From an uncultured Bacilli bacterium (GTDB lineage: Bacteria; Bacillota_I; Bacilli_A; RF39; UBA660), in NCBI GenBank assembly GCA_947626115.1, contig CANQQX010000001.1, positions 10,000-73,999 of the forward strand: DNA of 64,000 bases. Direction: 5' to 3'. A program made the position numbers and the translations under genes. The notes under the pieces were generated by a model that saw only the letters and a list, made by a program, of their open reading frames with translations, searched no databases and was not told the origin of the DNA. This document shows, one piece after another, positions 1-64,000 of this stretch (within the stretch, counting starts at the first letter, position 1; each line of letters opens with the position of its first letter).

Positions 1-1
1 A

Positions 2-154
2 GATATAGAAAATTTAGAAAAAATGAATAAGTATGTAATTGCGGATAAATTATTTATCGTAGAAGATAATGTTTATAGACATGATGCTCTAAAAACTGGT
101 TACTTAGTATTTTCTTATTTAATGGATGGCGTTAAAAATGACCTTCACAACTAG
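2..154 (+). CDS. 3' end of an upstream gene (partial, product not identified)
   Basis: An open frame enters the window in frame 2 (...FSYLMDGVKNDLHN*) and stops at TAG 152-154. It overlaps the annotated whiA start region. Confidence 0.3.
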   Translation, partial: DIENLEKMNKYVIADKLFIVEDNVYRHDALKTGYLVFSYLMDGVKNDLHN

Positions 155-1043
155 ATTAAAAGAAGAAATTAGTAAACTTGATAATAATGAAATAGAAGCA
201 AGATGTATTCTAGATGCTTTTTTACGCTATAATTCTTCCATAAAGGATAATATTACTATTACTTTAGAAAATGCTTCTGTTACTAGATTTATTTATAAAA
301 TTATCAAAGAATTTCTAGGAGTATCACCTAAAATAATAGTCAGAGTCCAAAAAAGATTTAGAGTTAAACAAATATATATTTTAGAAATAAACGAAAAAGT
401 GGATTTTATTAAAAGTGCAATTGATTTAAAAAGTTTACCTAATTTAGATAGTGATGAAGAAAAAATTGCCTTTTTAAAAGGTGCTTTTCTTGGTATAGGT
501 AATGTTTCTAATCCTAAAACTAGTGGTTATCATTTAGAATTTATTTTAGATAATAAAAAAGATGCTGATTACATCGAAAAAATACTTAATTATTTTAAAT
601 TAAATGCTAAAGTTATTAAAAGAAATTATAAATATATTACTTATATTAAAATGAGTGAATCTATAAGTGATTTAATTAAGATGTTTAAAGCCATTAATTC
701 TCTATTTGAATTTGAAGATACTCGTATTTATCGTGATCATAAAAATATGGTTAATCGTCTTAATAATTGTGAACTTGCTAATCAAGAAAAATCGATTAAA
801 AGTGGTCTAAATCAACTGGAAGATATCAAATATTTAGAAGATAACGATTTAATAAGTTTGCTTGATGAACATGTTGCTTTAGTTATCTCTTACCGGAAGA
901 AATATCCTGATGTATCTTTGTCAGAACTTGCTAATATTATAAGTATGGAAACTGATTATCAAGTAGGTAAATCTGGTATTAATCATCACTTTAGAAAGAT
1001 CAAAGCTATTAAAGAAAATCATATTAAAAATAAGGAGAAATAA
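126..1043 (+). CDS. whiA: Probable DNA-binding cell-cycle/sporulation regulator WhiA
   Basis: 305 aa, the right size for WhiA. It has degenerate LAGLIDADG-like motifs (FLKGAFLGIGNVSNP) and a C-terminal HTH-like region. The start may instead be the in-frame ATG at 138 (MTFTTRL...). Confidence 0.6.
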   Translation: MALKMTFTTRLKEEISKLDNNEIEARCILDAFLRYNSSIKDNITITLENASVTRFIYKIIKEFLGVSPKIIVRVQKRFRVKQIYILEINEKVDFIKSAIDLKSLPNLDSDEEKIAFLKGAFLGIGNVSNPKTSGYHLEFILDNKKDADYIEKILNYFKLNAKVIKRNYKYITYIKMSESISDLIKMFKAINSLFEFEDTRIYRDHKNMVNRLNNCELANQEKSIKSGLNQLEDIKYLEDNDLISLLDEHVALVISYRKKYPDVSLSELANIISMETDYQVGKSGINHHFRKIKAIKENHIKNKEK

Positions 1044-1492
1044 TGAAAGAAACAAGTGTTACCATTATTAGTACTAATATAAATAAGCATATCTTAGATA
1101 ATTACAAAGATTATCATGTCGTAGAACAAAAATTTAAAATAGATGAATTACTTAACTATAAGAAAGTAATATTTTTTAATGTGCTTCATTATTATGATGA
1201 TGAAAAAATAAAAGAGATATTTAAAACTTTAGAAGATAATAACATTAAATATATAAATTTTACTAATAATATAGAAGAAGCATTATATACATCTTATTTA
1301 ATTATTTATGATGATAAAAAAATATTAGCAGAAGGCGTAACTGATGAAGTTTTAAAATGTGAAAAATTAATTAAAAAAGTTGGTTTGAATTTGCCTTTTA
1401 TTACTGAGTTATCTCTTCTTTTAAAAGATTATGACTTAGTAGATAAAATATATAAAGATAATGCATCTTTAAAAGGTGCCCTATGGAAATAA
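1043..1492 (+). CDS. Hypothetical protein
   Basis: 149-aa ORF whose ATG overlaps the whiA stop (TAATG), consistent with operon membership. No recognisable motif. Confidence 0.5.
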   Translation: MKETSVTIISTNINKHILDNYKDYHVVEQKFKIDELLNYKKVIFFNVLHYYDDEKIKEIFKTLEDNNIKYINFTNNIEEALYTSYLIIYDDKKILAEGVTDEVLKCEKLIKKVGLNLPFITELSLLLKDYDLVDKIYKDNASLKGALWK

Positions 1493-2046
1493 GAAAGTTA
1501 TTAAATGAATCAGGTATTCTTGGAGTTATTTCAACTTATCAAAGTAAATTAACTAAATTTAAGACACTTTTAGATTTAAATATTCCCAATGTTGAAAAAG
1601 CTTTAAAAATAGTTAGATTAGATGAGAGTATTTTAAATAAAAAATATGAAGATTTAACTATAAGTGAGTTATGGAAGATAGAACTTATAACTAAACTAAG
1701 AGAAAAAGTAATTATTGTTGGTAATTTATCTTTAGCTTTAAATAACCAAGATATTGAATATATGCAAAAATTGTTTAAGAAATTAAATCGGGATTTTCAT
1801 AAACAAATTATTATCATTGATAATGATGTTAAGGTATTCTTTAATTTAGTTAAAACTATCATAGTTATTAGAAATCATGAAATAGTTTATAAAACAAATG
1901 ATTTTTATGATGATGATCTATATAAATATACTAAAATGCCTAAAATAATTGAATTTGTTAAGTTTGTTAATCAAGATAAGAAAAGAATTAATAAGACTAC
2001 TGATATTCATGAACTTATTAAAGATATTTATCGGAGTGTATCATGA
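1483..2046 (+). CDS. Hypothetical protein
   Basis: 187-aa ORF overlapping its neighbours by a few nt in the same operon. No recognisable motif. Confidence 0.5.
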   Translation: MEIRKLLNESGILGVISTYQSKLTKFKTLLDLNIPNVEKALKIVRLDESILNKKYEDLTISELWKIELITKLREKVIIVGNLSLALNNQDIEYMQKLFKKLNRDFHKQIIIIDNDVKVFFNLVKTIIVIRNHEIVYKTNDFYDDDLYKYTKMPKIIEFVKFVNQDKKRINKTTDIHELIKDIYRSVS

Positions 2047-2750
2047 AAGTAATGTTATTATTAAGTTATGATGGCTCTAAATTTTATGGTTTTCAAAGAC
2101 AAAAAAATGTGAGAAATGTGCAAGGATATTTAGAAAATACTTTAAGTAATATTTTAAATGAAGATATTTTAGTTAAAGGAGCAGGCAGAACAGATGCTGG
2201 TGTTCACTCTTTATATCAAGTAGTTCATTTTGAAACTAATAAAGATATAACTAATTTAAAACACAAATTAAATAATGTTTTAGAAGATATTAAAATAAAA
2301 AAAGTAAAAGTAGTAGATGATGATTTTCATGCAAGACATAGTGCATTATCTAAAACATATCTTTATAAAATAGATTTAAGTGGCCAAAAAGATAGTAATT
2401 ATTATAACGTTATTAAATATAAATTAGATATCAAAAAGATGAAGGAAGCATCTAAGTTGTTTTTAGGTATTCACGATTTTCATAATTTTGTTTCTGGGTT
2501 TAGAGAAGATTATCATAGTACAATTTATAAAATAAATATTTATAAATTTAATAATACTTTATATTTAAAATTTACGGGTAAGGCTTTTTATCGTTATATG
2601 GTAAGAAATTTAGTTGGGACTTTAATTGAAATAGGTAAAGGTAAAATAGATGAAAGTGTTATAAAAGATATGCTAGATTATCCAGAGTTAGAAAAAAGAT
2701 TACCAACTGCTAGTCCCAATGGCTTATATTTATTAAAGATAAAATATTGA
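2043..2750 (+). CDS. truA: tRNA pseudouridine(38-40) synthase TruA
   Basis: Carries the GAGRTDAGVHS catalytic-Asp motif typical of TruA, and 235 aa is the expected size. Confidence 0.85.
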   Translation: MKVMLLLSYDGSKFYGFQRQKNVRNVQGYLENTLSNILNEDILVKGAGRTDAGVHSLYQVVHFETNKDITNLKHKLNNVLEDIKIKKVKVVDDDFHARHSALSKTYLYKIDLSGQKDSNYYNVIKYKLDIKKMKEASKLFLGIHDFHNFVSGFREDYHSTIYKINIYKFNNTLYLKFTGKAFYRYMVRNLVGTLIEIGKGKIDESVIKDMLDYPELEKRLPTASPNGLYLLKIKY

Positions 2751-2839
2751 CTAATTTAAAGTGAAGATACCGACTTTTTTAAAGTGTATACCCCGACTAA
2801 TTTAAAGTGAACATATTGACTTTTTTAAAGTGGCTATTA
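2748..2839. repeat. Array of four 23-bp direct repeats with core gacTWWTTTAAAGTG
   Basis: AAAGTG recurs at 2758, 2781, 2804 and 2827, an exact 23-bp period. The units alternate between gactaatttaaagtgaa and gacttttttaaagtg, between the truA stop and the rplM promoter. Confidence 0.6.
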
Positions 2840-2910
2840 TAAAAACATTTTTATTCAAAGGAATAATTTATTCTATTTGACAAAATATCATACAAAAAGT
2901 GCGATTTTAT

Positions 2911-2939
2911 TTGACAAATTAGCACTTTTTTCATATAAT
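2911..2939 (+). promoter_or_regulatory. Sigma-A type promoter for rplM-rpsI
   Basis: TTGACA (2911-2916), a 17-nt spacer, then TATAAT (2934-2939), about 80 nt upstream of rplM. Confidence 0.6.
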
Positions 2940-3018
2940 TTAACATGGTACATTTTATTTATGGAGTTTATTAAGCCGTGGGAAAGTTTAATAGATAACA
3001 TAATGAAAGGAATTTATT

Positions 3019-3450
3019 ATGAAAACATTTATGCAAACAAAAGAAACAGTTGAAAGAGATTGGTATGTAATTGATGCAGCTGGTAAAACTTTAGGTCGTG
3101 TTGCTACTAAAGCTGCTCATATACTTCGTGGTAAACATAAACCAACTTACACTCCACATGTTGATTGTGGTGACAACGTTATCGTTATTAATGCTAGTAA
3201 AGTAGTATTAACTGGTAATAAGTTAGAAGACAAAAAATATTATAATCATTCAGGATATCCAGGAGGCCTTAGAAAAAGAACTGCCAAAGTTATGCTTGAA
3301 AGTTATCCAGAAGAAATGCTTGAAAGAGCAATCAAAGGAATGCTTCCACATAATAGATTAGGTAGAGCAATGGGTAAAAAGTTATTTGTTTATGCTGGTA
3401 GTGAACATAAACATGAAGCTCAAAAACCAAAGGCACTAGAAATTGATTAG
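3019..3450 (+). CDS. rplM: 50S ribosomal protein L13
   Basis: The N-terminal sequence [16 protein letters not shown]...[20 protein letters not shown] is a hallmark of L13. 143 aa. Confidence 0.95.
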
Positions 3451-3458
3451 GAGGATTT

Positions 3459-3878
3459 ATGGCAAATAAACAAGTATGGACTGCAACTGGTAGAAGAAAA
3501 AGATCAGTAGCACAAGTTAAATTAGTTGGTGGAACTGGTAAAATTACTGTTAATGGTAAAGATGTTGAAGAATATATGCCATTTGCTACATTAGTAATGG
3601 ATTTAAAACAACCATTAGTAGCTACTAATAATGAAAATAGATTCGACATTGATATTACTGTTAATGGTGGTGGTTTCTCAGGTCAAACTGGTGCTATTAG
3701 ACTTGCTATTACTAGAGCATTATTAAAATTTGATGAAAATACAGATCAAACAAGAGAAGATAGTTATAGACATATTTTAAAAGCTCAAGGTTTTGTTACT
3801 AGAGATCCTAGAGTTAAAGAACGTAAGAAATATGGTTTAAAGAAAGCTCGTCGAGCTCCACAATTCAGCAAGCGCTAA
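3459..3878 (+). CDS. rpsI: 30S ribosomal protein S9
   Basis: Starts [12 protein letters not shown] and ends RRAPQFSKR, the characteristic S9 C-terminus. 139 aa, immediately after rplM. Confidence 0.95.
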
Positions 3879-3896
3879 CCGCTTTCAATGTGTTTC

Positions 3897-3920
3897 AAAA
3901 AGTCCTTAGGGACTTTTTTC
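3897..3920 (+). terminator. Rho-independent terminator after rpsI
   Basis: Hairpin AAGTCC-ttag-GGACTT followed by T6. Confidence 0.7.
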
Positions 3921-4012
3921 TTTGATAAAAAAAATATTTTTATTTTGTATGGTATAATAAAAAAGAAAAGTATTATTAAATAATTTAGTTTAAAAAATGA
4001 GGAGTTAAGAAT

Positions 4013-4591
4013 ATGAAATTTGAAAAAGAAATAACTGTTGAGATTAATACTAGTCTTAAAAATCTTGAAAGCATTTTGAAAGAAAACAATTTTAAAATAA
4101 AAGAAATATATGATATAAACGATATCTATTTATTAAATAAAAATATTGAAAAAAGTAATAATACTTTGGAATTATTAAAAAATTGTGTTTTGATTAGACA
4201 TATTATTGAAAAGAATAAAGAATATAAAATGATTACTTATAAATATAAAGATTATAATGATAAAAATGAAATAATTAAGCAAGGCAAAATAAATTGTTAT
4301 ATAGATTCAATAGATGAAGCTGAGCAATTATTTAAATATTTAAACTATGAAAAATTGTTAGAAATATATGACCATTCTTTCGTATATGCTAATGATGAAG
4401 ATGAATTTGTTGTTCAAAGTGTTAATAATAAACATATTTATATAGAAGTAGAAGATAAATGTCATTATATAGATAAAGAGTACAAAAATATTGAAGAGAT
4501 GAAAAAAGTAATTAACAAATATAATATTTCAATTAAAAGTAATGATTATTTTGTAAAAAAAGCAGAAGTTGAAATGTTAGAAAAAAAATAA
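4013..4591 (+). CDS. CYTH-domain protein (class IV adenylate cyclase / triphosphatase fold), tentative
   Basis: 192 aa, opening with an EIE/EIT-type strand (MKFEKEITVEIN) and carrying acidic YIEVED-type motifs arranged like CyaB/CYTH proteins. Weak motif-level call only. Confidence 0.35.
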   Translation: MKFEKEITVEINTSLKNLESILKENNFKIKEIYDINDIYLLNKNIEKSNNTLELLKNCVLIRHIIEKNKEYKMITYKYKDYNDKNEIIKQGKINCYIDSIDEAEQLFKYLNYEKLLEIYDHSFVYANDEDEFVVQSVNNKHIYIEVEDKCHYIDKEYKNIEEMKKVINKYNISIKSNDYFVKKAEVEMLEKK

Positions 4592-4609
4592 ATTTAAAGA
4601 GGTACAATA

Positions 4610-5149
4610 ATGAATAAGATATATATTGTTAGACATGGTCAAACTGATTGGAATGTTAAAGGATTATTACAAGGAACTACAGATATTAAGTTAAATGAAG
4701 AGGGCATTAATCAAGCAAAAGAATTAGCTAATAATTTAGATTTAAGTAAAATTGACATTTGTTTTTGTTCTCCTTTAAAAAGAACTAAACAAACTGCTGA
4801 AATATTAGTGGGTGATAAACTAAAAATAATTTATGATTCAATGATAGTAGAAAGAAATTTTGGCAATTATGAGGGAAAACCAATTGACTTTAATTTAATT
4901 GAACAACAATGGGATTATAAATTAAATGATAGTTCACATAATATAGAAAGTTTAAAAGATTGTTTATTTAGAGCTAAACAATTTTTGGATAAAATAAAAA
5001 AAGAATATCCTAATAAAACAATTTTAATAATTTCCCATGGTAGTTTTATAAAAGCTTTACATTTTAATTTAATAGGATATGATGAAAATACGGATTTTTT
5101 ATCATTTAATCCTAAAAATTCTATAGTTTATGAATATGAAATGGATTAA
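4610..5149 (+). CDS. Histidine phosphatase family protein (phosphoglycerate mutase-like)
   Basis: N-terminal RHGQTDWN catalytic motif with a conserved His near the C-terminus (ISHGSF). Confidence 0.8.
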   Translation: MNKIYIVRHGQTDWNVKGLLQGTTDIKLNEEGINQAKELANNLDLSKIDICFCSPLKRTKQTAEILVGDKLKIIYDSMIVERNFGNYEGKPIDFNLIEQQWDYKLNDSSHNIESLKDCLFRAKQFLDKIKKEYPNKTILIISHGSFIKALHFNLIGYDENTDFLSFNPKNSIVYEYEMD

Positions 5150-5204
5150 ATATAAATTAATTGATGATTGATTATTAACAAAAATGTTAGTATAATTATT
5201 TTAA

Positions 5205-5326
5205 CATCTTATAAAGAGCGATGGAGGGACTAGCCCTAGGAAGTCGCACCAACCTATTTAGTTAGGTGGTAATGCTAGATCTATAAGATAACTTTATACT
5301 CAAGGTTATCTTGGGTGTTTTTTTAT
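5205..5326 (+). promoter_or_regulatory. SAM-I (S-box) riboswitch with an intrinsic terminator in the expression platform
   Basis: tcttataaagagcgatggagggactagccctaggaagtcgcaccaacc...ggtggtaatgctagatctataagat matches the S-box consensus (CTTATCAAGAG..GGAGGGAC.GGCCC..GAA..C.GCAACC...GGTGCTAA...AGATAAG). It is followed by the hairpin aagataac/ggttatctt plus T7, which overlaps the 3' strand of P1. Confidence 0.85.
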
Positions 5327-5402
5327 GAGATGCTAAAGAAAGGAGTATCTATGAAAAAATTATTTTAGGTGGGTTTACTTTTAATTAGGAAGGAGTTTTA
5401 TT

Positions 5403-6185
5403 ATGATAGAAAAAGTAAATCCAAGTCATCCTGATAAGATAGCTGATAGAATAGCTGGGGCAATAGTTGATTTAGCTTATACTAAATGTGAAAATCCAAA
5501 AGTAGCAGTAGAGATTTTAATTGGGCATGGTGTATGCCATATAATAATGGAAACATCAGAAAAATTTACAAAAGATGAAGTAGAAAAAATATTAAAGAGA
5601 ATTGCGGGTGATATCAAATTAGATTTAAAAGTTTATAAACAAGATGCACATCTAGCCTTAAATCAAGAAAATGATATTAGATGTGGTGATAATGGTATTT
5701 TTAAAGGTGTACCTTTAACTAAAGAAGAAAAGGAGTTATCAAAAATAGCAAGAGAGATATATCAAGAATATCCTTATGATGGTAAATATATTTTAGATCA
5801 AGACAAATTAGTCATATGTCAAAGTAATGCTTTAAAAGAAGATTTAATTAAAAAATATCCTGAAGCTATTATTAATCCATTAGGTAATTGGACAGGTGGC
5901 ATAAATGTTGATAGTGGTGCTACCAATAGAAAATTAGGTTCTGATATGGGACATAGTGTTACTGGTGGAGGACTACACGGTAAAGATTTATCGAAAGCTG
6001 ATGTTTCTCTAAATATTTATGCTTTTAAAAAAGCTCAAAAATTACAAAAAGAAGTAAATATTAGTTGTGCTATTGGTGATACTTTTGTAGATGGTAAGTC
6101 ATATAAGGAAATAGTTGAAGAAACTAGACAATATATTAAAGAAGTTGGTGGCTTTGAAAAATTTGCTGAATGGGGATTATTTTAA
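5403..6185 (+). CDS. metK: Compact S-adenosylmethionine synthetase (MetK)-like protein
   Basis: N-terminal SHPDKIADRIAGAIVD matches the MetK GHPDKIADQISDAVLD motif. CGDNGIF aligns to GAGDQG, and INPLGNW...GGGLHGKDLSKADVS aligns to INPTGRF...GGGAFSGKDPTKVDRS, all in colinear order. The protein is only 260 aa against about 385 aa for MetK. The RBS is aggaaggag. Confidence 0.5.
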   Translation: MIEKVNPSHPDKIADRIAGAIVDLAYTKCENPKVAVEILIGHGVCHIIMETSEKFTKDEVEKILKRIAGDIKLDLKVYKQDAHLALNQENDIRCGDNGIFKGVPLTKEEKELSKIAREIYQEYPYDGKYILDQDKLVICQSNALKEDLIKKYPEAIINPLGNWTGGINVDSGATNRKLGSDMGHSVTGGGLHGKDLSKADVSLNIYAFKKAQKLQKEVNISCAIGDTFVDGKSYKEIVEETRQYIKEVGGFEKFAEWGLF

Positions 6186-6249
6186 TAAACTTATGTTATA
6201 ATTAAATTGTTAAAAACTTCTTGACTCTTCCCTTAAGGGTAGATGTATA

Positions 6250-7290
6250 GTGATATTGAAGGGAGAAATTATGATAAAAATTGGTGATTTTGCAAAAATG
6301 TTTAATATTTCAATTAAAACTGTAAGATATTATGAAAGTTTAGGTTTAATTGTACCTAAATATGTTGATATTTATACAGGATACCGGTATTTTGATGATG
6401 AAAATGTTAAAAGAATGCAAGAAATTTTAGCGCTAAAAAAATTAGGTTTTACTCTAGATGAAATTAAAAATTTTTCTTCTATAGAAATAGCTAAAAAAAT
6501 TAAACAGTTTGAAAAAGAAATAGCAAACATTAAAGAAAAAATAACTAATTTAGAAGAATTCTCTCTTCAAGGAAAGAAGGTTTTAAATATGTTAAATTTT
6601 ATTAATGATGAAAATGCTATAGGTAAATGGAAGTTACTTGGTATCTCTTTAAATACGGAAGATGCTAAAAATAATAAATATATAGAAGATGATTATAACA
6701 TCAAAGAATTATATTTACTTCCTAATGGGGAAAAGTATTGGGTTATATCTTGGTCTAAAGGAATAATCTATATAAATGATAATCCTAATTCATATGAAAT
6801 AGAAGATAATAAATTATATTTGAAAGTTGTAGATCCACTTAGTAACAAAGATTCAAAAGTAGTAGTTTATCAAAATATTAATCATAATAGTTATTCTGTA
6901 GAAGATATAAAACATAAAGATAATACAAATATTGAATTTAGGGAAGATAAAGAAGTAGTAGGTATATGGCAAGCTATAGATTTTGTCAATAACCCAAATA
7001 GTTTTAATCCTGATAAATTACAATCAACAAAAGAAAGTCTTGCTTTAGATAAATTAATTTTTGAACCAAAAGAAGAAGTACATATAAGATATCAAGATAA
7101 TGATTATATGCGTGATAGCAAATATACTAAAAATTATATCGTTAATTTAATGTTACCTGATACATTAGCAAAATATGAAATACAAACTATTAATAATAAA
7201 AAATATTTAATAGTAGAATGGAAAAGTGGCGATTATGTTTTTGGTGGTATTATTAATGGCTATTATGTTTTAGAAAAAATGAAAGATTAA
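6250..7290 (+). CDS. MerR family transcriptional regulator with a large C-terminal domain of unknown function
   Basis: MerR HTH (IKIGDFAKMFNISIKTVRYYESLGLI) plus a coiled-coil. The true start is probably the internal Met (MIKIGDF, about 6271). Confidence 0.75.
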   Translation: MILKGEIMIKIGDFAKMFNISIKTVRYYESLGLIVPKYVDIYTGYRYFDDENVKRMQEILALKKLGFTLDEIKNFSSIEIAKKIKQFEKEIANIKEKITNLEEFSLQGKKVLNMLNFINDENAIGKWKLLGISLNTEDAKNNKYIEDDYNIKELYLLPNGEKYWVISWSKGIIYINDNPNSYEIEDNKLYLKVVDPLSNKDSKVVVYQNINHNSYSVEDIKHKDNTNIEFREDKEVVGIWQAIDFVNNPNSFNPDKLQSTKESLALDKLIFEPKEEVHIRYQDNDYMRDSKYTKNYIVNLMLPDTLAKYEIQTINNKKYLIVEWKSGDYVFGGIINGYYVLEKMKD

Positions 7291-7347
7291 AGTTTTGGAC
7301 TTTAGTCTTTTTATAATATATAATTAATTAAGAAAAGGAATGATATT

Positions 7348-7833
7348 ATGCCAAGAATTTATCATACATTTCCGTCATTTTATCAAAGTGATAGCGAAAT
7401 ACTTATTTTGGGTACTATGCCATCACCTAAATCAAGAGAGTTAGGATTCTATTATATGCATCCCCAAAATAGATTTTGGCATGTGTTAGAAAGTGTATTT
7501 CAAGATAAAATAGAAAATTCAATTGAAGATAAAAAAGAATTTTTAATTAGACATAAAATTGCTCTATGGGATACTTGTGCATCATGTGAAATAGATAAAG
7601 CAAGTGATAGTACAATAAAAAATATTAAACCTAATAATATAAGTTTAATATTAAAAAATTCTAATATAAAATATATATTTACAACAGGTAAAAAAGCTCA
7701 TGAATTATATCAAAAATATATTTATAATAAAACTAAAATAGAAGATATTTGTCTATATTCTCCAAGTCCTGCTAATTGTACAATTACATTTGATGAGTTA
7801 GTTGAAAATTACAAAATAATTAATAAAAAATAG
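7348..7833 (+). CDS. Uracil-DNA glycosylase superfamily protein (Mug/TDG / DNA-deoxyinosine glycosylase-like)
   Basis: ILILGTMPSPKSRELGFYYMHPQNRFWHVL aligns to E. coli Mug [30 protein letters not shown]. 161 aa. Confidence 0.65.
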   Translation: MPRIYHTFPSFYQSDSEILILGTMPSPKSRELGFYYMHPQNRFWHVLESVFQDKIENSIEDKKEFLIRHKIALWDTCASCEIDKASDSTIKNIKPNNISLILKNSNIKYIFTTGKKAHELYQKYIYNKTKIEDICLYSPSPANCTITFDELVENYKIINKK

Positions 7834-7914
7834 TACTGTCTAAAGATTGTAAAATGTTTATATTTTGCTATTCATAAACATTAATACTTGTTAAAATTAA
7901 ATAAAGGAGTGTTT

Positions 7915-8505
7915 ATGAAAGAAACTATTAAAGAAAGCTATTTTGATTTGGAAGCTAGGATTAGAGCATTAGGGCCAATAAAAGAAATAGTTAATAATCC
8001 TGATGCTATAAGAAGTATTATTGCCTATGATGGTGATCGTCACTTTTTACAAGCTTTTCTAGAAGCTGTTAATAATGCTATTGATGCAGGGCAAATAAGA
8101 GAAGAAGATTTACGCTTTTTTAGAAGTGGTGAATTTATGGATGCAATTGTTCATTTAGATGAAACTATTGAAACAGTAAATCCACATGAAATGCAAACAG
8201 CTGAAAGATTAGATAAAATTAACTATGTATCTGTATTTAAAGATGCTAAGACTTTATCTGTAAGTTATACTCATCCGGAAATTATTGCTGCTTTATGTGG
8301 TGAATCAAAAGATAGTAAACCAAGTGATTTAACATGGTGGGCAACTTGTGGTACTTTTGGTAATTTACCTAATGAAACCCAACAAACAATAGAAATGGAA
8401 ATTTTTAAAAGAGATAATATGGAAGTACTTGCTAAACTTATGAATGTAGGTAAAGGTAATAATAAATCTTATAGCGAAGTTAGAGAAGAATCTTATCATA
8501 GATAA
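7915..8505 (+). CDS. Hypothetical protein
   Basis: ORF with RBS aaaggag followed by the ATG at 7915. No recognisable motif. Confidence 0.5.
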   Translation: MKETIKESYFDLEARIRALGPIKEIVNNPDAIRSIIAYDGDRHFLQAFLEAVNNAIDAGQIREEDLRFFRSGEFMDAIVHLDETIETVNPHEMQTAERLDKINYVSVFKDAKTLSVSYTHPEIIAALCGESKDSKPSDLTWWATCGTFGNLPNETQQTIEMEIFKRDNMEVLAKLMNVGKGNNKSYSEVREESYHR

Positions 8506-8561
8506 TGAATTTTAGGAGTATTTTAAATAATACTTCTTTTTATTTTACATAAATTTATATT

Positions 8562-9206
8562 ATGAAGAAATATTTATCTGTATTATTTACTTTTTTTCTC
8601 AGTGTTTTAATTTTATATGCTCTAAAAGTGGAAGCAATTATGCCTTTAACTGGTAAAACTATTGTAATTGATCCAGGTCATGGATTTAAAGATCCTGGCA
8701 CTAGTTATGGTAAGATTTATGAAAAAGATATTAATTTAAATATAGCATTATTTCTAGAAAAAGAATTAGGAGCACTTGGAGCAGATGTTATTTTAACTAG
8801 AGATGGAGATTATGATTTATCTATTCCTAATGCAAATATGCGTAAAAGAAGTGATTTTAATAATCGTATCAAATTAATTAATGAAAGTAATGCTGATATG
8901 TATTTAAGTATTCATCTAAATTACTTGAGTGATGCTTCCTATTATGGACCTCAAGTATTCTATAATAAAGATAATGAAGGACTTGCTGAAGTTATGCAAA
9001 AAGTAATGAATGAAGAATTAAAAGGAAAAAGGGAAATAAAAAAAATACCAAGTGATACATATATGTATAGTAAACTAAATGTACCAGGTATTTTAATTGA
9101 ATGTGGATTTTTATCTAATGGTGTAGAAAGAAATAAATTAATAACTGAAAAATATCAAAAAAAGATAGCTGAGTCTATTGCTAAAGGAGTTCTTGAATAT
9201 TTTTAA
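8562..9206 (+). CDS. N-acetylmuramoyl-L-alanine amidase (Amidase_3, CwlD-like), secreted
   Basis: Signal peptide followed by the IVIDPGHGFKDPG zinc-binding motif of Amidase_3. Confidence 0.8.
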   Translation: MKKYLSVLFTFFLSVLILYALKVEAIMPLTGKTIVIDPGHGFKDPGTSYGKIYEKDINLNIALFLEKELGALGADVILTRDGDYDLSIPNANMRKRSDFNNRIKLINESNADMYLSIHLNYLSDASYYGPQVFYNKDNEGLAEVMQKVMNEELKGKREIKKIPSDTYMYSKLNVPGILIECGFLSNGVERNKLITEKYQKKIAESIAKGVLEYF

Positions 9207-10086
9207 TATCAAGTAATTTTATTAATTTAATAAATTCTTTAATATCTTTTTTATTATTAATAACTTGATAAGCATTTTTATTTAATTTTAAGGCAATTTT
9301 ATAAGCAATATCATGTAATTCTTTTAAAGAAAAATTATATATTTCATCTTTATTTCTAGGATTATACCAATTATTTTTATCTCTATTTAATAATTCTTCT
9401 CTAAAGCCTTTATTATAAAATGTTGTTTCACTAAATTTAACTTCATTATTTGGAAATAAAATATCGACAATTTTATATAATTTAGATTTAATGCCATGAA
9501 TATCAGTAATAAAATAGCGATAAATATAATAACCAGTATTATGTGATTTATTCATTATTTTGCCAATATTATTTTCTTCATAAGTATTTAAAAATACATA
9601 ATTAATAGTATTTTTTAAATTATCAGTAAATTTTAATTTAGGAATTAAAATTTTATATAATTTATTGTGCCATTTATCATGATATAAATTATCATAAATA
9701 TAGAAGTCTAGTAAAAATTCTATTTTACCATGGGGTATATTTAAATTATTTACTTGATAATTTATATAAGGATGCATTATTGTATCTAAAGTTAAATGAT
9801 TAATAAAACCATATAACATATTAGTAACACTAGAATCATTTTGTAAATTATTATCTTTTATATAAGTAATTAAATTAGTAAAAAATTTATCTAAATTCTT
9901 TTTATGACATCTTACCCCTAACTTACGATAGTAATCCCATTTATAAGGATAATAATATAAATTATCAAATCCTTGATTAAACATATCAAAATATTTAATA
10001 TTACTATTAATACTTTTTTGCTCATCTTTATTTAAATTATCTAATACATTATGACCAAATTTATAATGAAAATATAATGTTGGCAT
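9181..10086 (-). CDS. Hypothetical protein (His-rich N-terminus; function unknown)
   Basis: 301-aa ORF on the minus strand, convergent with the amidase. No confident motif. Confidence 0.4.
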   Translation of the reverse strand: MPTLYFHYKFGHNVLDNLNKDEQKSINSNIKYFDMFNQGFDNLYYYPYKWDYYRKLGVRCHKKNLDKFFTNLITYIKDNNLQNDSSVTNMLYGFINHLTLDTIMHPYINYQVNNLNIPHGKIEFLLDFYIYDNLYHDKWHNKLYKILIPKLKFTDNLKNTINYVFLNTYEENNIGKIMNKSHNTGYYIYRYFITDIHGIKSKLYKIVDILFPNNEVKFSETTFYNKGFREELLNRDKNNWYNPRNKDEIYNFSLKELHDIAYKIALKLNKNAYQVINNKKDIKEFIKLIKLLDIKNIQELL

Positions 10087-10117
10087 TTAAATCACCTAGA
10101 ATATTATAACAAATTTC

Positions 10118-10148
<31 letters not shown>

Positions 10149-10213
10149 ACAACAAAAATAGATATATTTATCTTGTTTCTTATGATATAATTTAAATTGT
10201 AGGTGAATAACAT

Positions 10214-11149
10214 ATGGGGTCTAAAACATTTAAAACATTAGATGAGCAAATTGAATTATTAAAAAGTAAGGGACTCGTAATTGATGATATAGATTATGCG
10301 AAAGAGATTCTTTTAAGAGAAAATTATTTCTTTTTAAGTGGCTATAGACATTTATTTCTAAAAGATGATGGTTCGCGTAAATTTATACCAAATACCAATT
10401 TTAGAGAATTATATGGTCTATTTTATTTTGATAGACAATTAAGAAACATTTTATTTAAAAATATTTTAATTGTGGAAAACAACCTTAAAAGTATTCTATC
10501 TTATGTAATGAGTAAAAATCATGGCTTTAAAGAACAGCACTATTTAAATGCGAAGAATTTTACGCAAGATGCTAGTAAATCAAGGCAAATAAATGATTTA
10601 CTAAGGAAGATGAAAAGGCAAATTAATGTTAATGGTAAACAACATACGGCAACTAGCCATTATATATCTAATTATGGTTATATTCCTTTATGGGTAGTTG
10701 TTAAAGTTTTATCATTTGGTATTGTGGGTGAACTTTATTCCGTACTGCAAAAAGAAGATCAAAATGAAATTGCAGATATTTATGATGTATCTGTTCGTAA
10801 TCTAATTGATTATTTTCCAATACTAGCAAATTATCGTAATTTATGTGCGCATGAAGATTTATGTTTCAATAATACTACACATAAAAATATTGAAAATACT
10901 AAATATCATGATTTATTAAATATCCCCAAAAATGAAGAAGATGAATATATTTATGGTTTAAATGATTTATTTGCTATTATAATAATTATGAAGCAAATCT
11001 TACAAAGAGATGATTTTACTTTAATGATGAATGAAATAAGTTATGAACTTGACGTACTTGATGGTAGATTAAAAACAATTGAAATAAGTAAAGTATTAAA
11101 GGAAATGGGATTTCCAGAAAATTATAAAGAAATTGTGAGGGTGAATTAA
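10214..11149 (+). CDS. Abi-like abortive-infection protein (Abi_2 / AbiD-AbiF family)
   Basis: The N-terminus TLDEQIELLKSKGLVIDD...ENYFFLSGYRHLF is the characteristic opening of Abi_2 proteins. 311 aa. Confidence 0.75.
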   Translation: MGSKTFKTLDEQIELLKSKGLVIDDIDYAKEILLRENYFFLSGYRHLFLKDDGSRKFIPNTNFRELYGLFYFDRQLRNILFKNILIVENNLKSILSYVMSKNHGFKEQHYLNAKNFTQDASKSRQINDLLRKMKRQINVNGKQHTATSHYISNYGYIPLWVVVKVLSFGIVGELYSVLQKEDQNEIADIYDVSVRNLIDYFPILANYRNLCAHEDLCFNNTTHKNIENTKYHDLLNIPKNEEDEYIYGLNDLFAIIIIMKQILQRDDFTLMMNEISYELDVLDGRLKTIEISKVLKEMGFPENYKEIVRVN

Positions 11150-11150
11150 A

Positions 11151-12275
11151 ATGAAACAAAATTCTGATAAAAAAACAAGAGCTGTTGTCTATACTATATT
11201 AATTTTATTACTAGGGGCTTTTCTAGCTTATGGAGTAATTTATAAATTTCCAACATTATTCCAAGAGACTATAACTAAAATTGAAAGAGATGTTACTGTT
11301 ACTGATAAGGGAATAGCTGATGCTGTTGAAAAAGTTTATGATGCGGTTGTTGTAGTATCTAATTATAAAGGTGATACTCCTTATGCATCTGGTAGTGGCT
11401 TTGTTTATAAAAGTGATGATAAAAACTTTTATATTATAACTAATCATCATGTTGTATCTGGTGGTGATAATTTTAAAATAACTTATAGTGATGGATCAAC
11501 TGAAGAGGCAACCTTACTTGGTGGTGATATCTATGCTGATATAGCCATATTAAAATCAAAAGTAAAAAAAGATGTTGAACCAGTTAGTATTGGTAAAACA
11601 GAAAGTTTAAGAGTAGGTGATACGACATTTACAGTTGGAGCTCCTTTAGCAGATACTTATTCTTGGACAGTTACAAGAGGAATTATTTCTGGTAAAGAAA
11701 GACTTGTTGAGGTTGAGGTAGAAACTGATGATGGTAAAAAAGCACCTTATATTATGAATGTTCTTCAAACTGATGCTGCTGTTAACAGCGGTAACTCAGG
11801 TGGACCTTTGTGTGATTCTAATGGTGAGGTAATCGGCGTAATTTCTGCTAAAATAAGTTCAACTGGTGTTGAAGGTATGGGCTTTGCTATACCGGTAGAA
11901 GTAGCAGTTGAAAAAGCAGAACAAGTAATAAATGGAGATGCTACTGATTATCCAACAATTGGTGCATTTATGTATGATATAGAAGAAGCTTTAAGTGATT
12001 TTAGATATTCAAGCTATGTAAGAAGATATAATTTTACATCTGGTGCATTTATCATTGGTGTTGAATATAATAGTCCTGCATCTAAGGCTGGTTTACAAGA
12101 AGGGGATGTCATTATAAAAGTAAATGATAAAGAAATAAGCAATGTTGCATACTTTAGATATGAACTTTATAAACATAAAATAGGTGATACTCTTGAGGTT
12201 ACTTATTTAAGAGAAGGCAAAGAAAAGAAAGCATCAATTAAATTAACTGTAAATAAAAGTAGTATTTTAGGGTGA
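11151..12275 (+). CDS. htrA: HtrA/DegP-family serine protease with C-terminal PDZ domain
   Basis: N-terminal TM anchor, trypsin-fold motifs (HHVV, GNSGGPL) and a PDZ-like C-terminus. Confidence 0.9.
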   Translation: MKQNSDKKTRAVVYTILILLLGAFLAYGVIYKFPTLFQETITKIERDVTVTDKGIADAVEKVYDAVVVVSNYKGDTPYASGSGFVYKSDDKNFYIITNHHVVSGGDNFKITYSDGSTEEATLLGGDIYADIAILKSKVKKDVEPVSIGKTESLRVGDTTFTVGAPLADTYSWTVTRGIISGKERLVEVEVETDDGKKAPYIMNVLQTDAAVNSGNSGGPLCDSNGEVIGVISAKISSTGVEGMGFAIPVEVAVEKAEQVINGDATDYPTIGAFMYDIEEALSDFRYSSYVRRYNFTSGAFIIGVEYNSPASKAGLQEGDVIIKVNDKEISNVAYFRYELYKHKIGDTLEVTYLREGKEKKASIKLTVNKSSILG

Positions 12276-12280
12276 TGTAA

Positions 12281-12901
12281 ATGGAAACGGTTCAATCATC
12301 AAAAAGAATAATGGCCTTTTTACTTGATATATTACTTGTATTCTTTCTTGCATCTTTAGTAACAAGTATTCATTTTATTAATCCTTATTATAAAAAATAT
12401 GAAGAATCTTTTGAAAAATATAGTGAAGTAACAAATAATTATTTAGAAGAAAAAATAAGTGAAAAAGAATTTTTAAAATTAAATTATGTCAATTATTATA
12501 ATGTATCACGATTTAGTGTTCCTTATAATATTGCTATAGTAGTTATCTTAATTTTATATTTTGCTGCTTTTCAAAAGTTTAATAATGGTCAAACAATGGG
12601 TAAACAAATTATGAAAATAAAAGTTGTAAATAATGATGATGATAAAGATGTATCATTTCTAAAATATTTACTTAGAAGTTTACCAATATATTATATTTCT
12701 ATTGGTTCAATAATACCACTTTTGTTAAATTCATTAATACTACTATTTGTTAAAGGTAAAATATATTATATAGTAAGTACTTGTATTAATTATGCTTTTG
12801 TTATTCTTGGTTTAATTACATTAGTTGTAATGCTATCAAGAAAAGACAAAAGAGGATTACATGATTTAATGGCAGGTACCAAAGTCATAGAAATTAAATA
12901 G
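12281..12901 (+). CDS. RDD family membrane protein
   Basis: Opens RIMAFLLDILLV and ends KRGLHDLMAGTKV with the conserved R/D/D positions. Multiple TM segments. Confidence 0.7.
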   Translation: METVQSSKRIMAFLLDILLVFFLASLVTSIHFINPYYKKYEESFEKYSEVTNNYLEEKISEKEFLKLNYVNYYNVSRFSVPYNIAIVVILILYFAAFQKFNNGQTMGKQIMKIKVVNNDDDKDVSFLKYLLRSLPIYYISIGSIIPLLLNSLILLFVKGKIYYIVSTCINYAFVILGLITLVVMLSRKDKRGLHDLMAGTKVIEIK

Positions 12902-12930
12902 AAGCAAGTTATTTTGCTTCTATTTTTATA
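12900..12930. terminator. Bidirectional terminator hairpin between convergent genes
   Basis: AGAAGCAA-gttatt-TTGCTTCT with T-rich flanks on both strands. The stop codons of both the RDD gene and srtB lie inside the hairpin. Confidence 0.6.
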
Positions 12931-14069
12931 AGTTTAGCATGAACTACTAATTTTTTAGCACTACCATGGCAAGTAGATAAGGTAAGAGTTTTATCACTAG
13001 TAGTAACAGTAGTATTAAAATCAGCAATAGATCTACCTTTAACTAAATCAATAAATGTTTGATATTCTTCATCACTGGCAAATTCAGTTTGAATATAATC
13101 ACTTGTAGTTTCCAGAGTATAAACACTATAAATTTGCCATAAAGTATTATATTTTTCTGATGACATTTTAATAATTCTATTATCTTCTGTATTATACCAG
13201 CTTCTTGATAATAAATTTTTTAAAGTACCAAACATAGTTTGATTTTTCATATTGTGGCCATAAATAATAGTATTTCTACCATAGTCATCTTTGCTATTAC
13301 GATAATCCATAAATAGCCAACCACCACTATTTTTAGTTTTATCAAAGGAATGATTTAAATAATAATCGTTATCACTAGTTTGAACTACCGGGTAATTTAC
13401 ATTAGTACCACCCACAAATAACCATGCTACTGTATCACTGTTAGTTTTTTTAAGTGAATCAAAATTAACATCAATTAATTTCATTTTTATAAAATTCCAA
13501 TAAGGCGTGTTTGGTTTTTCATCGCTTTTAACTATTTCTGCTTCATCACTTTCATACTCATTTACTTCAGTAGTATCATTTATTTCCTTTATTAAATCTT
13601 TTGTTTTTGGTGTTTCAATAAGATAATTTATAATTTTATAGGTAGAAAAAACTAGTACAGGAATCATAATTAAAAGAATTATAAGACTTATTAATTTTCC
13701 TTTATTAAGTTTTTTTCTTTTAGTTTTTTCTTTATTATGATTATCTTCTTTTTGGCTATTTGTTATCTCTTGTTTTATTTTTATATCATTATTATCATTT
13801 TTAATGTTTTTTATTTGTTTTTCTTCTTCATTTGTTATTAATTTTTTTTCATTTAGTTTATTTTCTTTTTTGACAAAGTTTAAATCTTCTTTTTTAATAA
13901 TACTATCTTTTTTTAATTCATGATTTTCTACTAATTTTACAATATCATCTAAAGTTATAGTATAAATAGACTTATCGTTTTTATTTTTATATTCATCTTT
14001 TAATTTAGGCAATTCAATATTATCTTTTTCATTTTTTACCCTTTTTATATCACTCATTTGAACCACCAC
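12909..14069 (-). CDS. srtB: Class B sortase
   Basis: Catalytic motifs IIYGHN and TLTLSTC (TLXTC) and a conserved Arg region. Carries a roughly 120-aa Lys/Glu/Asn-rich N-terminal extension before the TM anchor. Confidence 0.8.
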   Translation of the reverse strand: MVVQMSDIKRVKNEKDNIELPKLKDEYKNKNDKSIYTITLDDIVKLVENHELKKDSIIKKEDLNFVKKENKLNEKKLITNEEEKQIKNIKNDNNDIKIKQEITNSQKEDNHNKEKTKRKKLNKGKLISLIILLIMIPVLVFSTYKIINYLIETPKTKDLIKEINDTTEVNEYESDEAEIVKSDEKPNTPYWNFIKMKLIDVNFDSLKKTNSDTVAWLFVGGTNVNYPVVQTSDNDYYLNHSFDKTKNSGGWLFMDYRNSKDDYGRNTIIYGHNMKNQTMFGTLKNLLSRSWYNTEDNRIIKMSSEKYNTLWQIYSVYTLETTSDYIQTEFASDEEYQTFIDLVKGRSIADFNTTVTTSDKTLTLSTCHGSAKKLVVHAKLIKIEAK

Positions 14070-14158
14070 TTATATTATACATTATTTTAATTAAAATTAG
14101 TAGAAGTTATTTGTCATACTATTAATATTTTGATAAAATTAATATGAATGGAGGATTT

Positions 14159-15886
14159 ATGAAAAAATTTTATAGTATAATTGAGAATAAAATAAAAGAT
14201 GCTTTAAATAAATGTAATTATCAAGTAGATAATGTTATAGTAAGTGAATCTAATCGTCCTGATTTAGGAGAGTATCAATATAATGGAATAATGTCTCTTG
14301 CTAAAATTTATCATAAAAATCCGGTAGAAATAGCTAGTGAAATAGTAAATGTATTAAAACAAGATGATTTTTTTCATGATGTTAATGTTGCTGGTCCTGG
14401 TTTTATTAATATGTCTATTAGTGATGAAGCTTTAATAGATTTTACTAATTTAGATGATTACGAATATCCCAAGAATGATAAATTAATTTTCTTTGATTAT
14501 GGGGGCGCTAATGTGGCTAAAAGTTTACATGTTGGTCATTTAAGAAGTGCTAATATTGGCGAAGCTTTAAAAAGATTATGTGAATATCTTGGCTATAAAA
14601 CTATATCTGATACTCATTTAGGTGATTGGGGGCGCCCTTTAGGTTTAGTAATTTATGAATTATCTTTAAGATATCCAGATTGGCCATTTTTTCAAGAAAA
14701 TTATGTAGGTGAATATCCTAAAGTAGATATTACTAGTGAACTTTTAGAAGAAGTTTATCCCTTTGCATCAATTAGAGCTAAAGAAGATGAAGAGTATTTA
14801 AAGATGGCTCAAAGTATGACAAAGAGACTGCAAAATAAAGAAAAAGGTATTTATGATTTATGGCTGCAAATAATGGATGTATCAAAGAAAGATATTAAAA
14901 ATATTTATGATAGATTAAATGCTAAATTTGATTTATATAAAGGAGAAAGTAATGCAGAAGATTATGTCCCAGAATTACTTGAATATTTAGATAAACTAGA
15001 TATTGTGAAAGAAAGCAAAGGTGCTAAAGTAATTGATGTCAAAGAAGATACAGATACTAAAGAAATGCCACCGATGTTACTAATTAAATCTGATGGTGGT
15101 CTTCTTTATAGTACGACAGAACTTGCTACTATTTATGATCGCATTAAAAACTATCATCCCAATGAAATATGGTATATTGCAGACAAAAGACAAGAATTGC
15201 ATTTTACCCAAGTATTTCGAGCAGCATATAAAGCTAATATAATAAAGAATGAAAAACTAGTATTTGCAGGATTTGGCACAATGAATGGTAAAGATGGGAA
15301 ACCATTCAAAACTCGCGATGGTGGCGTAATGCGTCTTATTGATTTACTAGATTCAGTAAAGAGTGAATGCCTAAAGAGATTAAATCCGGAAATAAAAGAT
15401 AATCGTGATGAGATTGCTGATAAACTGGCAATTGCCACAATAAAATATGCCGATATGTTACCAAGTCGTGAAACAGATTATAATTTTGATTTAGAAAAGT
15501 TTTGTGATTTAGAGGGTAAAACTGGCCCTTATATTGTATACTCTACTATTAGAATGAAATCACTTTTAAATAAAGTAAATGAAAGCAATATAAATTGTTC
15601 AAAATTAAAAGTAATAGTTAATGAATATGATAGAGCTTTATTATTATCATTAAATAAATTAGACAATGTCTTGAATAATGCATTTAATGATAAATCGTTA
15701 AATGCTATAACAGATTATCTTTATGAATTATCAACTAATTTTAATCGTTTTTATACAGAATGTCATGTTTTAAATGAAAGCGATAAAAATAAACAAGAAT
15801 CATGGGCATATTTAACAAGTATAGTTTACAAAGTAAATAAAATATTATTAGATATATTAGCAATAGATATACCTGATAGAATGTAA
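14159..15886 (+). CDS. argS: Arginine--tRNA ligase
   Basis: HVGHLRS class-I signature, GPGFINM, and a C-terminal DALR-type anticodon-binding region. RBS ggagg before the ATG at 14159. Confidence 0.9.
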   Translation: MKKFYSIIENKIKDALNKCNYQVDNVIVSESNRPDLGEYQYNGIMSLAKIYHKNPVEIASEIVNVLKQDDFFHDVNVAGPGFINMSISDEALIDFTNLDDYEYPKNDKLIFFDYGGANVAKSLHVGHLRSANIGEALKRLCEYLGYKTISDTHLGDWGRPLGLVIYELSLRYPDWPFFQENYVGEYPKVDITSELLEEVYPFASIRAKEDEEYLKMAQSMTKRLQNKEKGIYDLWLQIMDVSKKDIKNIYDRLNAKFDLYKGESNAEDYVPELLEYLDKLDIVKESKGAKVIDVKEDTDTKEMPPMLLIKSDGGLLYSTTELATIYDRIKNYHPNEIWYIADKRQELHFTQVFRAAYKANIIKNEKLVFAGFGTMNGKDGKPFKTRDGGVMRLIDLLDSVKSECLKRLNPEIKDNRDEIADKLAIATIKYADMLPSRETDYNFDLEKFCDLEGKTGPYIVYSTIRMKSLLNKVNESNINCSKLKVIVNEYDRALLLSLNKLDNVLNNAFNDKSLNAITDYLYELSTNFNRFYTECHVLNESDKNKQESWAYLTSIVYKVNKILLDILAIDIPDRM

Positions 15887-15888
15887 AA

Positions 15889-15920
15889 ACTGATAGAAAA
15901 TTCTCTATCAGTTATTTTTC
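15889..15920. terminator. Bidirectional terminator hairpin (argS / fem-like gene)
   Basis: ACTGATAGA-aaattc-TCTATCAGT followed by a T-run. The stop codon of the minus-strand gene lies inside the stem. Confidence 0.6.
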
Positions 15921-17162
15921 TTGTTTTATATCTTTTTTATCAAATGTTTTAGCTAATATACCATTTCTTAAAAGTATTTCATAACTTTTTGGTTCAACAA
16001 TTAAATCAAATTCGCCAATAAATTCATATATTCTAGGATTAAATCCTAATTTAAATCTATTTAAACCACTATAGGGATTTTCTACTTCAAAATTACCTAC
16101 AACTCCATTAAGATCTAAATAATCATATTTATCTTGATAGTATTTAATAATGCTATAATGAAGAAAATAATTAGGAGCAAATCTTTTATAATTCTTATCG
16201 AAAGCACTAAATACAATACTAACCATATTATTATGTTTAATAACTAAAGCTCCAGCTAAATATACTTTGTTATTATCAGCAATTCCTTTAGTAGCTTCCA
16301 TAATATCATTTTTATACGATAATAATACTTTATCACTATTCATTTTTGCATTAATTACTTTTTCACTATTATTATTGGCAAGTTTTGTATTTAATTTATT
16401 ATTTCTATTTGTTTCTTCATCATAAATATACTGACTATTTTGTAAAAAAGCATTATAATCAATAGATACTAAAAATAAATCAATATTATCGTCTTTAGAA
16501 AAGACAGTATAATAATCTTGATAATAATATTCATTATTATCTTTTTTATTTTTCATTAAATTATAAAATTCTTTAATTTTATCTTTATCAACTAATTCAA
16601 ATTGTAAACCTTTTCTAATAGCTTTTTTAATTTTATTTTTAGTATTTTTATTAAGTTTTTCTGAAGTATAATTTTTTAAATCGATAAAAGCATTGAATCT
16701 AGGAAGTTGAGCTTCAAAATATAAATTATCTGCTAATTTTTTATAGCCATTATTTTCTAAAATATTTATAATCTTTTTATTTTCATTATAAGTTATTATA
16801 AAATTATTAGTATCTATTTCGCCAATTGGTAAATTAGGATTTATTTTAATAAAAATAACATTTTTTTCATAGTAATATTCTTTTAATTTAGTAGTAAATT
16901 CTCTTACTAATTTTAAATTATTATAATCTATTAAAAATCCTCTTGGAGCATAGCCATAAAAACATTTAATACCGATTGGCTTAATTAAAATTAAAGAAGC
17001 CGCAACTATATTGTTATTTTCATCTACCATACCAATTAAATCATAATCATAATCTACTTCAGCCATTAACATTCCATAGTTAACAGTTTGGTAAAAATTA
17101 GATAATAAATGATTTTTTTGATAATTAGTAAATTCTTCAATACTAAGGATACGTAAATTCAT
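15912..17162 (-). CDS. FemAB-family aminoacyltransferase (peptidoglycan interpeptide bridge formation)
   Basis: 416 aa, with a FemABX-like length and N-terminal pattern (LSIEEFTNYQK...YQTVNYG). Confidence 0.6.
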   Translation of the reverse strand: MNLRILSIEEFTNYQKNHLLSNFYQTVNYGMLMAEVDYDYDLIGMVDENNNIVAASLILIKPIGIKCFYGYAPRGFLIDYNNLKLVREFTTKLKEYYYEKNVIFIKINPNLPIGEIDTNNFIITYNENKKIINILENNGYKKLADNLYFEAQLPRFNAFIDLKNYTSEKLNKNTKNKIKKAIRKGLQFELVDKDKIKEFYNLMKNKKDNNEYYYQDYYTVFSKDDNIDLFLVSIDYNAFLQNSQYIYDEETNRNNKLNTKLANNNSEKVINAKMNSDKVLLSYKNDIMEATKGIADNNKVYLAGALVIKHNNMVSIVFSAFDKNYKRFAPNYFLHYSIIKYYQDKYDYLDLNGVVGNFEVENPYSGLNRFKLGFNPRIYEFIGEFDLIVEPKSYEILLRNGILAKTFDKKDIKQEK

Positions 17163-17252
17163 ACTTCATCTTCCTTTTTCTGAGTAATTATTATAACATA
17201 TATTTCTTGAATTATAAAGAAAATATTAGTATAATTTAAGTAGGGTGATGTT

Positions 17253-17804
17253 ATGTTTAGTAAAATACTTGGAGAAGTGAAAGGAATTTTTAATATTATA
17301 ACTTTAGCAGAAATGATTGATGCTTTAATTTATGTTATTATTGGTTTAATATTTTTTGTAAATCCAGCATTAAGTTTTACATTAGTAGCCATTATAACAG
17401 GAATAGTATTAATTATAAATGGAGTAATATCTATATGTTCTTATTTTAAAAGAGCTAATATTGATTTATATAATTATAATTTAATATTTGGTATTTTGTT
17501 AATAATTGTAGGTATAGCTACTTTATTTATGGATTATTTATTAGCTATTACTTTAGGTATTTATTTAATTGTTAGTGGCCTTCAAAAAGGAGCATATGGT
17601 ATACTTTTAAAGAAATTTAATGATTCAAGTTGGTTAACAGTACTAATTATTGGTGTTTTATTTGTGGTACTAGGTATTATAACAATATTTACTAGTCCTG
17701 ATGCAGCAGTTAAAGTAGCAGGTATTTGTTTACTAGGTTATGGTTTAATTGATTTTATCAATACTCTATTACTTCGAAGAAGAGCACAATACTTTTTAAA
17801 ATAA
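17253..17804 (+). CDS. DUF308/HdeD-like membrane protein
   Basis: Four paired TM helices with Gly-rich repeats. Has a paralog at 28958. Confidence 0.5.
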   Translation: MFSKILGEVKGIFNIITLAEMIDALIYVIIGLIFFVNPALSFTLVAIITGIVLIINGVISICSYFKRANIDLYNYNLIFGILLIIVGIATLFMDYLLAITLGIYLIVSGLQKGAYGILLKKFNDSSWLTVLIIGVLFVVLGIITIFTSPDAAVKVAGICLLGYGLIDFINTLLLRRRAQYFLK

Positions 17805-17805
17805 G

Positions 17806-17837
17806 TAAACTAGATGTGTCAAACATCTAGTTTTTTA
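17806..17837 (+). terminator. Rho-independent terminator
   Basis: AACTAGATGT-gtcaa-ACATCTAGTT followed by T6. Confidence 0.7.
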
Positions 17838-17888
17838 TTGTTAAAGAATTAGTTATTGGTTATACTAAAATTATAAAGGTGGTAGTGT

Positions 17889-19118
17889 ATGAATATTAAG
17901 GAAATAGTGGCTAGAGAGATACTTGATAGTAGGGGTAATCCCACTATTGAAGTAGAAATGACTTTAGCAAATAATATAAAAGCTGTGGCTAGTGTACCAA
18001 GTGGGGCGTCAACTGGTTCAAAAGAAGCACTTGAACTAAGAGATAATGATTTAGGAAGATATCATGGTAAAGGTGTTTTAAAAGCTGTTGAAAATGTTAA
18101 TACAGTAATTAGAAATGCTTTAATTGGGCAAAAGTTAGATCAAGTATTTGTTGATAAAACTTTACTTAAATTAGATGGAACACCAAATAAAAGTAAACTT
18201 GGGGCTAATGCCATGTTGGCTGTATCTTTAGCTAGTTTAAAATGTCTTGCTAAACTTCAAAATAAAGAATTATATGAGTATGTAACTTATGGTAAAGTAA
18301 GTTTGCCAATACCGATGATTAATATTGTTAATGGTGGCGTTCATGCTGATAATAATTTAGATATTCAAGAATTTATGATTGTGCCAATCATGAAAGGTGA
18401 AGCAAGAAGAATTGAATGTGCTAGTGAAATATTTCATACATTAAAAAGCATTTTAAAAAAGAAGGGTTATAGTACTGGTGTTGGTGATGAAGGCGGATTT
18501 GCTCCCAATTTAAGTAAAACTACAGAAGCACTAGATTTAATAATGGAAGCAATTAATGAATCAAATTATCATCCTGGTAAAGATGTTTTAATTGCCCTAG
18601 ATGTAGCAGCATCTGAACTTTATGATAAAAATAAAAATGTTTATAAAATTGATGGTAAAGAATTATCTAGCAATGATTTAATTAAATATTACGTTAATTT
18701 AGTTAGAAATTATCCAATTATTAGCATTGAAGATCCTTTCTATGAAAATGATTTAGAAAGTTTTGGCGTTTTAACTAAATTAATTGGTGATAAAATTATG
18801 CTAGTTGGTGATGATTATTTTTGTACTAATGCAACCCTTTTAGAAGCTGGTATTAAAGTGGGTGCTGGTAATGCTATCTTACTTAAAGCAAATCAAATTG
18901 GTACAATTTCGGAAATGACCAAAACAATAATTACTGCCAAGAAAAATGGCTATAAAACAGTTATTTCTCATCGTAGTGGTGAAACTGAAGATACCTTTAT
19001 TGCTGACCTTGCCGTAGGTTTTGGCATTCCGTTTATAAAAACAGGTTCAGTTTGCAGGGGTGAGCGAATCGCTAAATATAATCGTTTAATGAAAATTGAA
19101 GCAGAATTAAATAAATAA
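17889..19118 (+). CDS. eno: Enolase
   Basis: ILDSRGNPTIEVE N-terminus, with conserved enolase sequence throughout. Confidence 0.95.
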   Translation: MNIKEIVAREILDSRGNPTIEVEMTLANNIKAVASVPSGASTGSKEALELRDNDLGRYHGKGVLKAVENVNTVIRNALIGQKLDQVFVDKTLLKLDGTPNKSKLGANAMLAVSLASLKCLAKLQNKELYEYVTYGKVSLPIPMINIVNGGVHADNNLDIQEFMIVPIMKGEARRIECASEIFHTLKSILKKKGYSTGVGDEGGFAPNLSKTTEALDLIMEAINESNYHPGKDVLIALDVAASELYDKNKNVYKIDGKELSSNDLIKYYVNLVRNYPIISIEDPFYENDLESFGVLTKLIGDKIMLVGDDYFCTNATLLEAGIKVGAGNAILLKANQIGTISEMTKTIITAKKNGYKTVISHRSGETEDTFIADLAVGFGIPFIKTGSVCRGERIAKYNRLMKIEAELNK

Positions 19119-19142
19119 CGACTAGTTTTTCTAGTCTTTTTA
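19119..19142 (+). terminator. Rho-independent terminator after eno
   Basis: GACTAG-ttttt-CTAGTC followed by T5. Confidence 0.7.
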
Positions 19143-19169
19143 TTTTATAATTTTATTAGGTGATTTAAA

Positions 19170-22100
19170 ATGAAAAAACAAGTTGATGGTAATACTGCCT
19201 GTAGTAAAATAGCATATCTTTTTAGTGAAATATGTAGTATCTATCCAATAACGCCATCAAGTCCAATGGCATCAAATATTGATTATTTAACACATAGTGA
19301 TTTAAAAAATTTATATGAAAGCACTCCTAAAGTAATTGAAATGCAAAGTGAAGCCGGTGCTGCCGGAACACTTCATGGAGCATTGTTATCAGGGGCACTT
19401 TCTTCAACATTTACAGCTAGTCAAGGACTTTTATTAATGATTCCAAATATGTATAAAATAGCAGGTGAATGTCTACCAGGAGTAATCCATGTTGCCAGTA
19501 GAACGGTCGCAACTCATGCCCTATCCATTTTTGGTGATCACTCTGATATATATGCAACAAGACAAACTGGCTTTTGTATGTTATCATCATCTAATGTTTT
19601 TGATGCCCAAAACTTAGCAGCAGTTGCTCATTTATCGGCAATTAAAGGAAGTCTTCCTTTCTTACATTTCTTTGATGGATTTCGTACAAGTCATGAACTT
19701 AATACTATTGAAGAATTAAAAAGAGAAGATGTATTAAAATTAATTTCTTGGGATAGTATTAAAGCATATAAAGAAAGATGCTTAAATGTAGGCTGTAATA
19801 AACAATATGGTTTAGCAGAAAATGAAGACATTTATTTTCAATCAGTTGAGGCTCGTAATAATTTATATAATAATATTCCTGATATAGTTAATAATTATAT
19901 GCAAGAGATAAATAAAATAATGGGTACAGATTATAAACCATTTAATTATTATGGAAGTATTAATGCTCAAAATATAATTATTGCCATGGGAAGTATAACA
20001 GATACTATTAAACTTGTTATAGATGATTTAAATAAAAAAGGTATGGAAGTAGGTCTTATTAATGTTCATTTATATAGACCATTTAGTACTAAATATTTAT
20101 TAGATGTAATACCTTCTACTGTTAAAAATATTGCTGTTCTTGATAGAACTAAAGAAGCAGGTAGTATGGGTGAACCATTATATCTAGATGTGGTTAGTGC
20201 ACTTAAAGATAAAGATATTAACATTGTTGGCGGCCGCTATGGTTTATCTAGTAAAAATACGACACCAAAAGATATTTATAGTGTTTATCAAATGTTAGAT
20301 AGTAAACTACAAAATAATTTTACGATTGGTATAAATGATGATGTTACTAATTTAAGTTTAAAAGAATATGATTATCAAATTAATTTAAAGGCAAGAGAAA
20401 TCAAAATATTTGGCTTTGGTTCTGATGGTATGGTTAGTGCTTCCAAAGAAATTCTCAAAATAATTGCTAAAGATGATTTTTATGTTCAAGGTTATTTTGA
20501 ATATGATTCTAAGAAAAGTGGTGGAGTAACTGTATCTAATTTAAGATTTGCAAAAGATAAAATAAATGCACCATATTATGTGGAAAATCCGGAAATAGTA
20601 GTAGTTACTAAAGAAGAATATTTTCATAAATTTAATATTTTAGATAGTATTAAAGATGGCGGAATACTTTTAATAAATTCAACTAAAGAGAAAAGTGAGT
20701 TAAACGACTTTTTACCTAATAGTGTTAAACAAATTATTAAAGATAAAAATATTAAAGTATACTTTATTAATGCTTCTAAAATAGCTCTAGATAGTGGTAT
20801 TAAAGATAAGATAAATAAAATAATGGAAATAATTATTTTAAATTTATTAAATATAGAAAATGCTACAGACAAAGTAAGCAATTTAATTAAGGAAACGTTT
20901 GTTACCAAAGGAGAAGAAGTTATTAATAGTAATTTAAAAGCTATTAATAATGCTACTCACAATTTACAAACTTTAGATGTTACTTTAAATGATAAAGAAG
21001 ATATTAAAATAGAAGATAATATTTTTGCAAAAATAAATGCAAGACTTGGTAATACTTTAAGTGTTAGTGAACTTATGCCTTATCGTAGTGGTGCTTTTCC
21101 AGCTGATTTAACAAAATATGAAAAGCGTGGTATTGCTTATCAAGTACCAGTATGGGATCCAGTAAAATGTATTGAATGTGGTAAATGTAATATCGTTTGT
21201 CCACATGGAGTTATTCGTCCTCTACTTCTTAAAGATAAGGTAGGAAAAGATGCAACAGGAGTTAAAGATTATAATTTCTATTTAGCAATATCCGAAAAAG
21301 ATTGTACATCTTGTGGTTTATGTATTAAAAATTGTCCTACTAATGCTTTAAGTTTTGGTAATGGTAGTAAAGAAAATAGAGAAATTGTTGATAAATATTT
21401 TGATACTTATGAAAATCCAAAAGTTTTAGATAAATTTAATATTAAAGGGGCAAGTTTAGAGCAAAGTAAATTTAAATTTCATGGTGCATGTGCTGGATGT
21501 GGAGAAACTCCTTATATAAAATTACTTACCCAATTATTTGGTGATGAGTTAGTTGTAGCCAATGCTACTGGTTGTTCATCAATTTATGGTGGCAGTGCCC
21601 CATCAACTCCTTATAGTATTCCATGGGCAAACTCTTTATTTGAAGATAATGCTGAATTTGCTTTAGGTATTCATTCATCTTATAAAATTAAAAGAGATAG
21701 AATAGAAGAAATTATGAAAAGTTCTTTAAATACTGTTTCTAGCGATTTAAAAGAGATATATCAAAAATGGTTAGATAATAGAGAAGATGCTACTATTACT
21801 AGAGAAGTAGCCAAACTATTAGAAGATAAAAATATACCAAAAGAACTAAAAGACTTAAAAGAATATATTCCATCAAGAGTAGTTTGGGCTTTTGGTGGTG
21901 ATGGCTGGGCCTATGATATTGGTTTTGGTGGCTTAGATCATATGTTAAGTCAAAATGAAAATATTAAATGTTTAGTTTTAGATACAGAGGTATATTCTAA
22001 TACTGGTGGTCAAGCAAGTAAATCAAGTAAGATGGGTGCAGTTTGTGAATTTGCTGACTTTGGTAAAAAAACTTATAAGAAAGATTTGTTTAGAATTGCG

Positions 22101-22505
22101 ATGAGTTATCCAAATTGTTATGTCGCAAGTATTTCTCTTGGTGCTAATATTATGCATACAATCAAGATAATGAAAGAGGCTATGGAACATAAGGGACCTG
22201 CTATTATAATTGCTTATTCACCTTGTGTTGAACATGGTATTAAAACTGGTATGTCTTGTTCTATTTCAGAAGAAAAACTAGCAGTTGATGTTGGATATCA
22301 ATTATTAATGCATTATAATCCAGAAGAAGAAAAATTATATATGGATAGTAAGGAACCAGAATTTAATCGTTATGAAGAATTTTTAGATAATGAAGTTAGA
22401 TTTAATGCTTTAAAAATTAAAGATAGAGAACTTGCTGATGTTTTACTTACTAATCAAAAAGAAAATGCCATTAAAAGATATAATTATTATAAAAAATTAT
22501 TGTAA
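19170..22505 (+). CDS. nifJ: Pyruvate:ferredoxin (flavodoxin) oxidoreductase, single-polypeptide PFOR
   Basis: 1111 aa. Two ferredoxin-type CxxCxxCxxxCP motifs (CIECGKCNIVCPHG; CTSCGLCIKNCPTN) and a TPP-binding C-terminal region (GGDGWAYDIGFGGLDH). Confidence 0.9.
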   Translation: MKKQVDGNTACSKIAYLFSEICSIYPITPSSPMASNIDYLTHSDLKNLYESTPKVIEMQSEAGAAGTLHGALLSGALSSTFTASQGLLLMIPNMYKIAGECLPGVIHVASRTVATHALSIFGDHSDIYATRQTGFCMLSSSNVFDAQNLAAVAHLSAIKGSLPFLHFFDGFRTSHELNTIEELKREDVLKLISWDSIKAYKERCLNVGCNKQYGLAENEDIYFQSVEARNNLYNNIPDIVNNYMQEINKIMGTDYKPFNYYGSINAQNIIIAMGSITDTIKLVIDDLNKKGMEVGLINVHLYRPFSTKYLLDVIPSTVKNIAVLDRTKEAGSMGEPLYLDVVSALKDKDINIVGGRYGLSSKNTTPKDIYSVYQMLDSKLQNNFTIGINDDVTNLSLKEYDYQINLKAREIKIFGFGSDGMVSASKEILKIIAKDDFYVQGYFEYDSKKSGGVTVSNLRFAKDKINAPYYVENPEIVVVTKEEYFHKFNILDSIKDGGILLINSTKEKSELNDFLPNSVKQIIKDKNIKVYFINASKIALDSGIKDKINKIMEIIILNLLNIENATDKVSNLIKETFVTKGEEVINSNLKAINNATHNLQTLDVTLNDKEDIKIEDNIFAKINARLGNTLSVSELMPYRSGAFPADLTKYEKRGIAYQVPVWDPVKCIECGKCNIVCPHGVIRPLLLKDKVGKDATGVKDYNFYLAISEKDCTSCGLCIKNCPTNALSFGNGSKENREIVDKYFDTYENPKVLDKFNIKGASLEQSKFKFHGACAGCGETPYIKLLTQLFGDELVVANATGCSSIYGGSAPSTPYSIPWANSLFEDNAEFALGIHSSYKIKRDRIEEIMKSSLNTVSSDLKEIYQKWLDNREDATITREVAKLLEDKNIPKELKDLKEYIPSRVVWAFGGDGWAYDIGFGGLDHMLSQNENIKCLVLDTEVYSNTGGQASKSSKMGAVCEFADFGKKTYKKDLFRIAMSYPNCYVASISLGANIMHTIKIMKEAMEHKGPAIIIAYSPCVEHGIKTGMSCSISEEKLAVDVGYQLLMHYNPEEEKLYMDSKEPEFNRYEEFLDNEVRFNALKIKDRELADVLLTNQKENAIKRYNYYKKLL

Positions 22506-22536
22506 AAAAATAAGCATTCTAAATTAGAGTGTTTAT

Positions 22537-22848
22537 TTACTTTGATAAATCTTTAAATAATTCATCAACATTATTATAAGTTTTGACTTTCTTTTTACCA
22601 CTTATAATTTTATCTGCTTCTTTCAATGCTTTTTTTAAACTTCTACTTGGTTTAGTGTATATTTTGCATAGTTCACATTCATCTTCTGCTAGTTTAAAAG
22701 GCATTGCTTGCTCTTTAACACTTTGAATCAAAAATAAGTTTAAAGCAGTATCAGTATCAAAACCTAATTTTTTAAATAAAGAATCAGCTTGTTTTTTTAA
22801 TTCTTTATTAACTTTAATTTTAATTGTAGCCAATTTTAACACCCCCAT
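22537..22848 (-). CDS. RelB/DinJ-family antitoxin-like protein, orphan
   Basis: The N-terminus ATIKIKVNKELKKQADSLFKKLGFDTDTALNLFL...AMPF and the C-terminal ...VDELFKDL both resemble E. coli DinJ. There is no room for a RelE/YafQ toxin gene downstream. Confidence 0.5.
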   Translation of the reverse strand: MGVLKLATIKIKVNKELKKQADSLFKKLGFDTDTALNLFLIQSVKEQAMPFKLAEDECELCKIYTKPSRSLKKALKEADKIISGKKKVKTYNNVDELFKDLSK

Positions 22849-22992
22849 TTACTAAATAAATTTTATCATATATTATTGGTTCAAATATAAAAAAGTATTA
22901 AAAAAGTTATAAATATACAAAAATTAACAAATTATTTACTTTTTGGCAAACATTTGTTATATTATATTTAATTGAATTGGGGGGATATTATA

Positions 22993-25900
22993 ATGAGAGA
23001 TTATTTATTAAGACAATTAGAAGGCTATATTTTAAATAGACATATAAATGATGCAAGATATGTTGATTATGAAGATGTTAGTTTATCTTCTGAAGATGAA
23101 CAAGGTAAAAATAAATCTTATGTTTTTAAAATAAAGCAAAATTTTTGGCGAAGAGAATCTGCTACTGTAAGAATAACTATGTATGATGATATCATTAGAA
23201 CTATATATTGTAATTGTAATGACTTTAAAAGATTTCATTCTTGTTGTCATATTCCTGCTGCTATAATGAATTCTGATGTTTTTGAAGAAATGGAAAGAGA
23301 TAATAAAAGTATATCTAAAATAATATTAAATACTTTTTCTAATGATAAAAGTATTATTAAGAAAAAAATAAAAGTATTATATTATTTAATTATAGATCAT
23401 TATTATAGTCATAATAGATTAAGTTTAAAATTAAAAATAGGTTATGATAAATTATATACTGTTGGGCAAAAATATAATAATTTTAAAAGTACTTATGAAA
23501 ATGGCGGAATTATAAAATTTGGTAAAGAATTTACCTATAATTCTAAAGAACATTATTTTGATGAAGAAGATAAAAATATAATAGAATTTATTTTTGATTA
23601 TGGCACTTTTAATTATGATTGCATAAACTTTAGACATAATGATACTAATAAATTTTTAAAATTATTAAGTAATAAAACATTTTATGTAGAAAATATTGGT
23701 TATATTGAAGGCATTAAAGATAATTTTCCTTGTGAAATTAGTTTAAGTAAAAAAGATGATATTTATAATTTAGATATTGATTATAAAAATATTGAACCAA
23801 TTTCTGATAATTATGAATATGTATTATATAATAAAGATGTTTATCATTTGAATAGTGGGTATCAAAAATTAATACAATTATTAGAAGATAATCATATAAA
23901 AGAGTTAGAATTTACAAAAGATGAGTTAAATAATTTTAATAAAGGAATTTTACCAGTTATTAAAAATGATCTTAAAATAGATAATAATTTAAAAGAAGTT
24001 ATTAGTTTTATGAAACCAACTGTAAAATTATATTTTGATATGAATTTAGATAATATAATTTGTAAAATAAAATTATTATATAATAATGAAGAAATAGATT
24101 ATTTTGATAATTCAAAAGAAATATTAAGAGATGTAGATTTTGAAAACGAAATAATAGAAGATTTAAAAAATTATTATTTTAAAATTGAAAATAATAAAAT
24201 TATTTTAGATGATATAGAATTAATCGTAAACTTTTTGGAAAATGGTTTAAATGAACTTTCTCAAAAATATGAGATTTTTACATCAGAAAAATTAAAGAAT
24301 ACTAATATTAGAAAAAAATTAAATGTTAGTAGTAATTTCTCAATTGGGGAAGATAATATCATGCATTATTCTTTTAAAATAGATAATATTAATGATAATG
24401 AAATTAATAATCTTGTTAAATCTTTAAAATATAAGAAAAAGTATTACAAACTTAAAAATGGTGATATTGTTTCTTTAAATGATGATTCTATTAAAGATTT
24501 AAGTAATTTATTAGATGATTTAAGTATTGATGCTAAAGATAATGAAGGAGTTATTCCTAAATATCAAGCAATTTATTTAGATTATTTAAAAAGAAATAAA
24601 TATCCTAATATTAAAACTAATAATTTATTTGATAATTTTATAAAAAATTTTAAAGAATATCAAAATACTTCTTTAGAATTTAGTCCTAGTGAAAGAGAAA
24701 TCTTAAGACCATATCAAATTGAAGGAGTAGAATGGTTATATAATATTCATAAATGTGATCTTGGCGGAATTTTAGCAGATGAAATGGGGTTAGGTAAAAC
24801 AATTCAAACAATTTATTTTTTCAAGAAAATATTGGCAAGTGATAAAGATAGTAAATTTTTAGTAGTATGTCCTACTTCGCTTTGTTATAATTGGTTAAAA
24901 GAATTTGAAAAATTTGCTAAAACATTAAAAGTAACAATTTTAAATGGTAATAAAAATCTAAGAGTAAAAAATATTACTGATGATAAGGCTAATGTTTACA
25001 TTACTTCTTATGGAATATTAAGAGAAGATATATCTTTATATGAGAATAAAAACTTTAAAGTATGTGTAATTGATGAAGCTCAAAACATAAAAAATCCTAA
25101 TTCATTAATTACTAAAGCAGTTAAAAAAGTAAATGCTGATACCAAAATTGCTTTAACAGGTACACCTTTAGAAAATTCTATTTTAGAATTATGGAGTATA
25201 TTTGATTTTATTATGCCAGGCTTTTTAAGTAGTGCTGCTAAATTTAATGAAAAATATCATTTTAAAGATATTAATGATGATGCCAAAGAAAAAATAGCCA
25301 ATTTAAAAGCAATAACATCACCATTTATTTTAAGAAGAAAGAAAAATGATGTAGTTAAAGAATTACCAAATAAAATAGAGAATAATATTTTTATTGATTT
25401 ATGTGAAGAACAAAAACAAATATATGCTTTAGAAGTTAAAGAAGTAAAAGAAAAGATAGAAGAATTATTACAACAAGGAAGTTTTAGTAGTAAAAGAGTA
25501 GAAATAATAACCCTTTTAACTCGTTTAAGACAAATATGTATTGATCCTAGATTAATTTATGAAAATTATAATAAAGAAAGTTCTAAAATAGAAGAATTAG
25601 TTAAGATAGTTTTAACAAGTATTTCTAATGGTCATAAAATTCTTTTATTTACTAGTTTTAAAAAAGCCTTAGATATTGTTAGAGAAAAATTTACGGAAAA
25701 TAATATAACTTATTATCAAATTGATGGTAGTGTTAATAGTAAACTTAGACAAGATTTAGTTGATAAATTTAATAATGATAAGACAAATGTATTTTTAATA
25801 ACTTTAAAAAGTGGTGGTACAGGTCTTAATTTAACAAGTGCTGATGTAGTAATTCACTTAGATTTATGGTGGAATCCACAAGTAGAAAATCAAGCCACTG

Positions 25901-26100
25901 ATAGGGCCCATCGTATTGGTCAAACAAAAAAAGTTGAAGTTATTAAATTAATTGCCAATGGTACAATAGAAGAAAGAATATTAGAATTACAAAAGAAAAA
26001 ACAATTGCTTTCTGATGAATTAATTGAAAAAGGCGAAGAAGGTAATATTAGTTTAGCAAATTTAACCGAAAATGATATAAAGAGATTAATTGGAATTTAA
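22993..26100 (+). CDS. SNF2-family helicase with N-terminal SWIM zinc finger
   Basis: SWIM motif CNCNDFKRFHSCCH, followed by helicase motifs GLGKT, DEAQNIKN, LTGTPLEN and DRAHRIGQ. RBS gggggg before the ATG at 22993; the ORF track starts at 22972. Confidence 0.85.
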   Translation: MRDYLLRQLEGYILNRHINDARYVDYEDVSLSSEDEQGKNKSYVFKIKQNFWRRESATVRITMYDDIIRTIYCNCNDFKRFHSCCHIPAAIMNSDVFEEMERDNKSISKIILNTFSNDKSIIKKKIKVLYYLIIDHYYSHNRLSLKLKIGYDKLYTVGQKYNNFKSTYENGGIIKFGKEFTYNSKEHYFDEEDKNIIEFIFDYGTFNYDCINFRHNDTNKFLKLLSNKTFYVENIGYIEGIKDNFPCEISLSKKDDIYNLDIDYKNIEPISDNYEYVLYNKDVYHLNSGYQKLIQLLEDNHIKELEFTKDELNNFNKGILPVIKNDLKIDNNLKEVISFMKPTVKLYFDMNLDNIICKIKLLYNNEEIDYFDNSKEILRDVDFENEIIEDLKNYYFKIENNKIILDDIELIVNFLENGLNELSQKYEIFTSEKLKNTNIRKKLNVSSNFSIGEDNIMHYSFKIDNINDNEINNLVKSLKYKKKYYKLKNGDIVSLNDDSIKDLSNLLDDLSIDAKDNEGVIPKYQAIYLDYLKRNKYPNIKTNNLFDNFIKNFKEYQNTSLEFSPSEREILRPYQIEGVEWLYNIHKCDLGGILADEMGLGKTIQTIYFFKKILASDKDSKFLVVCPTSLCYNWLKEFEKFAKTLKVTILNGNKNLRVKNITDDKANVYITSYGILREDISLYENKNFKVCVIDEAQNIKNPNSLITKAVKKVNADTKIALTGTPLENSILELWSIFDFIMPGFLSSAAKFNEKYHFKDINDDAKEKIANLKAITSPFILRRKKNDVVKELPNKIENNIFIDLCEEQKQIYALEVKEVKEKIEELLQQGSFSSKRVEIITLLTRLRQICIDPRLIYENYNKESSKIEELVKIVLTSISNGHKILLFTSFKKALDIVREKFTENNITYYQIDGSVNSKLRQDLVDKFNNDKTNVFLITLKSGGTGLNLTSADVVIHLDLWWNPQVENQATDRAHRIGQTKKVEVIKLIANGTIEERILELQKKKQLLSDELIEKGEEGNISLANLTENDIKRLIGI

Positions 26101-26190
26101 TGTTATAAAAAAGAATATTTAGAAATACAATCTAATATTCTTTTTGTATACATTTAAAAAATGAGTTAAAAATAATAAAGAGATATAAAT

Positions 26191-26724
26191 ATGAGTTTAA
26201 AAAAGTATAATCAAAAAAGAAATTTTAATAAAACGAAAGAACCTAAAGGTAAAAAAGAATCATCATCAAAGAGGCTTAAATTTTGTGTCCAACATCATTT
26301 AGCAAGTCATGACCATTATGATTTTCGTTTAGAATTTAAAGGCGTTATGAAAAGTTGGGCAGTACCTAAAGGTCCATCATATAATCCGAAAGATAAAAGG
26401 CTAGCCGTAAATGTTGAAGACCATCCCTTATCATATCGTAATTTTGAAGGAATTATTCTCGAAGGTGAATATGGTGGCGGTACTGTTATGCTTTGGGATA
26501 GAGGTACTTATAAATTATTAGAAGTAAATAAAGATTCTTTTAAATTTACTTTATATGGTAAAAGATTAAAAGGTAATTGGGCATTAGTTAATTTTAAAGA
26601 TAATAATTGGTTACTAATAAAAGAAGAAGATAAATATGCTAACTTTATAGATATAAAAAAATATACAAGAAGTATCAAAAGTAATTTAACTATGAGAGAA
26701 ATAAAAACAAAATTTTCAAAATAA
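26191..26724 (+). CDS. Stand-alone LigD-type 3'-phosphoesterase (PE) domain protein
   Basis: FCVQHHLASHDHYDFRLE...KSWAVPKGPS is the LigD PE-domain signature. 177 aa, with no ligase or polymerase domains. Confidence 0.8.
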   Translation: MSLKKYNQKRNFNKTKEPKGKKESSSKRLKFCVQHHLASHDHYDFRLEFKGVMKSWAVPKGPSYNPKDKRLAVNVEDHPLSYRNFEGIILEGEYGGGTVMLWDRGTYKLLEVNKDSFKFTLYGKRLKGNWALVNFKDNNWLLIKEEDKYANFIDIKKYTRSIKSNLTMREIKTKFSK

Positions 26725-26731
26725 AAAAAAC

Positions 26732-26755
26732 GAGACCACATAACCTTGTGGTCTC
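26732..26755. terminator. Hairpin terminator between convergent genes
   Basis: GAGACCACA-taacct-TGTGGTCTC, flanked by A8 on the + strand, which reads as T8 on the minus strand. Confidence 0.6.
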
Positions 26756-26873
26756 AAAGAATAAAAAGGGGTTGACTAGTGTGATACTAGCACCAATTCA
26801 AGGTTTTTCTCGAATTGGTGATTACTATCCTAATCGATTTTTATCCTTTTGTCAACCTTATTTTAACAATTTT

Positions 26874-28262
26874 TTAAAGTTTTTGTTTTAGGATATCTCT
26901 TGCCGCTACTAAGCCAGTTGCAGCAGCTACAACAATGTTTCCTGCCTTACCTGCACCATCCCCAACAAAATAGATATTATGTCCTTCTAATTTCATATTA
27001 TTATCAGTAGTTATTTCATTACTGAAGAATTTAATTTCTGGTCCATAAAGTAATGTTTCCCCATTATTAACACCAGGAATTATTTTATCTAAAGTTTCTA
27101 AACCTTCTAAAATATTTTTAATAATACGATGCGGAAGAACTAGAGCAAGATCACCTGCAACAACATCTTTTAATGTTGGTTCAATAAATCCTTTGTTAAT
27201 TTTTTCCATTGTTGAGCGTCTACCCATCTTTAAATCTCGAAGTGATTGAATAATTGGTTTACCATCACCTAAAGTATTAGCAATCTTGGCAATACATTCT
27301 CCATATTCTCTCGTATTAGTAACAGGATGAGTTAAATTAACTCTAGAAATAAAAGCGAAGTTAGAATTATTTGATTTAGTTTCTTTTAAAGCATGACCAT
27401 TAACACAGATATAGCCATAATAATTTTCTTTCGTAACAAATCCTTCAGGATTAGTACAGAATGTTCTTATTTGATCATTATAAGTATCAGTCTTAATAAA
27501 TATTGTTGGATCATAGATAATACTACAAATATCTTTAAGTATTTCTTTTCTTACCTCAACTCTAACACCAATTTCAATACTTTGAGATACATAAGGTATT
27601 TGGTATTTATCAGCAAGTTCTTGTACCCATTTAGCACCAGTTCTGCCTGGAGCAACAATTACATATTTAGATGTAACTTTCTTTTCACTTTTACCTTCTT
27701 TATAAATAATATTATAAGTACCTTTTTCTTCTTCAATATCTATTACATCAGCATTTTCTAAAGTTTCAACCTTTTTATCTTCTAAATACTTAGTAAAGTT
27801 ATGAATATATTCTGGTAATTTATCACTACCTAAATGCTTTTGTTTAATAATTAAAAGATTAGCGCCTTCCTTAGCAATTTTCTCTTGAATTTTTCTTGCT
27901 TCATCCATATTAGATGGATAAACATCACTATCCATCCCAAATTTATTAAATATTTCTTCCGTATCATCAATTAATTTATTTGCTTCACTAATAGACATAT
28001 ATTTAAATAAATCAGATTTACCAAGTTTCGGAATAAAATTAAGTTTACCATCAGAGAATGTTCCAGCACCCCCAAAACCTGATAAGATATTACAAGGATT
28101 ACAATTAACACATACATTAGTTGTTTTCATTGGACAAACTCTGTTATGCGCAAATTTGCCTTTATCCATTAATAATATTTTTAATTTCGGATTATTTTGA
28201 ATTAATTCATAAGCTGCAAATAATCCCGCTGGTCCAGCCCCTATTATTACTACATCATACAT
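26874..28262 (-). CDS. FAD-dependent oxidoreductase (uncharacterised COG2509-like dehydrogenase)
   Basis: N-terminal dinucleotide-binding motif VVIIGAGPAGLFAA and a C-terminal FAD-binding motif (YFVGDGAGKAGNIV). Confidence 0.7.
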   Translation of the reverse strand: MYDVVIIGAGPAGLFAAYELIQNNPKLKILLMDKGKFAHNRVCPMKTTNVCVNCNPCNILSGFGGAGTFSDGKLNFIPKLGKSDLFKYMSISEANKLIDDTEEIFNKFGMDSDVYPSNMDEARKIQEKIAKEGANLLIIKQKHLGSDKLPEYIHNFTKYLEDKKVETLENADVIDIEEEKGTYNIIYKEGKSEKKVTSKYVIVAPGRTGAKWVQELADKYQIPYVSQSIEIGVRVEVRKEILKDICSIIYDPTIFIKTDTYNDQIRTFCTNPEGFVTKENYYGYICVNGHALKETKSNNSNFAFISRVNLTHPVTNTREYGECIAKIANTLGDGKPIIQSLRDLKMGRRSTMEKINKGFIEPTLKDVVAGDLALVLPHRIIKNILEGLETLDKIIPGVNNGETLLYGPEIKFFSNEITTDNNMKLEGHNIYFVGDGAGKAGNIVVAAATGLVAARDILKQKL

Positions 28263-28394
28263 ATTACCACTCCAAGATAAATTTTATCATAGATAAATAT
28301 AAAATACTATTATTTAATTTCTATGAAAAATTTGCTATAATTAATTAAATAAATACAAAAATAGACAAAAATTTTTATTTTTTGCAATAAAAAA

Positions 28395-28423
28395 TTGATA
28401 AATAAAAAAATTAATTGTATAAT
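28395..28423 (+). promoter_or_regulatory. Promoter TTGATA-17-TATAAT
   Basis: Near-consensus -35 and -10 elements with a TG immediately 5' of the -10. Almost identical to the promoter at 28912. Confidence 0.5.
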
Positions 28424-28447
28424 TTTAGTAGTGAAAGGAGTTTTAGG

Positions 28448-28882
28448 ATGTATACTTATGATACTGATTATTCTGGTTTAGAAAGCAGTATGAATCAAGC
28501 CGCTAATACTGCAGCTGGTATGGGAATTTGGGTAATCATTTCTTTAGTTATAGCAATTATTGGTGGTATTGTTGTTTACTATGTATTCTTTAAACCAGAT
28601 AAAGATATGCCAAATAAGTTCTTAACATGGTTAAAAGATTTCTTCAATTTTCATAAAATGTTAGTTGAAGATATGCTAAAAGTAATTTACATTGTTTTAG
28701 CAATATTCATTACTTTAGCATCATTCTCATTAATAGCTGTTAACTTTGTTAGTTTCTTACTAGTATTAATCCTTGGAAATTTAATTTTAAGACTTATGTT
28801 TGAATTTAGTCTTATAAATATTATGATTTGGAAAAATACTACAGATATTAACAAAAGACTTAAAACTAGCAAAAAAGACTAG
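28448..28882 (+). CDS. Small polytopic membrane protein, hypothetical
   Basis: RBS aaaggag before the ATG at 28448, with hydrophobic helices throughout. The ORF track starts at 28415. Confidence 0.45.
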   Translation: MYTYDTDYSGLESSMNQAANTAAGMGIWVIISLVIAIIGGIVVYYVFFKPDKDMPNKFLTWLKDFFNFHKMLVEDMLKVIYIVLAIFITLASFSLIAVNFVSFLLVLILGNLILRLMFEFSLINIMIWKNTTDINKRLKTSKKD

Positions 28883-28911
28883 AGAAATCTAGTTTTTTTA
28901 ATGTAATAAAA

Positions 28912-28940
28912 TTGATTATTCAAAAATTTAATTGTATAAT
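28912..28940 (+). promoter_or_regulatory. Promoter TTGATT-17-TATAAT
   Basis: Shares the ttaattgtataat block with the promoter at 28395. Confidence 0.5.
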
Positions 28941-28957
28941 TAATTTAGGTGATATAT

Positions 28958-29566
28958 ATGAAAAAAAATAATTCTTTACTTACTCCAATTGTATTTTTAG
29001 TAATTGGTGTAATATTGTTTACTGATCCAGATTCAATGGTCAAATTTATTTCTTATATTTTAGGAGGACTATTAATTATCGTTGGTGTATATCGTTGCGC
29101 TAGTTATTATATTCAAGATAAAAGAATGGGTGTAGTTAACAATAATGAACTTGCCTTTGGTATAACAGCATTTATATTAGGTTTATTATTTATCGTACTT
29201 GCTTCTGCTATAGAATTCTTAATTAGAATATTCTTTGGTGTATATCTAATATTAATTGGCATTAGTAAAGTTTATCAAACATTCTTTACTACTGATAGAT
29301 CATCTAAATTCTATGCTTTAATAGTAGTAGGTATTATCTTCTTACTTGGTGGTGTATATACAATTGTTGAATCAAATATTACTTTATCAATAATTGGCTT
29401 ATTTATGATTATATATGGAGTAGTTGATTTTATTAGTTATTTTGTATATAAAGATAATGGAAATAGTAATCCAGTTAAAGAAACTGTAATTGTAAAAGAA
29501 ATAACTAGTGAAGAAGAAGAACTAAAAAAAGATAAGAAACATAAAAAATCTAAAAAAGGTGAATAA
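28958..29566 (+). CDS. DUF308/HdeD-like membrane protein (paralog of the 17253 gene)
   Basis: Same TM/Gly repeat organisation as the 17253 protein, with a Lys/Glu-rich C-terminal tail. Confidence 0.45.
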   Translation: MKKNNSLLTPIVFLVIGVILFTDPDSMVKFISYILGGLLIIVGVYRCASYYIQDKRMGVVNNNELAFGITAFILGLLFIVLASAIEFLIRIFFGVYLILIGISKVYQTFFTTDRSSKFYALIVVGIIFLLGGVYTIVESNITLSIIGLFMIIYGVVDFISYFVYKDNGNSNPVKETVIVKEITSEEEELKKDKKHKKSKKGE

Positions 29567-30372
29567 TGATTAAAAAAATATTGATACCGCAAGTTTATTT
29601 ACCAATTATTTATATAGTAGTAGCATTAATTATCTATGCTATATTAAATAAGATAATTGTAACAGCTTTGAAAATAAATAAATTTGATAAAAGAAAATCA
29701 GCATTACAATTAAAAAGAGAAAAAACAGTAATTAATCTATTAAAAAGTATTTTAAAATATATTATTGCTATAATATTAATATTAGCTATTTTAAATGTAT
29801 ATGGTATTAAAACTACGACTATAATTGCATCATTAGGTATTGCAGGCGCTATTATTGGTTTAGCGTTTCAAGATACAATTAAAAATTTATTATCAGGAAT
29901 TTTAATTATATTTGATAATCATTATATGCAAGGTGATATAGTTACTATTAATGGTTTTCGTGGTGAAGTTATTGATTTGGGTCTCCAAACCACAAAAGTT
30001 AAGGCTTATAATGGGGAAGTAATGATAATTAATAATAGTTTAATAACAAGTGTTATTAATCACAGTATGTATAATACTAGTCTTTATTTAGAATTTCCGG
30101 TAAGTAAAAATTTATCATTAGAAAAGTTAGAAAAAATACTTTCAAAAGTTAATGAAAAATTACAACTACTACCCGAAGTAGAAAAAGATATGGAACTACT
30201 TGGAATTGAAAAATTAAATGGTAATAGTTATTTGTATAAAGTATTAATTGAATGTAAGCCAGATAATCATTTTAGTGTGAATCGTGCTTTTATGAAATAT
30301 TTAAAAGAAGAATTTGATAAAGAAAATATTCCAACACCTGGTGATTATTTAGAAATAGAAAGGAAGAATTAA
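29566..30372 (+). CDS. Small-conductance mechanosensitive channel (MscS family)
   Basis: Pore-lining helix GIAGAIIGLAFQDTIKNLLSGILII and the MscS beta-domain motif (GDIVTINGFRGEVIDLGL). Confidence 0.85.
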   Translation: MIKKILIPQVYLPIIYIVVALIIYAILNKIIVTALKINKFDKRKSALQLKREKTVINLLKSILKYIIAIILILAILNVYGIKTTTIIASLGIAGAIIGLAFQDTIKNLLSGILIIFDNHYMQGDIVTINGFRGEVIDLGLQTTKVKAYNGEVMIINNSLITSVINHSMYNTSLYLEFPVSKNLSLEKLEKILSKVNEKLQLLPEVEKDMELLGIEKLNGNSYLYKVLIECKPDNHFSVNRAFMKYLKEEFDKENIPTPGDYLEIERKN

Positions 30373-30374
30373 AA

Positions 30375-30836
30375 ATGGCAAAAAAGGTAAGTAAAAAAAG
30401 AAGTAAAAAAGAAGAGCAAATGAGCGAAAAAACGGAAAAGACAGTTTTAGTATTACTCGTAATAATAATTATTTTACTAGCGGTTATTTTGGGGATAGTT
30501 ATACTTAAAAAGAATAATAATATAGATAATAATGATTCTAATTATAAAGTTAATATTGATGATAACGATGATGGTATTAAAGTTACGGATGATATTATGG
30601 ATAATCAAACTACAACAGATAACAAAAGTTATATTGGAAAAGATAAAGCTATTAGTATTGCTTTAAAAGATTTAAAACTAACTAAAAATGATGTTTATGA
30701 TTTGGAATGTGAACTTGATAAAGAATTCAATCAAACAGTTTATGAAGTAACATTTAATTATAAAAATTTAGAATATGAATATTATATTAATCCTGAAACT
30801 GGTAAAATAATACATTCATTTAAAGAATTAGATTAG
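30375..30836 (+). CDS. Membrane-anchored PepSY-domain protein
   Basis: N-terminal TM anchor. The C-terminal region (KDKAISIALKDLKLTKNDVYDLECELD...YEVTFNY...EYYINPETGKIIH) has a PepSY-like pattern. Confidence 0.5.
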   Translation: MAKKVSKKRSKKEEQMSEKTEKTVLVLLVIIIILLAVILGIVILKKNNNIDNNDSNYKVNIDDNDDGIKVTDDIMDNQTTTDNKSYIGKDKAISIALKDLKLTKNDVYDLECELDKEFNQTVYEVTFNYKNLEYEYYINPETGKIIHSFKELD

Positions 30837-30850
30837 AAAGGAAAAAGAGA

Positions 30851-31729
30851 ATGGAAAAAGCAAAAGTATATTTTACAAAGGAATTAACACCAGAAGCTGT
30901 AGTCAAATTATTTAAAAAATTAGAAAGGGATTTACCTGGCAAAGTAGCAGTTAAAGTTCATTCCGGTGAAGAAGGCAACCAAAATTATTTAAGACCTGAA
31001 TTTATGAAACCGATGGTTGAATATGTTAATGGTACAGTAGTAGAGTGTAATACGGCTTATGATGGTGAAAGAGATACAACCGAAAAACATGTTAAATTAA
31101 TGGCAAATCATGGTTGGAGTAAATATTTTAATGTTGATATTATGGATAGTGAAGAAGATGCTATTTTAGAAATACCTAATGGTAAAGTAATTAAGAAAAA
31201 TTATGTTGGTAAAAATTTATTCAATTATGATTCAATGTTAGTATTGTCTCACTTTAAAGGCCATCCAATGGGAGGATACGGTGGAGCATTAAAACAACTT
31301 TCAATTGGTGTTGCTTCATCTAAAGGTAAGAGATATATTCATTGTACTGGGACAGAAAATGCTTCATATGAAGATATGTTCCATCAAAATCAAGAAAAAT
31401 TTCTAGAAGCAATGGCCGATGCTGCTTCATCTGTAGTTAAACATTTTGGCAATAATATTGCTTATATAAATGTTATGTGCAATATGTCAGTTGATTGTGA
31501 TTGCTGTAATGTAGCAGAAGATCCTTGTATGAAAGATATTGGTATTTTAGCGTCAACTGATCCAGTAGCAATTGATGAAGCATGTCTTGATTTAGTTAAG
31601 AATTCTAATGATCCAGGTAAGGAACATTTACTTGAAAGAATTAATTCAAGAAAAGGTCATCATACAATTGAAGCTGCTGAAGAGTTAGGTATTGGTACAA
31701 CTGATTACGAATTAATAAATGTTGATTAA
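30851..31729 (+). CDS. DUF362-domain protein
   Basis: 292 aa with conserved Cys residues near the C-terminus (VDCDCCN) and an overall pattern like DUF362 proteins. Motif-level call. Confidence 0.45.
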   Translation: MEKAKVYFTKELTPEAVVKLFKKLERDLPGKVAVKVHSGEEGNQNYLRPEFMKPMVEYVNGTVVECNTAYDGERDTTEKHVKLMANHGWSKYFNVDIMDSEEDAILEIPNGKVIKKNYVGKNLFNYDSMLVLSHFKGHPMGGYGGALKQLSIGVASSKGKRYIHCTGTENASYEDMFHQNQEKFLEAMADAASSVVKHFGNNIAYINVMCNMSVDCDCCNVAEDPCMKDIGILASTDPVAIDEACLDLVKNSNDPGKEHLLERINSRKGHHTIEAAEELGIGTTDYELINVD

Positions 31730-31751
31730 AGCAAAGCAATTTGCTTTTTTC
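31728..31751 (+). terminator. Rho-independent terminator
   Basis: AAAGCAAA-gcaa-TTTGCTTT followed by T-run. Confidence 0.65.
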
Positions 31752-31772
31752 TTATGTTAAAAAAACTTTGAA

Positions 31773-32621
31773 TTATCTTTTCAAAGTTTCTTCTTTGTCT
31801 TGACTCTTAAGCATCTCTAAATTGGCATGCCAATAATTAAAGGAATCTTTATCTCCAAGTATTTTTGCTTCTTTCATTTTTAAAATGAAAAATTGTTCTT
31901 TTTGTTCTAAAGTATAATTATCCCATTCTTCTGGTGATGCTTCTAAAGGATGCTCACTTATAATATTTTTAATATTGCTTTCATAATAATTAACTCCCAC
32001 ATCATCACCTAAAGATTGTGCTTCTTTTTTTAGCTTTTCTAATTCTTCTAGAATTTTATTTAAAGGATGTTTTATTGGTTTATTATCTTTTTTATATGGC
32101 GATATATTAAAGTTAATAATAATTTTAGAAATACCATCATGTTGTAATTTAGATAAATCTTGGGTTAAATTAAAATTACTAATATCTAAATTTTTTTCTC
32201 TAAATTTTAATTTTAAATAAGCTAGTCCATAATCTTTTTTTGGCTCTACAAAAATTGTGAATTTACTATTTTGAAGATCACTGCCACTCATTGTTTCTTC
32301 ATAATGCCCATTTGATGCTAAAAGGTTATTAATAAGTTTATTGATACCAAATGTATTAAATTCACCATTAATAGAAAATTTTTCCATTGTTTGCTTTATA
32401 AACCATTCTAAATTTTTGGAAGTTTTACCAAATTGTTTTATGGTATATTGATAACTACTACGAGCTTCATTATAAATTAAACGAGCTGTTTTAAATTTTA
32501 AAATTATATCTTCATCTTTAATTTCTTGGCCGTTTTCCTTTTGATAGACAATACCATTTGTAATTGTATAATTTTTTAATAGATTATTTATTTCTCCAAT
32601 AGTTATATTAATCACCACCAA
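31773..32621 (-). CDS. Hypothetical protein
   Basis: 282-aa ORF on the minus strand. No recognisable motif. Confidence 0.45.
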   Translation of the reverse strand: MVVINITIGEINNLLKNYTITNGIVYQKENGQEIKDEDIILKFKTARLIYNEARSSYQYTIKQFGKTSKNLEWFIKQTMEKFSINGEFNTFGINKLINNLLASNGHYEETMSGSDLQNSKFTIFVEPKKDYGLAYLKLKFREKNLDISNFNLTQDLSKLQHDGISKIIINFNISPYKKDNKPIKHPLNKILEELEKLKKEAQSLGDDVGVNYYESNIKNIISEHPLEASPEEWDNYTLEQKEQFFILKMKEAKILGDKDSFNYWHANLEMLKSQDKEETLKR

Positions 32622-33082
32622 TAAATCTGAATATATTTTAACATTTTTTTATTAATTATTAAATAATACATGTGGTTAATGTTGTTAGTGCCTTAACTGA
32701 AAGTGATGAACCTTCTTATTGTTGACGTACTTTAAAATCTAGAATGATTATCGTGCAATTGAAAATGAAGGCAAATGAATATAAAGATTTAAAGGAATTA
32801 GAAAAGAATCTTTAAGAGATAATATGACTGATTTAGAAGTATTTACTTACTAATATTGTGGGAAATAACTACGAGCGAATTAGTAGAAGAACATAAAATA
32901 ATGGCTTAAATCAAAATATAAAAATAGCACAAACTGGTGATAAGATTGCCAATAATACTAGAAAGAATATTGAAAGTAAACTTGGTAAAAGTGTTATTTC
33001 TATTTCAAATGATTTACATTATAAATATCTTGATAATAAAAAAATAAGAATAACATGGTATAATGTTAATAGAGGAATAGTT

Positions 33083-33988
33083 ATGAAGGATGAATTAGGA
33101 AGAATAGTATTAGATAATTATTTACCACTTAATCATTATACTACTGGTCGTAAAGAGAAAATATGGTTAATGAAAGATGGTCAAACATTTTTATTTAAAA
33201 CTGGTGCAACAAACTACGAAATTTTAGCCGAGTTAATTTCAGAAAAACTAGCTAAACAATGTGGCTTTCCTACGGCTGAATACCGTCTTGCTATATATAA
33301 AGGAAAACTTGGGGTAGTAACACCTTCTTTCTTAAAAAAAGGTGAAATTATTGTTACTGGTGATGAATATATTACTCATGCCAAAGAAATAGCTAAACAA
33401 AATAATATTAATTTGGAATTTAAAGGTAATAGTGTCGAAAATTTATTAAATGCTTGTGCCTTGCAAGATACTAATGCTAATTTATCACAAATATTATTTC
33501 AATTATTAACTATTTATTGCTTTGATTTAACTATTATGGAATCAGATCGTAATTTAACTAATATAAGTATTATTAAAGATTTAAAAGGTAATATTAAAAT
33601 TGCTCCAATATATGATTGTTCTACAATGGCCAAAATGAATACTAATATTGATTCTTTAGTAAATAATATTAGAGATGATAGTCATGTATATAATATAACT
33701 GATAATATAAGTTATGCCTTAAAATTAACAGATGATGATAGTTTAGGTTTTATGAATGAATTTAGTAAATTGTGTGAAATGTTTCCCAAAGAATTATCTA
33801 TTATAATGGCAGGAATTGAAAAAATAGATGTAGAAGAAGCAATTTTAGCAGTTGAAAATGATATTCAAACAGAGCAAAATAATTTTGCTATACCTTTTAA
33901 TGTTAAATATTGGTTAAAGAAAGCTATAACGTATCGAAAAAATGATTTACTAAGTGTTTATCGCAAAAGTATTGCTAAATTAAAATAA
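33083..33988 (+). CDS. HipA C-terminal-domain-like putative Ser/Thr kinase (HipT-like, N-terminal HipA domain absent)
   Basis: ESDRNLTNISII...KIAPIYDCST aligns to the HipA catalytic region GATDGHAKNFSVF...LTPFYDIIS. The upstream EILAELISEKLAKQCGFPTAEYRL aligns to HipA YCLLLAKELGLNVPDAEII. Promoter tggTATAAT and RBS agagga precede the ATG. Confidence 0.5.
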   Translation: MKDELGRIVLDNYLPLNHYTTGRKEKIWLMKDGQTFLFKTGATNYEILAELISEKLAKQCGFPTAEYRLAIYKGKLGVVTPSFLKKGEIIVTGDEYITHAKEIAKQNNINLEFKGNSVENLLNACALQDTNANLSQILFQLLTIYCFDLTIMESDRNLTNISIIKDLKGNIKIAPIYDCSTMAKMNTNIDSLVNNIRDDSHVYNITDNISYALKLTDDDSLGFMNEFSKLCEMFPKELSIIMAGIEKIDVEEAILAVENDIQTEQNNFAIPFNVKYWLKKAITYRKNDLLSVYRKSIAKLK

Positions 33989-34005
33989 GAAGTTTTTGAA
34001 GCTTC

Positions 34006-35727
34006 TTATTTTAATTCACTATTATAAAGTTGTTTATAAGTAGGAGATTTTTTAATTAATTCTTTATGTGTACCAATATCTTTAACTTCGCCATTATCAA
34101 CAACATAAATAATATCGGCATCAATAATAGTAGACAATCTATGCGCAATAATTAAAACTGTATGATCTTTAACTAAATCATCTATTACTTTTTTAATATA
34201 AGTTTGTGATTTATTATCTAGAGCACTAGTAGCTTCATCAAAAAGAATTATTTTACTTTGTTTAGCAAGAGCCCTTGCAATAGATAATCTTTGCTTTTGC
34301 CCACCAGATAAATTAACTCCGCCTTCACCTAAAATAGTATCGTATTTTTTGGGAAGAGACATTATATAATCATCAATATAAGCCATTTTACAATATTCTC
34401 TTATATCTTTAAGATGCATTTTATCATTTAATAATAAGAAATTTTCTTTTATAGTTTTATTAAATAAGAATGGTTCTTGTCTAATAATAGCTACATTTTT
34501 TCTTAAATCTTCTTCAGTTAAATCTTCTATATTTATGCCATCAATTGTAATATTACCTTCTTTTGTATCAAATACTCTAGTAAGTAAATTAAATATAGTG
34601 GTTTTACCTTGACCACTTTTACCAACAATGCCAATTTTTTGGTTAGGTTTAAAGGTAACATTAAAGTTCTTTAAAACATCTCCTTCATTAGGATAACTAA
34701 AAGTTACATTATTAAAGTTAATAACACCTTCGCAATTTTTTAAATGCTTCTTACCAAATTCAACATCAGGAAATAATTTGTTTTCTAATATTTCATTAAT
34801 TCTTGTTACTGATACTAATACTTCATTATATGTTTTAGTAAATGAAGTAATATTTTCAATAATCCATGTATAACGATAAATATAGTAAGTTATGGCAATA
34901 AAGAAAGTTAAACTAATTTGTCCTTTGTATAAAAGAATTGCTCCAGTGATAAATGATCCTACTTCTAAAAAAGATTTTAATATATTAGATATTACATCAT
35001 AAATAAAATATAAATCTATTTCATTACTTGATGCTTCAAGTGATTTCTTTATTAATTCTCTTAAATTATAAAATAAAGAATTTTTAATACCTAAAGTTTT
35101 TATTTCTCTTACTCCTCTAATAGATTCAGTAACTTGGGACACTGCTTCATCGTTAATCTTTTTCCTTTTCTTATGAACTTTTTCTAATTGGGGGTGAAAG
35201 AATTTAACTACAAAAGCAAAAATAATTATAAACACAATAATTTCTAGAGCAATAATATATGAATTATAAAGGATATAAATATATATAATAACTGATGCAA
35301 TAAGTCTTGTAACTATACCAAATATTTCATCAAAAGAATTTATAATAGTAGATGTATCATTAGTAACCCTGTTAATAAATTCCCCACTAGTTTTTTCTTC
35401 AAAAGCATAAGCAGGAAGTGATAAAACTTTTTGATAAGTGAGATATGAACACTCACGAGCCATTTTTGTTTCTATTTTAGATAGTTTAGCAAATGAAAAT
35501 CTTTCCAGTAAACTACCAAATATTTCGGAAAATAAATAGATAAGTAAAAATAATATAGCATTATTTAAATTGAGTTTAGTAATTTCTTCTATTGCTCGAC
35601 CATTTAAATAACCAATTAAAATATAAGAAAAACTACTAATAAAAATACCTAAAAAACATAATAGTATTTTAATTTTATATTTTTTTGCCATATTTAAAAT
35701 AGTTTTAAATTCTTTTAACTTTTTCAT
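34006..35727 (-). CDS. ABC transporter, fused permease/ATP-binding exporter (MsbA/MdlB type)
   Basis: Six TM helices followed by Walker A (GKSGQGKTT), the signature LSGGQKQRLSIARAL and Walker B (ILFDEATSALD). Confidence 0.85.
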   Translation of the reverse strand: MKKLKEFKTILNMAKKYKIKILLCFLGIFISSFSYILIGYLNGRAIEEITKLNLNNAILFLLIYLFSEIFGSLLERFSFAKLSKIETKMARECSYLTYQKVLSLPAYAFEEKTSGEFINRVTNDTSTIINSFDEIFGIVTRLIASVIIYIYILYNSYIIALEIIVFIIIFAFVVKFFHPQLEKVHKKRKKINDEAVSQVTESIRGVREIKTLGIKNSLFYNLRELIKKSLEASSNEIDLYFIYDVISNILKSFLEVGSFITGAILLYKGQISLTFFIAITYYIYRYTWIIENITSFTKTYNEVLVSVTRINEILENKLFPDVEFGKKHLKNCEGVINFNNVTFSYPNEGDVLKNFNVTFKPNQKIGIVGKSGQGKTTIFNLLTRVFDTKEGNITIDGINIEDLTEEDLRKNVAIIRQEPFLFNKTIKENFLLLNDKMHLKDIREYCKMAYIDDYIMSLPKKYDTILGEGGVNLSGGQKQRLSIARALAKQSKIILFDEATSALDNKSQTYIKKVIDDLVKDHTVLIIAHRLSTIIDADIIYVVDNGEVKDIGTHKELIKKSPTYKQLYNSELK

Positions 35728-35739
35728 TTTGCACTTCCT

Positions 35740-36309
35740 TTATATTTTTAAATCATTACTAATAGTATATTTACTAATTCTTTCTAATTCTTCTAAAACT
35801 CTTTTTGTTGCTTGTGGTGATGTATACCAATTCTTTTTGCCAAATTCACCTTCTATTCCAAAAATATCAATTTTATTTAAAGGAAAGTTTAATTTATCTG
35901 CAGTCATTAATGCTCTTCTGGCTAAATATGATTTACATACAAATAATATATTTTGATAATTATTTAAGTCTTTTAATAGTTTTTTAGAAAATATTAAGTT
36001 TTCTTTTGTATTAGTGGCATTTTTCTCTAAAATACAAGGTATATCTAAATTATATTTTGCAAAATAATTATAGATAATTTCTGCTTCGGTAGATGTTATA
36101 TCTTGATTTTTTATTCCTTTATTTCCTGATATTATAATAGTTGTATTTTTATCTATTTTTTCCTTTTGAACTAAATTGTATAAAACAATGGCAGTTTCTT
36201 CATATAAATTGTTGCCAAAGACAATAACTAAGTCATATTTTTTTAATTCATCAAATTCTTTGCCAATAAATAAAAATTCTGTTATTTTATCTTTTGTATC
36301 ATTAATCAT
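35740..36309 (-). CDS. DUF218 (YdcF/ElyC-like) domain protein
   Basis: 189 aa with a pattern typical of YdcF-like proteins (VIVFGNNLYEE...TNTKENLIFSKKLL). Confidence 0.5.
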   Translation of the reverse strand: MINDTKDKITEFLFIGKEFDELKKYDLVIVFGNNLYEETAIVLYNLVQKEKIDKNTTIIISGNKGIKNQDITSTEAEIIYNYFAKYNLDIPCILEKNATNTKENLIFSKKLLKDLNNYQNILFVCKSYLARRALMTADKLNFPLNKIDIFGIEGEFGKKNWYTSPQATKRVLEELERISKYTISNDLKI

Positions 36310-36407
36310 TTTTTACCACTCCTTGCACACTAATTTTATCATTTATTCTTTAATTAATAAATATTTTTGTTATAATTAATATGTATATATTTGGGGGATT
36401 TTTTATG

Positions 36408-37406
36408 CTAAAAGAAATAAAAATTGAACTTACGAATCGTTGTGCCAGAAATTGTATTCATTGTTCTAGTAGTGCTACTAGTAATTTAGCTAGTGTTAAA
36501 GAACTAGATTTAGATGATGTTAGTAAAATTATAATTGAAGCTAAAGAAATGAGTGTTGATAACATTGTCTTCACTGGTGGTGAGCCATTAATGTATGATG
36601 GCATATTTGCTTTAGTTAGTTTAGTACACAAATTAGGCATGAAATCGACATTATATACATTTGCTTATCGTAATGAAGAAAATTTATTAAAGTATCAAAA
36701 GTTAATTGAATTAGGACTTGATAAAATAGTTTATTCTTTAGCAGATTCTCTATCACCTGAAGAAGATGAATCAACCTACTCATTAGAAGAATTTTTTGAT
36801 AAAATACTTACAAATAGTCAGGCTAAATTAGATTTTCATTATGCCGTATCTAAAGATTCTTTTAATAATTTATTTACTACAATTACTAATACAATTGATA
36901 CATTTAAAGATAAAAGTTATTTTGAAAAAGTTAGTTTACTTCGTTTTGTACCACATGGTAAGGGAAGTAATATGATGAATTTAAGTAAAGAAGAACTATT
37001 GAAAATTAAAGAATTTTATTTGCATTATAAAGATCGAGATAAAATAAGATTAGGTACACCTTGGAATATTTTAAGTATTAAAAATAATCCATGCATTATT
37101 GCTAATGAAATAATGATTATTGGTTTTGATGGTCTTGCTTTTCCATGTGATTCAATTAAATATTTTAAAGGTTTAGGGGTAGCTGGTAATATCAAAGAAG
37201 ATAGTCTTGCTACTATGTATAATTCAGAATATTTTAAAATTTTGAGAGCATATCAAAATACTAGTTGTACTAAATGTGAAGATTATGCTATTTGTAAAAG
37301 TGGTTGCTTAGGTCAAAAAATAATTGCTACTTATGAAGAAGATAGAGATAAAGATAAAGTACTTAGAAGATGTATTCAAAGTCGTGATCCAAAATGTATG
37401 AGGTAA
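36408..37406 (+). CDS. Radical SAM enzyme with C-terminal SPASM domain
   Basis: CARNCIHC (CX3CX2C) at the N-terminus and FTGGEPL. A complete SPASM signature is present: C-X12-G-X4-C, then CTKCEDYAICKSGC (CX2CX5CX3C), then a final Cys. Start taken at MLKEIKIELTNRC. Confidence 0.8.
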   Translation, partial: LKEIKIELTNRCARNCIHCSSSATSNLASVKELDLDDVSKIIIEAKEMSVDNIVFTGGEPLMYDGIFALVSLVHKLGMKSTLYTFAYRNEENLLKYQKLIELGLDKIVYSLADSLSPEEDESTYSLEEFFDKILTNSQAKLDFHYAVSKDSFNNLFTTITNTIDTFKDKSYFEKVSLLRFVPHGKGSNMMNLSKEELLKIKEFYLHYKDRDKIRLGTPWNILSIKNNPCIIANEIMIIGFDGLAFPCDSIKYFKGLGVAGNIKEDSLATMYNSEYFKILRAYQNTSCTKCEDYAICKSGCLGQKIIATYEEDRDKDKVLRRCIQSRDPKCMR

Positions 37407-37407
37407 G

Positions 37408-38364
37408 ATGAAAAAAAGATACGAAGTTTATGACTTATATTGGTATTTTGCTTATGAAAGACAAAATATCTTTTGGCAAAAATTAAAAGGTATGTCAGCT
37501 CCTTGGACAAAAGATCCTATTTTACAAGAATATAAATTTTGTAATAGTTATCGGGTTAATGATCGAGTTAGTCAATATCTTTTAAAAAATGTTATTTATA
37601 ATGGTAAGAAATATAACAATGAAGATATGTTATTTCGGATTATTTTATTTAAATTATTTAATAAAGAAAGTACTTGGGAATTATTACTTAAAAATTTTTC
37701 GGATATAACATTAAGTACTTTTGATAGAGATAAATATTCTAAAGTATTAGAGAGTGCTATTAAAAATGGTGAAAGTATTTATAACGATGCCTATATAAGT
37801 TGTGCAAATAAAGCCTTTGGTTATGATCGAAAACATGATAATCATTTAGCCCTACTTTATAAAATGTTTATAACAGATCGAATGCAAGATAAAATAATTA
37901 AATGTACGAAAATGGAAGAGGCATTTAATATTATTAAAAGTTATCCTTTAATAGGTAATTTTATGGCATATCAACTAGTTACTGATATCAATTATAGTAA
38001 TGTTGTAAATTTTTCGGAAGATGAATTTACTATTGCAGGTCCTGGTTCTATTCGTGGCATAAAGAAATGTTTTATAGATAAAGGAGATTTAAGTAACGAA
38101 GATATTATAAAATACATGTATAATCATCAAGGTGAAGAATTTAAAAGATTACATTTAGATTTTAAAAGAATCGGTAATAGACCATTACAACTAATAGATT
38201 GCCAAAATATCTTTTGTGAACTTGATAAATATTGTCGCGTAAAATTTCCTAATTTAAAATCCAATCGAACTAAAATAAAGAAAAAATATATTCCTAAAAA
38301 AGATAAGATAGAATATGTATATCCAGAAAAGTGGAAAATAAATAATCTTAATGATATAATTTAA
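37408..38364 (+). CDS. Hypothetical protein, translationally coupled to the radical SAM gene
   Basis: 318-aa ORF starting 1 nt after the radical SAM stop. No recognisable motif (KKRYEVYDLYWYFAYERQNIFWQ...FCNSYRVNDRVSQYL). Confidence 0.5.
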   Translation: MKKRYEVYDLYWYFAYERQNIFWQKLKGMSAPWTKDPILQEYKFCNSYRVNDRVSQYLLKNVIYNGKKYNNEDMLFRIILFKLFNKESTWELLLKNFSDITLSTFDRDKYSKVLESAIKNGESIYNDAYISCANKAFGYDRKHDNHLALLYKMFITDRMQDKIIKCTKMEEAFNIIKSYPLIGNFMAYQLVTDINYSNVVNFSEDEFTIAGPGSIRGIKKCFIDKGDLSNEDIIKYMYNHQGEEFKRLHLDFKRIGNRPLQLIDCQNIFCELDKYCRVKFPNLKSNRTKIKKKYIPKKDKIEYVYPEKWKINNLNDII

Positions 38365-38377
38365 ATAGGGTGATATA

Positions 38378-38878
38378 GTGAAAGGTTTGATAATTTATTT
38401 TTCTCATGCGGGAGAAAATTATATGCGAGATGGTATTAAAAATATTACGAAGGGTAATACTGAAATAGTTGCTGAAAAATTGCAAAACCTTACTAATGCC
38501 AATATTTTTAAAGTTGAAAGTATTAAGGAATATCCTTACAATTATCAAGAATGTTGTGATGTGGCTAAAGAAGAATTAAATAAAAAGGAAAGACCTGAAT
38601 TAAAAAAATATTTAAAAGATATTGATAATTATGATGTAATATATATCGGGAGTCCTATTTGGTGGGGAACAATGCCAATGCCACTTTTTAGTGCTTTAGA
38701 AAAATTAAATTGGCAAGGTAAAATAGTAAAACCATTTACCACTCATGAAGGTAGTGGCTTAGGGAATGTGATGAGTGATTTAACTAAAGTTTGTCCTGGT
38801 GCTGAAATAAATAATGGTTTAGCTATTCGTGGTAGTGATGCAGAAGAATCAGAAGAAATGCTTAAAAGTTGGATTTAA
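38378..38878 (+). CDS. Flavodoxin (Flavodoxin_4-like)
   Basis: LIIYFSHAGEN...YDVIYIGSPIWWGTMPMP is the flavodoxin-family WWG motif. GTG start, 13 nt after the previous gene. Confidence 0.7.
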   Translation: MKGLIIYFSHAGENYMRDGIKNITKGNTEIVAEKLQNLTNANIFKVESIKEYPYNYQECCDVAKEELNKKERPELKKYLKDIDNYDVIYIGSPIWWGTMPMPLFSALEKLNWQGKIVKPFTTHEGSGLGNVMSDLTKVCPGAEINNGLAIRGSDAEESEEMLKSWI

Positions 38879-38897
38879 ATTATAAGAGGTGTGAGTT

Positions 38898-39998
38898 ATG
38901 AGTAAAGAAAAGAATTCTAAAAAGAAAGAAAAGAAAAATAAAACTGGATTAATTATAGGTGTAGTTCTAGGAGTAATCGTTTTAGCAGTTGGTGGTTATT
39001 TCTTATATAAATATATTAAATTTAAAACTCCTATAGATGAAGTATGGGGTGAAACTTATTATGTTTATTTAAAGGATAGTCAAAAAGATGAAAAGAAAGC
39101 GACTATTCCCAAAGAAGCTAAGGAAGAAAAAGTAAAATTTGTTAAACCAAAAAAGCAAAAAGATCCCGTCATGGTAGTAACTTATGAAATTAAAGAAGAA
39201 GTACATACTAACATTTATTTTATTGAAGAAAATAAAGTAAATGCTTATGTTTATGAACAACCAACAACTTTAGAATTATTATTTAATATTGAGAAAAATG
39301 AATATAATTACTATATTCATAGTGTTAAAGATACAGAAGAAAGTTATGATTCACTAGATAAACAAATAGAAAATAAAGATAGTGAAGAAGAAAATCAAGA
39401 ACCAGAATATACTTTTCCAAAAAAAGAAGATGGTACTTTAGAAGATTATAAAGAAAAATTTATTGAACCCGAAATTAAAGATGATGGTTTTATTGAATTT
39501 GATCCAAATGGTAGCGAAAGTGATTTAAAAGAGAAAATAGAAGAATCTGTTGATGAATATTTACCACAAGAAGAAGTAGTAACCCCAGAAGTTGAAGAAG
39601 ATGTTAATAAAAAGTTAGAAGATGTTAAAGAATTATTAGAAAAACAAAAAGAAGCTAAATTAGAAGAAATTTTTAATAAATTACAAGGCGTTTGGTATAA
39701 TGAAAAAAATAATGCAATGCTAACTTTTAGCTTAAATGAAGGCAAAAAGCATTTTGCTTCCGGTTGGTTTGCATCTGAAGGATATGCCTCAGGTAATATG
39801 GAAGATATTAAATTAGAAGATGATACTTATTCATTCATTGTTGATGATAAATATCTGAATGAAAAAGTAGATTTTGAAGTTAATATAACTGATTTAGATA
39901 ATAAAACAATTAAATTAGGAGATACAAAATATATTTTTATTAATAAAGATTATAATAAAAGTTATGATATTATAGGTAAAAAGTATTTCGGATATTAA
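38898..39998 (+). CDS. Membrane-anchored acidic protein, hypothetical
   Basis: Lys-rich N-terminus, one TM helix, then a long Glu/Lys-rich extracytoplasmic region. Confidence 0.45.
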   Translation: MSKEKNSKKKEKKNKTGLIIGVVLGVIVLAVGGYFLYKYIKFKTPIDEVWGETYYVYLKDSQKDEKKATIPKEAKEEKVKFVKPKKQKDPVMVVTYEIKEEVHTNIYFIEENKVNAYVYEQPTTLELLFNIEKNEYNYYIHSVKDTEESYDSLDKQIENKDSEEENQEPEYTFPKKEDGTLEDYKEKFIEPEIKDDGFIEFDPNGSESDLKEKIEESVDEYLPQEEVVTPEVEEDVNKKLEDVKELLEKQKEAKLEEIFNKLQGVWYNEKNNAMLTFSLNEGKKHFASGWFASEGYASGNMEDIKLEDDTYSFIVDDKYLNEKVDFEVNITDLDNKTIKLGDTKYIFINKDYNKSYDIIGKKYFGY

Positions 39999-40165
39999 AA
40001 AATTATAATATTTTATACAAAATATAATTAAATAAATAATTGTTATTAGTAGATGATAATAAAATATTAAACATTGCTGAAAATTTAATAAATATTGACA
40101 CTATAAGATTAAAAATAATTCTTTTTTAATTATTATAATGATAAAATTATTATAAGGAGTTTGAG

Positions 40166-40708
40166 ATGGAAGCAAAATTAATCGTAAATATAAAAGAATA
40201 TGTTGAAAATAATTTAACTGAAGGCAATTTAGTAGTAGTGGAAGCAATTAAAGTGGCACCTATTAGAGCAAGAAAAGGAAATATTGGTGAAACAATTATT
40301 TCTTGGAGTGTTGATCAAAATGGAAATCCAGTTAAAGAAAAAGAAGCAGCGGTAACAATTGATGCTACCGGTGAAACTGGATGGATTGCAACTAAAGTTG
40401 ATAATGATGGAAATCCTGTTGTTGATCAAAATGGCAATTATAACGAATGGATAATACCAAATGAAACATTTTTAAAAAATTATGAACAAGATCCCAACAA
40501 TCCAGATTTATTTAGAAAAGTTGCTCAATTTCAATCTTTTGTTCAAATAAATGAAGATATAACATTTAATGACCGTTATAATGGTATGTATACTTTAGCT
40601 AAAGGTGGTTATTTAAATATAACTAATTTAGATAAAATATATGCAGTATCTAAAAGAGATTTTGAAGATACCTATAAAATAATTGTAGATAATAATTTAA
40701 CTAGATAG
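40166..40708 (+). CDS. Hypothetical protein
   Basis: 180-aa ORF with repeated DQNGNPV-like segments. No recognisable family. Confidence 0.4.
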   Translation: MEAKLIVNIKEYVENNLTEGNLVVVEAIKVAPIRARKGNIGETIISWSVDQNGNPVKEKEAAVTIDATGETGWIATKVDNDGNPVVDQNGNYNEWIIPNETFLKNYEQDPNNPDLFRKVAQFQSFVQINEDITFNDRYNGMYTLAKGGYLNITNLDKIYAVSKRDFEDTYKIIVDNNLTR

Positions 40709-40787
40709 GTCGTTATTATTGGTAGTATAAAATATTAAAATGCTTTAAAAAATAAAGCAAAACAAATGAAATCTTTATATATTAAAA

Positions 40788-40816
40788 ATACTAACAAAAA
40801 GCGTTAGTATTTTTTG
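40788..40816 (+). terminator. Rho-independent terminator
   Basis: ATACTAAC-aaaaagc-GTTAGTAT followed by T5. Confidence 0.65.
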
Positions 40817-40826
40817 CAACTTTCTC

Positions 40827-40854
40827 TTGATTCTCGGGGGGGGTATATTATAAT
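40827..40854 (+). promoter_or_regulatory. Promoter TTGATT-16-TATAAT with a G8 homopolymer inside the spacer
   Basis: TTGATT (40827-40832), ctc, GGGGGGGG (40836-40843), tatat, TATAAT (40849-40854). RBS agaggg and the ATG at 40882 follow. Confidence 0.5.
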
Positions 40855-40881
40855 AATCTTATAATAAGAGGGTTATTATAG

Positions 40882-42345
40882 ATGAAAAAAGTAATAAAAA
40901 ATAATTATAAAATAATAATTGGATTTATCATAGGATTACTATTTTCTATAACAACAGTATATGCAATTGATGCCTATATCGAAAGTAATAAAGTAGCCTA
41001 TAATAATCATAATAAAACCAATGTCGAAGAAGCCATAGATGAATTATATGAAAGAAGTGGCATACATAAGACTAAATGGGTAGATCCAGTTTTAAATGGA
41101 GCAGATCCAGTATTAAAGGAACCATTAATACCAGTCGAAATAAAGAATAATGGTGATGTATATTATGCAAGTTTAAATAGTGAATGGTATAACTATAGTG
41201 AAAAAAGATGGGCCAATGCTGTAATATTAACTGATAGTGCTAAAACATACAAAGTTGGCGATAAAATATCAGATAGCGATATCAAAGGATATTTTGTGTG
41301 GATACCAAGATATCAATACATAATATGGGATGAAGGAAAATATAATAACTTAATTGATTATAGTCAATTAACTGATATTAAGGAAAATCCAACTGTAGAA
41401 ACAGCATTATGGAGAATAACTGGAAATAAAAATAAATTAATAAAAATAAAGTTTGGTAATGTTGAAAAAGCACCAAAGATGAATGAATCAGAAGCTATAT
41501 TAAATAAATATTATACCCATCCAGCCTTTACTTTAGGAGATAAAGATTTAAATGGTATTTGGGTTGGTAAATTTGAAACAGGAATTACAAATATTATAGT
41601 TGTGAAACCAAATGTTAATTCTATGCGCAGTCCTGCAGTAAAAGGATTATTTGATACAGCCAAAGATTTTGATAACACGTTAGATAGTCATATGATGAAG
41701 AATACAGAATGGGGAGCAGTAGCTTATCTTTCGCATTCACAATATGGAGCAGGAAGAGTAGTAAATGTAAATAATGCCAGTGATTTTGTAACAGGGTATA
41801 GTGCTACATTAGAAACAAATCAAGATATAATGCCAGGAGAATCAGGATTAAGTAGTGATAGTACAAAAACTCAACCATGGAATACACCAGTTGGATATTT
41901 AGCATCAACGACTGGAAACATTAGTGGTATCTATGATATGAATGGTGGAGTTGGTGAAATGATGGCAGGATATAGTCAAAATGCTGGTGATAGAAGTGGT
42001 TTTTCATCAGAAGAAATATTAACTCAAATAAAAGAAGGTTATATAGATGAGTATTCTGCTGATAGTTCAATAACAGATCATACATCTTATGATAAAAGAA
42101 TATTAGGTGATGCTACTGGAGAATTAGGACCTTTCTATAGTTACTTCGATATTAATGGAAATGCTTTACCACGTAGCAATTGGTATGGTAGTTTTTCTGC
42201 ATTCATTGATCCTGTTGGATATTGGTTTGTTCGTGGTGGCAATTATGCTAGTGGTTCTATTGGAGGACAGTTTAATTTCGATAGAAATTCAGGTATTGGC
42301 AGTGGTGATGTCGGTATGCGTTTAATTCTTGCGCCAATAAAATGA
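40882..42345 (+). CDS. Membrane-anchored surface protein with FGE-sulfatase (SUMF1)/DUF1566-like C-terminal domain, tentative
   Basis: N-terminal signal anchor. Three FGE-family-like motifs occur in order: NTEWGAVAYL (like TEAEWEYAAR), GIYDMNGGVGEM (like GLYDMSGNVWEW) and WFVRGGNYASGS (like RGGSW). Confidence 0.4.
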   Translation: MKKVIKNNYKIIIGFIIGLLFSITTVYAIDAYIESNKVAYNNHNKTNVEEAIDELYERSGIHKTKWVDPVLNGADPVLKEPLIPVEIKNNGDVYYASLNSEWYNYSEKRWANAVILTDSAKTYKVGDKISDSDIKGYFVWIPRYQYIIWDEGKYNNLIDYSQLTDIKENPTVETALWRITGNKNKLIKIKFGNVEKAPKMNESEAILNKYYTHPAFTLGDKDLNGIWVGKFETGITNIIVVKPNVNSMRSPAVKGLFDTAKDFDNTLDSHMMKNTEWGAVAYLSHSQYGAGRVVNVNNASDFVTGYSATLETNQDIMPGESGLSSDSTKTQPWNTPVGYLASTTGNISGIYDMNGGVGEMMAGYSQNAGDRSGFSSEEILTQIKEGYIDEYSADSSITDHTSYDKRILGDATGELGPFYSYFDINGNALPRSNWYGSFSAFIDPVGYWFVRGGNYASGSIGGQFNFDRNSGIGSGDVGMRLILAPIK

Positions 42346-42458
42346 ATTGAATATTAATTAATAGATAAAATTCTATTAGTTTCTTATTTAATAATCTACA
42401 AGTTATCTTAAAAATATGTTATCATATTAATGATGCATTTAAGAGGTGACAAATAATT

Positions 42459-43385
42459 ATGAAAATAGGTATTCCAAGAGCATTTTTATATTATAAATAT
42501 CATGTTTTATGGGAAACTTTTTTTGAAGAGTTAGGTATAGAATATATTGTTAGTCCAGAAACTAATAAAGATATTTTAAAAAGAGGGACAATGCATGCCA
42601 TAGATGAATCTTGCTTATCTAGTAAGATTTATACGGGACATGTTGATTATTTAATTGATAAATGTGATTATATTTTTATTCCAAGAGTAGCCACTCTTGG
42701 TAGTCATAAAGATACAGTTTGTTCTAAATTTCAAGCTATCTATGATGTTATTAACAATACTTATAGAGAAAAAAATTTAAAAATATTATATTATAGTATT
42801 GATGTTATTAATAAAGATACAGAAATTAAGGCATTTCTTAAAATGGGTAAATTTTTAGGTAAGAAAAAAGTCCAAATAATGAAGGCATATTATATTGCTA
42901 AACAAGCTGAAAAAACAGCCAAAATGATAGATCTTAATAATCAAAATAATTTATTTAAAAGTGATAAACCAAAAATACTTATTGTATCTCATCCTTATAA
43001 TATTTATGATGAATATGTGGGAAAACCTATTACAAGTACTTTAAAAGAACTGGGATGTGAGCCAATACTTGCTTGTGTTGTGGATGAAAAACAAGCCAGA
43101 GATAGAGCTAAAAAAATTAGTAAAACTTTGCCTTGGACTTTTAATAAAGAATTAGTGGGAGCCATAGATATATATAAAGATAAAGTTGATGGCATAATTT
43201 TAGCATCATCATTTCCTTGTGGACCAGATTCACTTGTTAATGAAATGATTATCAGAAGATTTAAAGGTAAACCAATAATTAATTTAACACTTGATGGTCA
43301 AGAAGGAACAGCTGGTTTAGAAACAAGATTAGAAAGTTTTGTTGATATAATAAAAATTAGAAAGAATGAAGTAGTAAATGAGTAA
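42459..43385 (+). CDS. Acyl-CoA dehydratase activase-related protein (DUF2229-like), first copy
   Basis: Characteristic opening MKIGIPRAFLYYKYHVLWETFFEELGIEYIVS and a C-terminal SSFPCGPDS motif. Confidence 0.6.
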   Translation: MKIGIPRAFLYYKYHVLWETFFEELGIEYIVSPETNKDILKRGTMHAIDESCLSSKIYTGHVDYLIDKCDYIFIPRVATLGSHKDTVCSKFQAIYDVINNTYREKNLKILYYSIDVINKDTEIKAFLKMGKFLGKKKVQIMKAYYIAKQAEKTAKMIDLNNQNNLFKSDKPKILIVSHPYNIYDEYVGKPITSTLKELGCEPILACVVDEKQARDRAKKISKTLPWTFNKELVGAIDIYKDKVDGIILASSFPCGPDSLVNEMIIRRFKGKPIINLTLDGQEGTAGLETRLESFVDIIKIRKNEVVNE

Positions 43386-44445
43386 AGTAAAAGTTAATTT
43401 TCCGAGATTTGGATCTTACAATGTTGCCGTAAGACATATTATTACTAAAGGTTTGGGTTGTGATTATGTTGATTCACCACCAATTACAAAAAAGACTTTA
43501 GAAATAGGAGCTAAAAATTCCCCAGATTTTGTATGTACTCCTTTTAAATACCAATTAGGTGGTTATATTGAAGCAATTGAAGCTGGTGCTAATACCTTAA
43601 TTCAAGTAGGTGGCGCTTGTCGCCTTAATTATTATGGTGAATTACATGAACAAATTTTAAAAGATTTAGGTTATGATGTTAAATTTGTTAATATGGCTAA
43701 TGCTGATTTTGCTAAACCAATAACTTTTTATGAAGAATTTAAAAAAATTACACCTAATTTAAATATTAAAAAGATAACTAGTGCCGTTCTTCTTGCGGTT
43801 AGAATGGTTAAAATAATTGATAAAGTAGAAGATTTTATTCGGGAAAATGTTGGCTTTGAAGTAGTGGATGGTTCTTTTAATAAATTACATCAAGAATTTT
43901 TAGAAGATTTAAAAGAAGTTAATGATAAAAAAGAATTAGCATTAATTTATAAACTTTATATGCGGAAGTTTAAAAATATTGAAATAAATAAACCAAAGAA
44001 TCCCTTAAGAGTAGGAATAGTTGGTGAATATTATACAATAATGGATGAATATAGTAATCATTATATGGAAAAGGAACTTGCTAAAAAAGGTATTATAATT
44101 GAAAGATGGATGAATGTATCAAATACAATATTTATTAATACCGAAAAAGAAACAAAACAAAGTATTAAAAATTATGCTAAATATGATATGGGTGCTACAT
44201 CAATGTATACGATAAAAAAGGCTTTAGATTACGCTAAAGATGGCTTTGATGGTATTATTCATGTTAAAAGTTTTGGCTGTACTCCGGAAATAGATACAAT
44301 GCCAGTATTACAAAGAATTAGTGAAGATTATAAAATACCAATTATTTATTTTAGTTTTGATACACAAACTAGTGATGTTGGTATTAATACGCGAATTGAA
44401 GCTTTCTATGATATGATTATGATGAGAAAGGATGTTAAAGAATAA
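43378..44445 (+). CDS. Acyl-CoA dehydratase activase-related protein (DUF2229-like), second copy
   Basis: Overlaps the previous gene and carries the analogous C-terminal KSFGCTPEID motif. Confidence 0.55.
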   Translation: MSKVKVNFPRFGSYNVAVRHIITKGLGCDYVDSPPITKKTLEIGAKNSPDFVCTPFKYQLGGYIEAIEAGANTLIQVGGACRLNYYGELHEQILKDLGYDVKFVNMANADFAKPITFYEEFKKITPNLNIKKITSAVLLAVRMVKIIDKVEDFIRENVGFEVVDGSFNKLHQEFLEDLKEVNDKKELALIYKLYMRKFKNIEINKPKNPLRVGIVGEYYTIMDEYSNHYMEKELAKKGIIIERWMNVSNTIFINTEKETKQSIKNYAKYDMGATSMYTIKKALDYAKDGFDGIIHVKSFGCTPEIDTMPVLQRISEDYKIPIIYFSFDTQTSDVGINTRIEAFYDMIMMRKDVKE

Positions 44446-45404
44446 TGAAAAAAGCATATATGGGTGTAGATATTGGTTCAATATCTACTAAAGGAATAAT
44501 TATCGATGAAAATAGTAATATACTTGCTAGTGAATATATTTGGACTGAAGGAGACCCAATCGGGGCAGTAAAAAAATTAATTGGTATTTTAAAAGGACAA
44601 TTAAATAGAAAAAAATATAAAGTGGTTGGGGTTGGTACAACAGGTTCTGCTCGTAAACTCATTGGCGTAATGCTAGGAGCAAATATTGTTAAAAATGAAA
44701 TAACTGCTCATGCTATTGGCACATTATCTTTATATCCTGATGTTAAAACTATTTTTGAAATAGGTGGACAAGATTCGAAAATAATCATTATTGATAATGG
44801 TGTAGTAGTTGATTATGCGATGAATACTTTATGTGCTGCTGGTACAGGTTCATTTTTATCAAGTCAGTCTAAAAGATTAGGCCTTGAAGTAGAAGAGTTT
44901 GGCGAGATTGCTTTAAAGAGTAAGAATCCTACTAATATTGCTGCTCGTTGTACAGTTTTTGCCGAAAGTGATTTAGTTCATAAAGCGCAAATTGGTTATA
45001 AAAAAGAAGATATAGTTGCAGGTCTATGCAAAGCGGTTGTTAATAACTATTTAAATAATGTTGGTAAAGGTAAAAAAATAAAACCACCAATTGTTTTCCA
45101 AGGTGGTGTATCTAAAAATGTTGGCGTTATTAAAGCATTTGAAGATGCTACTGGTGAAAAAATCATCGTAGATCCTAATTCGCATTTAATGGGTGCTCTA
45201 GGTGTTGCCCTTCTTTCCCAAAAAGAAAAAGAAATTGATTTTGATTTTGATATTGAAGATGTAACTTTTGAAACTAAGGGCATTGAATGCAAAGGATGCG
45301 CTAATAATTGTGAGCGAATTTGTGTTTATAAAGATGGTGTTTTAATTGATGCTTGGGGTAATAAATGTGATAAAGGGGCAATTAAAGTACCAGCAAAAGT
45401 TTAA
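44445..45404 (+). CDS. CoA-substrate-specific enzyme activase (BadF/BadG/BcrA/BcrD ATPase family)
   Basis: MGVDIGSISTKGIIID actin-like ATPase N-terminus, ATGSARKLIG, and C-terminal Cys residues (CKGCANNCERIC). Confidence 0.7.
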   Translation: MKKAYMGVDIGSISTKGIIIDENSNILASEYIWTEGDPIGAVKKLIGILKGQLNRKKYKVVGVGTTGSARKLIGVMLGANIVKNEITAHAIGTLSLYPDVKTIFEIGGQDSKIIIIDNGVVVDYAMNTLCAAGTGSFLSSQSKRLGLEVEEFGEIALKSKNPTNIAARCTVFAESDLVHKAQIGYKKEDIVAGLCKAVVNNYLNNVGKGKKIKPPIVFQGGVSKNVGVIKAFEDATGEKIIVDPNSHLMGALGVALLSQKEKEIDFDFDIEDVTFETKGIECKGCANNCERICVYKDGVLIDAWGNKCDKGAIKVPAKV

Positions 45405-45465
45405 AAAGTATAATAGATTTAGTTTATAGATTGTGTTAAAATAGGGAACTAAGGAGGGTAATTTT

Positions 45466-45759
45466 TTGAAAAAATTTAATACTAATAATATTGTAAAAGT
45501 TAAATTAACTGAATATGGTTTAAAATTATTAGAAAAGTCACATTATGAAATGTTAAAAAGGATGACTCCTGAATCAGCAAAATTAGTTGGTCCATTTCAA
45601 GCACCAGAAGTAGATGAAAATGGTTATAGTGAATTTCAATTATGGGAATTAATGTATTGGTTCGGCCCATATATGTATAATTTTTCGAATCAACCTTTTG
45701 AAACTGATATTTTAATTGATGAATTAAAATTAGAGGATGTTGAATCAAGAACACGCTAA
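45466..45759 (+). CDS. Hypothetical small protein
   Basis: 97-aa ORF with RBS aaggagg. No recognisable motif. Confidence 0.4.
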   Translation: MKKFNTNNIVKVKLTEYGLKLLEKSHYEMLKRMTPESAKLVGPFQAPEVDENGYSEFQLWELMYWFGPYMYNFSNQPFETDILIDELKLEDVESRTR

Positions 45760-45858
45760 TTTAAGCAGTCATTTTGTGGCTTGCTTTTTATTTTTAATTT
45801 TTTTCTTGACTTTAACCTTGGGTAATAGTTTATATTAGACTTAAGGAAGGGAGAAAAT

Positions 45859-46503
45859 ATGTTAATAAATGAAGTAGAAAATATTGTAGGACTTTCCAAA
45901 AAAAGTATTCGTTTTTATGAAGAAAATGGTTTACTTAGCCCTAAAAGAAAAGAAGATAATGGTTATCGTATTTATACAGAAGAAGATATTCATAAATTAA
46001 AAGTTATTAAATTTTTAAGAGAGTTAGATGTTCCAATTAGAGAATTAAATTTATTAAATGAAGGTAAATTAACTTTAGAAGAATGTCTAAAAATGCGTAT
46101 TGATAAAATAAAAGATTTAGAAGGAAAATTTTTAAGAGTAAAAAAATTATGTGAAGAAATTATCAATGAAAAACTAGAATATAATGATATAGATATTGAT
46201 AAATATTTTATTAATATTAGAGTCTTAAATAAGGAGGGATTTACAATGCATAAAAATAAAAGTAATAATAGAAAAAAAATAATAGGTGCTACTATATCAA
46301 CCTTAATATTTTCTAGTATATTTATCTTTTTAATATCTGTTATTAGTTATTTTCAATTTACGGAAAGTGAAAATATACCTTGGTTTATATATATTTTCTT
46401 AATGATAATATTATTATTACCAATTTTAGCAGTATTGTATAATTTAGTTATGAGAATTAAAGAAATTTTAGGAGGTGAAGAAGATGAAGCTAGTAAATAT
46501 TGA
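45859..46503 (+). CDS. MerR family regulator with C-terminal transmembrane segments
   Basis: MerR HTH (IVGLSKKSIRFYEENGLLSP...GYRIYTEEDIHKL) followed by two hydrophobic helices. Confidence 0.7.
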   Translation: MLINEVENIVGLSKKSIRFYEENGLLSPKRKEDNGYRIYTEEDIHKLKVIKFLRELDVPIRELNLLNEGKLTLEECLKMRIDKIKDLEGKFLRVKKLCEEIINEKLEYNDIDIDKYFINIRVLNKEGFTMHKNKSNNRKKIIGATISTLIFSSIFIFLISVISYFQFTESENIPWFIYIFLMIILLLPILAVLYNLVMRIKEILGGEEDEASKY

Positions 46504-46819
46504 TTATATTCCAGGTGAAGAAATAGAAGAAGCACTAGGTTTAGTTAAAGGACAAATTGTACAATCAAAAAATATAGGTCGCGATTTCATGGCAGGTCTT
46601 AAAACTATCGTTGGTGGTGAAATAGTTAGTTATACGGACATGATTGCCTTAGCAAGGAAAATGGCTACGAAAAGAATGGTTGATGAAGCTGAAAGTCTAG
46701 GAGCTGATGCAATTATTAATGTTCGTTATGGATCTTCTGCTGTTATGGGTGGTGCAGCAGAAATAATTGCCTATGGAACCGCCGTTAAATTAAAAAAGCA
46801 AAAGAATACAAAAGATTAG
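46484..46819 (+). CDS. YbjQ/UPF0145 family protein
   Basis: IPGEEIEEALGLVKGQIVQSKNIGRDFMAGLKTIVGGEI...AESLGADAIINVRYGSS is the typical YbjQ sequence. RBS ggagg before the ATG at 46484. Confidence 0.8.
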   Translation: MKLVNIDYIPGEEIEEALGLVKGQIVQSKNIGRDFMAGLKTIVGGEIVSYTDMIALARKMATKRMVDEAESLGADAIINVRYGSSAVMGGAAEIIAYGTAVKLKKQKNTKD

Positions 46820-46955
46820 TTAATTCATAATTAATCTTTTTAATTTTGGAAAAATGTGTAAATTTGTCTTTTAAAGGAGAATAACATAGAAAATATTAGC
46901 CCTTTAAAAAAGTAAAAAATTGTTATATAATACGATAACATTACAGGGGTGTAAT

Positions 46956-49319
46956 ATGCAAAAAAATGAAATAATTGAACTTATCAACAAAAAAACTATT
47001 GAAGCAAAGAAAATTATTAATGAAATTAATGAATTAAAACTTATGCTTAAAAACTATGATAACAAAATCACAAATAATTATACAAATGAAGAAAAAATAA
47101 ATATTTTTATGGATTATTTTAAAGGTAGAGATAATGTGTATCCGTATCTTTCTATTGATAAAAAAGATCCTAGCAAAAAGTATTATGTACCAAAATGCGC
47201 TAATGAATGGAATAAAAATGTCTGTAATAAAACTATGAATAAAAAATGTAAAGATTGTAATTATTGGCTTGATAAACCAATTGATAAAGAAGTAATTAGA
47301 AATCATTTATTTAATAATAATCATATTGGTATTTATCCTATGTTAGAAGATGAAACTTGTTATTTTCTTGTTTTTGATTTTGATGATAAGAAAAACGAAA
47401 ATGATATAAAAGAAGATGTACTTGCTTTTGCTAATATATGTGATAAATATAACGTTCCAATTTCAATCGAAAGAAGTAGGTCTGGTCATGGATACCATAT
47501 ATGGATTTTTTTTGAAAATAATATCAAAGCATTAACAGCAAGAAAAATGGGAAGTTTACTATTATCAAAAACAATGGAAATAAGAGATAATTTAAAAATA
47601 AATTCTTTTGATAGAATGTTTCCTAATCAAGATACTATGCCTAAAGGTGGCTATGGCAATTTAATTATGCTTCCTTTTCAAAATGAACCTATGAAGTGTA
47701 ATAACACAGTTTTTTTAGATAGGAACTTTAATGTTTATAATGACCAATATTATTATTTAGCTAAAGTTAAAAAAATGAGTTATGATGAAGTTCTAAGTAT
47801 TATAAAAATATTATCTGAAAGTACAATAGACATTAGTAGTGAAAATATAGAATTAAAAGAAGAAATAAATAAAAAAGAAAAAAATAATTTTGATTTTCCA
47901 AAAAGTATTAATTTAATATTAGATAATATGGTTTATATAGATAAAGCAAATTTAAGTTCAGCAGTTAAAAATTGTTTTAGAAGACTTGCAACATTTGCAA
48001 ATCCAGAATTTTTTAAAAAGCAACGAATGAGAATGTCTGTTCATAATATTCCTATGATAATAGATTGTAGTAAAGAAGATGATAAATATTTGATGCTTCC
48101 AAGAGGAAAATTTGAATATTTATATAATTTATGTAAACAAAATGATATAAAAATGAATATTGTTGATAAAAGAAATAAAGGTAAAAAAATTAATATAAAA
48201 TTTAATGGCAAATTAAGAGAAGACCAACAAGATGCATTAAATGAAATGTTAAAATATGAAAATGGAATACTTGAAGCCCCAACTGGATTTGGCAAAACTG
48301 TTATATGTTGTAAATTAATTGAAGTGAGAAATGTTAATACACTTATTATTACTTTTAATTTATCACTTTTAAAACAATGGAAAGAAAGATTAAAAGAGTT
48401 TTTAAATATTGATGAAGTTGGCCAAATTGGTGATGGAAAAAATACTTTAACAAATAAAATTGATGTAGCAAGTATTAAAGCAATTTATAATGATGGAAAA
48501 TTTAATGATATGGTTAAAAATTATGGAATGATAATTATAGACGAGTGTCATCATTCATCGGCTTATACATATGAAGCTGCCTTGAATATGGTTAATGCTA
48601 AATATGTATATGGTGTATCCGCAACTCCCGAAAAAGAAAATGGACATACACCAATTATTAAAATGCAATGTGGTGATATTAGATATAAAGTTAATATGAA
48701 AGAATATAATAAAAAATTAAATTTAAAAATGAAAGTGTATAATAAAAGTGTTCATTTGAATTTTGTTAATAAAAATGTAACCGATTATAAAATCAATGAA
48801 ATATATGATTTAATATCTAAAGATGTTATAAGAAATGAAGTAGTTATTAAAGATGTGGAAAATGAATTTAAAAGTGGTAAAAATATTCTAGTTTTAACAG
48901 AACGAATTGAACATTTAGAGTATTTGTATGAAAAATTATCTAAAATAACTAACAATATAATTGTATATCGAGGTGGATTAAGTAAAAAGATTTTAAAAAA
49001 ATATGATGAATTAAATGATAACATAAAGAAAAATAATGAAAATAAAATTATAATTGCTACAAGTTCTTGTATTGGTGAAGGATTTGATGATTCTAGTTTG
49101 GAAGTTTTATTTTTAACTATGCCTATATCTAGTATAAATAGAATCGTACAATATACCGGAAGATTACATAGAAAAAATGAAAATAAAAAAGAAATAATTG
49201 TTTATGATTATGTTGATGATAATTTTTCAATGATTAGAAATATGTTTTTAAAAAGAAAGAAAGCATATGAAAAAGTTGGTTATGAAATTATTGAAAATAA
49301 TTGTCAAATGTCATTATAA
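46956..49319 (+). CDS. Fusion protein: N-terminal archaeo-eukaryotic primase-polymerase (AEP/PrimPol-like) domain + C-terminal SF2 DECH-box helicase (ResIII-like)
   Basis: N-terminal half: Cys-rich CANEWNKNVCNKTMNKKCKDCNYW, acidic FLVFDFDD (hhDhD-type motif I) and SRSGHGYHIWIFF (sGxGxH-type motif II), in AEP spacing. C-terminal half: Walker A APTGFGKTV, IIIDECHH (motif II), SATP (motif III) and QYTGRLHR (motif VI). RBS aggggtg before the ATG at 46956; the ORF track starts at 46920. Confidence 0.55.
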   Translation: MQKNEIIELINKKTIEAKKIINEINELKLMLKNYDNKITNNYTNEEKINIFMDYFKGRDNVYPYLSIDKKDPSKKYYVPKCANEWNKNVCNKTMNKKCKDCNYWLDKPIDKEVIRNHLFNNNHIGIYPMLEDETCYFLVFDFDDKKNENDIKEDVLAFANICDKYNVPISIERSRSGHGYHIWIFFENNIKALTARKMGSLLLSKTMEIRDNLKINSFDRMFPNQDTMPKGGYGNLIMLPFQNEPMKCNNTVFLDRNFNVYNDQYYYLAKVKKMSYDEVLSIIKILSESTIDISSENIELKEEINKKEKNNFDFPKSINLILDNMVYIDKANLSSAVKNCFRRLATFANPEFFKKQRMRMSVHNIPMIIDCSKEDDKYLMLPRGKFEYLYNLCKQNDIKMNIVDKRNKGKKINIKFNGKLREDQQDALNEMLKYENGILEAPTGFGKTVICCKLIEVRNVNTLIITFNLSLLKQWKERLKEFLNIDEVGQIGDGKNTLTNKIDVASIKAIYNDGKFNDMVKNYGMIIIDECHHSSAYTYEAALNMVNAKYVYGVSATPEKENGHTPIIKMQCGDIRYKVNMKEYNKKLNLKMKVYNKSVHLNFVNKNVTDYKINEIYDLISKDVIRNEVVIKDVENEFKSGKNILVLTERIEHLEYLYEKLSKITNNIIVYRGGLSKKILKKYDELNDNIKKNNENKIIIATSSCIGEGFDDSSLEVLFLTMPISSINRIVQYTGRLHRKNENKKEIIVYDYVDDNFSMIRNMFLKRKKAYEKVGYEIIENNCQMSL

Positions 49320-49358
49320 TCTTTAAATTTATGGTAAAATAAAAGTAGGGTGACTGCT

Positions 49359-51020
49359 ATGTATAAAAACGATGAAGAATTAAGTAAAATATTAGATGAA
49401 TTATTATTAAACGCAGAAAACGAGTGTGTAGAGTTCAAAAAAGCTGAAAATAATTTTGACGTTGATATTTTAGGCAAATATTTTTCTGCATTGGGTAATG
49501 AGGCAAATTTAAAAAATAAGCAATATTCTTGGATTGTTTTTGGAGTTGATGATAAAACTCACAAATTAACAAATACAAACTTTTACAAAGATAGCAATTT
49601 TAATAAATTAAAAAAGCAAATTTCTGATAATACAACAGATAATATTGGATTTATAGAAATATATGAATTGATAAAAGATAGCAAAAGAGTAATAATGTTT
49701 CAAGTACCAGCGGCTTCGGGAACTCCTATTAATTGGAAAGGGTTTCCTTATGGTAGAAATGGTGAATCTTTAACTTCTTTAACATCAAATAAAATAGAGC
49801 AAATTAAAGCAACAGCAAATTATGATTGGTCAAGACAAGTAATAGAAGATGCAACTATAGATAATCTAGATAAAAAAGCAATTCAAATGGCAAGAGAACA
49901 ATTTAAAATAAAATATAAAGGTAAAAGTATTTCTGATGAAATAGACGATTTATCAGATATTGATTTTTTAAATAAGGCAAAATTGACTTTGAATAATAAA
50001 ATTACAATGGCATGTATGTTATTATTAGGTAATAATGATGATGACTATCTAATGAATGGTTATACACCGAGAATGACTTGGAAATTGTATGATGAATTTA
50101 ATGTTATAGACTATGAACATTTTGGCATTCCTTTTATTGTAAATGTTGAAAAATTAAAAGCAAAGATTAGAAATTTAAGATATAGATATATGGTTAATGA
50201 TAATACATTGTTTCCAAATGAAGTAGATCAATATGATAATTATATTCTTCGGGAATTGATTAATAATTGTATTGTTCATCAAGATTATAAGCTTCGTGGA
50301 AGTATAAATGTTATGGAATTTAAAGATAAACTGATAATAACAAATGAGGGTAATTTTATTCCTGAAACAATTGAAAATGTTTTAAAGGATGGTTTCTCTT
50401 CTCCATATTATAGAAATCAATTTTTGGCTAATGCTATGGTTAATTTAAATATGATTGATACTGTTGGAAGTGGAATAAGAAGAGTATATGATATTCAAAA
50501 GAGAAAATTTTTTCCAATGCCTGATTATGATTTAAGTAGAGATAATCATGTTAAAGTAACTTTATATGGAAAAATTATAGATGAAAAATATAGTAAAATA
50601 TTATTTGAAAAAACAAATTTAGATATAGATAAGGTTATGTTACTTGATAGAGTTCAAAAAAATTATGAAATTACAAAGGAACAATGTGATTATTTAAGAA
50701 AAGATAATTTAATAGAAGGTAGATATCCAAATATTTATATTTCATCTGATATTGCTAAAATAACCGGAAACAAAGAAGAATATGTGTATAATTCCGGATT
50801 AGAAAATGAATTTTATATGGAAATTATTATGAAATATTTGAATGAATATGGTTCAGCAAGTAGAAAAGAGATTGTTGCATTATTGAATGATAAACTTCCT
50901 AAATCATTAGATAATAAGAATAAAATTAATAGAGTAAGATACTTATTAGATGTTCTAAAAAAAGATGGAAAAATTTATAATGATGCAAAATCAGGAGGAT
51001 CATGTTGGAAAGTTAAATGA
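49359..51020 (+). CDS. Schlafen/AlbA_2 + HATPase_c_4 family ATPase (often misannotated as RecG-like), with C-terminal winged-helix
   Basis: N-terminal ENECVEFKKAENNF fits the AlbA_2 (divergent AAA/Schlafen-like) opening. The central FPNEVDQYDNYILRELINNCIVHQDY...IITNEGNFIP fits the HATPase_c_4 pattern. RBS tagggtga before the ATG at 49359; the ORF track starts at 49350. Confidence 0.55.
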   Translation: MYKNDEELSKILDELLLNAENECVEFKKAENNFDVDILGKYFSALGNEANLKNKQYSWIVFGVDDKTHKLTNTNFYKDSNFNKLKKQISDNTTDNIGFIEIYELIKDSKRVIMFQVPAASGTPINWKGFPYGRNGESLTSLTSNKIEQIKATANYDWSRQVIEDATIDNLDKKAIQMAREQFKIKYKGKSISDEIDDLSDIDFLNKAKLTLNNKITMACMLLLGNNDDDYLMNGYTPRMTWKLYDEFNVIDYEHFGIPFIVNVEKLKAKIRNLRYRYMVNDNTLFPNEVDQYDNYILRELINNCIVHQDYKLRGSINVMEFKDKLIITNEGNFIPETIENVLKDGFSSPYYRNQFLANAMVNLNMIDTVGSGIRRVYDIQKRKFFPMPDYDLSRDNHVKVTLYGKIIDEKYSKILFEKTNLDIDKVMLLDRVQKNYEITKEQCDYLRKDNLIEGRYPNIYISSDIAKITGNKEEYVYNSGLENEFYMEIIMKYLNEYGSASRKEIVALLNDKLPKSLDNKNKINRVRYLLDVLKKDGKIYNDAKSGGSCWKVK

Positions 51021-51127
51021 TTTGCTTTTTGTCGCTTTTTTGCCGCCTTTTGCTGCTTTTTTGCCGCTTTTTGCTGCTTTTTTGCCGCTTTTTGCTGCTT
51101 TTTTGCCGCTTTTTGCTGCTTTTTTGA
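51021..51127. repeat. GC-rich tandem repeat of about 4.7 x 21 bp (ttttttgccgctttttgctgc), equivalent to about 10 phased T5-6 tracts at about 10.5-bp spacing
   Basis: Read directly from the sequence. The units sit at 51036, 51057, 51078 and 51099, plus a partial unit at 51021. Each unit consists of two tttttgcNgc half-units. Confidence 0.85.
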
Positions 51128-51167
51128 ATTACATTATTGTGCTGAGTTAAAGATTTTTTAAAAAAAT

Positions 51168-51195
51168 TTGACAAATTAAAAAAATTGTGTATAAT
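51168..51195 (+). promoter_or_regulatory. Strong orphan promoter TTGACA-16-TATAAT immediately downstream of the phased T-tract array
   Basis: TTGACA (51168-51173) and TATAAT (51190-51195), preceded by gtg. Confidence 0.55.
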
Positions 51196-51269
51196 TTTAT
51201 AGCAAGTGAGGAGATATAAACAATTTGTGAGCTATCTCGGGTAAAAAACCTACACAATGAATAATTGGA

Positions 51270-51296
51270 GTCACGAATATTGTTCGTGGCTTTTTC
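51270..51296 (+). terminator. Intrinsic terminator closing a ~95-nt transcript from the 51168 promoter
   Basis: GTCACGAA-tattg-TTCGTGGC (8 bp with one G-U pair) followed by T5. Confidence 0.5.
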
Positions 51297-51591
51297 ATAT
51301 TTTAAACACGAATAATAAGGGGAATAGCACCGGTACATTAAAATATGTATTTTTAAAGTGAGTATGTATAAGTTTAAACGAGCTACATAGGGAGTAATTC
51401 TTACACGCATAATTGCGGAGTCACTATCATTTTAATATGGTATTTGACAACGCAATTTTTTATTTTAGTTATAATTGTTATTGATGGGAAAATAATATGT
51501 TATTTATTTAAATAATAACTTAAAAAAAACAAGTTTTTTTAGTATCCCATACCAAAATTAGTCACTGAAAAGTGGCTTTTTAAAATAATTA

Positions 51592-51867
51592 AATATTAAA
51601 GAATTAATTAATTTTTTAAGAGATTTGTTTTTAAAAAGTTTTGCTGGAGTATCAACTAAACATTTACAACAATATTTAGATTGGTTTGTATATCAAAAAT
51701 ATTTAACATATAGTATAGAAATTTTAGAACAACCACAAGTACTTATGAATTATGCACTTAGTAGAAAATCATATATAAAAATTTCTGACATTTACTCTAT
51801 GGATTTTCCAGTTAACATATATGATATTTATTCCGACTATAATTTTTCTCCATCACCTCAAATCTAA
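51592..51867 (+). pseudogene. IS1595-family transposase C-terminal remnant
   Basis: ...FLKSFAGVSTKHLQQYLDWFVYQ matches the IS1595 transposase C-terminal motif (SFWS..K....HVSKKHLQRYLDEFAFRYN). In-frame stops lie immediately upstream, so only about 40 codons of transposase-like sequence remain. Confidence 0.4.
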
Positions 51868-51909
51868 TACACAGCAAAAAAATTAAAAAAATTATATGAT
51901 AAAATTTAA

Positions 51910-52713
51910 ATGAGAGGTGATAATGTGGAAGAAAGAAAAGAAGAAGAACAATTTTATCAAAATCTATTAGTGGCAGGTGATGATTTACCTGAAAATATTG
52001 CTAATACTCCAATTAAGGATTTAGAATTATCTAATAGAATTAAAAATTCTCTTACAAAAAGAATGAGAATAACTACATTAGGTCAATTATTAAGAACTGA
52101 TTATAATTATTTTCTTAGGGCATGTAGATGCCATAGTTATCTAGGAGAACTAGCTATAAAAGAAATAAAAGATTTTATTCATAATTTAGGTTATATATTC
52201 CCTAATGAATACCCATCTATGAAAGAAATTACAAATGCAAAAAAAGCTAAAGGTATAAAATTATTAGAAGATTATGGTTTCTCTACTCGACTTTGTGGTG
52301 CTTTATATAGAAATGGTATTTTTACCCTTGAAGATTTACAAGCTGTTGGTAGTGTAGTAGAAAAACTAGAGGGTGTTGGTCCTATAAAAGTTAAAGAATT
52401 ATATGAAAAATTAGAAAAATTACAAATAGGATTAGAAGATAAAACTCCTGAAACTGTTAAATTAGCAAATCCTAAATTAGTTGCAAATGGTTTAGAATTT
52501 GCCCCAACAGTTGAGAAAATGCAAGAACTTCAACAATCAAATGAAGAAATAAGAAATAGAATTGCACAAAAAGAATTATTATTAAAAGAGTATGAAGAAA
52601 TACTTCGTGAAAGAGAAGACTTGCTTAAAAAGGAAAGAGAATTAGATGATTTGATTGCTAAAAAGTTACAAGAATTATCTAATAACAAAGGAGCTGAAAT
52701 CAATGGACGATAA
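51910..52713 (+). CDS. Protein with two tandem RNA polymerase alpha-subunit C-terminal-domain (alpha-CTD)-like HhH modules plus C-terminal coiled coil
   Basis: IKDLELSNRIKNSLTKRMRITTLGQLL...GELAIKEIKDFIHNLGY fits the alpha-CTD pattern (LeLSvR..N.L....I.T.g.L.......G.....EI...L...G). LLEDYGFSTRLCGALYRNGIFTLEDLQAV...GVGPIKVKELYEKL is a second copy. Confidence 0.5.
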   Translation: MRGDNVEERKEEEQFYQNLLVAGDDLPENIANTPIKDLELSNRIKNSLTKRMRITTLGQLLRTDYNYFLRACRCHSYLGELAIKEIKDFIHNLGYIFPNEYPSMKEITNAKKAKGIKLLEDYGFSTRLCGALYRNGIFTLEDLQAVGSVVEKLEGVGPIKVKELYEKLEKLQIGLEDKTPETVKLANPKLVANGLEFAPTVEKMQELQQSNEEIRNRIAQKELLLKEYEEILREREDLLKKERELDDLIAKKLQELSNNKGAEINGR

Positions 52714-52864
52714 TAGTATATTAGCAATGTTGCATTTAGATTCTGAAATAGAAGATTTGAAAGAAGAAATAAAAAGATTAAAAACAATTAATGAATTAAC
52801 TAAAATAAATATTGAAAAGAAAAAATTATATTTAGAAAAATTAAATATAGAAAGTAATAATTAA
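52703..52864 (+). CDS. Small coiled-coil protein, hypothetical
   Basis: About 53 aa from MDDNSILAML..., overlapping the end of the previous gene. Weak call. Confidence 0.3.
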   Translation: MDDNSILAMLHLDSEIEDLKEEIKRLKTINELTKINIEKKKLYLEKLNIESNN

Positions 52865-52923
52865 AAGAGACTAGATTTTAATCTCTTTTTTTTGCTAAAA
52901 TATTATGTAGAAAGAGTGATTGT

Positions 52924-53565
52924 ATGAAAAAGATTATTTTAAGTTTATTAGTATGTTTATTTTTATTTACTGGTTGTGGTAGTAATAATTTAGAATCTGG
53001 AGAAATTGAAGGATATGCTTATGAAGAAACTGATAAAGTAACAAATTATGTTAAAATAGTAACAAATAGAGATAAAGTTATTATTGCGGAGTTATATCCC
53101 GATATTGCACCTGAAACTGTAGCTAATTTCCAAAAATTAGTTAAAGAAAAATTTTATGATAAATTAATATTTCATCGCGTAATTAAAGATTTTATGATTC
53201 AAACTGGTGATCCTTTAGGTAATGGTACCGGTGGTAGTGATGAAACTATTAAAGGTGAATTTAAAGAAAATGGCTTTGAAAATACTTTAAAACATGATTA
53301 TGGCGTACTATCAATGGCAAGACAAGATGACCAAAATCCAGATACCACAGATGATTTTAATAGTGCTAGTAGTCAGTTCTTTATTTGTGTTAATAGTAAC
53401 GAGAATTTAAGTTATTTAGATGGAAATTATGCTGCCTTTGGTAAAGTAATCGCGGGTTATGATGCCGTTGAAGAAATCTCTAAAGTAGAAACTGATGAAT
53501 ATGATAAACCAATAAATACCGAAATGATGCGGACAGTTAGATTTGTTAAAGTATCTAAAAAATAA
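52924..53565 (+). CDS. Cyclophilin-type peptidyl-prolyl cis-trans isomerase, lipoprotein
   Basis: Lipobox LFTGCGS, with FHRVIKDFMIQTGDPLGNGTGG as the cyclophilin signature. Confidence 0.85.
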   Translation: MKKIILSLLVCLFLFTGCGSNNLESGEIEGYAYEETDKVTNYVKIVTNRDKVIIAELYPDIAPETVANFQKLVKEKFYDKLIFHRVIKDFMIQTGDPLGNGTGGSDETIKGEFKENGFENTLKHDYGVLSMARQDDQNPDTTDDFNSASSQFFICVNSNENLSYLDGNYAAFGKVIAGYDAVEEISKVETDEYDKPINTEMMRTVRFVKVSKK

Positions 53566-53623
53566 GAGTCATTAATTTGACTTTTTTATTTGGTTGAGTA
53601 TAATACCAATTCAAGGGGATAAT

Positions 53624-54475
53624 ATGTTAAAAGAATTAGATGCTAAAAATATGAAAGTTGTTTATCAACATGCTTTTTTCAAATTAATTAGAGTAAGTGA
53701 AGAAGGTAAAGATAAATTAGATCCTATTATATTTATTGAAGGACAAATGGGATGTTTTACACAATATTTAGAAAATAGATTTGCTAAGAATAAAGATACT
53801 TGTTATCAATATCAAAAATATTTTGAATATGATGATGAAATAAATACTCCTTATATATTTTTATATAATTATCCTATTAATAGTAATCATAAAGATATTA
53901 TTACTAATGATCTATTTGCTAAAGCTTTAATGGTAGCACTAGAAATATTAAAATTAGAAAATGTTACAATTATGGGAATTAGTAATGGTGGTATGATTGG
54001 TACACTTGCAAGTAATAGTAAAAGAGTAAGTAGAGTAATTACTTTACATGCCCCAATATTTGGTGTACCACTTTTACAAAGAGATAAATTAGATTTAATC
54101 AAAAAAGAAATGTATTTACCAGAAAGATTTATTTATGATTTATCTAAATTATATATAAATAATAATTTTGGCTTTATGCAAGAAAATAAGAATGGTTTTA
54201 GTGATTTACAAGATATTTGTGATTTAGATAAAATTACTTTTACAAATAGTGATATAGTAAATAATATAAGTAAAAATAAATTAGCAAATTATCTTGCTTA
54301 TATGAATTATCTTTTATTAGGAATTCGTTCAGATGGCATTGTAACCTTTGATAAAGAAAGAATTAAAAAAGAAGGTATTAATTTTATCGAAGAAAAAGGT
54401 ATTAGTCATTTTGAATTAGGTACACCAAATTATACCAATGCTTATTATGAAAAACTTGTTAGAATTAAAAAATAA
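53624..54475 (+). CDS. Alpha/beta hydrolase (GXSXG lipase/esterase-like)
   Basis: Nucleophile elbow GISNGG, with a conserved Asp and His downstream. RBS aagggga before the ATG at 53624. Confidence 0.55.
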   Translation: MLKELDAKNMKVVYQHAFFKLIRVSEEGKDKLDPIIFIEGQMGCFTQYLENRFAKNKDTCYQYQKYFEYDDEINTPYIFLYNYPINSNHKDIITNDLFAKALMVALEILKLENVTIMGISNGGMIGTLASNSKRVSRVITLHAPIFGVPLLQRDKLDLIKKEMYLPERFIYDLSKLYINNNFGFMQENKNGFSDLQDICDLDKITFTNSDIVNNISKNKLANYLAYMNYLLLGIRSDGIVTFDKERIKKEGINFIEEKGISHFELGTPNYTNAYYEKLVRIKK

Positions 54476-54659
54476 TGTATAAAAATAAATAGATGGTTAA
54501 TAATAATAGTGTAGAGGTTGACTCTACGAAAAAGAGAGCGCTTATTTTTAGTGCTCTTTTGTTATTTAATATTGACTTACATACATTCGTTTGTTATTAA
54601 ATTAATGCTTGAATATTTTAAAAAAAGTATTAAAATATTTTAGAAAAGTGGGTGTTTTT

Positions 54660-57476
54660 ATGGATAAAATAATTATTCGGGGTGCAAGAGAAAATAATTT
54701 AAAAAATGTTGATTTAGAGTTACCTAAAAATAAATTAATTGTTATGACGGGAGTATCAGGTAGTGGTAAAAGTAGTCTTGCTTTTGATACCATTTATGCT
54801 GAAGGGGAAAGAAGATATGTTGAAAGCTTATCTGCTTATGCTCGTCAATTTATAGGTAATAGTGAAAAACCTGATGTTGATTCAATTGAAGGACTTTCAC
54901 CAAGTATTTCAATTGACCAAAAAACTACGAATAAAAACCCAAGATCAACTGTTGGTACTATAACTGAATTATATGATTATTTAAGATTACTTTATTCAAG
55001 AATTGGTATTCCTTATTGTCCTACTCATAAAATACCTATAAAAAGCCAAAGTATTGAAGAAATGACTAATAAAATTTTAGCTTTAGAAGAAGGCACTAAA
55101 ATAGAAATATATGCTCCAGTAGTTAGAAGTGAAAAAGGAACGCATAAAGATTTAATTGAGGATTTAAGAAGTAAAGGATATACTAAAATTAAAGTTAATG
55201 GGGTAATGTATAATGCTACTGATGAGATAACTTTAGAAAAAAATATTAAAGATGATATTTATGTTTTAATAGATAAACTACTAGTGACACCTGATGAGCG
55301 AAGCCGAATTTTTGAAGCTGTTGAAACTAGTTGTAAGATGGCCAAAGGCTTAGTAATTATTCGCATTAATGATGAAGAAGATATGTTAATGAGTGAAAAT
55401 TATGCTTGTCCATATTGTAACTTTTCCATATCTGAACTTGAACCAAGAATGTTTTCCTTTAACTCACCATATGGAGCTTGTGATGAATGTAAGGGGCTTG
55501 GCACAAAACTTAAAATAAGTGAAGATTTACTAATACCTGATCGTAATAAAAGTATCAAAAAAGGGGCAATTGTTGCTATTAATCTTGATAATAATATGTA
55601 TATGAGTAGTTTAAAGACAGTTGCGGAACATTATAATATTGATTTAGATATACCTGTTAAAGATATGCCTAAAAAAGATTTAGATATTATTCTTTATGGT
55701 ACGAAAGATATTATGGATTTTCATTATGTAGCTAAAAATGGTAGTACGAGAGATACTAAATCAAGATATGAAGGTATTATTAATAATTTAGAAAGAAGAT
55801 ATTTAGAAACTAATTCATCTTGGATAAGAGAGTGGATTGAAGGCTTTATGGTTGAATCTACTTGTGAATGTTGTCATGGTACAAGATTAAAAGATGAAAT
55901 TCTAGCAGTTAAAATAAATAAGAAAAATATTTATGAAATGACCGAAATGGCGATTGATGAATTAAGAGATTTCTTAAATAATTTAAAACTTACAAAAGAA
56001 GAAGAAGAAATTAGCCGTTTATTATTAAAAGAAATACTTGCGAGATTAGATTTTTTAATGAATGTTGGTCTTAATTATTTAACTTTAGCTAGAAGTGCGG
56101 CATCATTATCTGGCGGTGAAGCCCAAAGAATTAGACTAGCTACCCAAATAGGTAGTAAACTTTCTGGTGTTTTATATGTTTTAGATGAGCCATCAATAGG
56201 GCTTCATCAAAGAGATAATGAAAAGTTAATTAATTCCCTAAAAGAAATGCGAGATTTAGGTAATACTTTAATTGTCGTTGAACATGATACTGATACAATG
56301 CTTGCAGCTGATTATTTAGTAGATGTTGGTCCTGGTGCAGGGGAAGCTGGTGGCTATATTGTTGCTAAAGGTACGCCAGAAGAAGTAATGAAATGTGATG
56401 AAAGTATTACGGGTCGTTATTTAAATGGAAAAGAGAAAATTGAAATACCGAAAAAACATCGTAAAGGAAATGGCCAATTCTTAGAAGTAAAGGGAGCAGC
56501 GGAAAATAACTTAAATAATATTAATGTTAAATTCCCACTTAATAAATTTATTGTGGTAACAGGTGTTTCTGGTTCTGGAAAAAGTACATTAGTAAATGAA
56601 ATACTTTATAAAACATTACATCGCGAATTCTATAAATCAAAAGATATTCCTGGTAAATGCAAAAAAATACTCGGAATGCAAAATGTTGATAAAGTAGTAA
56701 ATATCAGTCAAGATGCAATAGGTAGAACACCTAGAAGTAATCCTGCTACATATGTTGGGGTATTTGATGATATTCGTGATGTCTTTGCTAATATGAAAGA
56801 GTCTAAAATGCGTGGTTATGATAAAGGAAGATTCTCATTTAATGTTAAAGGCGGAAGATGTGAAGCTTGTTGGGGTGATGGTGTTAAGAAAATTGAAATG
56901 CACTTCTTACCTGATGTCTATGTTCCGTGTGATGTCTGTGGTGGTAAACGCTATAATAAAGAAACTTTAGACGTTAAATTTAAAGGTAAAAGTATTGCTG
57001 ATGTTCTAGATATGCGGGTTAGTGAAGCCCTACCATTCTTTGAAAATATCCCAAAAGTTAGAGATAAATTACAAGTTATGTATGATGTTGGTTTATCTTA
57101 TATAACTCTTGGTCAAGGAGCACCTACTTTATCCGGTGGTGAAGCAGGAAGAGTAAAACTTGCGAAAGAATTACAAAAGAAACCTACCGGTAAATCAGTC
57201 TTTATCTTAGATGAACCTACTACTGGTCTTCATTCAGCTGATATTAAAAAATTGCTTGAAGTTTTAAATCGTATTGTGGATAATGGTGATACCGTTATTG
57301 TTATTGAACATAACCTAGATGTTATTAAACAAGCTGATTATATTATTGATTTAGGCCCTGAAGGTGGAAAATTTGGTGGTAATGTAATTGCTACTGGTAC
57401 ACCAGAAGAAGTTGCTAAAGTAGAAGAATCTTATACAGGCCAATTTTTAAAGAAAATATTTGCCAAAGAGAAGTAA
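54660..57476 (+). CDS. uvrA: Excinuclease ABC subunit A
   Basis: Two ABC modules (GVSGSGKSSL and GVSGSGKSTL), zinc fingers and LSGGEAQR signature motifs. Start taken at MDKIIIRGAREN. Confidence 0.95.
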   Translation: MDKIIIRGARENNLKNVDLELPKNKLIVMTGVSGSGKSSLAFDTIYAEGERRYVESLSAYARQFIGNSEKPDVDSIEGLSPSISIDQKTTNKNPRSTVGTITELYDYLRLLYSRIGIPYCPTHKIPIKSQSIEEMTNKILALEEGTKIEIYAPVVRSEKGTHKDLIEDLRSKGYTKIKVNGVMYNATDEITLEKNIKDDIYVLIDKLLVTPDERSRIFEAVETSCKMAKGLVIIRINDEEDMLMSENYACPYCNFSISELEPRMFSFNSPYGACDECKGLGTKLKISEDLLIPDRNKSIKKGAIVAINLDNNMYMSSLKTVAEHYNIDLDIPVKDMPKKDLDIILYGTKDIMDFHYVAKNGSTRDTKSRYEGIINNLERRYLETNSSWIREWIEGFMVESTCECCHGTRLKDEILAVKINKKNIYEMTEMAIDELRDFLNNLKLTKEEEEISRLLLKEILARLDFLMNVGLNYLTLARSAASLSGGEAQRIRLATQIGSKLSGVLYVLDEPSIGLHQRDNEKLINSLKEMRDLGNTLIVVEHDTDTMLAADYLVDVGPGAGEAGGYIVAKGTPEEVMKCDESITGRYLNGKEKIEIPKKHRKGNGQFLEVKGAAENNLNNINVKFPLNKFIVVTGVSGSGKSTLVNEILYKTLHREFYKSKDIPGKCKKILGMQNVDKVVNISQDAIGRTPRSNPATYVGVFDDIRDVFANMKESKMRGYDKGRFSFNVKGGRCEACWGDGVKKIEMHFLPDVYVPCDVCGGKRYNKETLDVKFKGKSIADVLDMRVSEALPFFENIPKVRDKLQVMYDVGLSYITLGQGAPTLSGGEAGRVKLAKELQKKPTGKSVFILDEPTTGLHSADIKKLLEVLNRIVDNGDTVIVIEHNLDVIKQADYIIDLGPEGGKFGGNVIATGTPEEVAKVEESYTGQFLKKIFAKEK

Positions 57477-57490
57477 AATTCTCTTTTTTA
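57466..57490 (+). terminator. Rho-independent terminator after uvrA
   Basis: GAGAA-gtaaaa-TTCTC followed by T6. Confidence 0.5.
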
Positions 57491-57613
57491 CATTAATAAA
57501 CAATTTCATTAAAATGAAATTACTTTATACATAGGAAATGAAAATTTTTAAATTTTTACTTGAATAAATTTTTAAATAAAGTATAATTTAATAGGCATAT
57601 AAGGAGAACAATT

Positions 57614-58243
57614 ATGAGTAACTTAGCAAAAATAAAATTATATTTAATTAAAAGTGGCTTTGATAAAGATGTTGTATTAACTTTACCAAAAATATTTGTG
57701 CAAGAATATTTAGAAAAAGATTATGATAAATTAAGTGAATTATTAGATGTTTTTATTGATTATGTCTACAAATCACCAAAATATTTGAATCAACAGGCCA
57801 AATTTGGTAATATTTCTTGTGTTCATAATAAAGATGCAGAATTAAATCATGAAAGTGTATATAATAGTTTTAAAAATAAAATAATTGAATCTTTTCACAC
57901 ATTTATTACTAGACAGCCACTTAATAGTATTTTAAGTATTGGTGGTAATCCTAAAAATGCTAATGATAATAATTTATTTTTTAATGAATGCATTGTTGTT
58001 GATCCAAATCAATATGGTGATTTAGTTTGTTTACAACCATATTTTAATGTTTTAGATAAAAAAGGAAATGAAATATATTTTATCAGAATTAATGATTTAT
58101 CTAATCTTTTATTAAGTAAAGGCATTAATTTAGAAGATGTAAGTATAATTATGACAACTAATAATAATGGTTTATATATTAATCCTTTAGCCATAAAAAG
58201 TTTAGGTTCAGTAGAAGTAGAGCATACAAATCTTAAAAAGTAA
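57614..58243 (+). CDS. Hypothetical protein
   Basis: 209-aa ORF with RBS aaggag. No recognisable motif. Confidence 0.45.
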   Translation: MSNLAKIKLYLIKSGFDKDVVLTLPKIFVQEYLEKDYDKLSELLDVFIDYVYKSPKYLNQQAKFGNISCVHNKDAELNHESVYNSFKNKIIESFHTFITRQPLNSILSIGGNPKNANDNNLFFNECIVVDPNQYGDLVCLQPYFNVLDKKGNEIYFIRINDLSNLLLSKGINLEDVSIIMTTNNNGLYINPLAIKSLGSVEVEHTNLKK

Positions 58244-58289
58244 TTCACAGGTTACTTTTTTTGTTTTATAATATTATTAAGGTGATAAG

Positions 58290-59099
58290 ATGAATCCAAT
58301 TGCATTTACAATCGGTAACTTTCAAGTTAGATGGTATTCTTTAATGTTACTTACTGGTATGCTTATCTCAATATTTATGGTGATAAGAGAAGGTAAAAGA
58401 TTTAATATACCAAAAGATTTTATGTTTAATTTAGCCTTTTGGGTTATTATTGTAGGCATTATTTGTGCTCGTATATATTATTGTATTTTTAACTTTGAAT
58501 TATATCAAAATAATCTTTTAGATATTTTTAAGATTTGGGAAGGCGGACTTGCTATTCATGGTGGTATTATTGGTGGTCTTATCACAATAATTGTTTATAC
58601 CAAAAGATACAATATTAATACTTTTAAAATAACCGATATAGTTGTTGTACCATTACTTTTAGCCCAAGCTATCGGGAGATGGGGTAATTTCTTTAATAGT
58701 GAAGCCCACGGAGCAGCGACAACTTACTATCATTTAAAAGAATTACATATACCAGAAAAAATAATTGAAGGTATGAAAATAGGTAATGTTTATTATCATC
58801 CCACATTTCTTTATGAAAGTATTTATTGCTTAATTGGTTTTATAATTTTACTTTTTGTAAGAAGATATCGCTATTTAAAAAGAGGACAACTTACTTGTCT
58901 TTATATGATGTATTATTCTGTTGGTCGTTTCTTTATTGAAGCTTTACGGACAGATTCACTAATGTTCTTTGGCTTTAGGGTAGCCCAAATAGTATCAGTT
59001 ATTTTATTTATTACTGGTTTAGTAATATTTATTATGCTTAGTAGAAAAGGACGCTTTGAAGATTTATATAATGAAGAACAAAGTGGACCAGTTAGATAG
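58290..59099 (+). CDS. lgt: Prolipoprotein diacylglyceryl transferase
   Basis: Lgt signature GRWGNFFNSE, the GGLAIHGGIIGG motif and a polytopic membrane topology. Confidence 0.9.
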   Translation: MNPIAFTIGNFQVRWYSLMLLTGMLISIFMVIREGKRFNIPKDFMFNLAFWVIIVGIICARIYYCIFNFELYQNNLLDIFKIWEGGLAIHGGIIGGLITIIVYTKRYNINTFKITDIVVVPLLLAQAIGRWGNFFNSEAHGAATTYYHLKELHIPEKIIEGMKIGNVYYHPTFLYESIYCLIGFIILLFVRRYRYLKRGQLTCLYMMYYSVGRFFIEALRTDSLMFFGFRVAQIVSVILFITGLVIFIMLSRKGRFEDLYNEEQSGPVR

Positions 59100-59111
59100 G
59101 AGAAATAATTT

Positions 59112-60008
59112 ATGTATGATTTAATAATAATAGGTATGGGTATTGGTGGTGTAACTGCAGGTATTTATGCCAAAAGAGCCAACTTAAATGTTTTGCTTAT
59201 AGATAAAGGTGCTGTTGGTGGCATGCTTAATAATATTGAAACTATTAGTAATTACCCTGGCTTAATAAATATTAATGGGGCTGATTTTTCTCAAAAATTA
59301 TTAGAGCAAATTAAAGATTTAGAAATACCTTATCAATTTAGTGAAGTAATTGATTTAAAAATTCAAGGTGATGAAAAAATAGTAGTAACTAAAAATGAAG
59401 AATTACGTGCTAAATATGTGATAATTGCAACGGGTACTAAGCCTAAATTTTTAGGCCTTGATAATGAAAAAGATCTTTTAGGTCGTGGCATTAGTACTTG
59501 TGCAACTTGTGATGGAGCATTTTATAAAGATAAAGATGTAGCTGTAGTAGGTAGTGGTTCAAGTGCTTTACAAGAATCTTTATATCTTGCTAAAATATGT
59601 CATAAAGTTTATATTTTAAATCGTAAAGATAGATTTAAAGGGGAAAAATATTTAGAGACTAAAGTTAGAAATACTAAAAATATGGAAATTATTTGTAATG
59701 TAAATATTAAAGAATATAATGAAGTCAATGGCAAAATAGAAAGTATTATTTTAGATAATGAGCAAAAATTAGATGTTGCTGGAGTATTTATCTATATTGG
59801 TTATAAACCTAATACAGAAATATTTAATAATTTAAATATTTTAGATGAACAAAGTTATATCAAAGTAAATGAAAAATATGAAACAGAAATAGATGGAGTA
59901 TATGCCATTGGTGATGTTATAAAAAAAGATGTCTATCAATTAGTAACTGCAGCCAACGATGCAATATATGCTATTAGTAATATATCAAAAAAAGTACTAT
60001 ATATATAA
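59112..60008 (+). CDS. trxB: Thioredoxin-disulfide reductase
   Basis: FAD motif IIIGMGIGG, redox-active CATCDG, and the second dinucleotide-binding site VAVVGSGSSA. Confidence 0.9.
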   Translation: MYDLIIIGMGIGGVTAGIYAKRANLNVLLIDKGAVGGMLNNIETISNYPGLININGADFSQKLLEQIKDLEIPYQFSEVIDLKIQGDEKIVVTKNEELRAKYVIIATGTKPKFLGLDNEKDLLGRGISTCATCDGAFYKDKDVAVVGSGSSALQESLYLAKICHKVYILNRKDRFKGEKYLETKVRNTKNMEIICNVNIKEYNEVNGKIESIILDNEQKLDVAGVFIYIGYKPNTEIFNNLNILDEQSYIKVNEKYETEIDGVYAIGDVIKKDVYQLVTAANDAIYAISNISKKVLYI

Positions 60009-60098
60009 ATGAGAGGAGAATTTTATGTGAGTTTATAAATAAAAAATATTAATTAATTTTAGAAATGTGTTAAAATAAATATGAAAGGGAGTTCAAAT

Positions 60099-60335
60099 AT
60101 GAAAAAAGAAGATAAAAATTATAAATATTTTAGAAAAGAAGAAGAAACTTTAAAAAAGAAATATGTTAATGAATTCATTATAATTTATAATGAAGAAGTT
60201 GTATTCCATAATAAGGATTTAAACAAAGTAATTGACTATGCAAGACAACTTGAAGCTGGGAAATATATTATACAAAATTGCGAAACAAATGAAGCAAATA
60301 ATATTCAAATGTTTCATACTAGGGTAACATTTTAA
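60099..60335 (+). CDS. Small conserved protein, partner of the downstream retropepsin-like gene
   Basis: RBS aaagggag before the ATG at 60099. Its stop TAA overlaps the next start (TAATG). About 78 aa. Confidence 0.45.
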   Translation: MKKEDKNYKYFRKEEETLKKKYVNEFIIIYNEEVVFHNKDLNKVIDYARQLEAGKYIIQNCETNEANNIQMFHTRVTF

Positions 60336-60949
60336 TGCAAGATTTTACTGCGTTTACAAAAGAAGAAAAGGGAAGAATAAAAGTATTAAAAACTCAGATT
60401 TCAATTATTATAGACAAAAAGATAAATCCATATTATAAAAAAGATAATGATTCATATGAGGCAATTTGGGATACAGGAGCAACAAATACTGTTATATCAG
60501 AGAAATTAGCCAAAGAATTAAATTTAACATCTGTCGGAAAAGCAAGAGTTGGTACTGCTGGTGGAATTATAGAAGTTGATAAATATATTTTGGGATTAAA
60601 ATTGCCAAATAATTTACAAATAAAAAACGTAATGATAACTGCTGGAAAATTATATGGTACAGATTTTTTAATCGGAATGGATATTATTACTTTAGGTGAT
60701 TTTTCAGTTACAAATTTAAATGGAAAAACTACTTTTTCGTTTAGATATCCATCTTGTGAAACTATTAATTACGTAACTGAAGCAAAAGAATTACAACGCA
60801 AAGAATTACAAAAACAATTAAAGCAAATTGAAAAAGAGATAAAAAAAGGTGGTAAATGTCCTTGTGGAAGCGGTAAACAATTTAGATATTGCCATGGCAG
60901 AGAACAAATGAAGCAAGTGAAGGAAAGTTTAGAAAAAATTAGTGTTTAA
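60335..60949 (+). CDS. Retropepsin-like (clan AA) aspartic protease with C-terminal SEC-C zinc-binding motif
   Basis: Active-site IWDTGATNTVIS (DTGA), a second hydrophobic-Gly motif FLIGMDII, and C-terminal CPCGSGKQFRYCHG as the SEC-C motif. Confidence 0.65.
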   Translation: MQDFTAFTKEEKGRIKVLKTQISIIIDKKINPYYKKDNDSYEAIWDTGATNTVISEKLAKELNLTSVGKARVGTAGGIIEVDKYILGLKLPNNLQIKNVMITAGKLYGTDFLIGMDIITLGDFSVTNLNGKTTFSFRYPSCETINYVTEAKELQRKELQKQLKQIEKEIKKGGKCPCGSGKQFRYCHGREQMKQVKESLEKISV

Positions 60950-60969
60950 TATGTAAATGAAGTGATAAT

Positions 60970-61725
60970 ATGATAAAAAATTTATTAGTAATTTTTACTG
61001 ATCCTTTTAATGTTTTATTTATAGTTATAATTATTTTGCTAACTATTTACTATGCTAAAATAATTGGCTATATGGGTGAATTTTGGGTTAGACAAGAATT
61101 AAAAAGATTAAATAAAAAAGAATATATAACTTTGAATAATATTATGTTGAAAGAAAATAATGAAACACATCAAATTGATCATATAGTATTATCTAAATAT
61201 GGTATATTTGTTATTGAAACTAAAAATTATAGTGGAATAATTAAAGGCAATAAATATAGTAATGAATGGATGCAAATACTAGGAAGAAATAGATATTATT
61301 TTAAAAATCCTATTTATCAAAATTATGGTCACATAAAAACTTTAAGTAGTATATTAAATTTAGATGAAAAATATTTTATATCTATAATCTGTTATTCTAA
61401 TCATTCTAGACTAAAAGTTAATGATAAAAATGTTATTAATTTGGATTTTTTAAATAAAACTATATTAAATTATAATGATATTATTTTAGATAAAAACTTG
61501 GAAGAATTAAAAAATAATATAATACAAAATAATATTGTTGATAAAAAAATACGCAAAGGGCATGTGAAAGAAATAAAATCTAAAATAAAAGACCAAAATG
61601 CTTTAATTGAAAATGGTATTTGTCCTAAATGTGGTGGTAATTTACTAAAAAAGCATAGTAAATATGGCTATTTTTTAGGATGTAGTAATTATCCAAAATG
61701 TCGTTTTATAAAAAATATTAAATAA
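60970..61725 (+). CDS. NERD-domain protein with C-terminal topoisomerase-type C4 zinc finger
   Basis: GEFWVRQEL...HQIDHIVLSKYGIFVIETKNYSG is the NERD core. CPKCGGNLLKKHSKYGYFLGCSNYPKCRF is a zf-C4_Topoisom-type finger. N-terminal TM helix. Confidence 0.75.
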   Translation: MIKNLLVIFTDPFNVLFIVIIILLTIYYAKIIGYMGEFWVRQELKRLNKKEYITLNNIMLKENNETHQIDHIVLSKYGIFVIETKNYSGIIKGNKYSNEWMQILGRNRYYFKNPIYQNYGHIKTLSSILNLDEKYFISIICYSNHSRLKVNDKNVINLDFLNKTILNYNDIILDKNLEELKNNIIQNNIVDKKIRKGHVKEIKSKIKDQNALIENGICPKCGGNLLKKHSKYGYFLGCSNYPKCRFIKNIK

Positions 61726-61780
61726 CTTAATAGGAGTTTTATTATTTTTATTGTATAATTAATTTGTAGGTGATTTTTCT

Positions 61781-62632
61781 ATGTTAGTAAGTAATAATTG
61801 GCAAGATTATAAAATACTTAAAACAAGTAAAGGAATGAAACTTGAAAGTTGGCAAGATATTTTACTTTTAAGACCAGATCCTGTGATTACTTGGGATTTA
61901 GGTGATTTTTCCGAATATAAAATAAACGCTATCTATCATCGTAGTAATACTGGTGGAGGACATTGGGAAAATAAATTAAAAACACCTGAAAATTGGGTAA
62001 TTAATTATAAAGATTTAAAATTCTTAATTAAAGAAATGGGTTTTAAGCATACAGGTATATTTCCCGAACAAGCCTGTAATTGGGATTATGCCATGGATAA
62101 AATAAAGGAAAGTAATAGAGAGATAAAAGTATTAAATTTATTTGCCTATACTGGAGGAGCTACGGTTGCTTGTCTTAAAGCTGGGGCTAAAGTTACTCAT
62201 GTTGATTCATCTAAAGGCATGATTGAATGGGCGAAAGAAAATGTTAGACTTAATAATTTAGAAGATAAACAGGTGCGTTATTTAGTCGATGATGTTATTA
62301 AATTTGTGAAAAGAGAAATAAGACGTGGCAACAAATATGATGCCATTATTATGGATCCTCCTAGTTATGGCAGAGGTGCTAATGGTGAAGTTTGGTCATT
62401 AGAGAGTGACTTAGAAAACCTAATTAAATTATGTAAGGAAATATTAGATGATAATTTTCTTTTCTTTATAATTAATACTTATTCAACTAATCTACCTAAT
62501 ATATCTTTAGAAAATATTTTAAAACTTAATTTTAAAAATAAAAAAATTTTAGTTGATGATTTATGCTTACCAATTGAAAATAGTAATTTATATTTATCTT
62601 GTGGTATTACAGGAAGAGTAGAAAATGAATAA
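61781..62632 (+). CDS. Class I SAM-dependent RNA methyltransferase (RlmI/YwbD-like)
   Basis: SAM-binding LFAYTGGATVACLKAGA...THVDSS, acidic loop YLVDDV, and the catalytic IIMDPPSYGRG (DPP motif). Confidence 0.65.
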   Translation: MLVSNNWQDYKILKTSKGMKLESWQDILLLRPDPVITWDLGDFSEYKINAIYHRSNTGGGHWENKLKTPENWVINYKDLKFLIKEMGFKHTGIFPEQACNWDYAMDKIKESNREIKVLNLFAYTGGATVACLKAGAKVTHVDSSKGMIEWAKENVRLNNLEDKQVRYLVDDVIKFVKREIRRGNKYDAIIMDPPSYGRGANGEVWSLESDLENLIKLCKEILDDNFLFFIINTYSTNLPNISLENILKLNFKNKKILVDDLCLPIENSNLYLSCGITGRVENE

Positions 62633-63284
62633 TTTAAACATTTTATATGAAGATAATCATATTATAGTAGTCGAAAAGAAACCTAATGTTTTATGCCAAG
62701 GTGATTATACTAAAGATTTAGATTTACTAACAATGATAAAACATTATTTAAAAGAAAAATATCAAAAACCAGGTAATGTTTATTTAGGACTTGTTCATCG
62801 TTTAGATCGTCCAGTCGGTGGCATTATGGTTTTTGCTAAAACTAGTAAAGCAGCATCTCGTTTATCTAAAATAATTCAAAATCACGAAATGGTAAAAGAA
62901 TACCTACTAGTTTGTTATGGTAATGTAGATAAAAAAGGCACCATGGAAGATTACATTGAAAAGTTAGATGAAAAAAGTATTATTACAAATAAAGAACAAG
63001 GCAAATATGCTAAATTAGAATATGAACTTATTAAAAAAAGTGATAATTTAAATTTAGTTAAAGTTAATTTGATTACTGGTCGTCATCATCAAATACGTTT
63101 GCAATTTGCAAGTAGGGGATGCCTTTTATATGGTGATCAATTATATGGTAAGGAAGATCGAAAGCAAATTGCTCTTTTTGCTTATCATTTAAAATTTAAA
63201 CATCCGGTTAAAGGTGAAGTAATGGATTTTACTTTAATGCCAAAGGGTGGAATATGGAGTGAATTTAATGAAGATACAAAATAA
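62625..63284 (+). CDS. RluA-family pseudouridine synthase
   Basis: Catalytic-Asp motif LVHRLDRPVGGIMVFAKT (HRLD) and overall RluA-like length. Confidence 0.7.
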   Translation: MNNLNILYEDNHIIVVEKKPNVLCQGDYTKDLDLLTMIKHYLKEKYQKPGNVYLGLVHRLDRPVGGIMVFAKTSKAASRLSKIIQNHEMVKEYLLVCYGNVDKKGTMEDYIEKLDEKSIITNKEQGKYAKLEYELIKKSDNLNLVKVNLITGRHHQIRLQFASRGCLLYGDQLYGKEDRKQIALFAYHLKFKHPVKGEVMDFTLMPKGGIWSEFNEDTK

Positions 63285-64000
63285 TATAATAGAAAATTTA
63301 GCTCATACATTAAACATTAGTGTTAAAAGTGTTGAAGCAACTTTAAAATTACTTGAAGAAGGAAATACAATTCCGTTTATTGCCAGATACAGAAAAGAAG
63401 TAACTGGTAATTTAGATGAAACAGTTATTAGAGCAATTGAAACCGAATATACTTATGGGGTTAATTTACAAAAACGGAAAGATGAAGTAATTAGACTTAT
63501 TGATGAAAAAGGTTTACTTACTGATGAGATTGCCAAAAAGATTAATGATGCTCAAAAGTTAGTCGAAATTGAAGATATTTATCGTCCTTTTAAAGAAAAG
63601 AAAAAAACTAAAGCAACTGAAGCTATTAAAAATGGTTTAGAGCCTTTAGCGAAAATAATTATGAGTTTTAAAGTAAATGGAAAACTAGAAGATTTAGCCA
63701 AGAAATATTTAAATAATGATGTTAAAACTGTAGATGATGCTATAGAAGGTGCTAAATATATTATTGCGGAATGGATAAGTGACAATGCATCATTTAGAAA
63801 ACAAATTAGATATTTAACTTTTCATAATGGTGTTCTTACAAGTAAAAAGAAAAAGAATGCGGTAGATGAACTTAAAACTTATGAGATGTATTATGATTTT
63901 AAAGAAGAAGTAAAATATATTAAGAAATATCGTGTTTTAGCCATTAATCGTGGTGAAAGCGAAGGAATATTAACAGTAAGCATTTCTTTAGATGAAAATA
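63268..64000 (+). CDS. tex: Transcription accessory protein Tex (5' partial; runs off the window)
   Basis: MKIQNNIIENLAHTLNISVKSVEATLKLLEEGNTIPFIARYRKEVTGNLDE is the conserved Tex N-terminus. No stop before position 64000. Confidence 0.75.
   Translation, partial: MKIQNNIIENLAHTLNISVKSVEATLKLLEEGNTIPFIARYRKEVTGNLDETVIRAIETEYTYGVNLQKRKDEVIRLIDEKGLLTDEIAKKINDAQKLVEIEDIYRPFKEKKKTKATEAIKNGLEPLAKIIMSFKVNGKLEDLAKKYLNNDVKTVDDAIEGAKYIIAEWISDNASFRKQIRYLTFHNGVLTSKKKKNAVDELKTYEMYYDFKEEVKYIKKYRVLAINRGESEGILTVSISLDEN

Follow-up and report, generated by a model that had tools for sequence, protein, structure and literature searches.

A compact MetK homologue of a mostly phage-borne family behind a P4-less SAM-I leader, probably in the resident metK slot, in low-GC gut Bacilli

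Organisation of the locus

The stretch of DNA analysed here (the window, 64 kb) carries a SAM-I (S-box) leader followed by an open reading frame for a compact homologue of MetK, a putative methionine adenosyltransferase (MAT). The features are collected in Table 1. The promoter-like site upstream would put the transcript start just 5' of the aptamer.

Table 1. Features of the leader and gene (positions in the window)
Feature	Position	Strand	Details and basis
Promoter-like site	5168..5196	+	TTGATT, 17-nt spacer, TATAAT; consensus scan with 10/12 matches, consensus match only
SAM-I (S-box) aptamer, 84-nt variant without helix P4	5206..5289	+	RF00162
Predicted antiterminator helix, 12 bp	5284..5313	+	5284-5295 pairs with 5302-5313; -10.5 kcal/mol (segment folded in ViennaRNA with the 3' strand of P1 available)
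Predicted intrinsic terminator	5296..5324	+	Stem-loop 5296-5318, seven T 5318-5324; -9.1 kcal/mol
Post-terminator heptamer ATGAGAT	5325..5331	+	Complementary to the P1 5' strand AUCUUAU
Shine-Dalgarno (SD) site (5340-5345) and five-codon mini-ORF MKKLF-stop (5351-5368)	5340..5368	+	Sequence comparison
SD site GGAAGGAG of the 260-aa gene	5388..5395	+	Direct sequence reading
Compact MetK homologue, 260 aa, putative methionine adenosyltransferase	5403..6185	+	ORF, domain, fold and residue evidence

The gene stands in housekeeping surroundings: its neighbours are whiA, truA, rplM, rpsI and a His phosphatase gene, followed by MerR and UDG genes. The position after rplM-rpsI is kept in two related loci (L001 and L002), where the sizes of the upstream ORFs match those of rplM and rpsI in the window, and contigs encoding an identical protein again have these MerR and UDG genes downstream. 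No phage hallmark genes were found beside the window copy and reference phage proteins are absent among its neighbours, so it is not embedded among hallmark genes in the manner of a prophage-borne auxiliary gene. One could suppose that it is left-over prophage cargo outside the host physiology, as its family is mostly phage-borne and Abi_2 follows it at a distance of 4 kb. We regard this as scarcely credible in view of the flanks just described, of a chromosomal position kept in L001 and L002, of the purifying selection that acts on the gene (dN/dS = 0.09-0.22), and of a SAM riboswitch, which was never seen in viral contigs.

The small size of the gene does not result from a frameshift or an assembly artefact. 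This explanation is ruled out by the single, in-frame match that tblastn with E. coli MetK returns in the window and by hundreds of homologues that are also 259-263 aa long; an earlier note on this DNA was therefore right in reporting no frameshifted fragments.

The SAM-I leader

SAM-I (RF00162) is the only Rfam family that cmscan matches in the window, and the score (64.6 bits, E 9.9e-13) exceeds the gathering score of 44.4 bits. Model positions 81-97, which form helix P4, are deleted in this match. Because P4 is deleted, the aptamer is 84 nt long and is not the four-helix “textbook” S-box that the earlier note had seen in it: the four-way junction P1-P4 is absent, and P4 is missing in nearly all related leaders as well. 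P1 is formed by 5206-5213 and 5282-5289, P2 has an internal loop, P3 is present, and the pseudoknot joins CUAG (5230-5233) with CUAG (5275-5278). When 23 leaders were compared, 95.5% of the cells proved to be paired and 13 pairs change on both sides; none of 500 shuffles equalled this support and slid controls reached at most 47%. The predicted P1, P2, P3 and pseudoknot are thus backed by covariation. Related leaders, 27 in number and including one from a contig with the identical protein, score 47.8-67.9 bits on RF00162.

Natural P4-less variants of SAM-I are known from Actinomycetota and can function, although with lower SAM affinity (PMC12714719). The variant described here belongs to low-GC Bacilli, and it differs from the actinomycetotal ones in that the entire leader, including the expression platform, is unusually uniform. 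With known SAM-I riboswitches it has in common P1, P2, P3 and the pseudoknot, all kept and covarying, and a terminator-type OFF platform.

In this platform, the predicted antiterminator contains the AAGAU of the P1 3' strand and overlaps the loop and the 3' arm of the terminator, the two helices being mutually exclusive; related leaders show the same antiterminator arrangement. The terminator scan gave one site against 0.2 expected, and a hairpin with a T-run is present in 23/23 leaders (20 by fold, three by eye). We suggest that SAM bound to the P4-less aptamer would let P1 form and block the antiterminator, so that the terminator would form and transcription would halt before the 260-aa gene, while at low SAM the P1 3' strand would pair downstream and the gene would be transcribed. 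The aptamer match and this predicted pair of helices agree with the claim that the gene is preceded by a terminator-type SAM-I OFF-switch. A SAM “ON” switch was considered since the longest downstream helix takes the P1 3' strand; it was rejected, as a true terminator (5296-5318 with its T-run) competes with that helix. The heptamer behind the terminator has a 7/7 complement in 14 of the 23 leaders and covaries with it in two (L015 and L039).

Riboswitch linkage divides the family. Of the 30 loci that lie outside the phage module described below, 22 have a complete aptamer and one a cut one; none was found in the 12 phage-module loci scanned, and the aptamer core pattern has no match in all viral contigs. 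The riboswitch accompanies only chromosomal copies, in low-GC gut Bacilli. An S-box leader is typical upstream of metK in Firmicutes (e.g. Rodionov et al. 2004). In the lineages studied here, genes of at least four kinds follow this same leader, among them an FGase-like gene and a family of 85-aa ORFs, for which a Pfam search gave no match. As it is not confined to metK, it may be better seen as a cassette open to reuse than as a “metK leader” in the strict sense.

The compact MetK homologue

MetK, which makes SAM, PPi and Pi from ATP and L-methionine in active sites at a dimer interface, is among the most conserved enzymes, and its size hardly varies. Compared with canonical MetK (TIGR01034; PF00438, PF02772, PF02773; E. 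coli, PDB 7ll3/1fug), which has ~384 aa, the 260-aa protein is about 125 residues shorter, as the earlier note had it. The compaction was thought to concern the central domain and the C-terminus; we found five or six deleted internal segments distributed across all three domains, together with the lack of a C-terminal tail past the GHFG-equivalent. Identity to E. coli MetK is ~25%. Pfam S-AdoMet_synt_N is matched above its cut-off (4.5e-11) and S-AdoMet_synt_C weakly (0.019; 15.4 bits against a cut-off of 25), while the central domain, S-AdoMet_synt_M, was not detected, so the protein lacks the full set of three Pfam domains. With the TIGR01034 equivalog model, whose cut-off is 309.4 bits, it scores 52.6.

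Nevertheless, the three-domain fold of canonical MetK is kept, and colinearly. The protein aligns with PDB MetK chains in two colinear stretches, and hhalign aligns the profile of the family with E. coli MetK at 99.2% probability, colinearly over E. coli residues 7-342. The AlphaFold (AF2) model, with pLDDT 96.3 and pTM 0.93, retains the secondary-structure order, including the three beta-alpha-beta-beta-alpha-beta domains that the earlier note had wished to see checked. The top 50 Foldseek matches in PDB are all MAT/MetK (E ~1e-19, query-normalised TM 0.68-0.78).

The catalytic, metal-binding and substrate-binding residues are those of the canonical enzyme. In 23 riboswitch-linked and ~50 phage-linked copies the following are invariant: H9, D11, K12, E37, E50, Q80 and D96 (E. 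coli H14, D16, K17, E42, E55, Q98 and D118), W163, D170, R176 and K177 (E. coli F230, D238, R244 and K245), and K194, K198 and D200 (E. coli K265, K269 and D271). Of 14 catalytic and ligand-binding positions considered in E. coli MetK (those just listed except K17, plus K165), 13 keep the same residue or have a conservative substitute (F to W). For K165, which two aligners place differently, K128 is taken as the counterpart from the nearly invariant D126-G127-K128 motif. Colinearity and retention of the catalytic motifs, both noticed earlier, are borne out, and the loss of catalytic residues that might have spoken against an enzyme does not apply.

The sequence and the model together make a functional methionine adenosyltransferase the most likely reading of the protein, pared down by the loss of surface loops, of the C-terminal tail and of portions of two domains, but with the fold and the full catalytic set kept. 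An improbable alternative is that its job has changed, either to another nucleotide or amino-acid substrate or to that of a binding or decoy protein in phage counter-defence. Such a change would agree with the strong divergence from E. coli MetK, with the F230 to W and GDQG to GDNG substitutions, with the shortened loops at the active-site entrance, and with the loss of the HPDK motif in some distant members of the family (P0172, P0213 and P0270); moreover, deletion of the prophage gene in S. agalactiae altered aggregation and glycocalyx, not viability (PMC8223999). However, all residues that bind metal, phosphate and methionine are invariant in riboswitch- and phage-linked copies alike, GDNG also occurs in a 340-aa MetK that passes TIGR01034, and a SAM-repressed leader of the kind found before bona fide metK fits an enzyme that produces SAM.

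Distribution in phages

The window protein belongs to phrog_1569, a phage protein family that has no function annotation; the match (E 6.7e-68) covers positions 4-337 of the 346 in the profile. Compact MetK is not a one-off; it forms a tight, large, mostly phage-borne family, residing chiefly in prophages between terminase and DNA methyltransferase genes. In 50 of 80 species-representative loci the gene occupies one of two phage module layouts, SNF2 / DUF1492 / HNH / TerS / [gene] / ParB-N6-MTase / C5-MTase or MTase / [gene] / TerL, and it was also found in 26 GenBank phages and in at least 582 IMG/VR contigs. Hosts of the prophage copies include Enterococcus, Anaerostipes and Parvimonas, and for each of the three deep-branching relatives tested the context is phage-like or one of methylase genes. 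Beside DNA methyltransferases, the phage copies presumably add to the supply of methyl donor when phage DNA is methylated.

The resident metK slot

Metagenome loci with the same aptamer core (80 in total) continue with the 260-aa type in 27 cases and with a MetK of ~340 aa in 15. The latter passes TIGR01034 (331.8 bits against the cut-off of 309.4). In these loci of related low-GC Bacilli (L172-L174, L181, L182, L191 and others) the leader is homologous end to end with that of the window, at 83-88% identity, and has all of its parts: the P4-less aptamer, antiterminator, terminator and post-terminator motif. Downstream, the two kinds of loci have in common a sirtuin-like gene (61%, L174/L182 vs L238) and prfB (45-51%, L181 vs L019/L243/L198), while L181 and the window have in common Abi_2 and the next gene. 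The proteins between these flanks are only distantly related: the 260-aa and 340-aa types at the same locus are 28-30% identical, whereas phage copies in distant hosts share 66-75% identity with the 260-aa type.

We suggest that a phage-type mini-MAT sits in the resident metK slot under SAM feedback and that it is probably a housekeeping SAM synthetase which arrived by in-situ replacement, the resident ORF having presumably been exchanged for a copy of the compact family transferred from phage to host. The housekeeping role is most likely because the gene lies behind the metK leader of the lineage, at the position where relatives have their ~340-aa MetK. The mini-ORF of the window, which remains five codons long only there and in L001, L002 and L003, looks, together with its SD, like the SD and the beginning of the 340-aa metK of L172 and L178, and could be a remnant of the first codons of a displaced metK. 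Some leaders show a clean ORF swap, the subclade of the window keeping this possible five-codon scar.

It is unlikely that the compact enzyme is instead an auxiliary second MAT, supplementing a normal metK elsewhere in the genome when SAM is low. Genera in which prophages carry the compact form (Enterococcus, Anaerostipes and Parvimonas among them) are expected to have canonical metK too, so coexistence would be possible, and the leader is used ahead of several different genes. On the other hand, none of the loci examined, with flanks of about 10 kb, has both MetK types, no further MetK match was found in the window or in 1.9 Mb of loci, and the compact and 340-aa genes fill the same slot, defined by the leader and the downstream prfB or sirtuin gene.

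The direction of transfer might also be the reverse, that is, compact metK arose in reduced-genome Bacilli, was captured by phages and spread through the phages of other Firmicutes. Phages commonly capture host genes, the 340-aa and 260-aa types have GDNG and the C-terminal end point in common, and in the plain NJ tree several phage copies from Bacilli MAGs (L006, L009-L011 and L060) fall near the riboswitch-linked ones. The backbone of this tree is without resolution, and 100 bootstraps gave no supported split of riboswitch-linked and phage-linked copies; conclusions on monophyly or multiple origins were therefore dropped. Because the bootstrapped tree fails to separate the copies, the direction rests on distribution and not on phylogeny. 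We consider the reverse origin somewhat unlikely, given the much closer identity to phage copies in distant hosts than to the 340-aa MetK of the same locus, the phage-like or methylase contexts of the deep-branching relatives, and the far smaller number of chromosomal than of phage contexts.

A bolder form of the replacement by a phage-type gene is advanced tentatively: the 260-aa enzyme may be the only SAM synthetase of the lineage and the smallest natural housekeeping MAT, a phage gene having precisely replaced an essential, near-universal host gene, perhaps repeatedly, as the clean swap in some leaders beside the possible scar in others might hint.

Relation to known systems and significance

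Longer phage MetK proteins (335-353 aa; orf29 of Streptococcus phi1207.3, Javan prophages) also belong to phrog_1569 and occur in the same module as the compact family, with SNF2 helicase, HNH, ParB-DNA methylase and C5-methylase; they match all three Pfam domains strongly (PMC4260502). One proposal is that they furnish phage methylases with their methyl donor. To these proteins that of the window is only distantly related; it is ~90 residues shorter, chromosomal and, by prediction, riboswitch-controlled. Javan-type Streptococcus prophages also encode 260-aa proteins, which are 60-70% identical. The MetK of S. agalactiae prophage 12/111phiA was described as differing from that of E. coli “by a 135-amino-acid truncation” with the catalytic domain unaffected, which agrees with the compact form; its gene is carried as cargo by the prophage, the host having a MetK besides, no riboswitch was reported, and the phenotypes studied, aggregation and biofilm, come from genetics and not from enzymology (PMC8223999). 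A truncated prophage MetK has thus been described before. Our literature search found reports at the level of annotation and genetics, and among them no characterised “minimal” or “smallest” MAT and no biochemically tested phage MetK.

Gut phages commonly carry MetK of the longer phage kind (K00789 in Ca. Heliusvirales; PMC11283538). Many surveys of the gut virome count phage metK among “auxiliary metabolic genes” without a functional test. A cellular copy under predicted SAM feedback, in what is probably the resident metK slot, is an independent, if indirect, sign that SAM is indeed the product of the compact phage form. The uniform P4-less SAM-I leader, reused ahead of several genes, represents a compact natural riboswitch for study. 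If the proposed activity is true, a 260-residue version with every catalytic residue would define a minimal MAT scaffold, useful for enzymology and for engineering the synthesis of SAM analogues. If the replacement is true as well, the locus would represent a clear case of an essential host gene displaced in situ by a phage gene.

Structure and catalytic residues of the compact MetK

In the 260-aa protein of the window, only the N-terminal MetK domain exceeded the Pfam cut-off, the central domain being undetected and the C-terminal one sub-threshold, and the NCBIfam metK equivalog gave 52.6 bits (cut-off 309.4). A PDB sequence search returned MAT chains in two colinear stretches. The profile of 59 family members matched E. 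coli MetK (reference sequence identical to PDB 7ll3_A) with 99.2% probability, colinearly over residues 7–342, which bears out the colinearity claimed in the earlier note. Of the three MetK domains, whose completeness that note had proposed to check with AlphaFold, the expected order of strands and helices is kept in a model built on the 59-member alignment (pLDDT 96.3, pTM 0.93). All of the top 50 Foldseek matches in PDB were MATs (E about 1e-19, query-normalised TM 0.68–0.78). The shortening consists of five or six deletions across all three domains, plus the tail past the GHFG-equivalent, and dN/dS between homologues is 0.09–0.22. A tblastn search of the window with E. coli MetK gave a single in-frame match and nothing else; a frameshift or split gene is therefore excluded, in line with the note's remark that no frameshifted fragments flank the gene.

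The residues of E. coli MetK which bind Mg2+, K+, phosphate, methionine and adenine (H14, D16, E42, E55, Q98, D118, F230, D238, R244, K245, K265, K269, and D271) correspond, in the same order, to H9, D11, E37, E50, Q80, D96, W163, D170, R176, K177, K194, K198, and D200, and none of the 13 counterparts varies among 23 riboswitch-linked and about 50 phage-linked copies. Aligners are ambiguous on the counterpart of K165; judged by motif, it would be K128 in the nearly invariant D126-G127-K128. HPDK and further catalytic residues are lost, but the C-terminal GGFEKLAEWGL is retained, in three distant relatives of 258–267 aa (P0172, P0213, and P0270), which are probably non-catalytic derivatives.

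Riboswitch and its distribution

Rfam has a single match across all 64 kb of the window, the SAM-I (S-box) aptamer (64.6 bits vs. a gathering score of 44.4). Its length of 84 nt results from the deletion of helix P4 in the Rfam alignment; natural SAM-I riboswitches without P4 have been described which function at lower affinity (PMC12714719). When the P1 3' strand is free, it enters a 12-bp helix (−10.5 kcal/mol), and when P1 is formed, the terminator folds (−9.1 kcal/mol; both by segment fold). The leader is thus predicted to be a transcriptional OFF switch, a reading of the earlier note which is upheld by the mutual exclusion of the 12-bp helix and the terminator.

Features of the compact metK region in the window
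Feature	Position	Strand	Remark
Promoter-like TTGATT-17-TATAAT	ends at 5196		consensus match
SAM-I aptamer	5206-5289	+	Rfam match
12-bp helix	5284-5295 with 5302-5313		
Terminator-like hairpin, then seven T	5296-5318		only such site in region vs. 0.2 expected
Heptamer ATGAGAT	5325-5331		right after terminator T-run
Shine-Dalgarno and five-codon mini-ORF	5340-5368		between terminator and compact metK
Compact metK	5403-6185		260 aa
Abi_2 (abortive-infection-like)	10214-11149		4 kb downstream of compact metK

The aptamer structure is strongly backed by the comparison of 23 leaders: 95.5% of cells are paired vs. at most 47% in slid controls, and changes on both sides occur at 13 pairs, including the pseudoknot (CUAG/CUAG vs. 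CAAG/CUUG). The hairpin with its T-run is present in all 23 (20 by fold, 3 by eye). The post-terminator heptamer is complementary to the P1 5' strand (7/7 in 14 of the 23 leaders), covaries with P1 in loci L015 and L039, and might keep the aptamer open once the terminator has been read through.

Among 30 compact metK loci lacking the phage module (terminase and DNA methylase genes around the gene), a complete SAM-I aptamer lies directly upstream in 22 and a cut one in 1; upstream sequence is missing in 2, and 4 represent other, probably mobile, contexts. In the remaining locus (L024, 1-290), the 3' end of an IS605/TnpB-like element stands in place of the aptamer, and just the final portion of the leader is left. 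The scan of 12 phage-module loci gave no riboswitch, and the aptamer core pattern had no match across the whole viral collection; among compact metK copies, the riboswitch accompanies only the chromosomal ones. Its hosts are without exception gut MAGs of low GC content, labelled “Bacilli”, “Erysipelotrichaceae” or “Mollicutes”. The window itself has 25% G+C and carries whiA, truA, rplM, rpsI, and a histidine phosphatase gene upstream, and MerR and UDG genes downstream.

Genes behind the leader

The aptamer-core search of metagenome contigs gave at least 120 matches, and in the 80 loci examined the leader is followed by the 260-aa type (27), an about 340-aa MetK (“MKYYSNEIVFRGHPDKVCDQISD...”; 15), an unannotated 85-aa Cys-rich ORF (16), or something else or a cut-off sequence (22), the two MetK types never occurring together in one locus. 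Identity of the 340-aa MetK, which passes TIGR01034 (331.8 bits), is 37–41% with E. coli MetK, about 44% with Streptococcus phage MetKs, and only 28–30% with the 260-aa type.

The leaders of the 340-aa type are 83–88% identical to the window leader over 127 nt, the same range as among leaders of different 260-aa loci, with end-to-end homology and with P1, antiterminator, terminator, and post-terminator ATGAGAT in common. Downstream genes are also shared: a sirtuin-like gene immediately follows in L174 and L182 (340-aa) and L238 (260-aa; 61% identity), prfB lies downstream in L181 (340-aa) and L019, L243, and L198 (260-aa; 45–51%), and Abi_2 with its next gene occurs both in L181, at the corresponding position, and in the window (62% and 44%). 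Most simply, both the leader and its position would be ancestral, with one ORF swapped for another behind them.

The mini-ORF is present only in the window's subclade (window, L001, L002, and L003) as MKKLF, MKKYL or MKKQF, then stop. Since it resembles, with its Shine-Dalgarno, the start of the 340-aa metK in L172 and L178, it may be a scar of metK replacement. The MetK of L205 is a chimera: about 115 N-terminal residues match the 340-aa protein of L172 without a difference, and the remainder is ordinary Firmicute-type (57% to E. coli). Either the gene is a true recombinant or the chimera arose in assembly.

Because the leader also precedes other genes, it may act as a reusable cassette. The Cys-rich family (80–98 aa; MRTQYIVQESDK.KRKEFYDYI..FPFVVDFK..FWVCESITCCACAAQ) stands alone behind the P4-less leader in L189 (153-449 nt after the aptamer core), L211, L226, L228, L184, L190, L207, L212, L225, L240, and others; it has no Pfam match and seems to be a small, SAM-repressed protein rich in Cys. 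In L197 and L232, the gene behind the leader has a 250-aa product that weakly matches N-formylglutamate amidohydrolase (FGase) and is unusual for a SAM regulon, and in L219 a TnpB-like 375-aa ORF directly follows the riboswitch.

Mainly phage-borne family and probable direction of transfer

The protein database holds hundreds of 259–263-aa relatives (73–100% identity), and the family is tight, since only 204 clusters match at E of 1e-30 or below in 1.84 billion representative proteins. A one-genome-per-species scan gave at least 460 compact metK loci, and 50 of the 80 examined carry the phage module, usually ordered as SNF2 helicase, DUF1492/sigma-like protein, HNH nuclease, small terminase, compact metK, ParB-N6/N4 DNA methylase, and C5 DNA methylase, or alternatively as methylase, compact metK, large terminase, and portal. 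Its hosts include Peptostreptococcus, Parvimonas, Anaerococcus, Enterococcus, Atopobacter, and Lachnospiraceae. In PHROGs the protein matches phrog_1569 (E 6.7e-68), which has no annotated function; the compact MetK is encoded by 26 GenBank phages (60–70% identity, mostly annotated as hypothetical) and at least 582 IMG/VR contigs, and three deep-branching relatives occur in phage-like or methylase contexts.

A 353-aa three-domain MetK occupies the same module in phi1207.3, where its suggested role is to supply the phage C5-methylase (PMC4260502), and K00789 is carried by 59% of the gut phages in Ca. Heliusvirales (PMC11283538). For S. agalactiae prophage 12/111phiA, the truncated type itself (“135-amino-acid truncation”) was noted, with deletion phenotypes and no enzymology (PMC8223999).

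Six family members of 346–415 aa (P0180, P0188, P0189, P0207, P0208, and P0219) bear large lineage-specific insertions at differing points of the compact scaffold, with no canonical central domain restored. The phage-like contig of family member P0130 (L084) encodes RecA, peptide deformylase, dCMP deaminase, and many small ORFs; the table 11 translation of its called gene differs from the database protein, and it may be a recoded phage.

A tree with 100 bootstraps did not separate the chromosomal from the phage copies with support. Transfer from phage to host is the tentatively favoured direction, because the compact type shares 66–75% identity with copies from phages of distant hosts and less than 30% with the MetK that it would have replaced, and because phage contexts dominate.

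The compact MetK is a real finding, and its overall reading in the earlier note was essentially right. It is not unique, belonging to a phage-type family that was seen before and never characterised. What appears to be new is that a gut Bacilli clade probably runs this putative mini-enzyme behind a SAM riboswitch of its own, in replacement of the normal metK.

Follow-up and report, generated by a model that had tools for sequence, protein, structure and literature searches.

A conserved cassette of a radical SAM/SPASM enzyme and a stand-alone PF18723 (HMUDK_hel) protein in uncultured gut Bacilli

PF18723 proteins and radical SAM enzymes in phage base modification

Pfam family PF18723 (HMUDK_hel) is the former clade 1 of the aGPT-Pplase proteins, found in phage thymidine-hypermodification clusters. 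It is one of two families of helix-hairpin-helix (HhH) fold common to all known thymidine-hypermodifying phages. Whereas its clade-2 paralogue has a demonstrated activity, we know of no PF18723 protein for which a biochemical activity has been demonstrated. In phages, PF18723 proteins occur together with a dUMP hydroxymethylase and the PF18748 P-loop 5-hmdU DNA kinase, either as neighbours or as fusions. Members include LKO4 gp17, whose gene immediately follows that of the PF18748 kinase, a PhiW-14 protein (UniProt C9DG43) and, in SP10 gp186, the C-terminal half. M6 gp55 was assigned to it by synteny with LKO4 gp17, on which the family test was run. In phage LuckyBarnes, the PF18723 gene adjoins thymidylate-synthase-like and glycosyltransferase genes. 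M6 gp55 was dispensable in a reconstituted reaction (PMC8989533).

Phage hypermodification clusters are also the only precedent for a partnership between a radical SAM enzyme and an HhH-fold modifier. M6 gp53, an SPL-like Nalpha-GlyT isomerase, resides in a cluster with HhH-fold base modifiers and acts on a DNA-borne base (PMC8989533). This photolyase-like protein of 480 aa has no SPASM domain match, whereas the radical SAM enzyme described here is a compact SPASM protein. The latter displays no similarity to SP10 gp185 and no homology to phage hypermodification radical SAM enzymes beyond the superfamily level; a tblastn search against 50,697 phage records returned two matches, both generic. 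With the SPASM/twitch enzymes (PqqE, anSME, AhbD, MftC, sactisynthases, BlsE, MoaA) it has the CX3CX2C and seven-Cys motifs in common, and PqqE, BlsE and MoaA match part of its TIM-barrel core. It differs from them in having no RiPP-recognition element (RRE), no peptide substrate and a partner of nucleic-acid type. To our knowledge, no SPASM enzyme acts on nucleic acid.

The gene pair and its genomic context

The window, a stretch of 64,000 nt from an uncultured Bacilli bacterium (contig CANQQX010000001.1), carries three co-directional genes on its forward strand: a radical SAM/SPASM ORF (36381-37406, 341 aa from the ATG at 36381), a stand-alone PF18723 gene (37408-38364, 318 aa) and a flavodoxin gene with a GTG start (38378-38878). 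Translation of the first likely begins at the second ATG (36405-37406, 333 aa), because GGGGGA lies six nt 5' of this codon and the homologues are 333-334 aa long and open with MLKE. The radical SAM stop codon (TAA, 37404-37406) is followed by a single G and then by the ATG at 37408, ahead of which a GAGG is located in the 3' end of the radical SAM gene. The remaining gaps at the locus are 13 and 19 nt. An A+T-rich intergenic region of 95 nt (36310-36404) separates the radical SAM gene from a divergent DUF218 gene and presumably holds the promoter and ribosome-binding site of the cassette; it contains no small ORF or riboswitch. Both the three-ORF arrangement and the 1-nt junction had been recognised in the initial annotation, made from the nucleotide sequence alone.

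Among related loci with at least 300 nt of downstream sequence, the PF18723 gene directly follows the radical SAM gene in every case (77 of 77), with only a few nt between them, and no locus was found with a radical SAM gene devoid of its PF18723 partner. Clustered by sequence, the flanks of the pair form 28 groups upstream and 24 downstream, and Pfam-labelled neighbourhoods are wholly different from locus to locus. No third recurrent gene family was found near the pair in 91 related loci. It is the cassette of two genes, for a radical SAM/SPASM enzyme and a stand-alone PF18723 protein, that forms the conserved functional unit, not a trio. As sampled, it is confined to uncultured low-G+C gut Bacilli, where it is present on hundreds of gut-metagenome contigs. 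We found no description of this pairing in the literature on PF18723, on HMUDK_hel or on SPASM enzymes and DNA hypermodification, where Iyer 2013 or Burroughs 2015 could mention the neighbourhood.

Not every PF18723 gene of these bacteria is paired. Solo orthologues of 79-87% identity, with no adjoining radical SAM gene, are located in unrelated housekeeping contexts, among them ribosomal-protein operons, and have no consistent partner. Solo and paired proteins are interleaved in a distance tree, and no alignment column separates them. Since solo orthologues exist in other genomes, PF18723 is not strictly dependent on the radical SAM partner, unless this is encoded elsewhere. Such copies, functioning without a radical SAM neighbour, are what could be said for chance adjacency of two unrelated genes. 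This explanation is scarcely credible and effectively refuted by the invariable adjacency and narrow gap, kept across at least 24 flank clusters, and by the lack of any partnerless radical SAM gene. Across lineages where PF18723 is about 80% identical, identity in the radical SAM enzyme is lower, at about 65%.

The third gene behaves differently. Its product matches Flavodoxin_4 (PF12682, 85.9 bits against a cut-off of 24), as had been proposed, and it is probably co-transcribed with the pair in the source strain. It is cleanly missing in the two closest relatives (L001 and L002), its position in a third (L003) is taken by an unrelated 201-aa ORF, and of 87 related loci only one has a flavodoxin homologue close to the pair. 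The flavodoxin is a strain-variable passenger outside the conserved unit, and these observations rule it out as a dedicated partner. The initial annotation had taken it for a dedicated electron donor within a compact three-gene unit of an uncharacterised modification pathway. The dedicated donor role and the three-gene unit have to be abandoned, the trio not being conserved; the pair itself is kept, and the notion of an uncharacterised pathway survives. The same annotation implied a metabolite or free-nucleotide pathway in which the flavodoxin would be the dedicated reductant and the 318-aa protein would handle a small molecule. Many radical SAM enzymes are reduced physiologically by flavodoxins, and the three genes are co-directional with gaps of 1 and 13 nt. 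The absence of the flavodoxin from the nearest relatives and from 86 of the 87 loci speaks against such a pathway, to which we return below.

The radical SAM enzyme and its PF18723 partner

The radical SAM enzyme carries its CX3CX2C cluster motif as CARNCIHC (residues 21-28, numbered in the 341-aa ORF). Its SPASM cysteines are C238, C256 (preceded by G251X4), C296, C299, C305, C309 and C331, the CX2CX5CX3C element being CTKCEDYAICKSGC (residues 296-309), and C339 is an eighth. The first spacing, from C238 to C256, comprises 17 residues, slightly above the canonical CX9-15GX4C. All 11 cysteines of the enzyme are invariant in an alignment of 20 homologues, and the eight C-terminal ones could serve two auxiliary clusters. 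Pfam scores (Radical_SAM PF04055, 55.4 bits against a cut-off of 29.5; SPASM PF13186, 33.8 against 21.5) together with these motifs confirm the complete seven-Cys SPASM domain noted at the outset.

Placement in a named SPASM subfamily, suggested earlier as a check, failed. All NCBIfam equivalog matches are far under threshold (30-61 bits against cut-offs of 180-650) and sequence matches in the PDB have E-values of 1e-5 or weaker. The AF2 model is moderate (pLDDT 62), with the SPASM part unresolved, and a fold search with it gave generic neighbours (PqqE, DesII, BlsE, MoaA, viperin) at an unspecific TM of about 0.4.

Nor is the enzyme in any visible way a RiPP maturase. No precursor-like ORF is present: among ORFs of 18-80 aa within 800 nt of the pair, none was universal or Cys/Gly-rich in 86 loci, and no ORF of at least 70 aa recurred near the pair in 91. 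No Pfam PqqD match was obtained in the enzyme, and an N-terminal RRE is excluded since the cluster motif begins 12 residues past the likely start. A RiPP route with a concealed precursor is ruled out by these results, in line with the original remark that precursor, RRE and peptidase-containing transporter are all missing. The small-ORF check proposed with that remark gave the ORF result above. Upstream of the cassette, the window and 12 related loci gave no riboswitch or other known RNA.

The partner protein had been described as belonging to no recognisable family. This was mistaken: it matches PF18723 at 354.3 bits (E 6.4e-106, cut-off 25) over the whole domain (residues 6-284, model positions 2-280 of 281). 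PF18723 is its sole Pfam match at E <= 0.01, neither PF18724 (clade-2 aGPT-Pplase) nor the glycosylase family PF00730 being matched. The operon is not thereby accounted for by a well-characterised enzyme, because PF18723 is a named family without demonstrated activity. The protein is basic (pI 9.2). Within the gut-Bacilli clade, pairwise identity is 70-99% (median 89%), with 147 invariant columns, and the nearest relative beyond it is 56% identical.

No solved structure is detectable by sequence for this protein. Its AF2 model is confident (pLDDT 95.7) and shows an all-helical, HhH-type fold. The Foldseek search proposed earlier found a fold like that of DNA modifiers. Its best PDB match is 8Z2N (PaMx11 gp46, a 5-PmdU glycinyltransferase; probability 1.0), followed weakly by the HhH-GPD glycosylases AlkA, OGG and MagIII (probability 0.1-0.35). 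Against BFVD, the SP10 5-hmdU DNA kinase (TM 0.81) and the PhiW-14 protein (TM 0.63) were matched with probability 1.0, and AADTs came next (TM 0.42-0.50). The phage PF18723 proteins (M6 gp55/LKO4 gp17, SP10 gp186, PhiW-14) belong to the same full-length family, with TM values of 0.63-0.81, and carry the same invariant FCE residues. The window protein, however, is only 23-31% identical to them, and it is chromosomal, stand-alone, kinase-less and paired with a radical SAM/SPASM enzyme.

The FCE motif contains Cys270 (codon 38215-38217), and C270, E271 and K274 are invariant or almost so in 70 diverse PF18723 members. PaMx11 gp46, an amino-acid:DNA transferase (AADT, PF18724), is the best solved structural match, and an HhH-containing helical fold is common to both proteins, although the TM score is no higher than 0.42-0.45. 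A moderate hhalign match to the AADT profile (E 4e-4, probability 33%) places R258, D264, Q266, N267, C270 and P281 on AADT R235, E241, E243, T244, C247 and P258. The nucleophilic Cys, the Arg before it and the Pro after it are aligned, whereas the metal ligands Glu243 and Thr244 are replaced by Gln266 and Asn267. In PaMx11 gp46, C247 is the catalytic nucleophile and E243 and T244 are the metal ligands (PMC11472151). A GPGxxRG hairpin is present at residues 211-217, and HhH-GPD glycosylase membership is contradicted by the lack of an Asp at the canonical distance from it. AADTs require kinase-made 5-phosphomethyl-dU, whereas no kinase was found at the window locus: homologues of the PF18748 kinase and of thymidylate synthase are absent by Pfam among the scanned ORFs flanking the cassette (26.9-51.0 kb of the window). 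Neither of the two recurs among the 91 related loci, and a dUMP hydroxymethylase is likewise lacking at the window locus.

The domains fused to PF18723 in members of the family all belong to enzymes of nucleotides or DNA (TMP-kinase-like, MazG with MazG_C, GT1, and NADAR with an N6/N4 DNA methylase). Fusions with MazG and TMP-kinase could equally point to free nucleotides instead of a polymer. This is compatible with mononucleotide substrates in the three-gene metabolite pathway, as is the presence of DesII, BlsE, MoaA and viperin, which act on nucleotides or sugar nucleotides, among the nearest folds of the radical SAM enzyme. These fold matches are unspecific, however, and the PF18723 fold and its closest solved relative are those of DNA-acting, base-flipping enzymes. 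With the flavodoxin lost from the unit, we hold that pathway to be improbable.

The partner might itself be the substrate. The radical SAM/SPASM enzyme would then be a maturase of its PF18723 neighbour, as anSME is of sulfatases or QhpD of QhpC, and a thioether crosslink, formylglycine or other Cys-derived group would create or tune the PF18723 active site. Peptides or proteins are the substrates of most characterised SPASM enzymes, and the two genes are translationally coupled and always adjacent. Seven cysteines of PF18723 are conserved within the gut-Bacilli clade, C265, C270 and C276 sharing one helix. In anSME both auxiliary clusters are fully Cys-ligated, and the eight C-terminal cysteines of the window enzyme might likewise fully ligate both. 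Solo orthologues retain the same cysteines, however, with no column telling them from paired ones; the PF18723 fold is compact and confident, without an exposed leader-like segment; the radical SAM enzyme lacks an RRE; and NCBIfam models of anSME and sactisynthase type score far under their cut-offs. We judge maturation of the neighbour to be unlikely, by a hair less so than the metabolite pathway.

A possible nucleic-acid modification module

The PF18723 partner probably handles the substrate on which the radical SAM enzyme acts, and this substrate is likely to be a nucleotide or a nucleic acid. Of the metabolite, nucleotide or protein envisaged in the initial annotation, the nucleotide and its handling by the partner stand, and PF18723 points further, to nucleic acid. 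The reading that we favour, at about even odds, is a two-gene module of uncultured gut Bacilli for the modification of a pyrimidine in nucleic acid, radical chemistry replacing the phage kinase.

PF18723 would be a helix-hairpin-helix enzyme that resembles DNA glycosylases and is a paralogue of the phage amino-acid:DNA transferases, and it would most likely bind nucleic acid (DNA being favoured) and extrude a pyrimidine. Attack of the Cys270 thiolate on C6 would enable chemistry at C5 or at a C5 substituent. We infer that the activating role of the phage P-loop kinase, exerted there on 5-hydroxymethyluracil, has passed in the cassette to the radical SAM enzyme, whose 5'-deoxyadenosyl radical would perform C-H activation or a redox step on the flipped-out base or on the group at its C5, anaerobically. 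Two Cys-ligated auxiliary clusters may provide electron transfer during the radical step. The flavodoxin might donate electrons in the source strain and would be dispensable for the unit.

A more specific form of this proposal is that these anaerobic Bacilli carry out a chromosomal, kinase- and oxygen-independent pyrimidine modification of their own DNA (or RNA), which we regard as rather unlikely. The SPASM enzyme would there activate C5 or the C5-methyl of a base flipped and held at C6 by the clade-1 aGPT-Pplase; this detail is equally speculative.

The same chemistry could be directed at foreign instead of own nucleic acid, with a different purpose. In an anti-phage conflict system, PF18723 would recognise phage DNA or nucleotides with 5-hydroxymethyl or hypermodified pyrimidines, and the radical SAM enzyme would damage, crosslink or convert them, or make a viperin-like toxic nucleotide analogue. 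Distant PF18723 members adjoin genes for ThsB-TIR and metallophosphatase with a P-loop protein, or MazG_C, and aGPT-Pplase, MazG and MazG-C are among the predicted, unvalidated defence domains of DefensePredictor (PMC13092281). The cassette occurs in many contexts, some near recombinase or mobilisation genes; in the window, it has a HipA-like PDC-M03A match 2.4 kb upstream of it and, 8 kb downstream, genes of TOTE and Schlafen type. The radical SAM core alone is weakly similar to PADLOC pVip models (40 bits). This similarity is generic, however, the viperin model of NCBIfam (NF038283) scoring 32 bits against a cut-off of 180 and a SPASM domain being present. A known defence system is ruled out, since the PF18723 protein is matched by neither PADLOC nor other defence models. 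The cassette has no linked effector nuclease or toxin, the identity within the PF18723 clade is unusual for fast-evolving defence genes, and solo copies sit beside ribosomal-protein operons. Both the recognition of phage pyrimidines and the attack on them appear rather unlikely to us, each about as much as the modification of own DNA.

Whichever target applies, the cassette offers a minimal two-gene system in which the activity of PF18723 could be found, and the pairing joins this family to a SPASM radical SAM class not known on nucleic acids. It could also help explain the persistence of clade-1 proteins in phage clusters. As a defence module, it would represent a new mechanism against base-modified phages. 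Should the product prove to be a modified base in DNA or RNA, a further epigenetic or epitranscriptomic mark would join those known, together with a new type of radical SAM reaction, and its hosts would be abundant uncultured Bacilli of the human and animal gut. Were the modification of own DNA or RNA true, the cassette would comprise the first nucleic-acid-directed SPASM enzyme and the first assigned PF18723 activity, and would be an anaerobic functional equivalent, in cellular genomes, of the chemistry of TET/JBP-type enzymes or of phage thymidine hypermodification.

Conservation of the gene pair

Three co-directional open reading frames on the forward strand, encoding a radical SAM/SPASM protein (36381-37406), a 318-aa protein (37408-38364) and, as the third, a Flavodoxin_4 protein by Pfam match (38378-38878), lie in a region of 25% G+C, exactly where the initial annotation placed them, and its descriptive part is borne out. 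A single base separates the radical SAM stop codon from the following ATG, as had been described, and GAGG lies within the end of the upstream coding sequence. The reading of all three as one unit is refuted: conservation covers the first two genes and leaves out the flavodoxin. Among 87 loci surveyed (80 from metagenomes and 7 others), the gene for the 318-aa protein, a member of Pfam family PF18723, follows the radical SAM gene immediately, at a distance of only a few nucleotides, in all 77 with at least 300 nt of downstream sequence, and a flavodoxin homologue occurs near the pair in just one of the 87.

The closest relatives, three rabbit-gut MAGs labelled "uncultured Bacilli" (93-95% identity), all keep the pair. 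Two of them lack the flavodoxin and carry the gene of a lineage-specific 366-aa protein directly after PF18723; the third has an unrelated 201-aa ORF in the flavodoxin slot, and sequence alignment reveals clean presence or absence of the ~520-bp flavodoxin gene. The first suggestion, that a dedicated flavodoxin serves a pathway acting on a metabolite or a free nucleotide, is quite improbable. The 366-aa protein, encoded in the window at 38898-39998 (+), is acidic (pI 4.7), has a single hydrophobic segment, at the N terminus, matches no Pfam family, and was found only here and in these three relatives.

Sequences flanking the pair form 28 clusters upstream and 24 downstream, neighbours in Pfam-labelled example loci are wholly different, and when all ORFs of 70 aa or longer in 91 loci were clustered, no third family recurred, the next commonest occurring in 10. 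It is extremely improbable that the two genes are adjacent merely by chance. The reported absence of a precursor peptide holds as well, none of the small ORFs (18-80 aa) scanned in related loci being universal or Cys/Gly-rich. No Rfam element was found upstream of the pair in the window or in 12 related loci.

Pairing is not reciprocal. Orthologues sharing 79-87% identity with paired PF18723 proteins also stand alone, adjoining the rpmG-secE-nusG-rplK operon and an OGG glycosylase gene, after a tRNA_bind gene, or beside P-type ATPases and ABC transporters. Solo and paired proteins interleave in a distance tree, and no alignment column separates them. Two single cases of solo neighbours, an upstream HD-domain YfbR-like 5'-deoxynucleotidase (L008:3403-4065) and a convergent OGG/HhH-GPD glycosylase (L010:7154-8008), both have nucleotide or DNA-repair functions.

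The PF18723 stop codon is followed at once, in at least 20 related loci, by a conserved non-coding element of ~135 nt that contains hairpins and an intrinsic terminator of its own (for example L018:2098-2235, L019:6978-7115, L026:956-1090 and L100:2350-2490). It is absent from the window, and occurs also away from the pair, often adjoining a minus-strand tRNA gene. It reaches the gathering score of no Rfam family (SSRC34_2 comes closest, with 34 of the required 48 bits) and shows little covariation; an sRNA and a dispersed repeat are both possible identities.

Elsewhere in the window (all +) lie a SAM riboswitch (RF00162, 5206-5289, 64.6 bits) preceding the ORF at 5403-6185; a HipA-like kinase (33083-33988; HipA_C 37.8 bits; PADLOC candidate defence family PDC-M03A, E 2e-28); and a cluster of DUF2229 (CoA-enzyme activase domain), HGD-D-like and BcrAD/BadFG ATPase genes (42459-45404), resembling a 2-hydroxyacyl-CoA dehydratase/activase set. 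About 8 kb downstream of the pair, a conflict system-like gene pair (46920-51020, also +) encodes first a 799-aa fusion of a TOTE-type archaeo-eukaryotic primase with a ResIII/DEAD helicase and then a 556-aa Schlafen AlbA_2/HATPase_c_4 protein.

Family, fold and active site of the PF18723 protein

The 318-aa protein, at first thought to lack a recognisable family, gives a full-length match to PF18723 (HMUDK_hel, "5-hmdU DNA kinase, helical domain"; E 6.4e-106). This family is the clade-1 alpha-glutamyl/putrescinyl-thymine pyrophosphorylase (aGPT-Pplase1) of the literature. By tblastn the protein matches 500 phage records, mostly of ViI-like and M6-like thymidine-hypermodifying phages, one match being annotated "aGPT-Pplase1 domain-containing protein". 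In the M6-like phage LKO4 the match is gp17, directly after a 187-aa P-loop 5-hmdU DNA kinase (PF18748), in a cluster also encoding an amino-acid:DNA transferase (AADT, PF18724), a PLP enzyme and a radical SAM enzyme. SP10 gp186 is a PF18748-PF18723 fusion; other fusion partners are TMP-kinase-like, MazG/MazG_C, glycosyltransferase, and NADAR plus DNA-methylase domains. Distant members adjoin DUF1643 and MazG_C in a cyanobacterium, or a P-loop protein and ThsB-TIR, and a further one occurs in a large phage. That the pair is an anti-phage system targeting base-modified phage DNA is possible, if unlikely.

The gut-Bacilli clade is tight (pairwise identity 70-99%, median 89%, 147 invariant columns) and isolated, its nearest outside relative being 56% identical. 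AF2, given 70 diverse members, models the protein with very high confidence (pLDDT 95.7). PaMx11 gp46, a 5-phosphomethyl-dU glycinyltransferase, is the solved structure that matches best (8Z2N, probability 1.0), and HhH-GPD glycosylases rank next. Predicted viral structures resembling the model are those of SP10 gp186 (TM 0.81) and a PhiW-14 protein and, less closely, of AADTs. In profile-profile alignment with 23 AADT sequences (E 4e-4), R258, D264, Q266, N267, C270 and P281 superpose on AADT R235, E241, E243, T244, C247 and P258. Across PF18723, C270, E271 and K274 vary little or not at all. In gp46 the nucleophile C247 attacks the flipped pyrimidine at C6, and the metal is held by E243/T244 (PMC11472151); in M6 gp51 and ViI gp247, the Cys and a nearby glutamate are essential, and clade-1 M6 gp55 is dispensable for the reconstituted reaction (PMC8989533). 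No clade-1 protein has a demonstrated activity.

The radical SAM/SPASM partner

Both Radical_SAM and SPASM score above Pfam cut-offs. Homologues are 333-334 aa long with an N-terminal MLKE, and GGGGGA lies six nucleotides upstream of the second ATG; the true start is therefore most likely 36405. In the ORF, CARNCIHC occupies residues 21-28, and the SPASM cysteines are C238, GX4-C256, C296X2C299X5C305X3C309 and C331, with an eighth at 339. The family is sharply delimited (62-69% identity, 11 of 11 cysteines invariant). The eight C-terminal cysteines could fully ligate both auxiliary clusters, which would fit an electron-transfer role.

No curated subfamily claims this enzyme: its top NCBIfam scores reach 30-61 bits where the cut-offs lie at 180-650. 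It has only weak sequence matches in the PDB, and the predicted model is moderate overall, with a good core, an unresolved SPASM portion and generic structural neighbours (PqqE, DesII, SkfB, BlsE, MoaA, HydE, viperin). No homologue was found in phage records by tblastn, nor is SP10 gp185 similar. An N-terminal extension able to hold an RRE is absent, and it is rather improbable that the enzyme matures the PF18723 protein.

A proposed base-modification module

Family, fold, basic charge (pI 9.2), fusions and phage contexts of the PF18723 protein point to a pyrimidine in DNA as the substrate; RNA or a nucleotide is less likely. Phage PF18723 travels with a kinase activating the C5-hydroxymethyl group, whereas here the radical SAM enzyme occupies the equivalent position. 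We therefore propose, at about even confidence, a nucleic-acid base-modification module. PF18723, on the model of clade 2, would flip out the base and retain it via Cys270-C6 chemistry, and the radical SAM/SPASM enzyme would carry out the activating C-H or redox step, anaerobically.

Both protein families are of known kinds, and the stand-alone protein adds a new, divergent cellular member to PF18723. We found no description of an obligate SPASM-radical SAM/PF18723 cassette in the literature searched, which did not extend to the two likeliest sources, both Aravind-group papers. The interest of the cassette lies in its being a minimal system in which PF18723 could be given a function, and possibly in its holding the first SPASM enzyme directed at nucleic acid.

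Follow-up and report, generated by a model that had tools for sequence, protein, structure and literature searches.

Replicases of MGEs such as the pRN1 ORF904-like proteins are fusions of a primase-polymerase (Prim-Pol) domain with an SF3 helicase, and abortive-infection (Abi) genes can lie beside helicase-containing restriction enzymes, as PrrC does within EcoprrI. The fusion of an AEP domain with an SF2 helicase was named CAPP-Helicase, the third type of the class CAPP_A CRISPR-associated primase-polymerases, and is the most prevalent architecture among non-CRISPR CAPP homologues; primase and polymerase activity have been reported for CAPP, with biochemistry only on the TPR-type MpCAPP (Zabrady et al., 2021; PMC8211822). 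According to a further study, the Prim-Pol AgaPP pairs with a PriCT-DUF3987 helicase (PMC11724360). The acronym TOTE denotes TPR, OB, TBP and Effector (Aravind, Iyer and Burroughs, 2022, as given in bioRxiv 10.1101/2025.09.15.676423).

Proteins that combine AlbA_2 with HATPase_c_4 are described either as the 'Schlatpase' supradomain (Kuzmenko et al., 2026; 10.64898/2026.05.29.728809) or as pSlfn-HisKinase(-HTH) (Perez Taboada et al., 2026; PMC13056530). Phage-defence tRNase and abortive-infection activities have been demonstrated for relatives of this class, and phage-triggered tRNA cleavage or abortive infection is documented solely in relatives whose sensor domains are different (10.64898/2026.05.29.728809; PMC13056530). 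Stand-alone Schlatpase genes also occur inside type I R-M operons (10.64898/2026.05.29.728809). Here we analyse a locus with both gene types side by side, from the chromosome of a gut bacterium, an uncultured low-G+C member of the Bacilli; the window is the whole stretch of 64,000 nucleotides that was analysed (GCA_947626115.1, CANQQX010000001.1:10000-73999).

Results

Analysis of the region between the YbjQ and peptidyl-prolyl isomerase (PPIase) genes confirmed a variable accessory island of ~6 kb (Table 1), horizontally exchanged and with housekeeping genes on both sides, as a sequence-only reading of the window had held. Left nucleotide homology to the closest relative, L188, whose flanks are 93–95% identical, extended up to window position 46866, and right-side homology picked up again at 52851 (L188) and 52896 (L193). 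The presence/absence comparison that had been proposed for related genomes revealed insertion-site polymorphism: L193 represents the empty site, with YbjQ followed directly by PPIase and UvrA, and L188 carries an AAA_14-DUF4143 gene, a relic of the 3' end of gene 2 and a His_Phos_1 gene, the last in the place of the 267-aa cargo gene. Remnants of alleles persist at several loci. The ~7-kb extent originally assigned to the accessory island was too wide on the left, where MerR and YbjQ are backbone genes, kept as a pair with the same neighbours in L188, L191 and L193, all of which lack genes 1 and 2. There was no island signal from G+C content (~22–26% in 1-kb windows across the island, values shared by most of the sequence on either side), and no integrase, relaxase, Rep, partition, Mob or phage genes were found among the window ORFs, the remainder of which are housekeeping genes. 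A match underlying the suspected IS1595 scar does exist, but it is a weak one, comprising 22 residues of NCBIfam NF033547 at E 3.8e-4, far below the cut-off.

Table 1. Features of the island and its flanks (window positions).
Feature	Position	Strand	Evidence
Left backbone flank, outside island	45859..46819	+	Pfam matches; same neighbours in relatives without genes 1 and 2
MerR-type regulator, TM tail	45859-46503	+	Pfam; backbone gene
YbjQ	46475-46819	+	Pfam; backbone gene
Variable island (hot spot)	46867..52850	.	Site empty in L193, other genes in L188
Gene 1 upstream leader, conserved, promoter-like site 46903-46931	46902..46955	+	DNA homology; promoter scan 10/12 positions
Gene 1, AEP-TOTE/CAPP-type primase-polymerase + XPB-like SF2 helicase, 787 aa	46956..49319	+	Pfam, PDB, AlphaFold, Foldseek
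AEP (Prim-Pol) catalytic domain, aa 46-280	47091..47795	+	PF22548; residue conservation; Foldseek
XPB-like module	47904..49295	+	XPB/Rad25 PDB sequence matches; Foldseek; conserved motifs
Gene 2 promoter-like site, overlaps gene 1 end	49291..49320	+	TTGAAA-18-TATAAT, 11/12 positions
Gene 2, Schlatpase-HTH, 553 aa	49359..51020	+	Pfam; motif alignment
Phased T-tract repeat array, directly 3' of gene 2 stop codon	51024..51128	+	Tandem-repeat scan; homologous loci
Orphan consensus promoter 51168-51195 + intrinsic terminator 51267-51293, small-RNA-like unit	51168..51300	+	Promoter/terminator scan
Short ORF, possible IS relic	51625..51867	+	Weak match, C-terminal end of IS1595 transposase
Right-hand cargo gene, 267 aa, RpoA-CTD-like helix-hairpin-helix + coiled-coil tail	51910..52713	+	Pfam RNA_pol_A_CTD E 5.6e-7
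Right backbone flank, outside island: PPIase	52924..53565	+	Pro_isomerase in L188 and L193

The ORFs were recovered as described before, including the adjacent, co-directional genes 1 and 2, with a spacer of 39 nt. The length of gene 1 was counted from ATG; its ORF opens at a TTG at 46920. All motifs previously quoted for gene 1 were present in its translation, namely FLVFDFDD, SRSGHGYHIWIFF, GFGKT (Walker A), DECHH, SAT and QYTGRLHR (QxxGRxxR), as was the Cys4 cluster of the AEP domain (C81, C90, C98, C101). Pfam searches matched residues 46–280 to PF22548 (AEP-TOTE; E 3.6e-83, 279 bits vs. a cut-off of 27; model positions 1–228 of 230), residues 419–559 to ResIII (E 4.7e-26) and residues 637–740 to Helicase_C; the AEP-TOTE, ResIII, DEAD and Helicase_C matches, like those of gene 2 to SLFN_AlbA_2 and HATPase_c_4, all exceeded the Pfam gathering cut-offs, and the earlier domain calls for both genes were correct. 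AEP motifs I (DxD: D141/D143), II (sGxGxH: S174–H181) and III (hD: D219) were intact. The AEP catalytic residues were invariant or at least 90% conserved in 56 diverse homologues, in which D141, D143, S176, G179, H181 and D219 were conserved together with GKT and DECHH; the four Cys residues were likewise invariant or nearly so in this set.

The AEP (Prim-Pol) fold proposed for the N-terminal part of gene 1 was confirmed by matches to CAPP structures, both from the sequence (crystal structures 7nqf/7nqd in a PDB search, E 7e-13) and from the predicted structure: the AlphaFold model (pLDDT 91.5, pTM 0.85) aligned in Foldseek with CAPP 7nqe/7nqf/7p9j at a target-normalised TM of 0.77–0.81 and an rmsd of 3.2–4.0 Å. 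The XPB-like module consists of a small alpha/beta domain (aa ~317–404) and two RecA-like helicase lobes (aa 419–780). Foldseek aligned the model with XPB over ~486 columns (E 2e-22), and PDB sequence matches to XPB/Rad25 began at residue 390 (6p4f, E 6e-25). For residues ~390–780, pre-helicase domain included, nothing matched better in structure and sequence than archaeal XPB; unlike archaeal XPB with its Bax1 nuclease partner, however, the gene 1 helicase is fused to a primase with no Bax1-like gene, and its score of 62.3 bits against the XPB equivalog (cut-off 610) places the similarity at fold level only. Gene 1 is a PF22548 member with the right fold and with catalytic motifs intact in both halves.

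The sequence-only reading had regarded an AEP-SF2 fusion as unusual and possibly undescribed, a view that did not hold. Besides having been named in 2021, this architecture is standard in PF22548, with a ResIII/DEAD helicase in 55 of 56 diverse members (representatives at ≤50% identity) and likewise in all 120 closest gene 1 homologues. The AEP domain was matched by 5501 representative clusters, and the gene 1 family was found in 876 of 5426 complete E. coli genomes (16%), under the RefSeq product name 'TOTE conflict system archaeo-eukaryotic primase domain-containing protein'; the setting of the E. coli homologue is an integrase-YfjI-Gp2 island. PLDc_2 was present as well in 11/56 diverse members; long homologues carry a PLDc_2 or DUF559 domain at the C-terminus, and a C-terminal PLD or Vsr-like nuclease is fused in ~1/3 of gene 1 homologues, whereas gene 1, a short form, has no nuclease domain. 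Homologues were located on 112 of 72,556 plasmids, mostly large ones, and 36 full-length homologues on IMG/VR contigs; none of 50,697 phage genome records matched the AEP domain, for which there was also no strong PHROG primase match. Gene 1 occurs in unrelated contexts across sister MAGs, and many loci with nothing else in common share DNA homology with it from a sharp onset at 46902–46906, the conserved unit being promoter and ORF only. The distribution of the family is sporadic, strain-variable and in hot spots.

Across 103 AEP-helicase lineages, the close neighbours included AlbA_2-HATPase_c_4, AbiEii/AbiEi, AAA_14-DUF4143 (PADLOC PDC-S01), Fic, RhuM, Abi_2 and HipA, and further a GNAT toxin, McrBC and PtuB; the linkage of gene 1 to genes of the abortive-infection and toxin-antitoxin types is tight. 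In 37 of the 103 lineages operonic neighbours were lacking altogether, and tyrosine integrases and serine recombinases lay at most three genes away in 8 and 4 of the 103, respectively. The PADLOC search returned a match of gene 1 to the 'PrimPol' CRISPR-associated model (7e-77), but this model is accessory, and PADLOC contains no system founded on the gene 1 protein. No defence assay of any AEP-helicase family member was found in the literature.

Like the PF22548 AEP-TOTE family, gene 1 combines AEP with ResIII/Helicase_C and keeps every conserved catalytic residue, but it differs from the TOTE system in having no adjacent TPR-OB (cold-shock domain) gene or TBP-domain gene, and therefore represents a solo family member rather than a complete TOTE system. 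TPR, CSD and TBP were found neither in the window ORFs tested nor among the 25 top-matching families listed for 82 operonic neighbours (103 lineages); the ORFs flanking gene 1 encode MerR, YbjQ, the Schlatpase and the RpoA-CTD-like protein. The Prim-Pol domain of gene 1 resembles the solved domain of MpCAPP in sequence and fold. Unlike CRISPR-associated CAPP, it has neither cas genes nor a CRISPR array in its window, in which we detected no CRISPR-like tandem array, no Rfam CRISPR-DR match and no Cas protein among the neighbouring and other large ORFs; its score against NCBIfam NF040561 (type A1 CAPP) was 93.3 bits, below the equivalog cut-off of 200.

Gene 2 matched SLFN_AlbA_2 (PF04326) at residues 20–138 (E 3e-13, 50.8 bits vs. 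a cut-off of 25.3) and HATPase_c_4 (PF13749) at residues 315–402 (E 8e-15, 55.1 bits vs. 26). With the definitions of E(x)4(D/E)xK and the Schlafen box taken from 10.64898/2026.05.29.728809 and PMC13056530, the nuclease motif E20-NECV-E25-F-K27 (E20x4E25xK27), the SALGN box and FGVDD lined up with those of 13 further homologues located next to AEP genes, and the GHKL residues E299, N303, H307, N353 and G372 were invariant in 14/14 sequences. The C-terminal tail had no Pfam match; it aligned with tails matching MarR, HTH_24 or DIP2311-like_C in L042 and L064 and is a probable winged-helix-like HTH. The order PF04326 then PF13749, the E(x)4(D/E)xK motif, the Schlafen-box-like SALGN, the GHKL E/N residues, the defence-island context and, probably, the HTH-like tail are those of the Schlatpase/pSlfn-HisKinase-HTH class (Kuzmenko et al., 2026, 10.64898/2026.05.29.728809; Perez Taboada et al., 2026, PMC13056530). 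The earlier description of the class as almost never characterised did not hold. Gene 2 lacks a pAgo, NACHT, Ig-like or DUF262 sensor domain, and its subclade differs from other Schlatpases by an extra ~90-aa insert ahead of the last winged helix and by the phased T-tract array after the stop.

This array, already noticed from the sequence, is real and the strongest tandem repeat in the window (21 bp × ~5 (4.9) copies with 10–11-bp half-units, 95% matches, scored over 51024–51126). It was also located 3' of gene 2 homologues in L017, L018 and L020/21 and 3' of the gene 2 relic in L188/L189, with a copy number that differs among loci, and was absent at gene-1-only loci; the repeats belong to gene 2 and travel with it even without gene 1. 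The orphan promoter that had been reported downstream was present (12/12 consensus positions) together with a terminator. No Rfam family matched the small-RNA-like unit, and L188 lacks segment 51175–51428.

Schlafen-GHKL genes were the commonest neighbour of gene 1, occurring in 13/103 lineages, directly adjacent in 11 and co-directional in 11, with gaps of 23–90 nt in most. Their frequency at positions ±1 was 11/188, compared to 2/285 at ±2/3 (odds ratio 8.8, Fisher p = 0.001); the enrichment is specific to direct neighbours and is a hint of something beyond co-location. The Schlatpase partners were, however, mutually just 20–39% identical, with a Spearman coefficient of 0.09 against AEP divergence; in L006 the AEP protein is 84% identical to that of the window and the Schlatpase 23% only. 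Intact gene 1 was found without gene 2 in L002, L004 and L007–L010, intact gene 2 (89–91% identical) without gene 1 in three unrelated contexts, and in L017 and L018 gene 1 is frameshifted and gene 2 intact. Solo gene 2 copies elsewhere retain 9–82 nt of the promoter-like region 49291..49320. The partnership is recurrent but facultative and without co-evolution, and the two-gene system suggested before is not an obligate one; in this clade, the genes were probably acquired together.

Discussion

The reading we favour, with a probability of roughly 0.55, sees in the segment a hot spot of the defence type on the chromosome, at the intergenic YbjQ|PPIase site, holding two separately exchangeable autonomous cassettes of a promoter and one gene each. 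A role in conflict or defence, one of the possibilities raised from the sequence, is probably the right one and is the best-supported reading; it rests on guilt by association with the neighbouring genes. The setting resembles that of Abi genes embedded in R-M loci, in that the genes beside the large SF2 ATPase gene are Abi and toxin genes that stand in for one another (Schlatpase, AbiEii, Fic, RhuM, Abi_2, HipA and AAA_14-DUF4143), but the anchor is a primase-helicase instead of an R-M enzyme.

It is possible, though doubtful, that genes 1 and 2 are functionally coupled as sensor and effector. The AEP-helicase would then sense or process the DNA of invaders (e.g. by making ssDNA or primer-template products) and so license the adjacent Schlatpase-HTH tRNase, or the Schlatpase would stand guard over the AEP-helicase and be triggered when phage inhibits the latter, as PrrC guards EcoprrI. 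The frequency and the position-specific adjacency of Schlafen-GHKL neighbours point in this direction, and the association came about more than once, with Schlatpases of unrelated lineages and on either side of gene 1, the pair being ancestral in this Bacilli clade as judged from relics. Activation of human SLFN11 by ssDNA would also be in line with coupling (PMC13056530). Among seven pSlfn constructs tested in E. coli, at most two were HisKinase fusions, and since protection came only from DUF262 and Ig-like fusions, those tested alone gave none (PMC13056530), a result that favours coupling and weighs against autonomous activity in the class of gene 2. Against coupling, 87% of the AEP-helicase lineages have no Schlatpase nearby, so that the co-occurrence proposed as a check was found in a minority, and elsewhere its place is taken by AbiEii, Fic, HipA and the like, or there is no operonic neighbour; moreover, the partners show no co-evolution, close gene 2 homologues exist without gene 1, gene 1 has decayed where gene 2 remains intact, and gene 2 has a promoter-like site of its own.

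Gene 1 could alternatively be an accessory enzyme of DNA repair or damage tolerance, a helicase-polymerase fusion comparable to Pol theta or to the pAgo-associated PrimPol AgaPP with its helicase, repriming or end-joining at stalled forks or breaks with invaders not targeted. The repair helicases XPB, RadD and UvsW are the nearest matches of the helicase half, uvrA lies two genes downstream of the island, and for the MGE-derived AgaPP the study describes translesion synthesis, microhomology-mediated end joining and better survival after damage (PMC11724360). We nevertheless consider this role unlikely: the family is scattered over hot spots and occurs in 16% of E. coli genomes, close relatives have an empty or otherwise filled site, the close neighbours are toxin and Abi genes, not repair genes, homologues carry C-terminal PLD or Vsr-like nucleases, and the proximity of uvrA is a property of the backbone, seen at the empty site too. 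Very improbable, in turn, is a replicon such as the cryptic one of the sequence-only reading: a replication module stemming from a plasmid, ICE or satellite, either integrated or degraded, with the AEP-helicase as replicase and the repeats as iterons or origin. AEP-helicase fusions are indeed classic MGE replicases, in which, as in gene 1, primase-polymerase and helicase are joined within a single polypeptide or operon; MGEs and transposable elements are the typical location of CAPP homologues outside CRISPR (Zabrady et al., 2021; PMC8211822), and the homologues on plasmids and IMG/VR contigs, as well as the nearby integrases and recombinases, also fit. However, the gene 1 helicase is SF2 (XPB-like), not SF3/SF4, and no origin-like element is tied to it, the repeats lying 3' of gene 2, persisting with its relic and missing from gene-1-only loci. 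Integrase, relaxase, partition and phage genes are absent from the window and the family from the phage genome collection, the plasmid matches are mostly to large plasmids, of which the one annotated example examined (Pantoea pDSJ06) has its own IncFII RepA, a YfjI/DUF3987-type protein is already encoded in the E. coli islands, the nuclease tails of some homologues are ill-suited to a replicase, and the conserved unit extends no further than promoter and ORF.

For the hot spot with two autonomous cassettes, the following mechanism can be envisaged. Judged by its sequence, gene 1 would encode a CAPP-type DNA primase-polymerase with a putatively Zn-binding Cys4 cluster and an N-terminal coiled-coil helix, joined to an XPB-like duplex-opening SF2 translocase, and its target may be the DNA of invaders. 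The XPB-like motor would use ATP to open the foreign duplex or to translocate along it, and would pass single-stranded template to the Prim-Pol domain, whose priming and extension of DNA would jam replication or create nuclease substrates. In gene 2, by homology with SLFN-pAgo and pSlfn5, ATP binding at the GHKL domain may lead to oligomerisation and to assembly of the Schlafen E(x)4ExK nuclease, which would then cleave tRNA and abort the infection, with the HTH tail as a possible DNA-binding or sensing module. Both genes persist, and would work, independently. Because both gene types have already been named, the segment does not constitute a new kind of system, but a fresh example of known families that are probably of the anti-virus type.

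Domain architecture of gene 1 and its family

The reading frames, their spacing and all motifs quoted in the sequence-only reading were confirmed in the sequence and its translation. Gene 1 matched three Pfam models above their cut-offs (see table). That its N-terminus adopts an AEP fold, a point on which that reading could have failed, was borne out by both sequence and model. The Prim-Pol structures 7nqf/7nqd of CAPP (CRISPR-associated primase-polymerase) were matched by the gene 1 sequence (E = 7e-13), and a model predicted by AlphaFold from 56 diverse homologues (pLDDT 91.5, pTM 0.85) resembled CAPP with a target-normalised TM of 0.77–0.81. The C-terminal ~480 residues of the model aligned with archaeal and eukaryotic XPB over ~486 columns (E = 2e-22), including a small pre-helicase domain (residues ~317–404), and a long N-terminal helix was modelled at residues 3–35. 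Residues D141, D143, S176, G179, H181 and D219, the Cys4 cluster, GKT, DECHH and motif VI were invariant or nearly so among the homologues. The Prim-Pol and the XPB-like ATPase are both intact in one chain.

The AEP-SF2 fusion had been regarded as unusual, a view that had to be abandoned because the same architecture is found in a large named family (PF22548/CAPP-Helicase). More than 3396 homologues were retrieved with gene 1 as query, and the 120 best of them are all full length and share its architecture. The AEP domain alone matched 5501 clusters among 1.84 billion cluster representatives (725 at E ≤ 1e-30), and ResIII/DEAD was present in 55 of 56 full-length representatives (28–43% identical to gene 1). 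The PADLOC model of the CRISPR-associated 'PrimPol' also matched gene 1 (E = 7e-77). About a third of the homologues were longer (900–1050 aa), and those examined ended in a PLD or DUF559 (Vsr-like) nuclease. The name 'CAPP-Helicase' was given to the AEP-helicase architecture by Zabrady et al. (2021; PMC8211822), who described it as the commonest type of non-CRISPR CAPP homologue; CAPP itself primes with dNTPs and carries out strand displacement (PMC8211822). TOTE denotes TPR, OB, TBP and Effector (bioRxiv 10.1101/2025.09.15.676423). Genes for TPR, OB or TBP partners were found neither beside gene 1 nor among the 25 neighbour families shown, so gene 1 is a family member outside any full TOTE system. 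No experimentally tested AEP-SF2 defence gene was found in the literature searched.

In RefSeq, the E. coli product is named 'TOTE conflict system archaeo-eukaryotic primase domain-containing protein'. A gene 1 homologue occurred in 876 of 5426 complete E. coli genomes (16%), O157:H7 among them (WP_000233452.1), which makes an experimental test easy. On the chromosome of E. coli O157:H7 MB41-1 (L197; 3414797–3435163) the homologue ends an integrase-HTH-YfjI(DUF3987)-Gp2 island beside ycdU, and on E. coli M11 plasmid B (L195) it adjoins a DprA gene and a small hypothetical gene on the opposite strand. On Pantoea stewartii pDSJ06 (L196; 6271–9265) the homologue is preceded, at a distance of 28 nt, by a gene for a small serine recombinase; this layout has recently been put forward as a sign of defence cassettes (PMC13552941).

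Coordinates of genes, domains, relics and repeat arrays in the window and in compared loci
Feature	Locus	Position	Strand	Details
Gene 1	window	46956–49319	+	787 aa
AEP domain	gene 1	residues 46–280		PF22548 'AEP-TOTE', E 3.6e-83
ResIII	gene 1	residues 419–559		Pfam, E 4.7e-26
Helicase_C	gene 1	residues 637–740		Pfam
Gene 2	window	49359–51020	+	553 aa
SLFN_AlbA_2	gene 2	residues 20–138		Pfam
HATPase_c_4	gene 2	residues 315–402		Pfam
~550-aa family	L026	8353–10029		also L027–L031
~550-aa family	L005	5979–7628
~550-aa family	L007	12301–13938
AAA_14-DUF4143	L188	7475–8827		PADLOC candidate PDC-S01
AAA_14-DUF4143	L189	4506–5888		PADLOC candidate PDC-S01
AAA_14-DUF4143	L193	6234–7568		PADLOC candidate PDC-S01
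Relic	L007	13979–14277		gene 1, 3' fragment
Relic	L188	8821–8962
Relic	L189	5880–6083
Relic	L002	~10365–10443
Relic	L003	10424–10685
Relic	L208	4379–4485
Array	window	51024–51128
Array	L017	4495–4590
Array	L018	12066–12115
Array	L021	10076–10160
Array	L188	8945–8975
Array	L189	6030–6085
Array	L005	12067–12110
Array	L014	7959–8010

The Schlatpase protein encoded by gene 2 and its putative HTH tail

In an alignment to homologues, gene 2 retained E20x4E25xK27, the SALGN box, GVDD and the GHKL residues E299, N303, H307, N353 and G372. Its tail is a putative HTH, as judged from the alignment to homologues whose own tails match MarR or HTH_24; a comparison of the gene 2 sequence with solved structures gave no match. 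Among 103,533 prokaryotic Schlafen proteins, 58.6% are reported to contain the 'Schlatpase' supradomain; most of these are small, and some carry an HTH at the C-terminus (bioRxiv 10.64898/2026.05.29.728809). A second classification assigns 34% of pSlfn proteins to pSlfn-HisKinase and 19.2% to pSlfn-HisKinase-HTH (PMC13056530). SLFN-pAgo tetramerises once ATP is bound by its GHKL domain, and tRNA cleavage by its Schlafen domain aborts the infection (bioRxiv 10.64898/2026.05.29.728809). The tRNase pSlfn5 depends on Mn and is switched on by a phage protein, and among the seven constructs of Perez Taboada, HisKinase fusions included, only the DUF262 and Ig-like fusions gave protection (PMC13056530).

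Proteins 83–92% identical to gene 2 were found on many gut metagenome contigs in unrelated chromosomal contexts (L198–L213, those of P0425, P0403 and P0410), one of which adjoins GerA spore-germination genes. For the homologue P0425 the assembly collection lists 344 indexed blocks, and many assemblies yield isolated contigs of ~2.0 kb. This distribution suggests that gene 2 is a one-gene cassette with a recent, wide horizontal spread.

Borders of the island and content of the hot spot

The accessory island proposed from sequence is real, although its borders were drawn too widely, since MerR and YbjQ belong to the backbone. Homology between the window and L188, the closest relative, stops at 46866 and restarts at 52851, which places the island at ~46867–52850; the flanks of L188 are 93–95% identical to the window at the nucleotide level. 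The MerR-TM protein is a conserved lineage gene (homologues 57–95% identical, nearly all of 213–214 aa), and the gene order MerR-YbjQ-PPIase-UvrA in the relative L193 represents the empty site. In L188 the site holds an AAA_14-DUF4143 gene, followed by a 125-nt relic of the gene 2 3' end with a short repeat array and then by His_Phos_1. The host belongs to an uncultured Bacilli lineage of animal guts, and the remainder of the window consists of housekeeping genes (PFOR, ArgRS, FemAB, sortase, ABC transporter, UvrA and others). Integrase, relaxase and phage genes were absent from the 64-kb window, and its G+C and skew profiles gave no island signal.

ATPase genes of the AAA_14-DUF4143 type fill this hot spot in the closest relative and, in a second relative, are found directly upstream of MerR; they also recur beside gene 1 homologues (L015, L006, L070). 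On the right of the island (51910–52864), the cargo gene encodes 267 aa in which an RNA polymerase alpha-CTD-like motif is combined with a long coiled coil; a 69-aa ORF overlaps this gene, and the L188 counterpart is a histidine phosphatase gene. A second indel (45407–45797) was noted between BcrAD and MerR, the segment occurring in the window and L001 but not in L188–L191; its 97-aa ORF (45466–45759) resembles two PHROG families of unknown function (E ~1e-10). A SAM riboswitch (RF00162, 5206–5289, 64.6 bits) was the sole Rfam family in the window at gathering threshold.

Association of gene 1 with Schlatpase genes

Genomes, IMG/VR and metagenomes supplied 134 full-length homologues of gene 1, whose neighbours were compared across the 103 lineages that they form at 90% identity. 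AlbA_2-HATPase_c_4 was the largest neighbour family (13/103 lineages), being directly adjacent in 11 of the 13 (four at −1, seven at +1) and co-directional in 11 of the 13. This adjacency was position-specific: 11/188 at ±1 vs. 2/285 at ±2/3 (p = 0.001). An operonic neighbour was absent altogether in 37 of the 103 lineages; elsewhere the same position was taken by AbiEii/AbiEi, AAA_14-DUF4143, AAA_21, Fic, RhuM, Abi_2, HipA, a GNAT toxin, McrBC or PtuB. A conserved operon partner for gene 1 was ruled out, as no neighbour family exceeded 13 lineages. The Schlatpase partners were mutually only 20–39% identical, and co-evolution of the pair was ruled out by the lack of correlation between Schlatpase and gene 1 divergence (Spearman 0.09); L006, for instance, has a gene 1 84% identical and a Schlatpase 23% identical to those of the window. 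The gene 2 homologues P0425, P0403 and P0410 (89–91% identical) lie in three unrelated chromosomal contexts without gene 1, and in L017 and L018 gene 2 is intact and gene 1 frameshifted. Given the few lineages with a Schlafen partner, the uncoupled divergence and the gene 2 homologues without gene 1, the idea of an obligate two-gene system was not supported. The association of gene 1 with Schlatpase is real and recurrent, yet facultative.

In Bacilli lineages, gene 1 homologues are repeatedly accompanied by an unannotated family of ~550 aa (32–78% identical, no Pfam hit); in one case its gene comes next downstream, separated from the gene 1 homologue by 3 nt, and precedes a DUF6429 gene.

Cassette boundaries and relics

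At the 35 loci with close homologues, DNA homology to gene 1 starts abruptly at 46902–46906, coinciding with a promoter-like site, and stops at most ~80 nt past the stop codon, except where gene 2 follows. The flanks are otherwise unrelated, with patchy synteny between subsets only. A 300-nt 3' fragment of an older gene 1 allele (85% identical) persists in L007, the 5' end of gene 2 survives after gene 1 as 41 nt in L002 and 245 nt in L003, and a gene 1 3'-end remnant of 9–82 nt lies beside solo gene 2 copies. Leftover 3' ends of gene 1, or 5' or 3' ends of gene 2, thus lie beside the DNA that replaced them, which indicates repeated cassette overwriting by illegitimate recombination at these loci; no recombinase was evident there. 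Judging from these relics, the gene 1-gene 2 pair was probably ancestral in this Bacilli clade, its halves being lost or replaced independently later.

Repeats, promoter and putative IS relic downstream of gene 2

The repeat array was confirmed as the strongest tandem repeat in the window (21 bp × 4.9, 51024–51126). In L017, L018 and L020/21 the stop codon of gene 2 is followed by phased T-tract units of 10–11 bp. Such units also come after the gene 2 relic in L188/L189, where they persist beside the 125-nt remnant, and are absent from gene-1-only loci. The repeats therefore belong to gene 2 and are not gene 1 iterons. The window and L001 are separate assemblies of one strain, yet differ in copy number, and the arrays of L005 and L014 have other unit sequences with the same period. 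In this Schlatpase subclade, T-tract (or A-tract) arrays begin within a few bases of the stop codon; they could serve as bent DNA, HTH binding site or recombination site.

The orphan promoter noticed earlier is present as a perfect −35/−10 pair (51168–51195), and a terminator lies at 51267–51293. This unit (51168–51300), a perfect sigma-70 consensus promoter with a strong intrinsic terminator ~75 nt on, had no Rfam match. A related stretch extends to ~51450, a second promoter-like copy lies at ~51443–51480, and the ~255 nt between both copies are missing from L188. The match behind the supposed IS1595 scar exists (22 residues, E = 3.8e-4) but is too weak to rely on. Beside it, a 64-nt AT-rich, partly palindromic stretch (51577–51637) has a 76% identical copy 42 kb away (9200–9263, minus strand), at the end of a phospholipase C-like ORF; the resemblance may be due to chance in AT-rich DNA or to a shared terminal repeat. 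That 301-aa ORF (9181–10086) was ruled out as a transposase and encodes a Zn-dependent phospholipase C-like protein.

Proposed roles in replication or defence and possible coupling of the two genes

AEP-helicase fusions are classic replicases of mobile genetic elements (MGEs), integrases lie near some gene 1 homologues, and homologues were found on 112 of 72,556 plasmids, all of which would suit a replicon module with the repeats as iterons. This reading is nevertheless not supported. The array follows gene 2 and stays with the gene 2 relic where gene 1 is absent, MGE genes are absent from the window, and PHROG primase gave no strong match. The homologue-bearing plasmids are mostly large, the examined Pantoea plasmid having its own IncFII RepA, the E. 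coli elements encode a separate YfjI/DUF3987-type protein, and nuclease-tailed homologues are ill-suited to a replicase role. A phage origin was ruled out by the phage collection, with 0 matches among 50,697 genomes. The proposal of an undescribed conflict system fared better in that the conflict flavour was rightly sensed, but both genes fall in already described families and the pair is facultative.

The distribution of gene 1 is sporadic and of the hot-spot type, amid Abi and toxin-antitoxin genes. Gene 1 would target foreign DNA, its XPB-like motor opening the duplex and feeding the Prim-Pol, whose products might hinder replication or feed nucleases; gene 2 would act as an ATP-gated tRNase. 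That gene 1 licenses gene 2 is a possibility favoured by their repeated independent adjacency, while the ability of each gene to persist alone speaks against it. More generally, the AEP-XPB-like helicase could be an anchor for sensing and processing invader DNA that recruits interchangeable one-gene abortive-infection effectors encoded beside it, a speculative reading to which we assign a probability of roughly 0.15. Such effectors would include the Schlatpase tRNase, AbiEii, AAA_14-DUF4143, Fic, HipA and the ~550-aa family; at this locus, primer or ssDNA products of gene 1, or its inhibition by phage, would switch on Schlatpase-HTH.

PF22548/CAPP-Helicase comprises thousands of members, and GHKL with or without HTH is the commonest bacterial Schlafen architecture. 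The locus offers a sharply bounded natural example of these two named, poorly understood families, and its clean insertion hot spot can be compared with alleles that are empty or filled differently. If each gene acts alone, it would be an ordinary defence island. The recurrent, position-specific juxtaposition could reveal DNA-synthesis-based defence or sensor-effector coupling, either of which would be new, and if gene 1 truly served as an anchor, the bacterial Schlafen class that is most abundant and so far inactive would gain its missing trigger.
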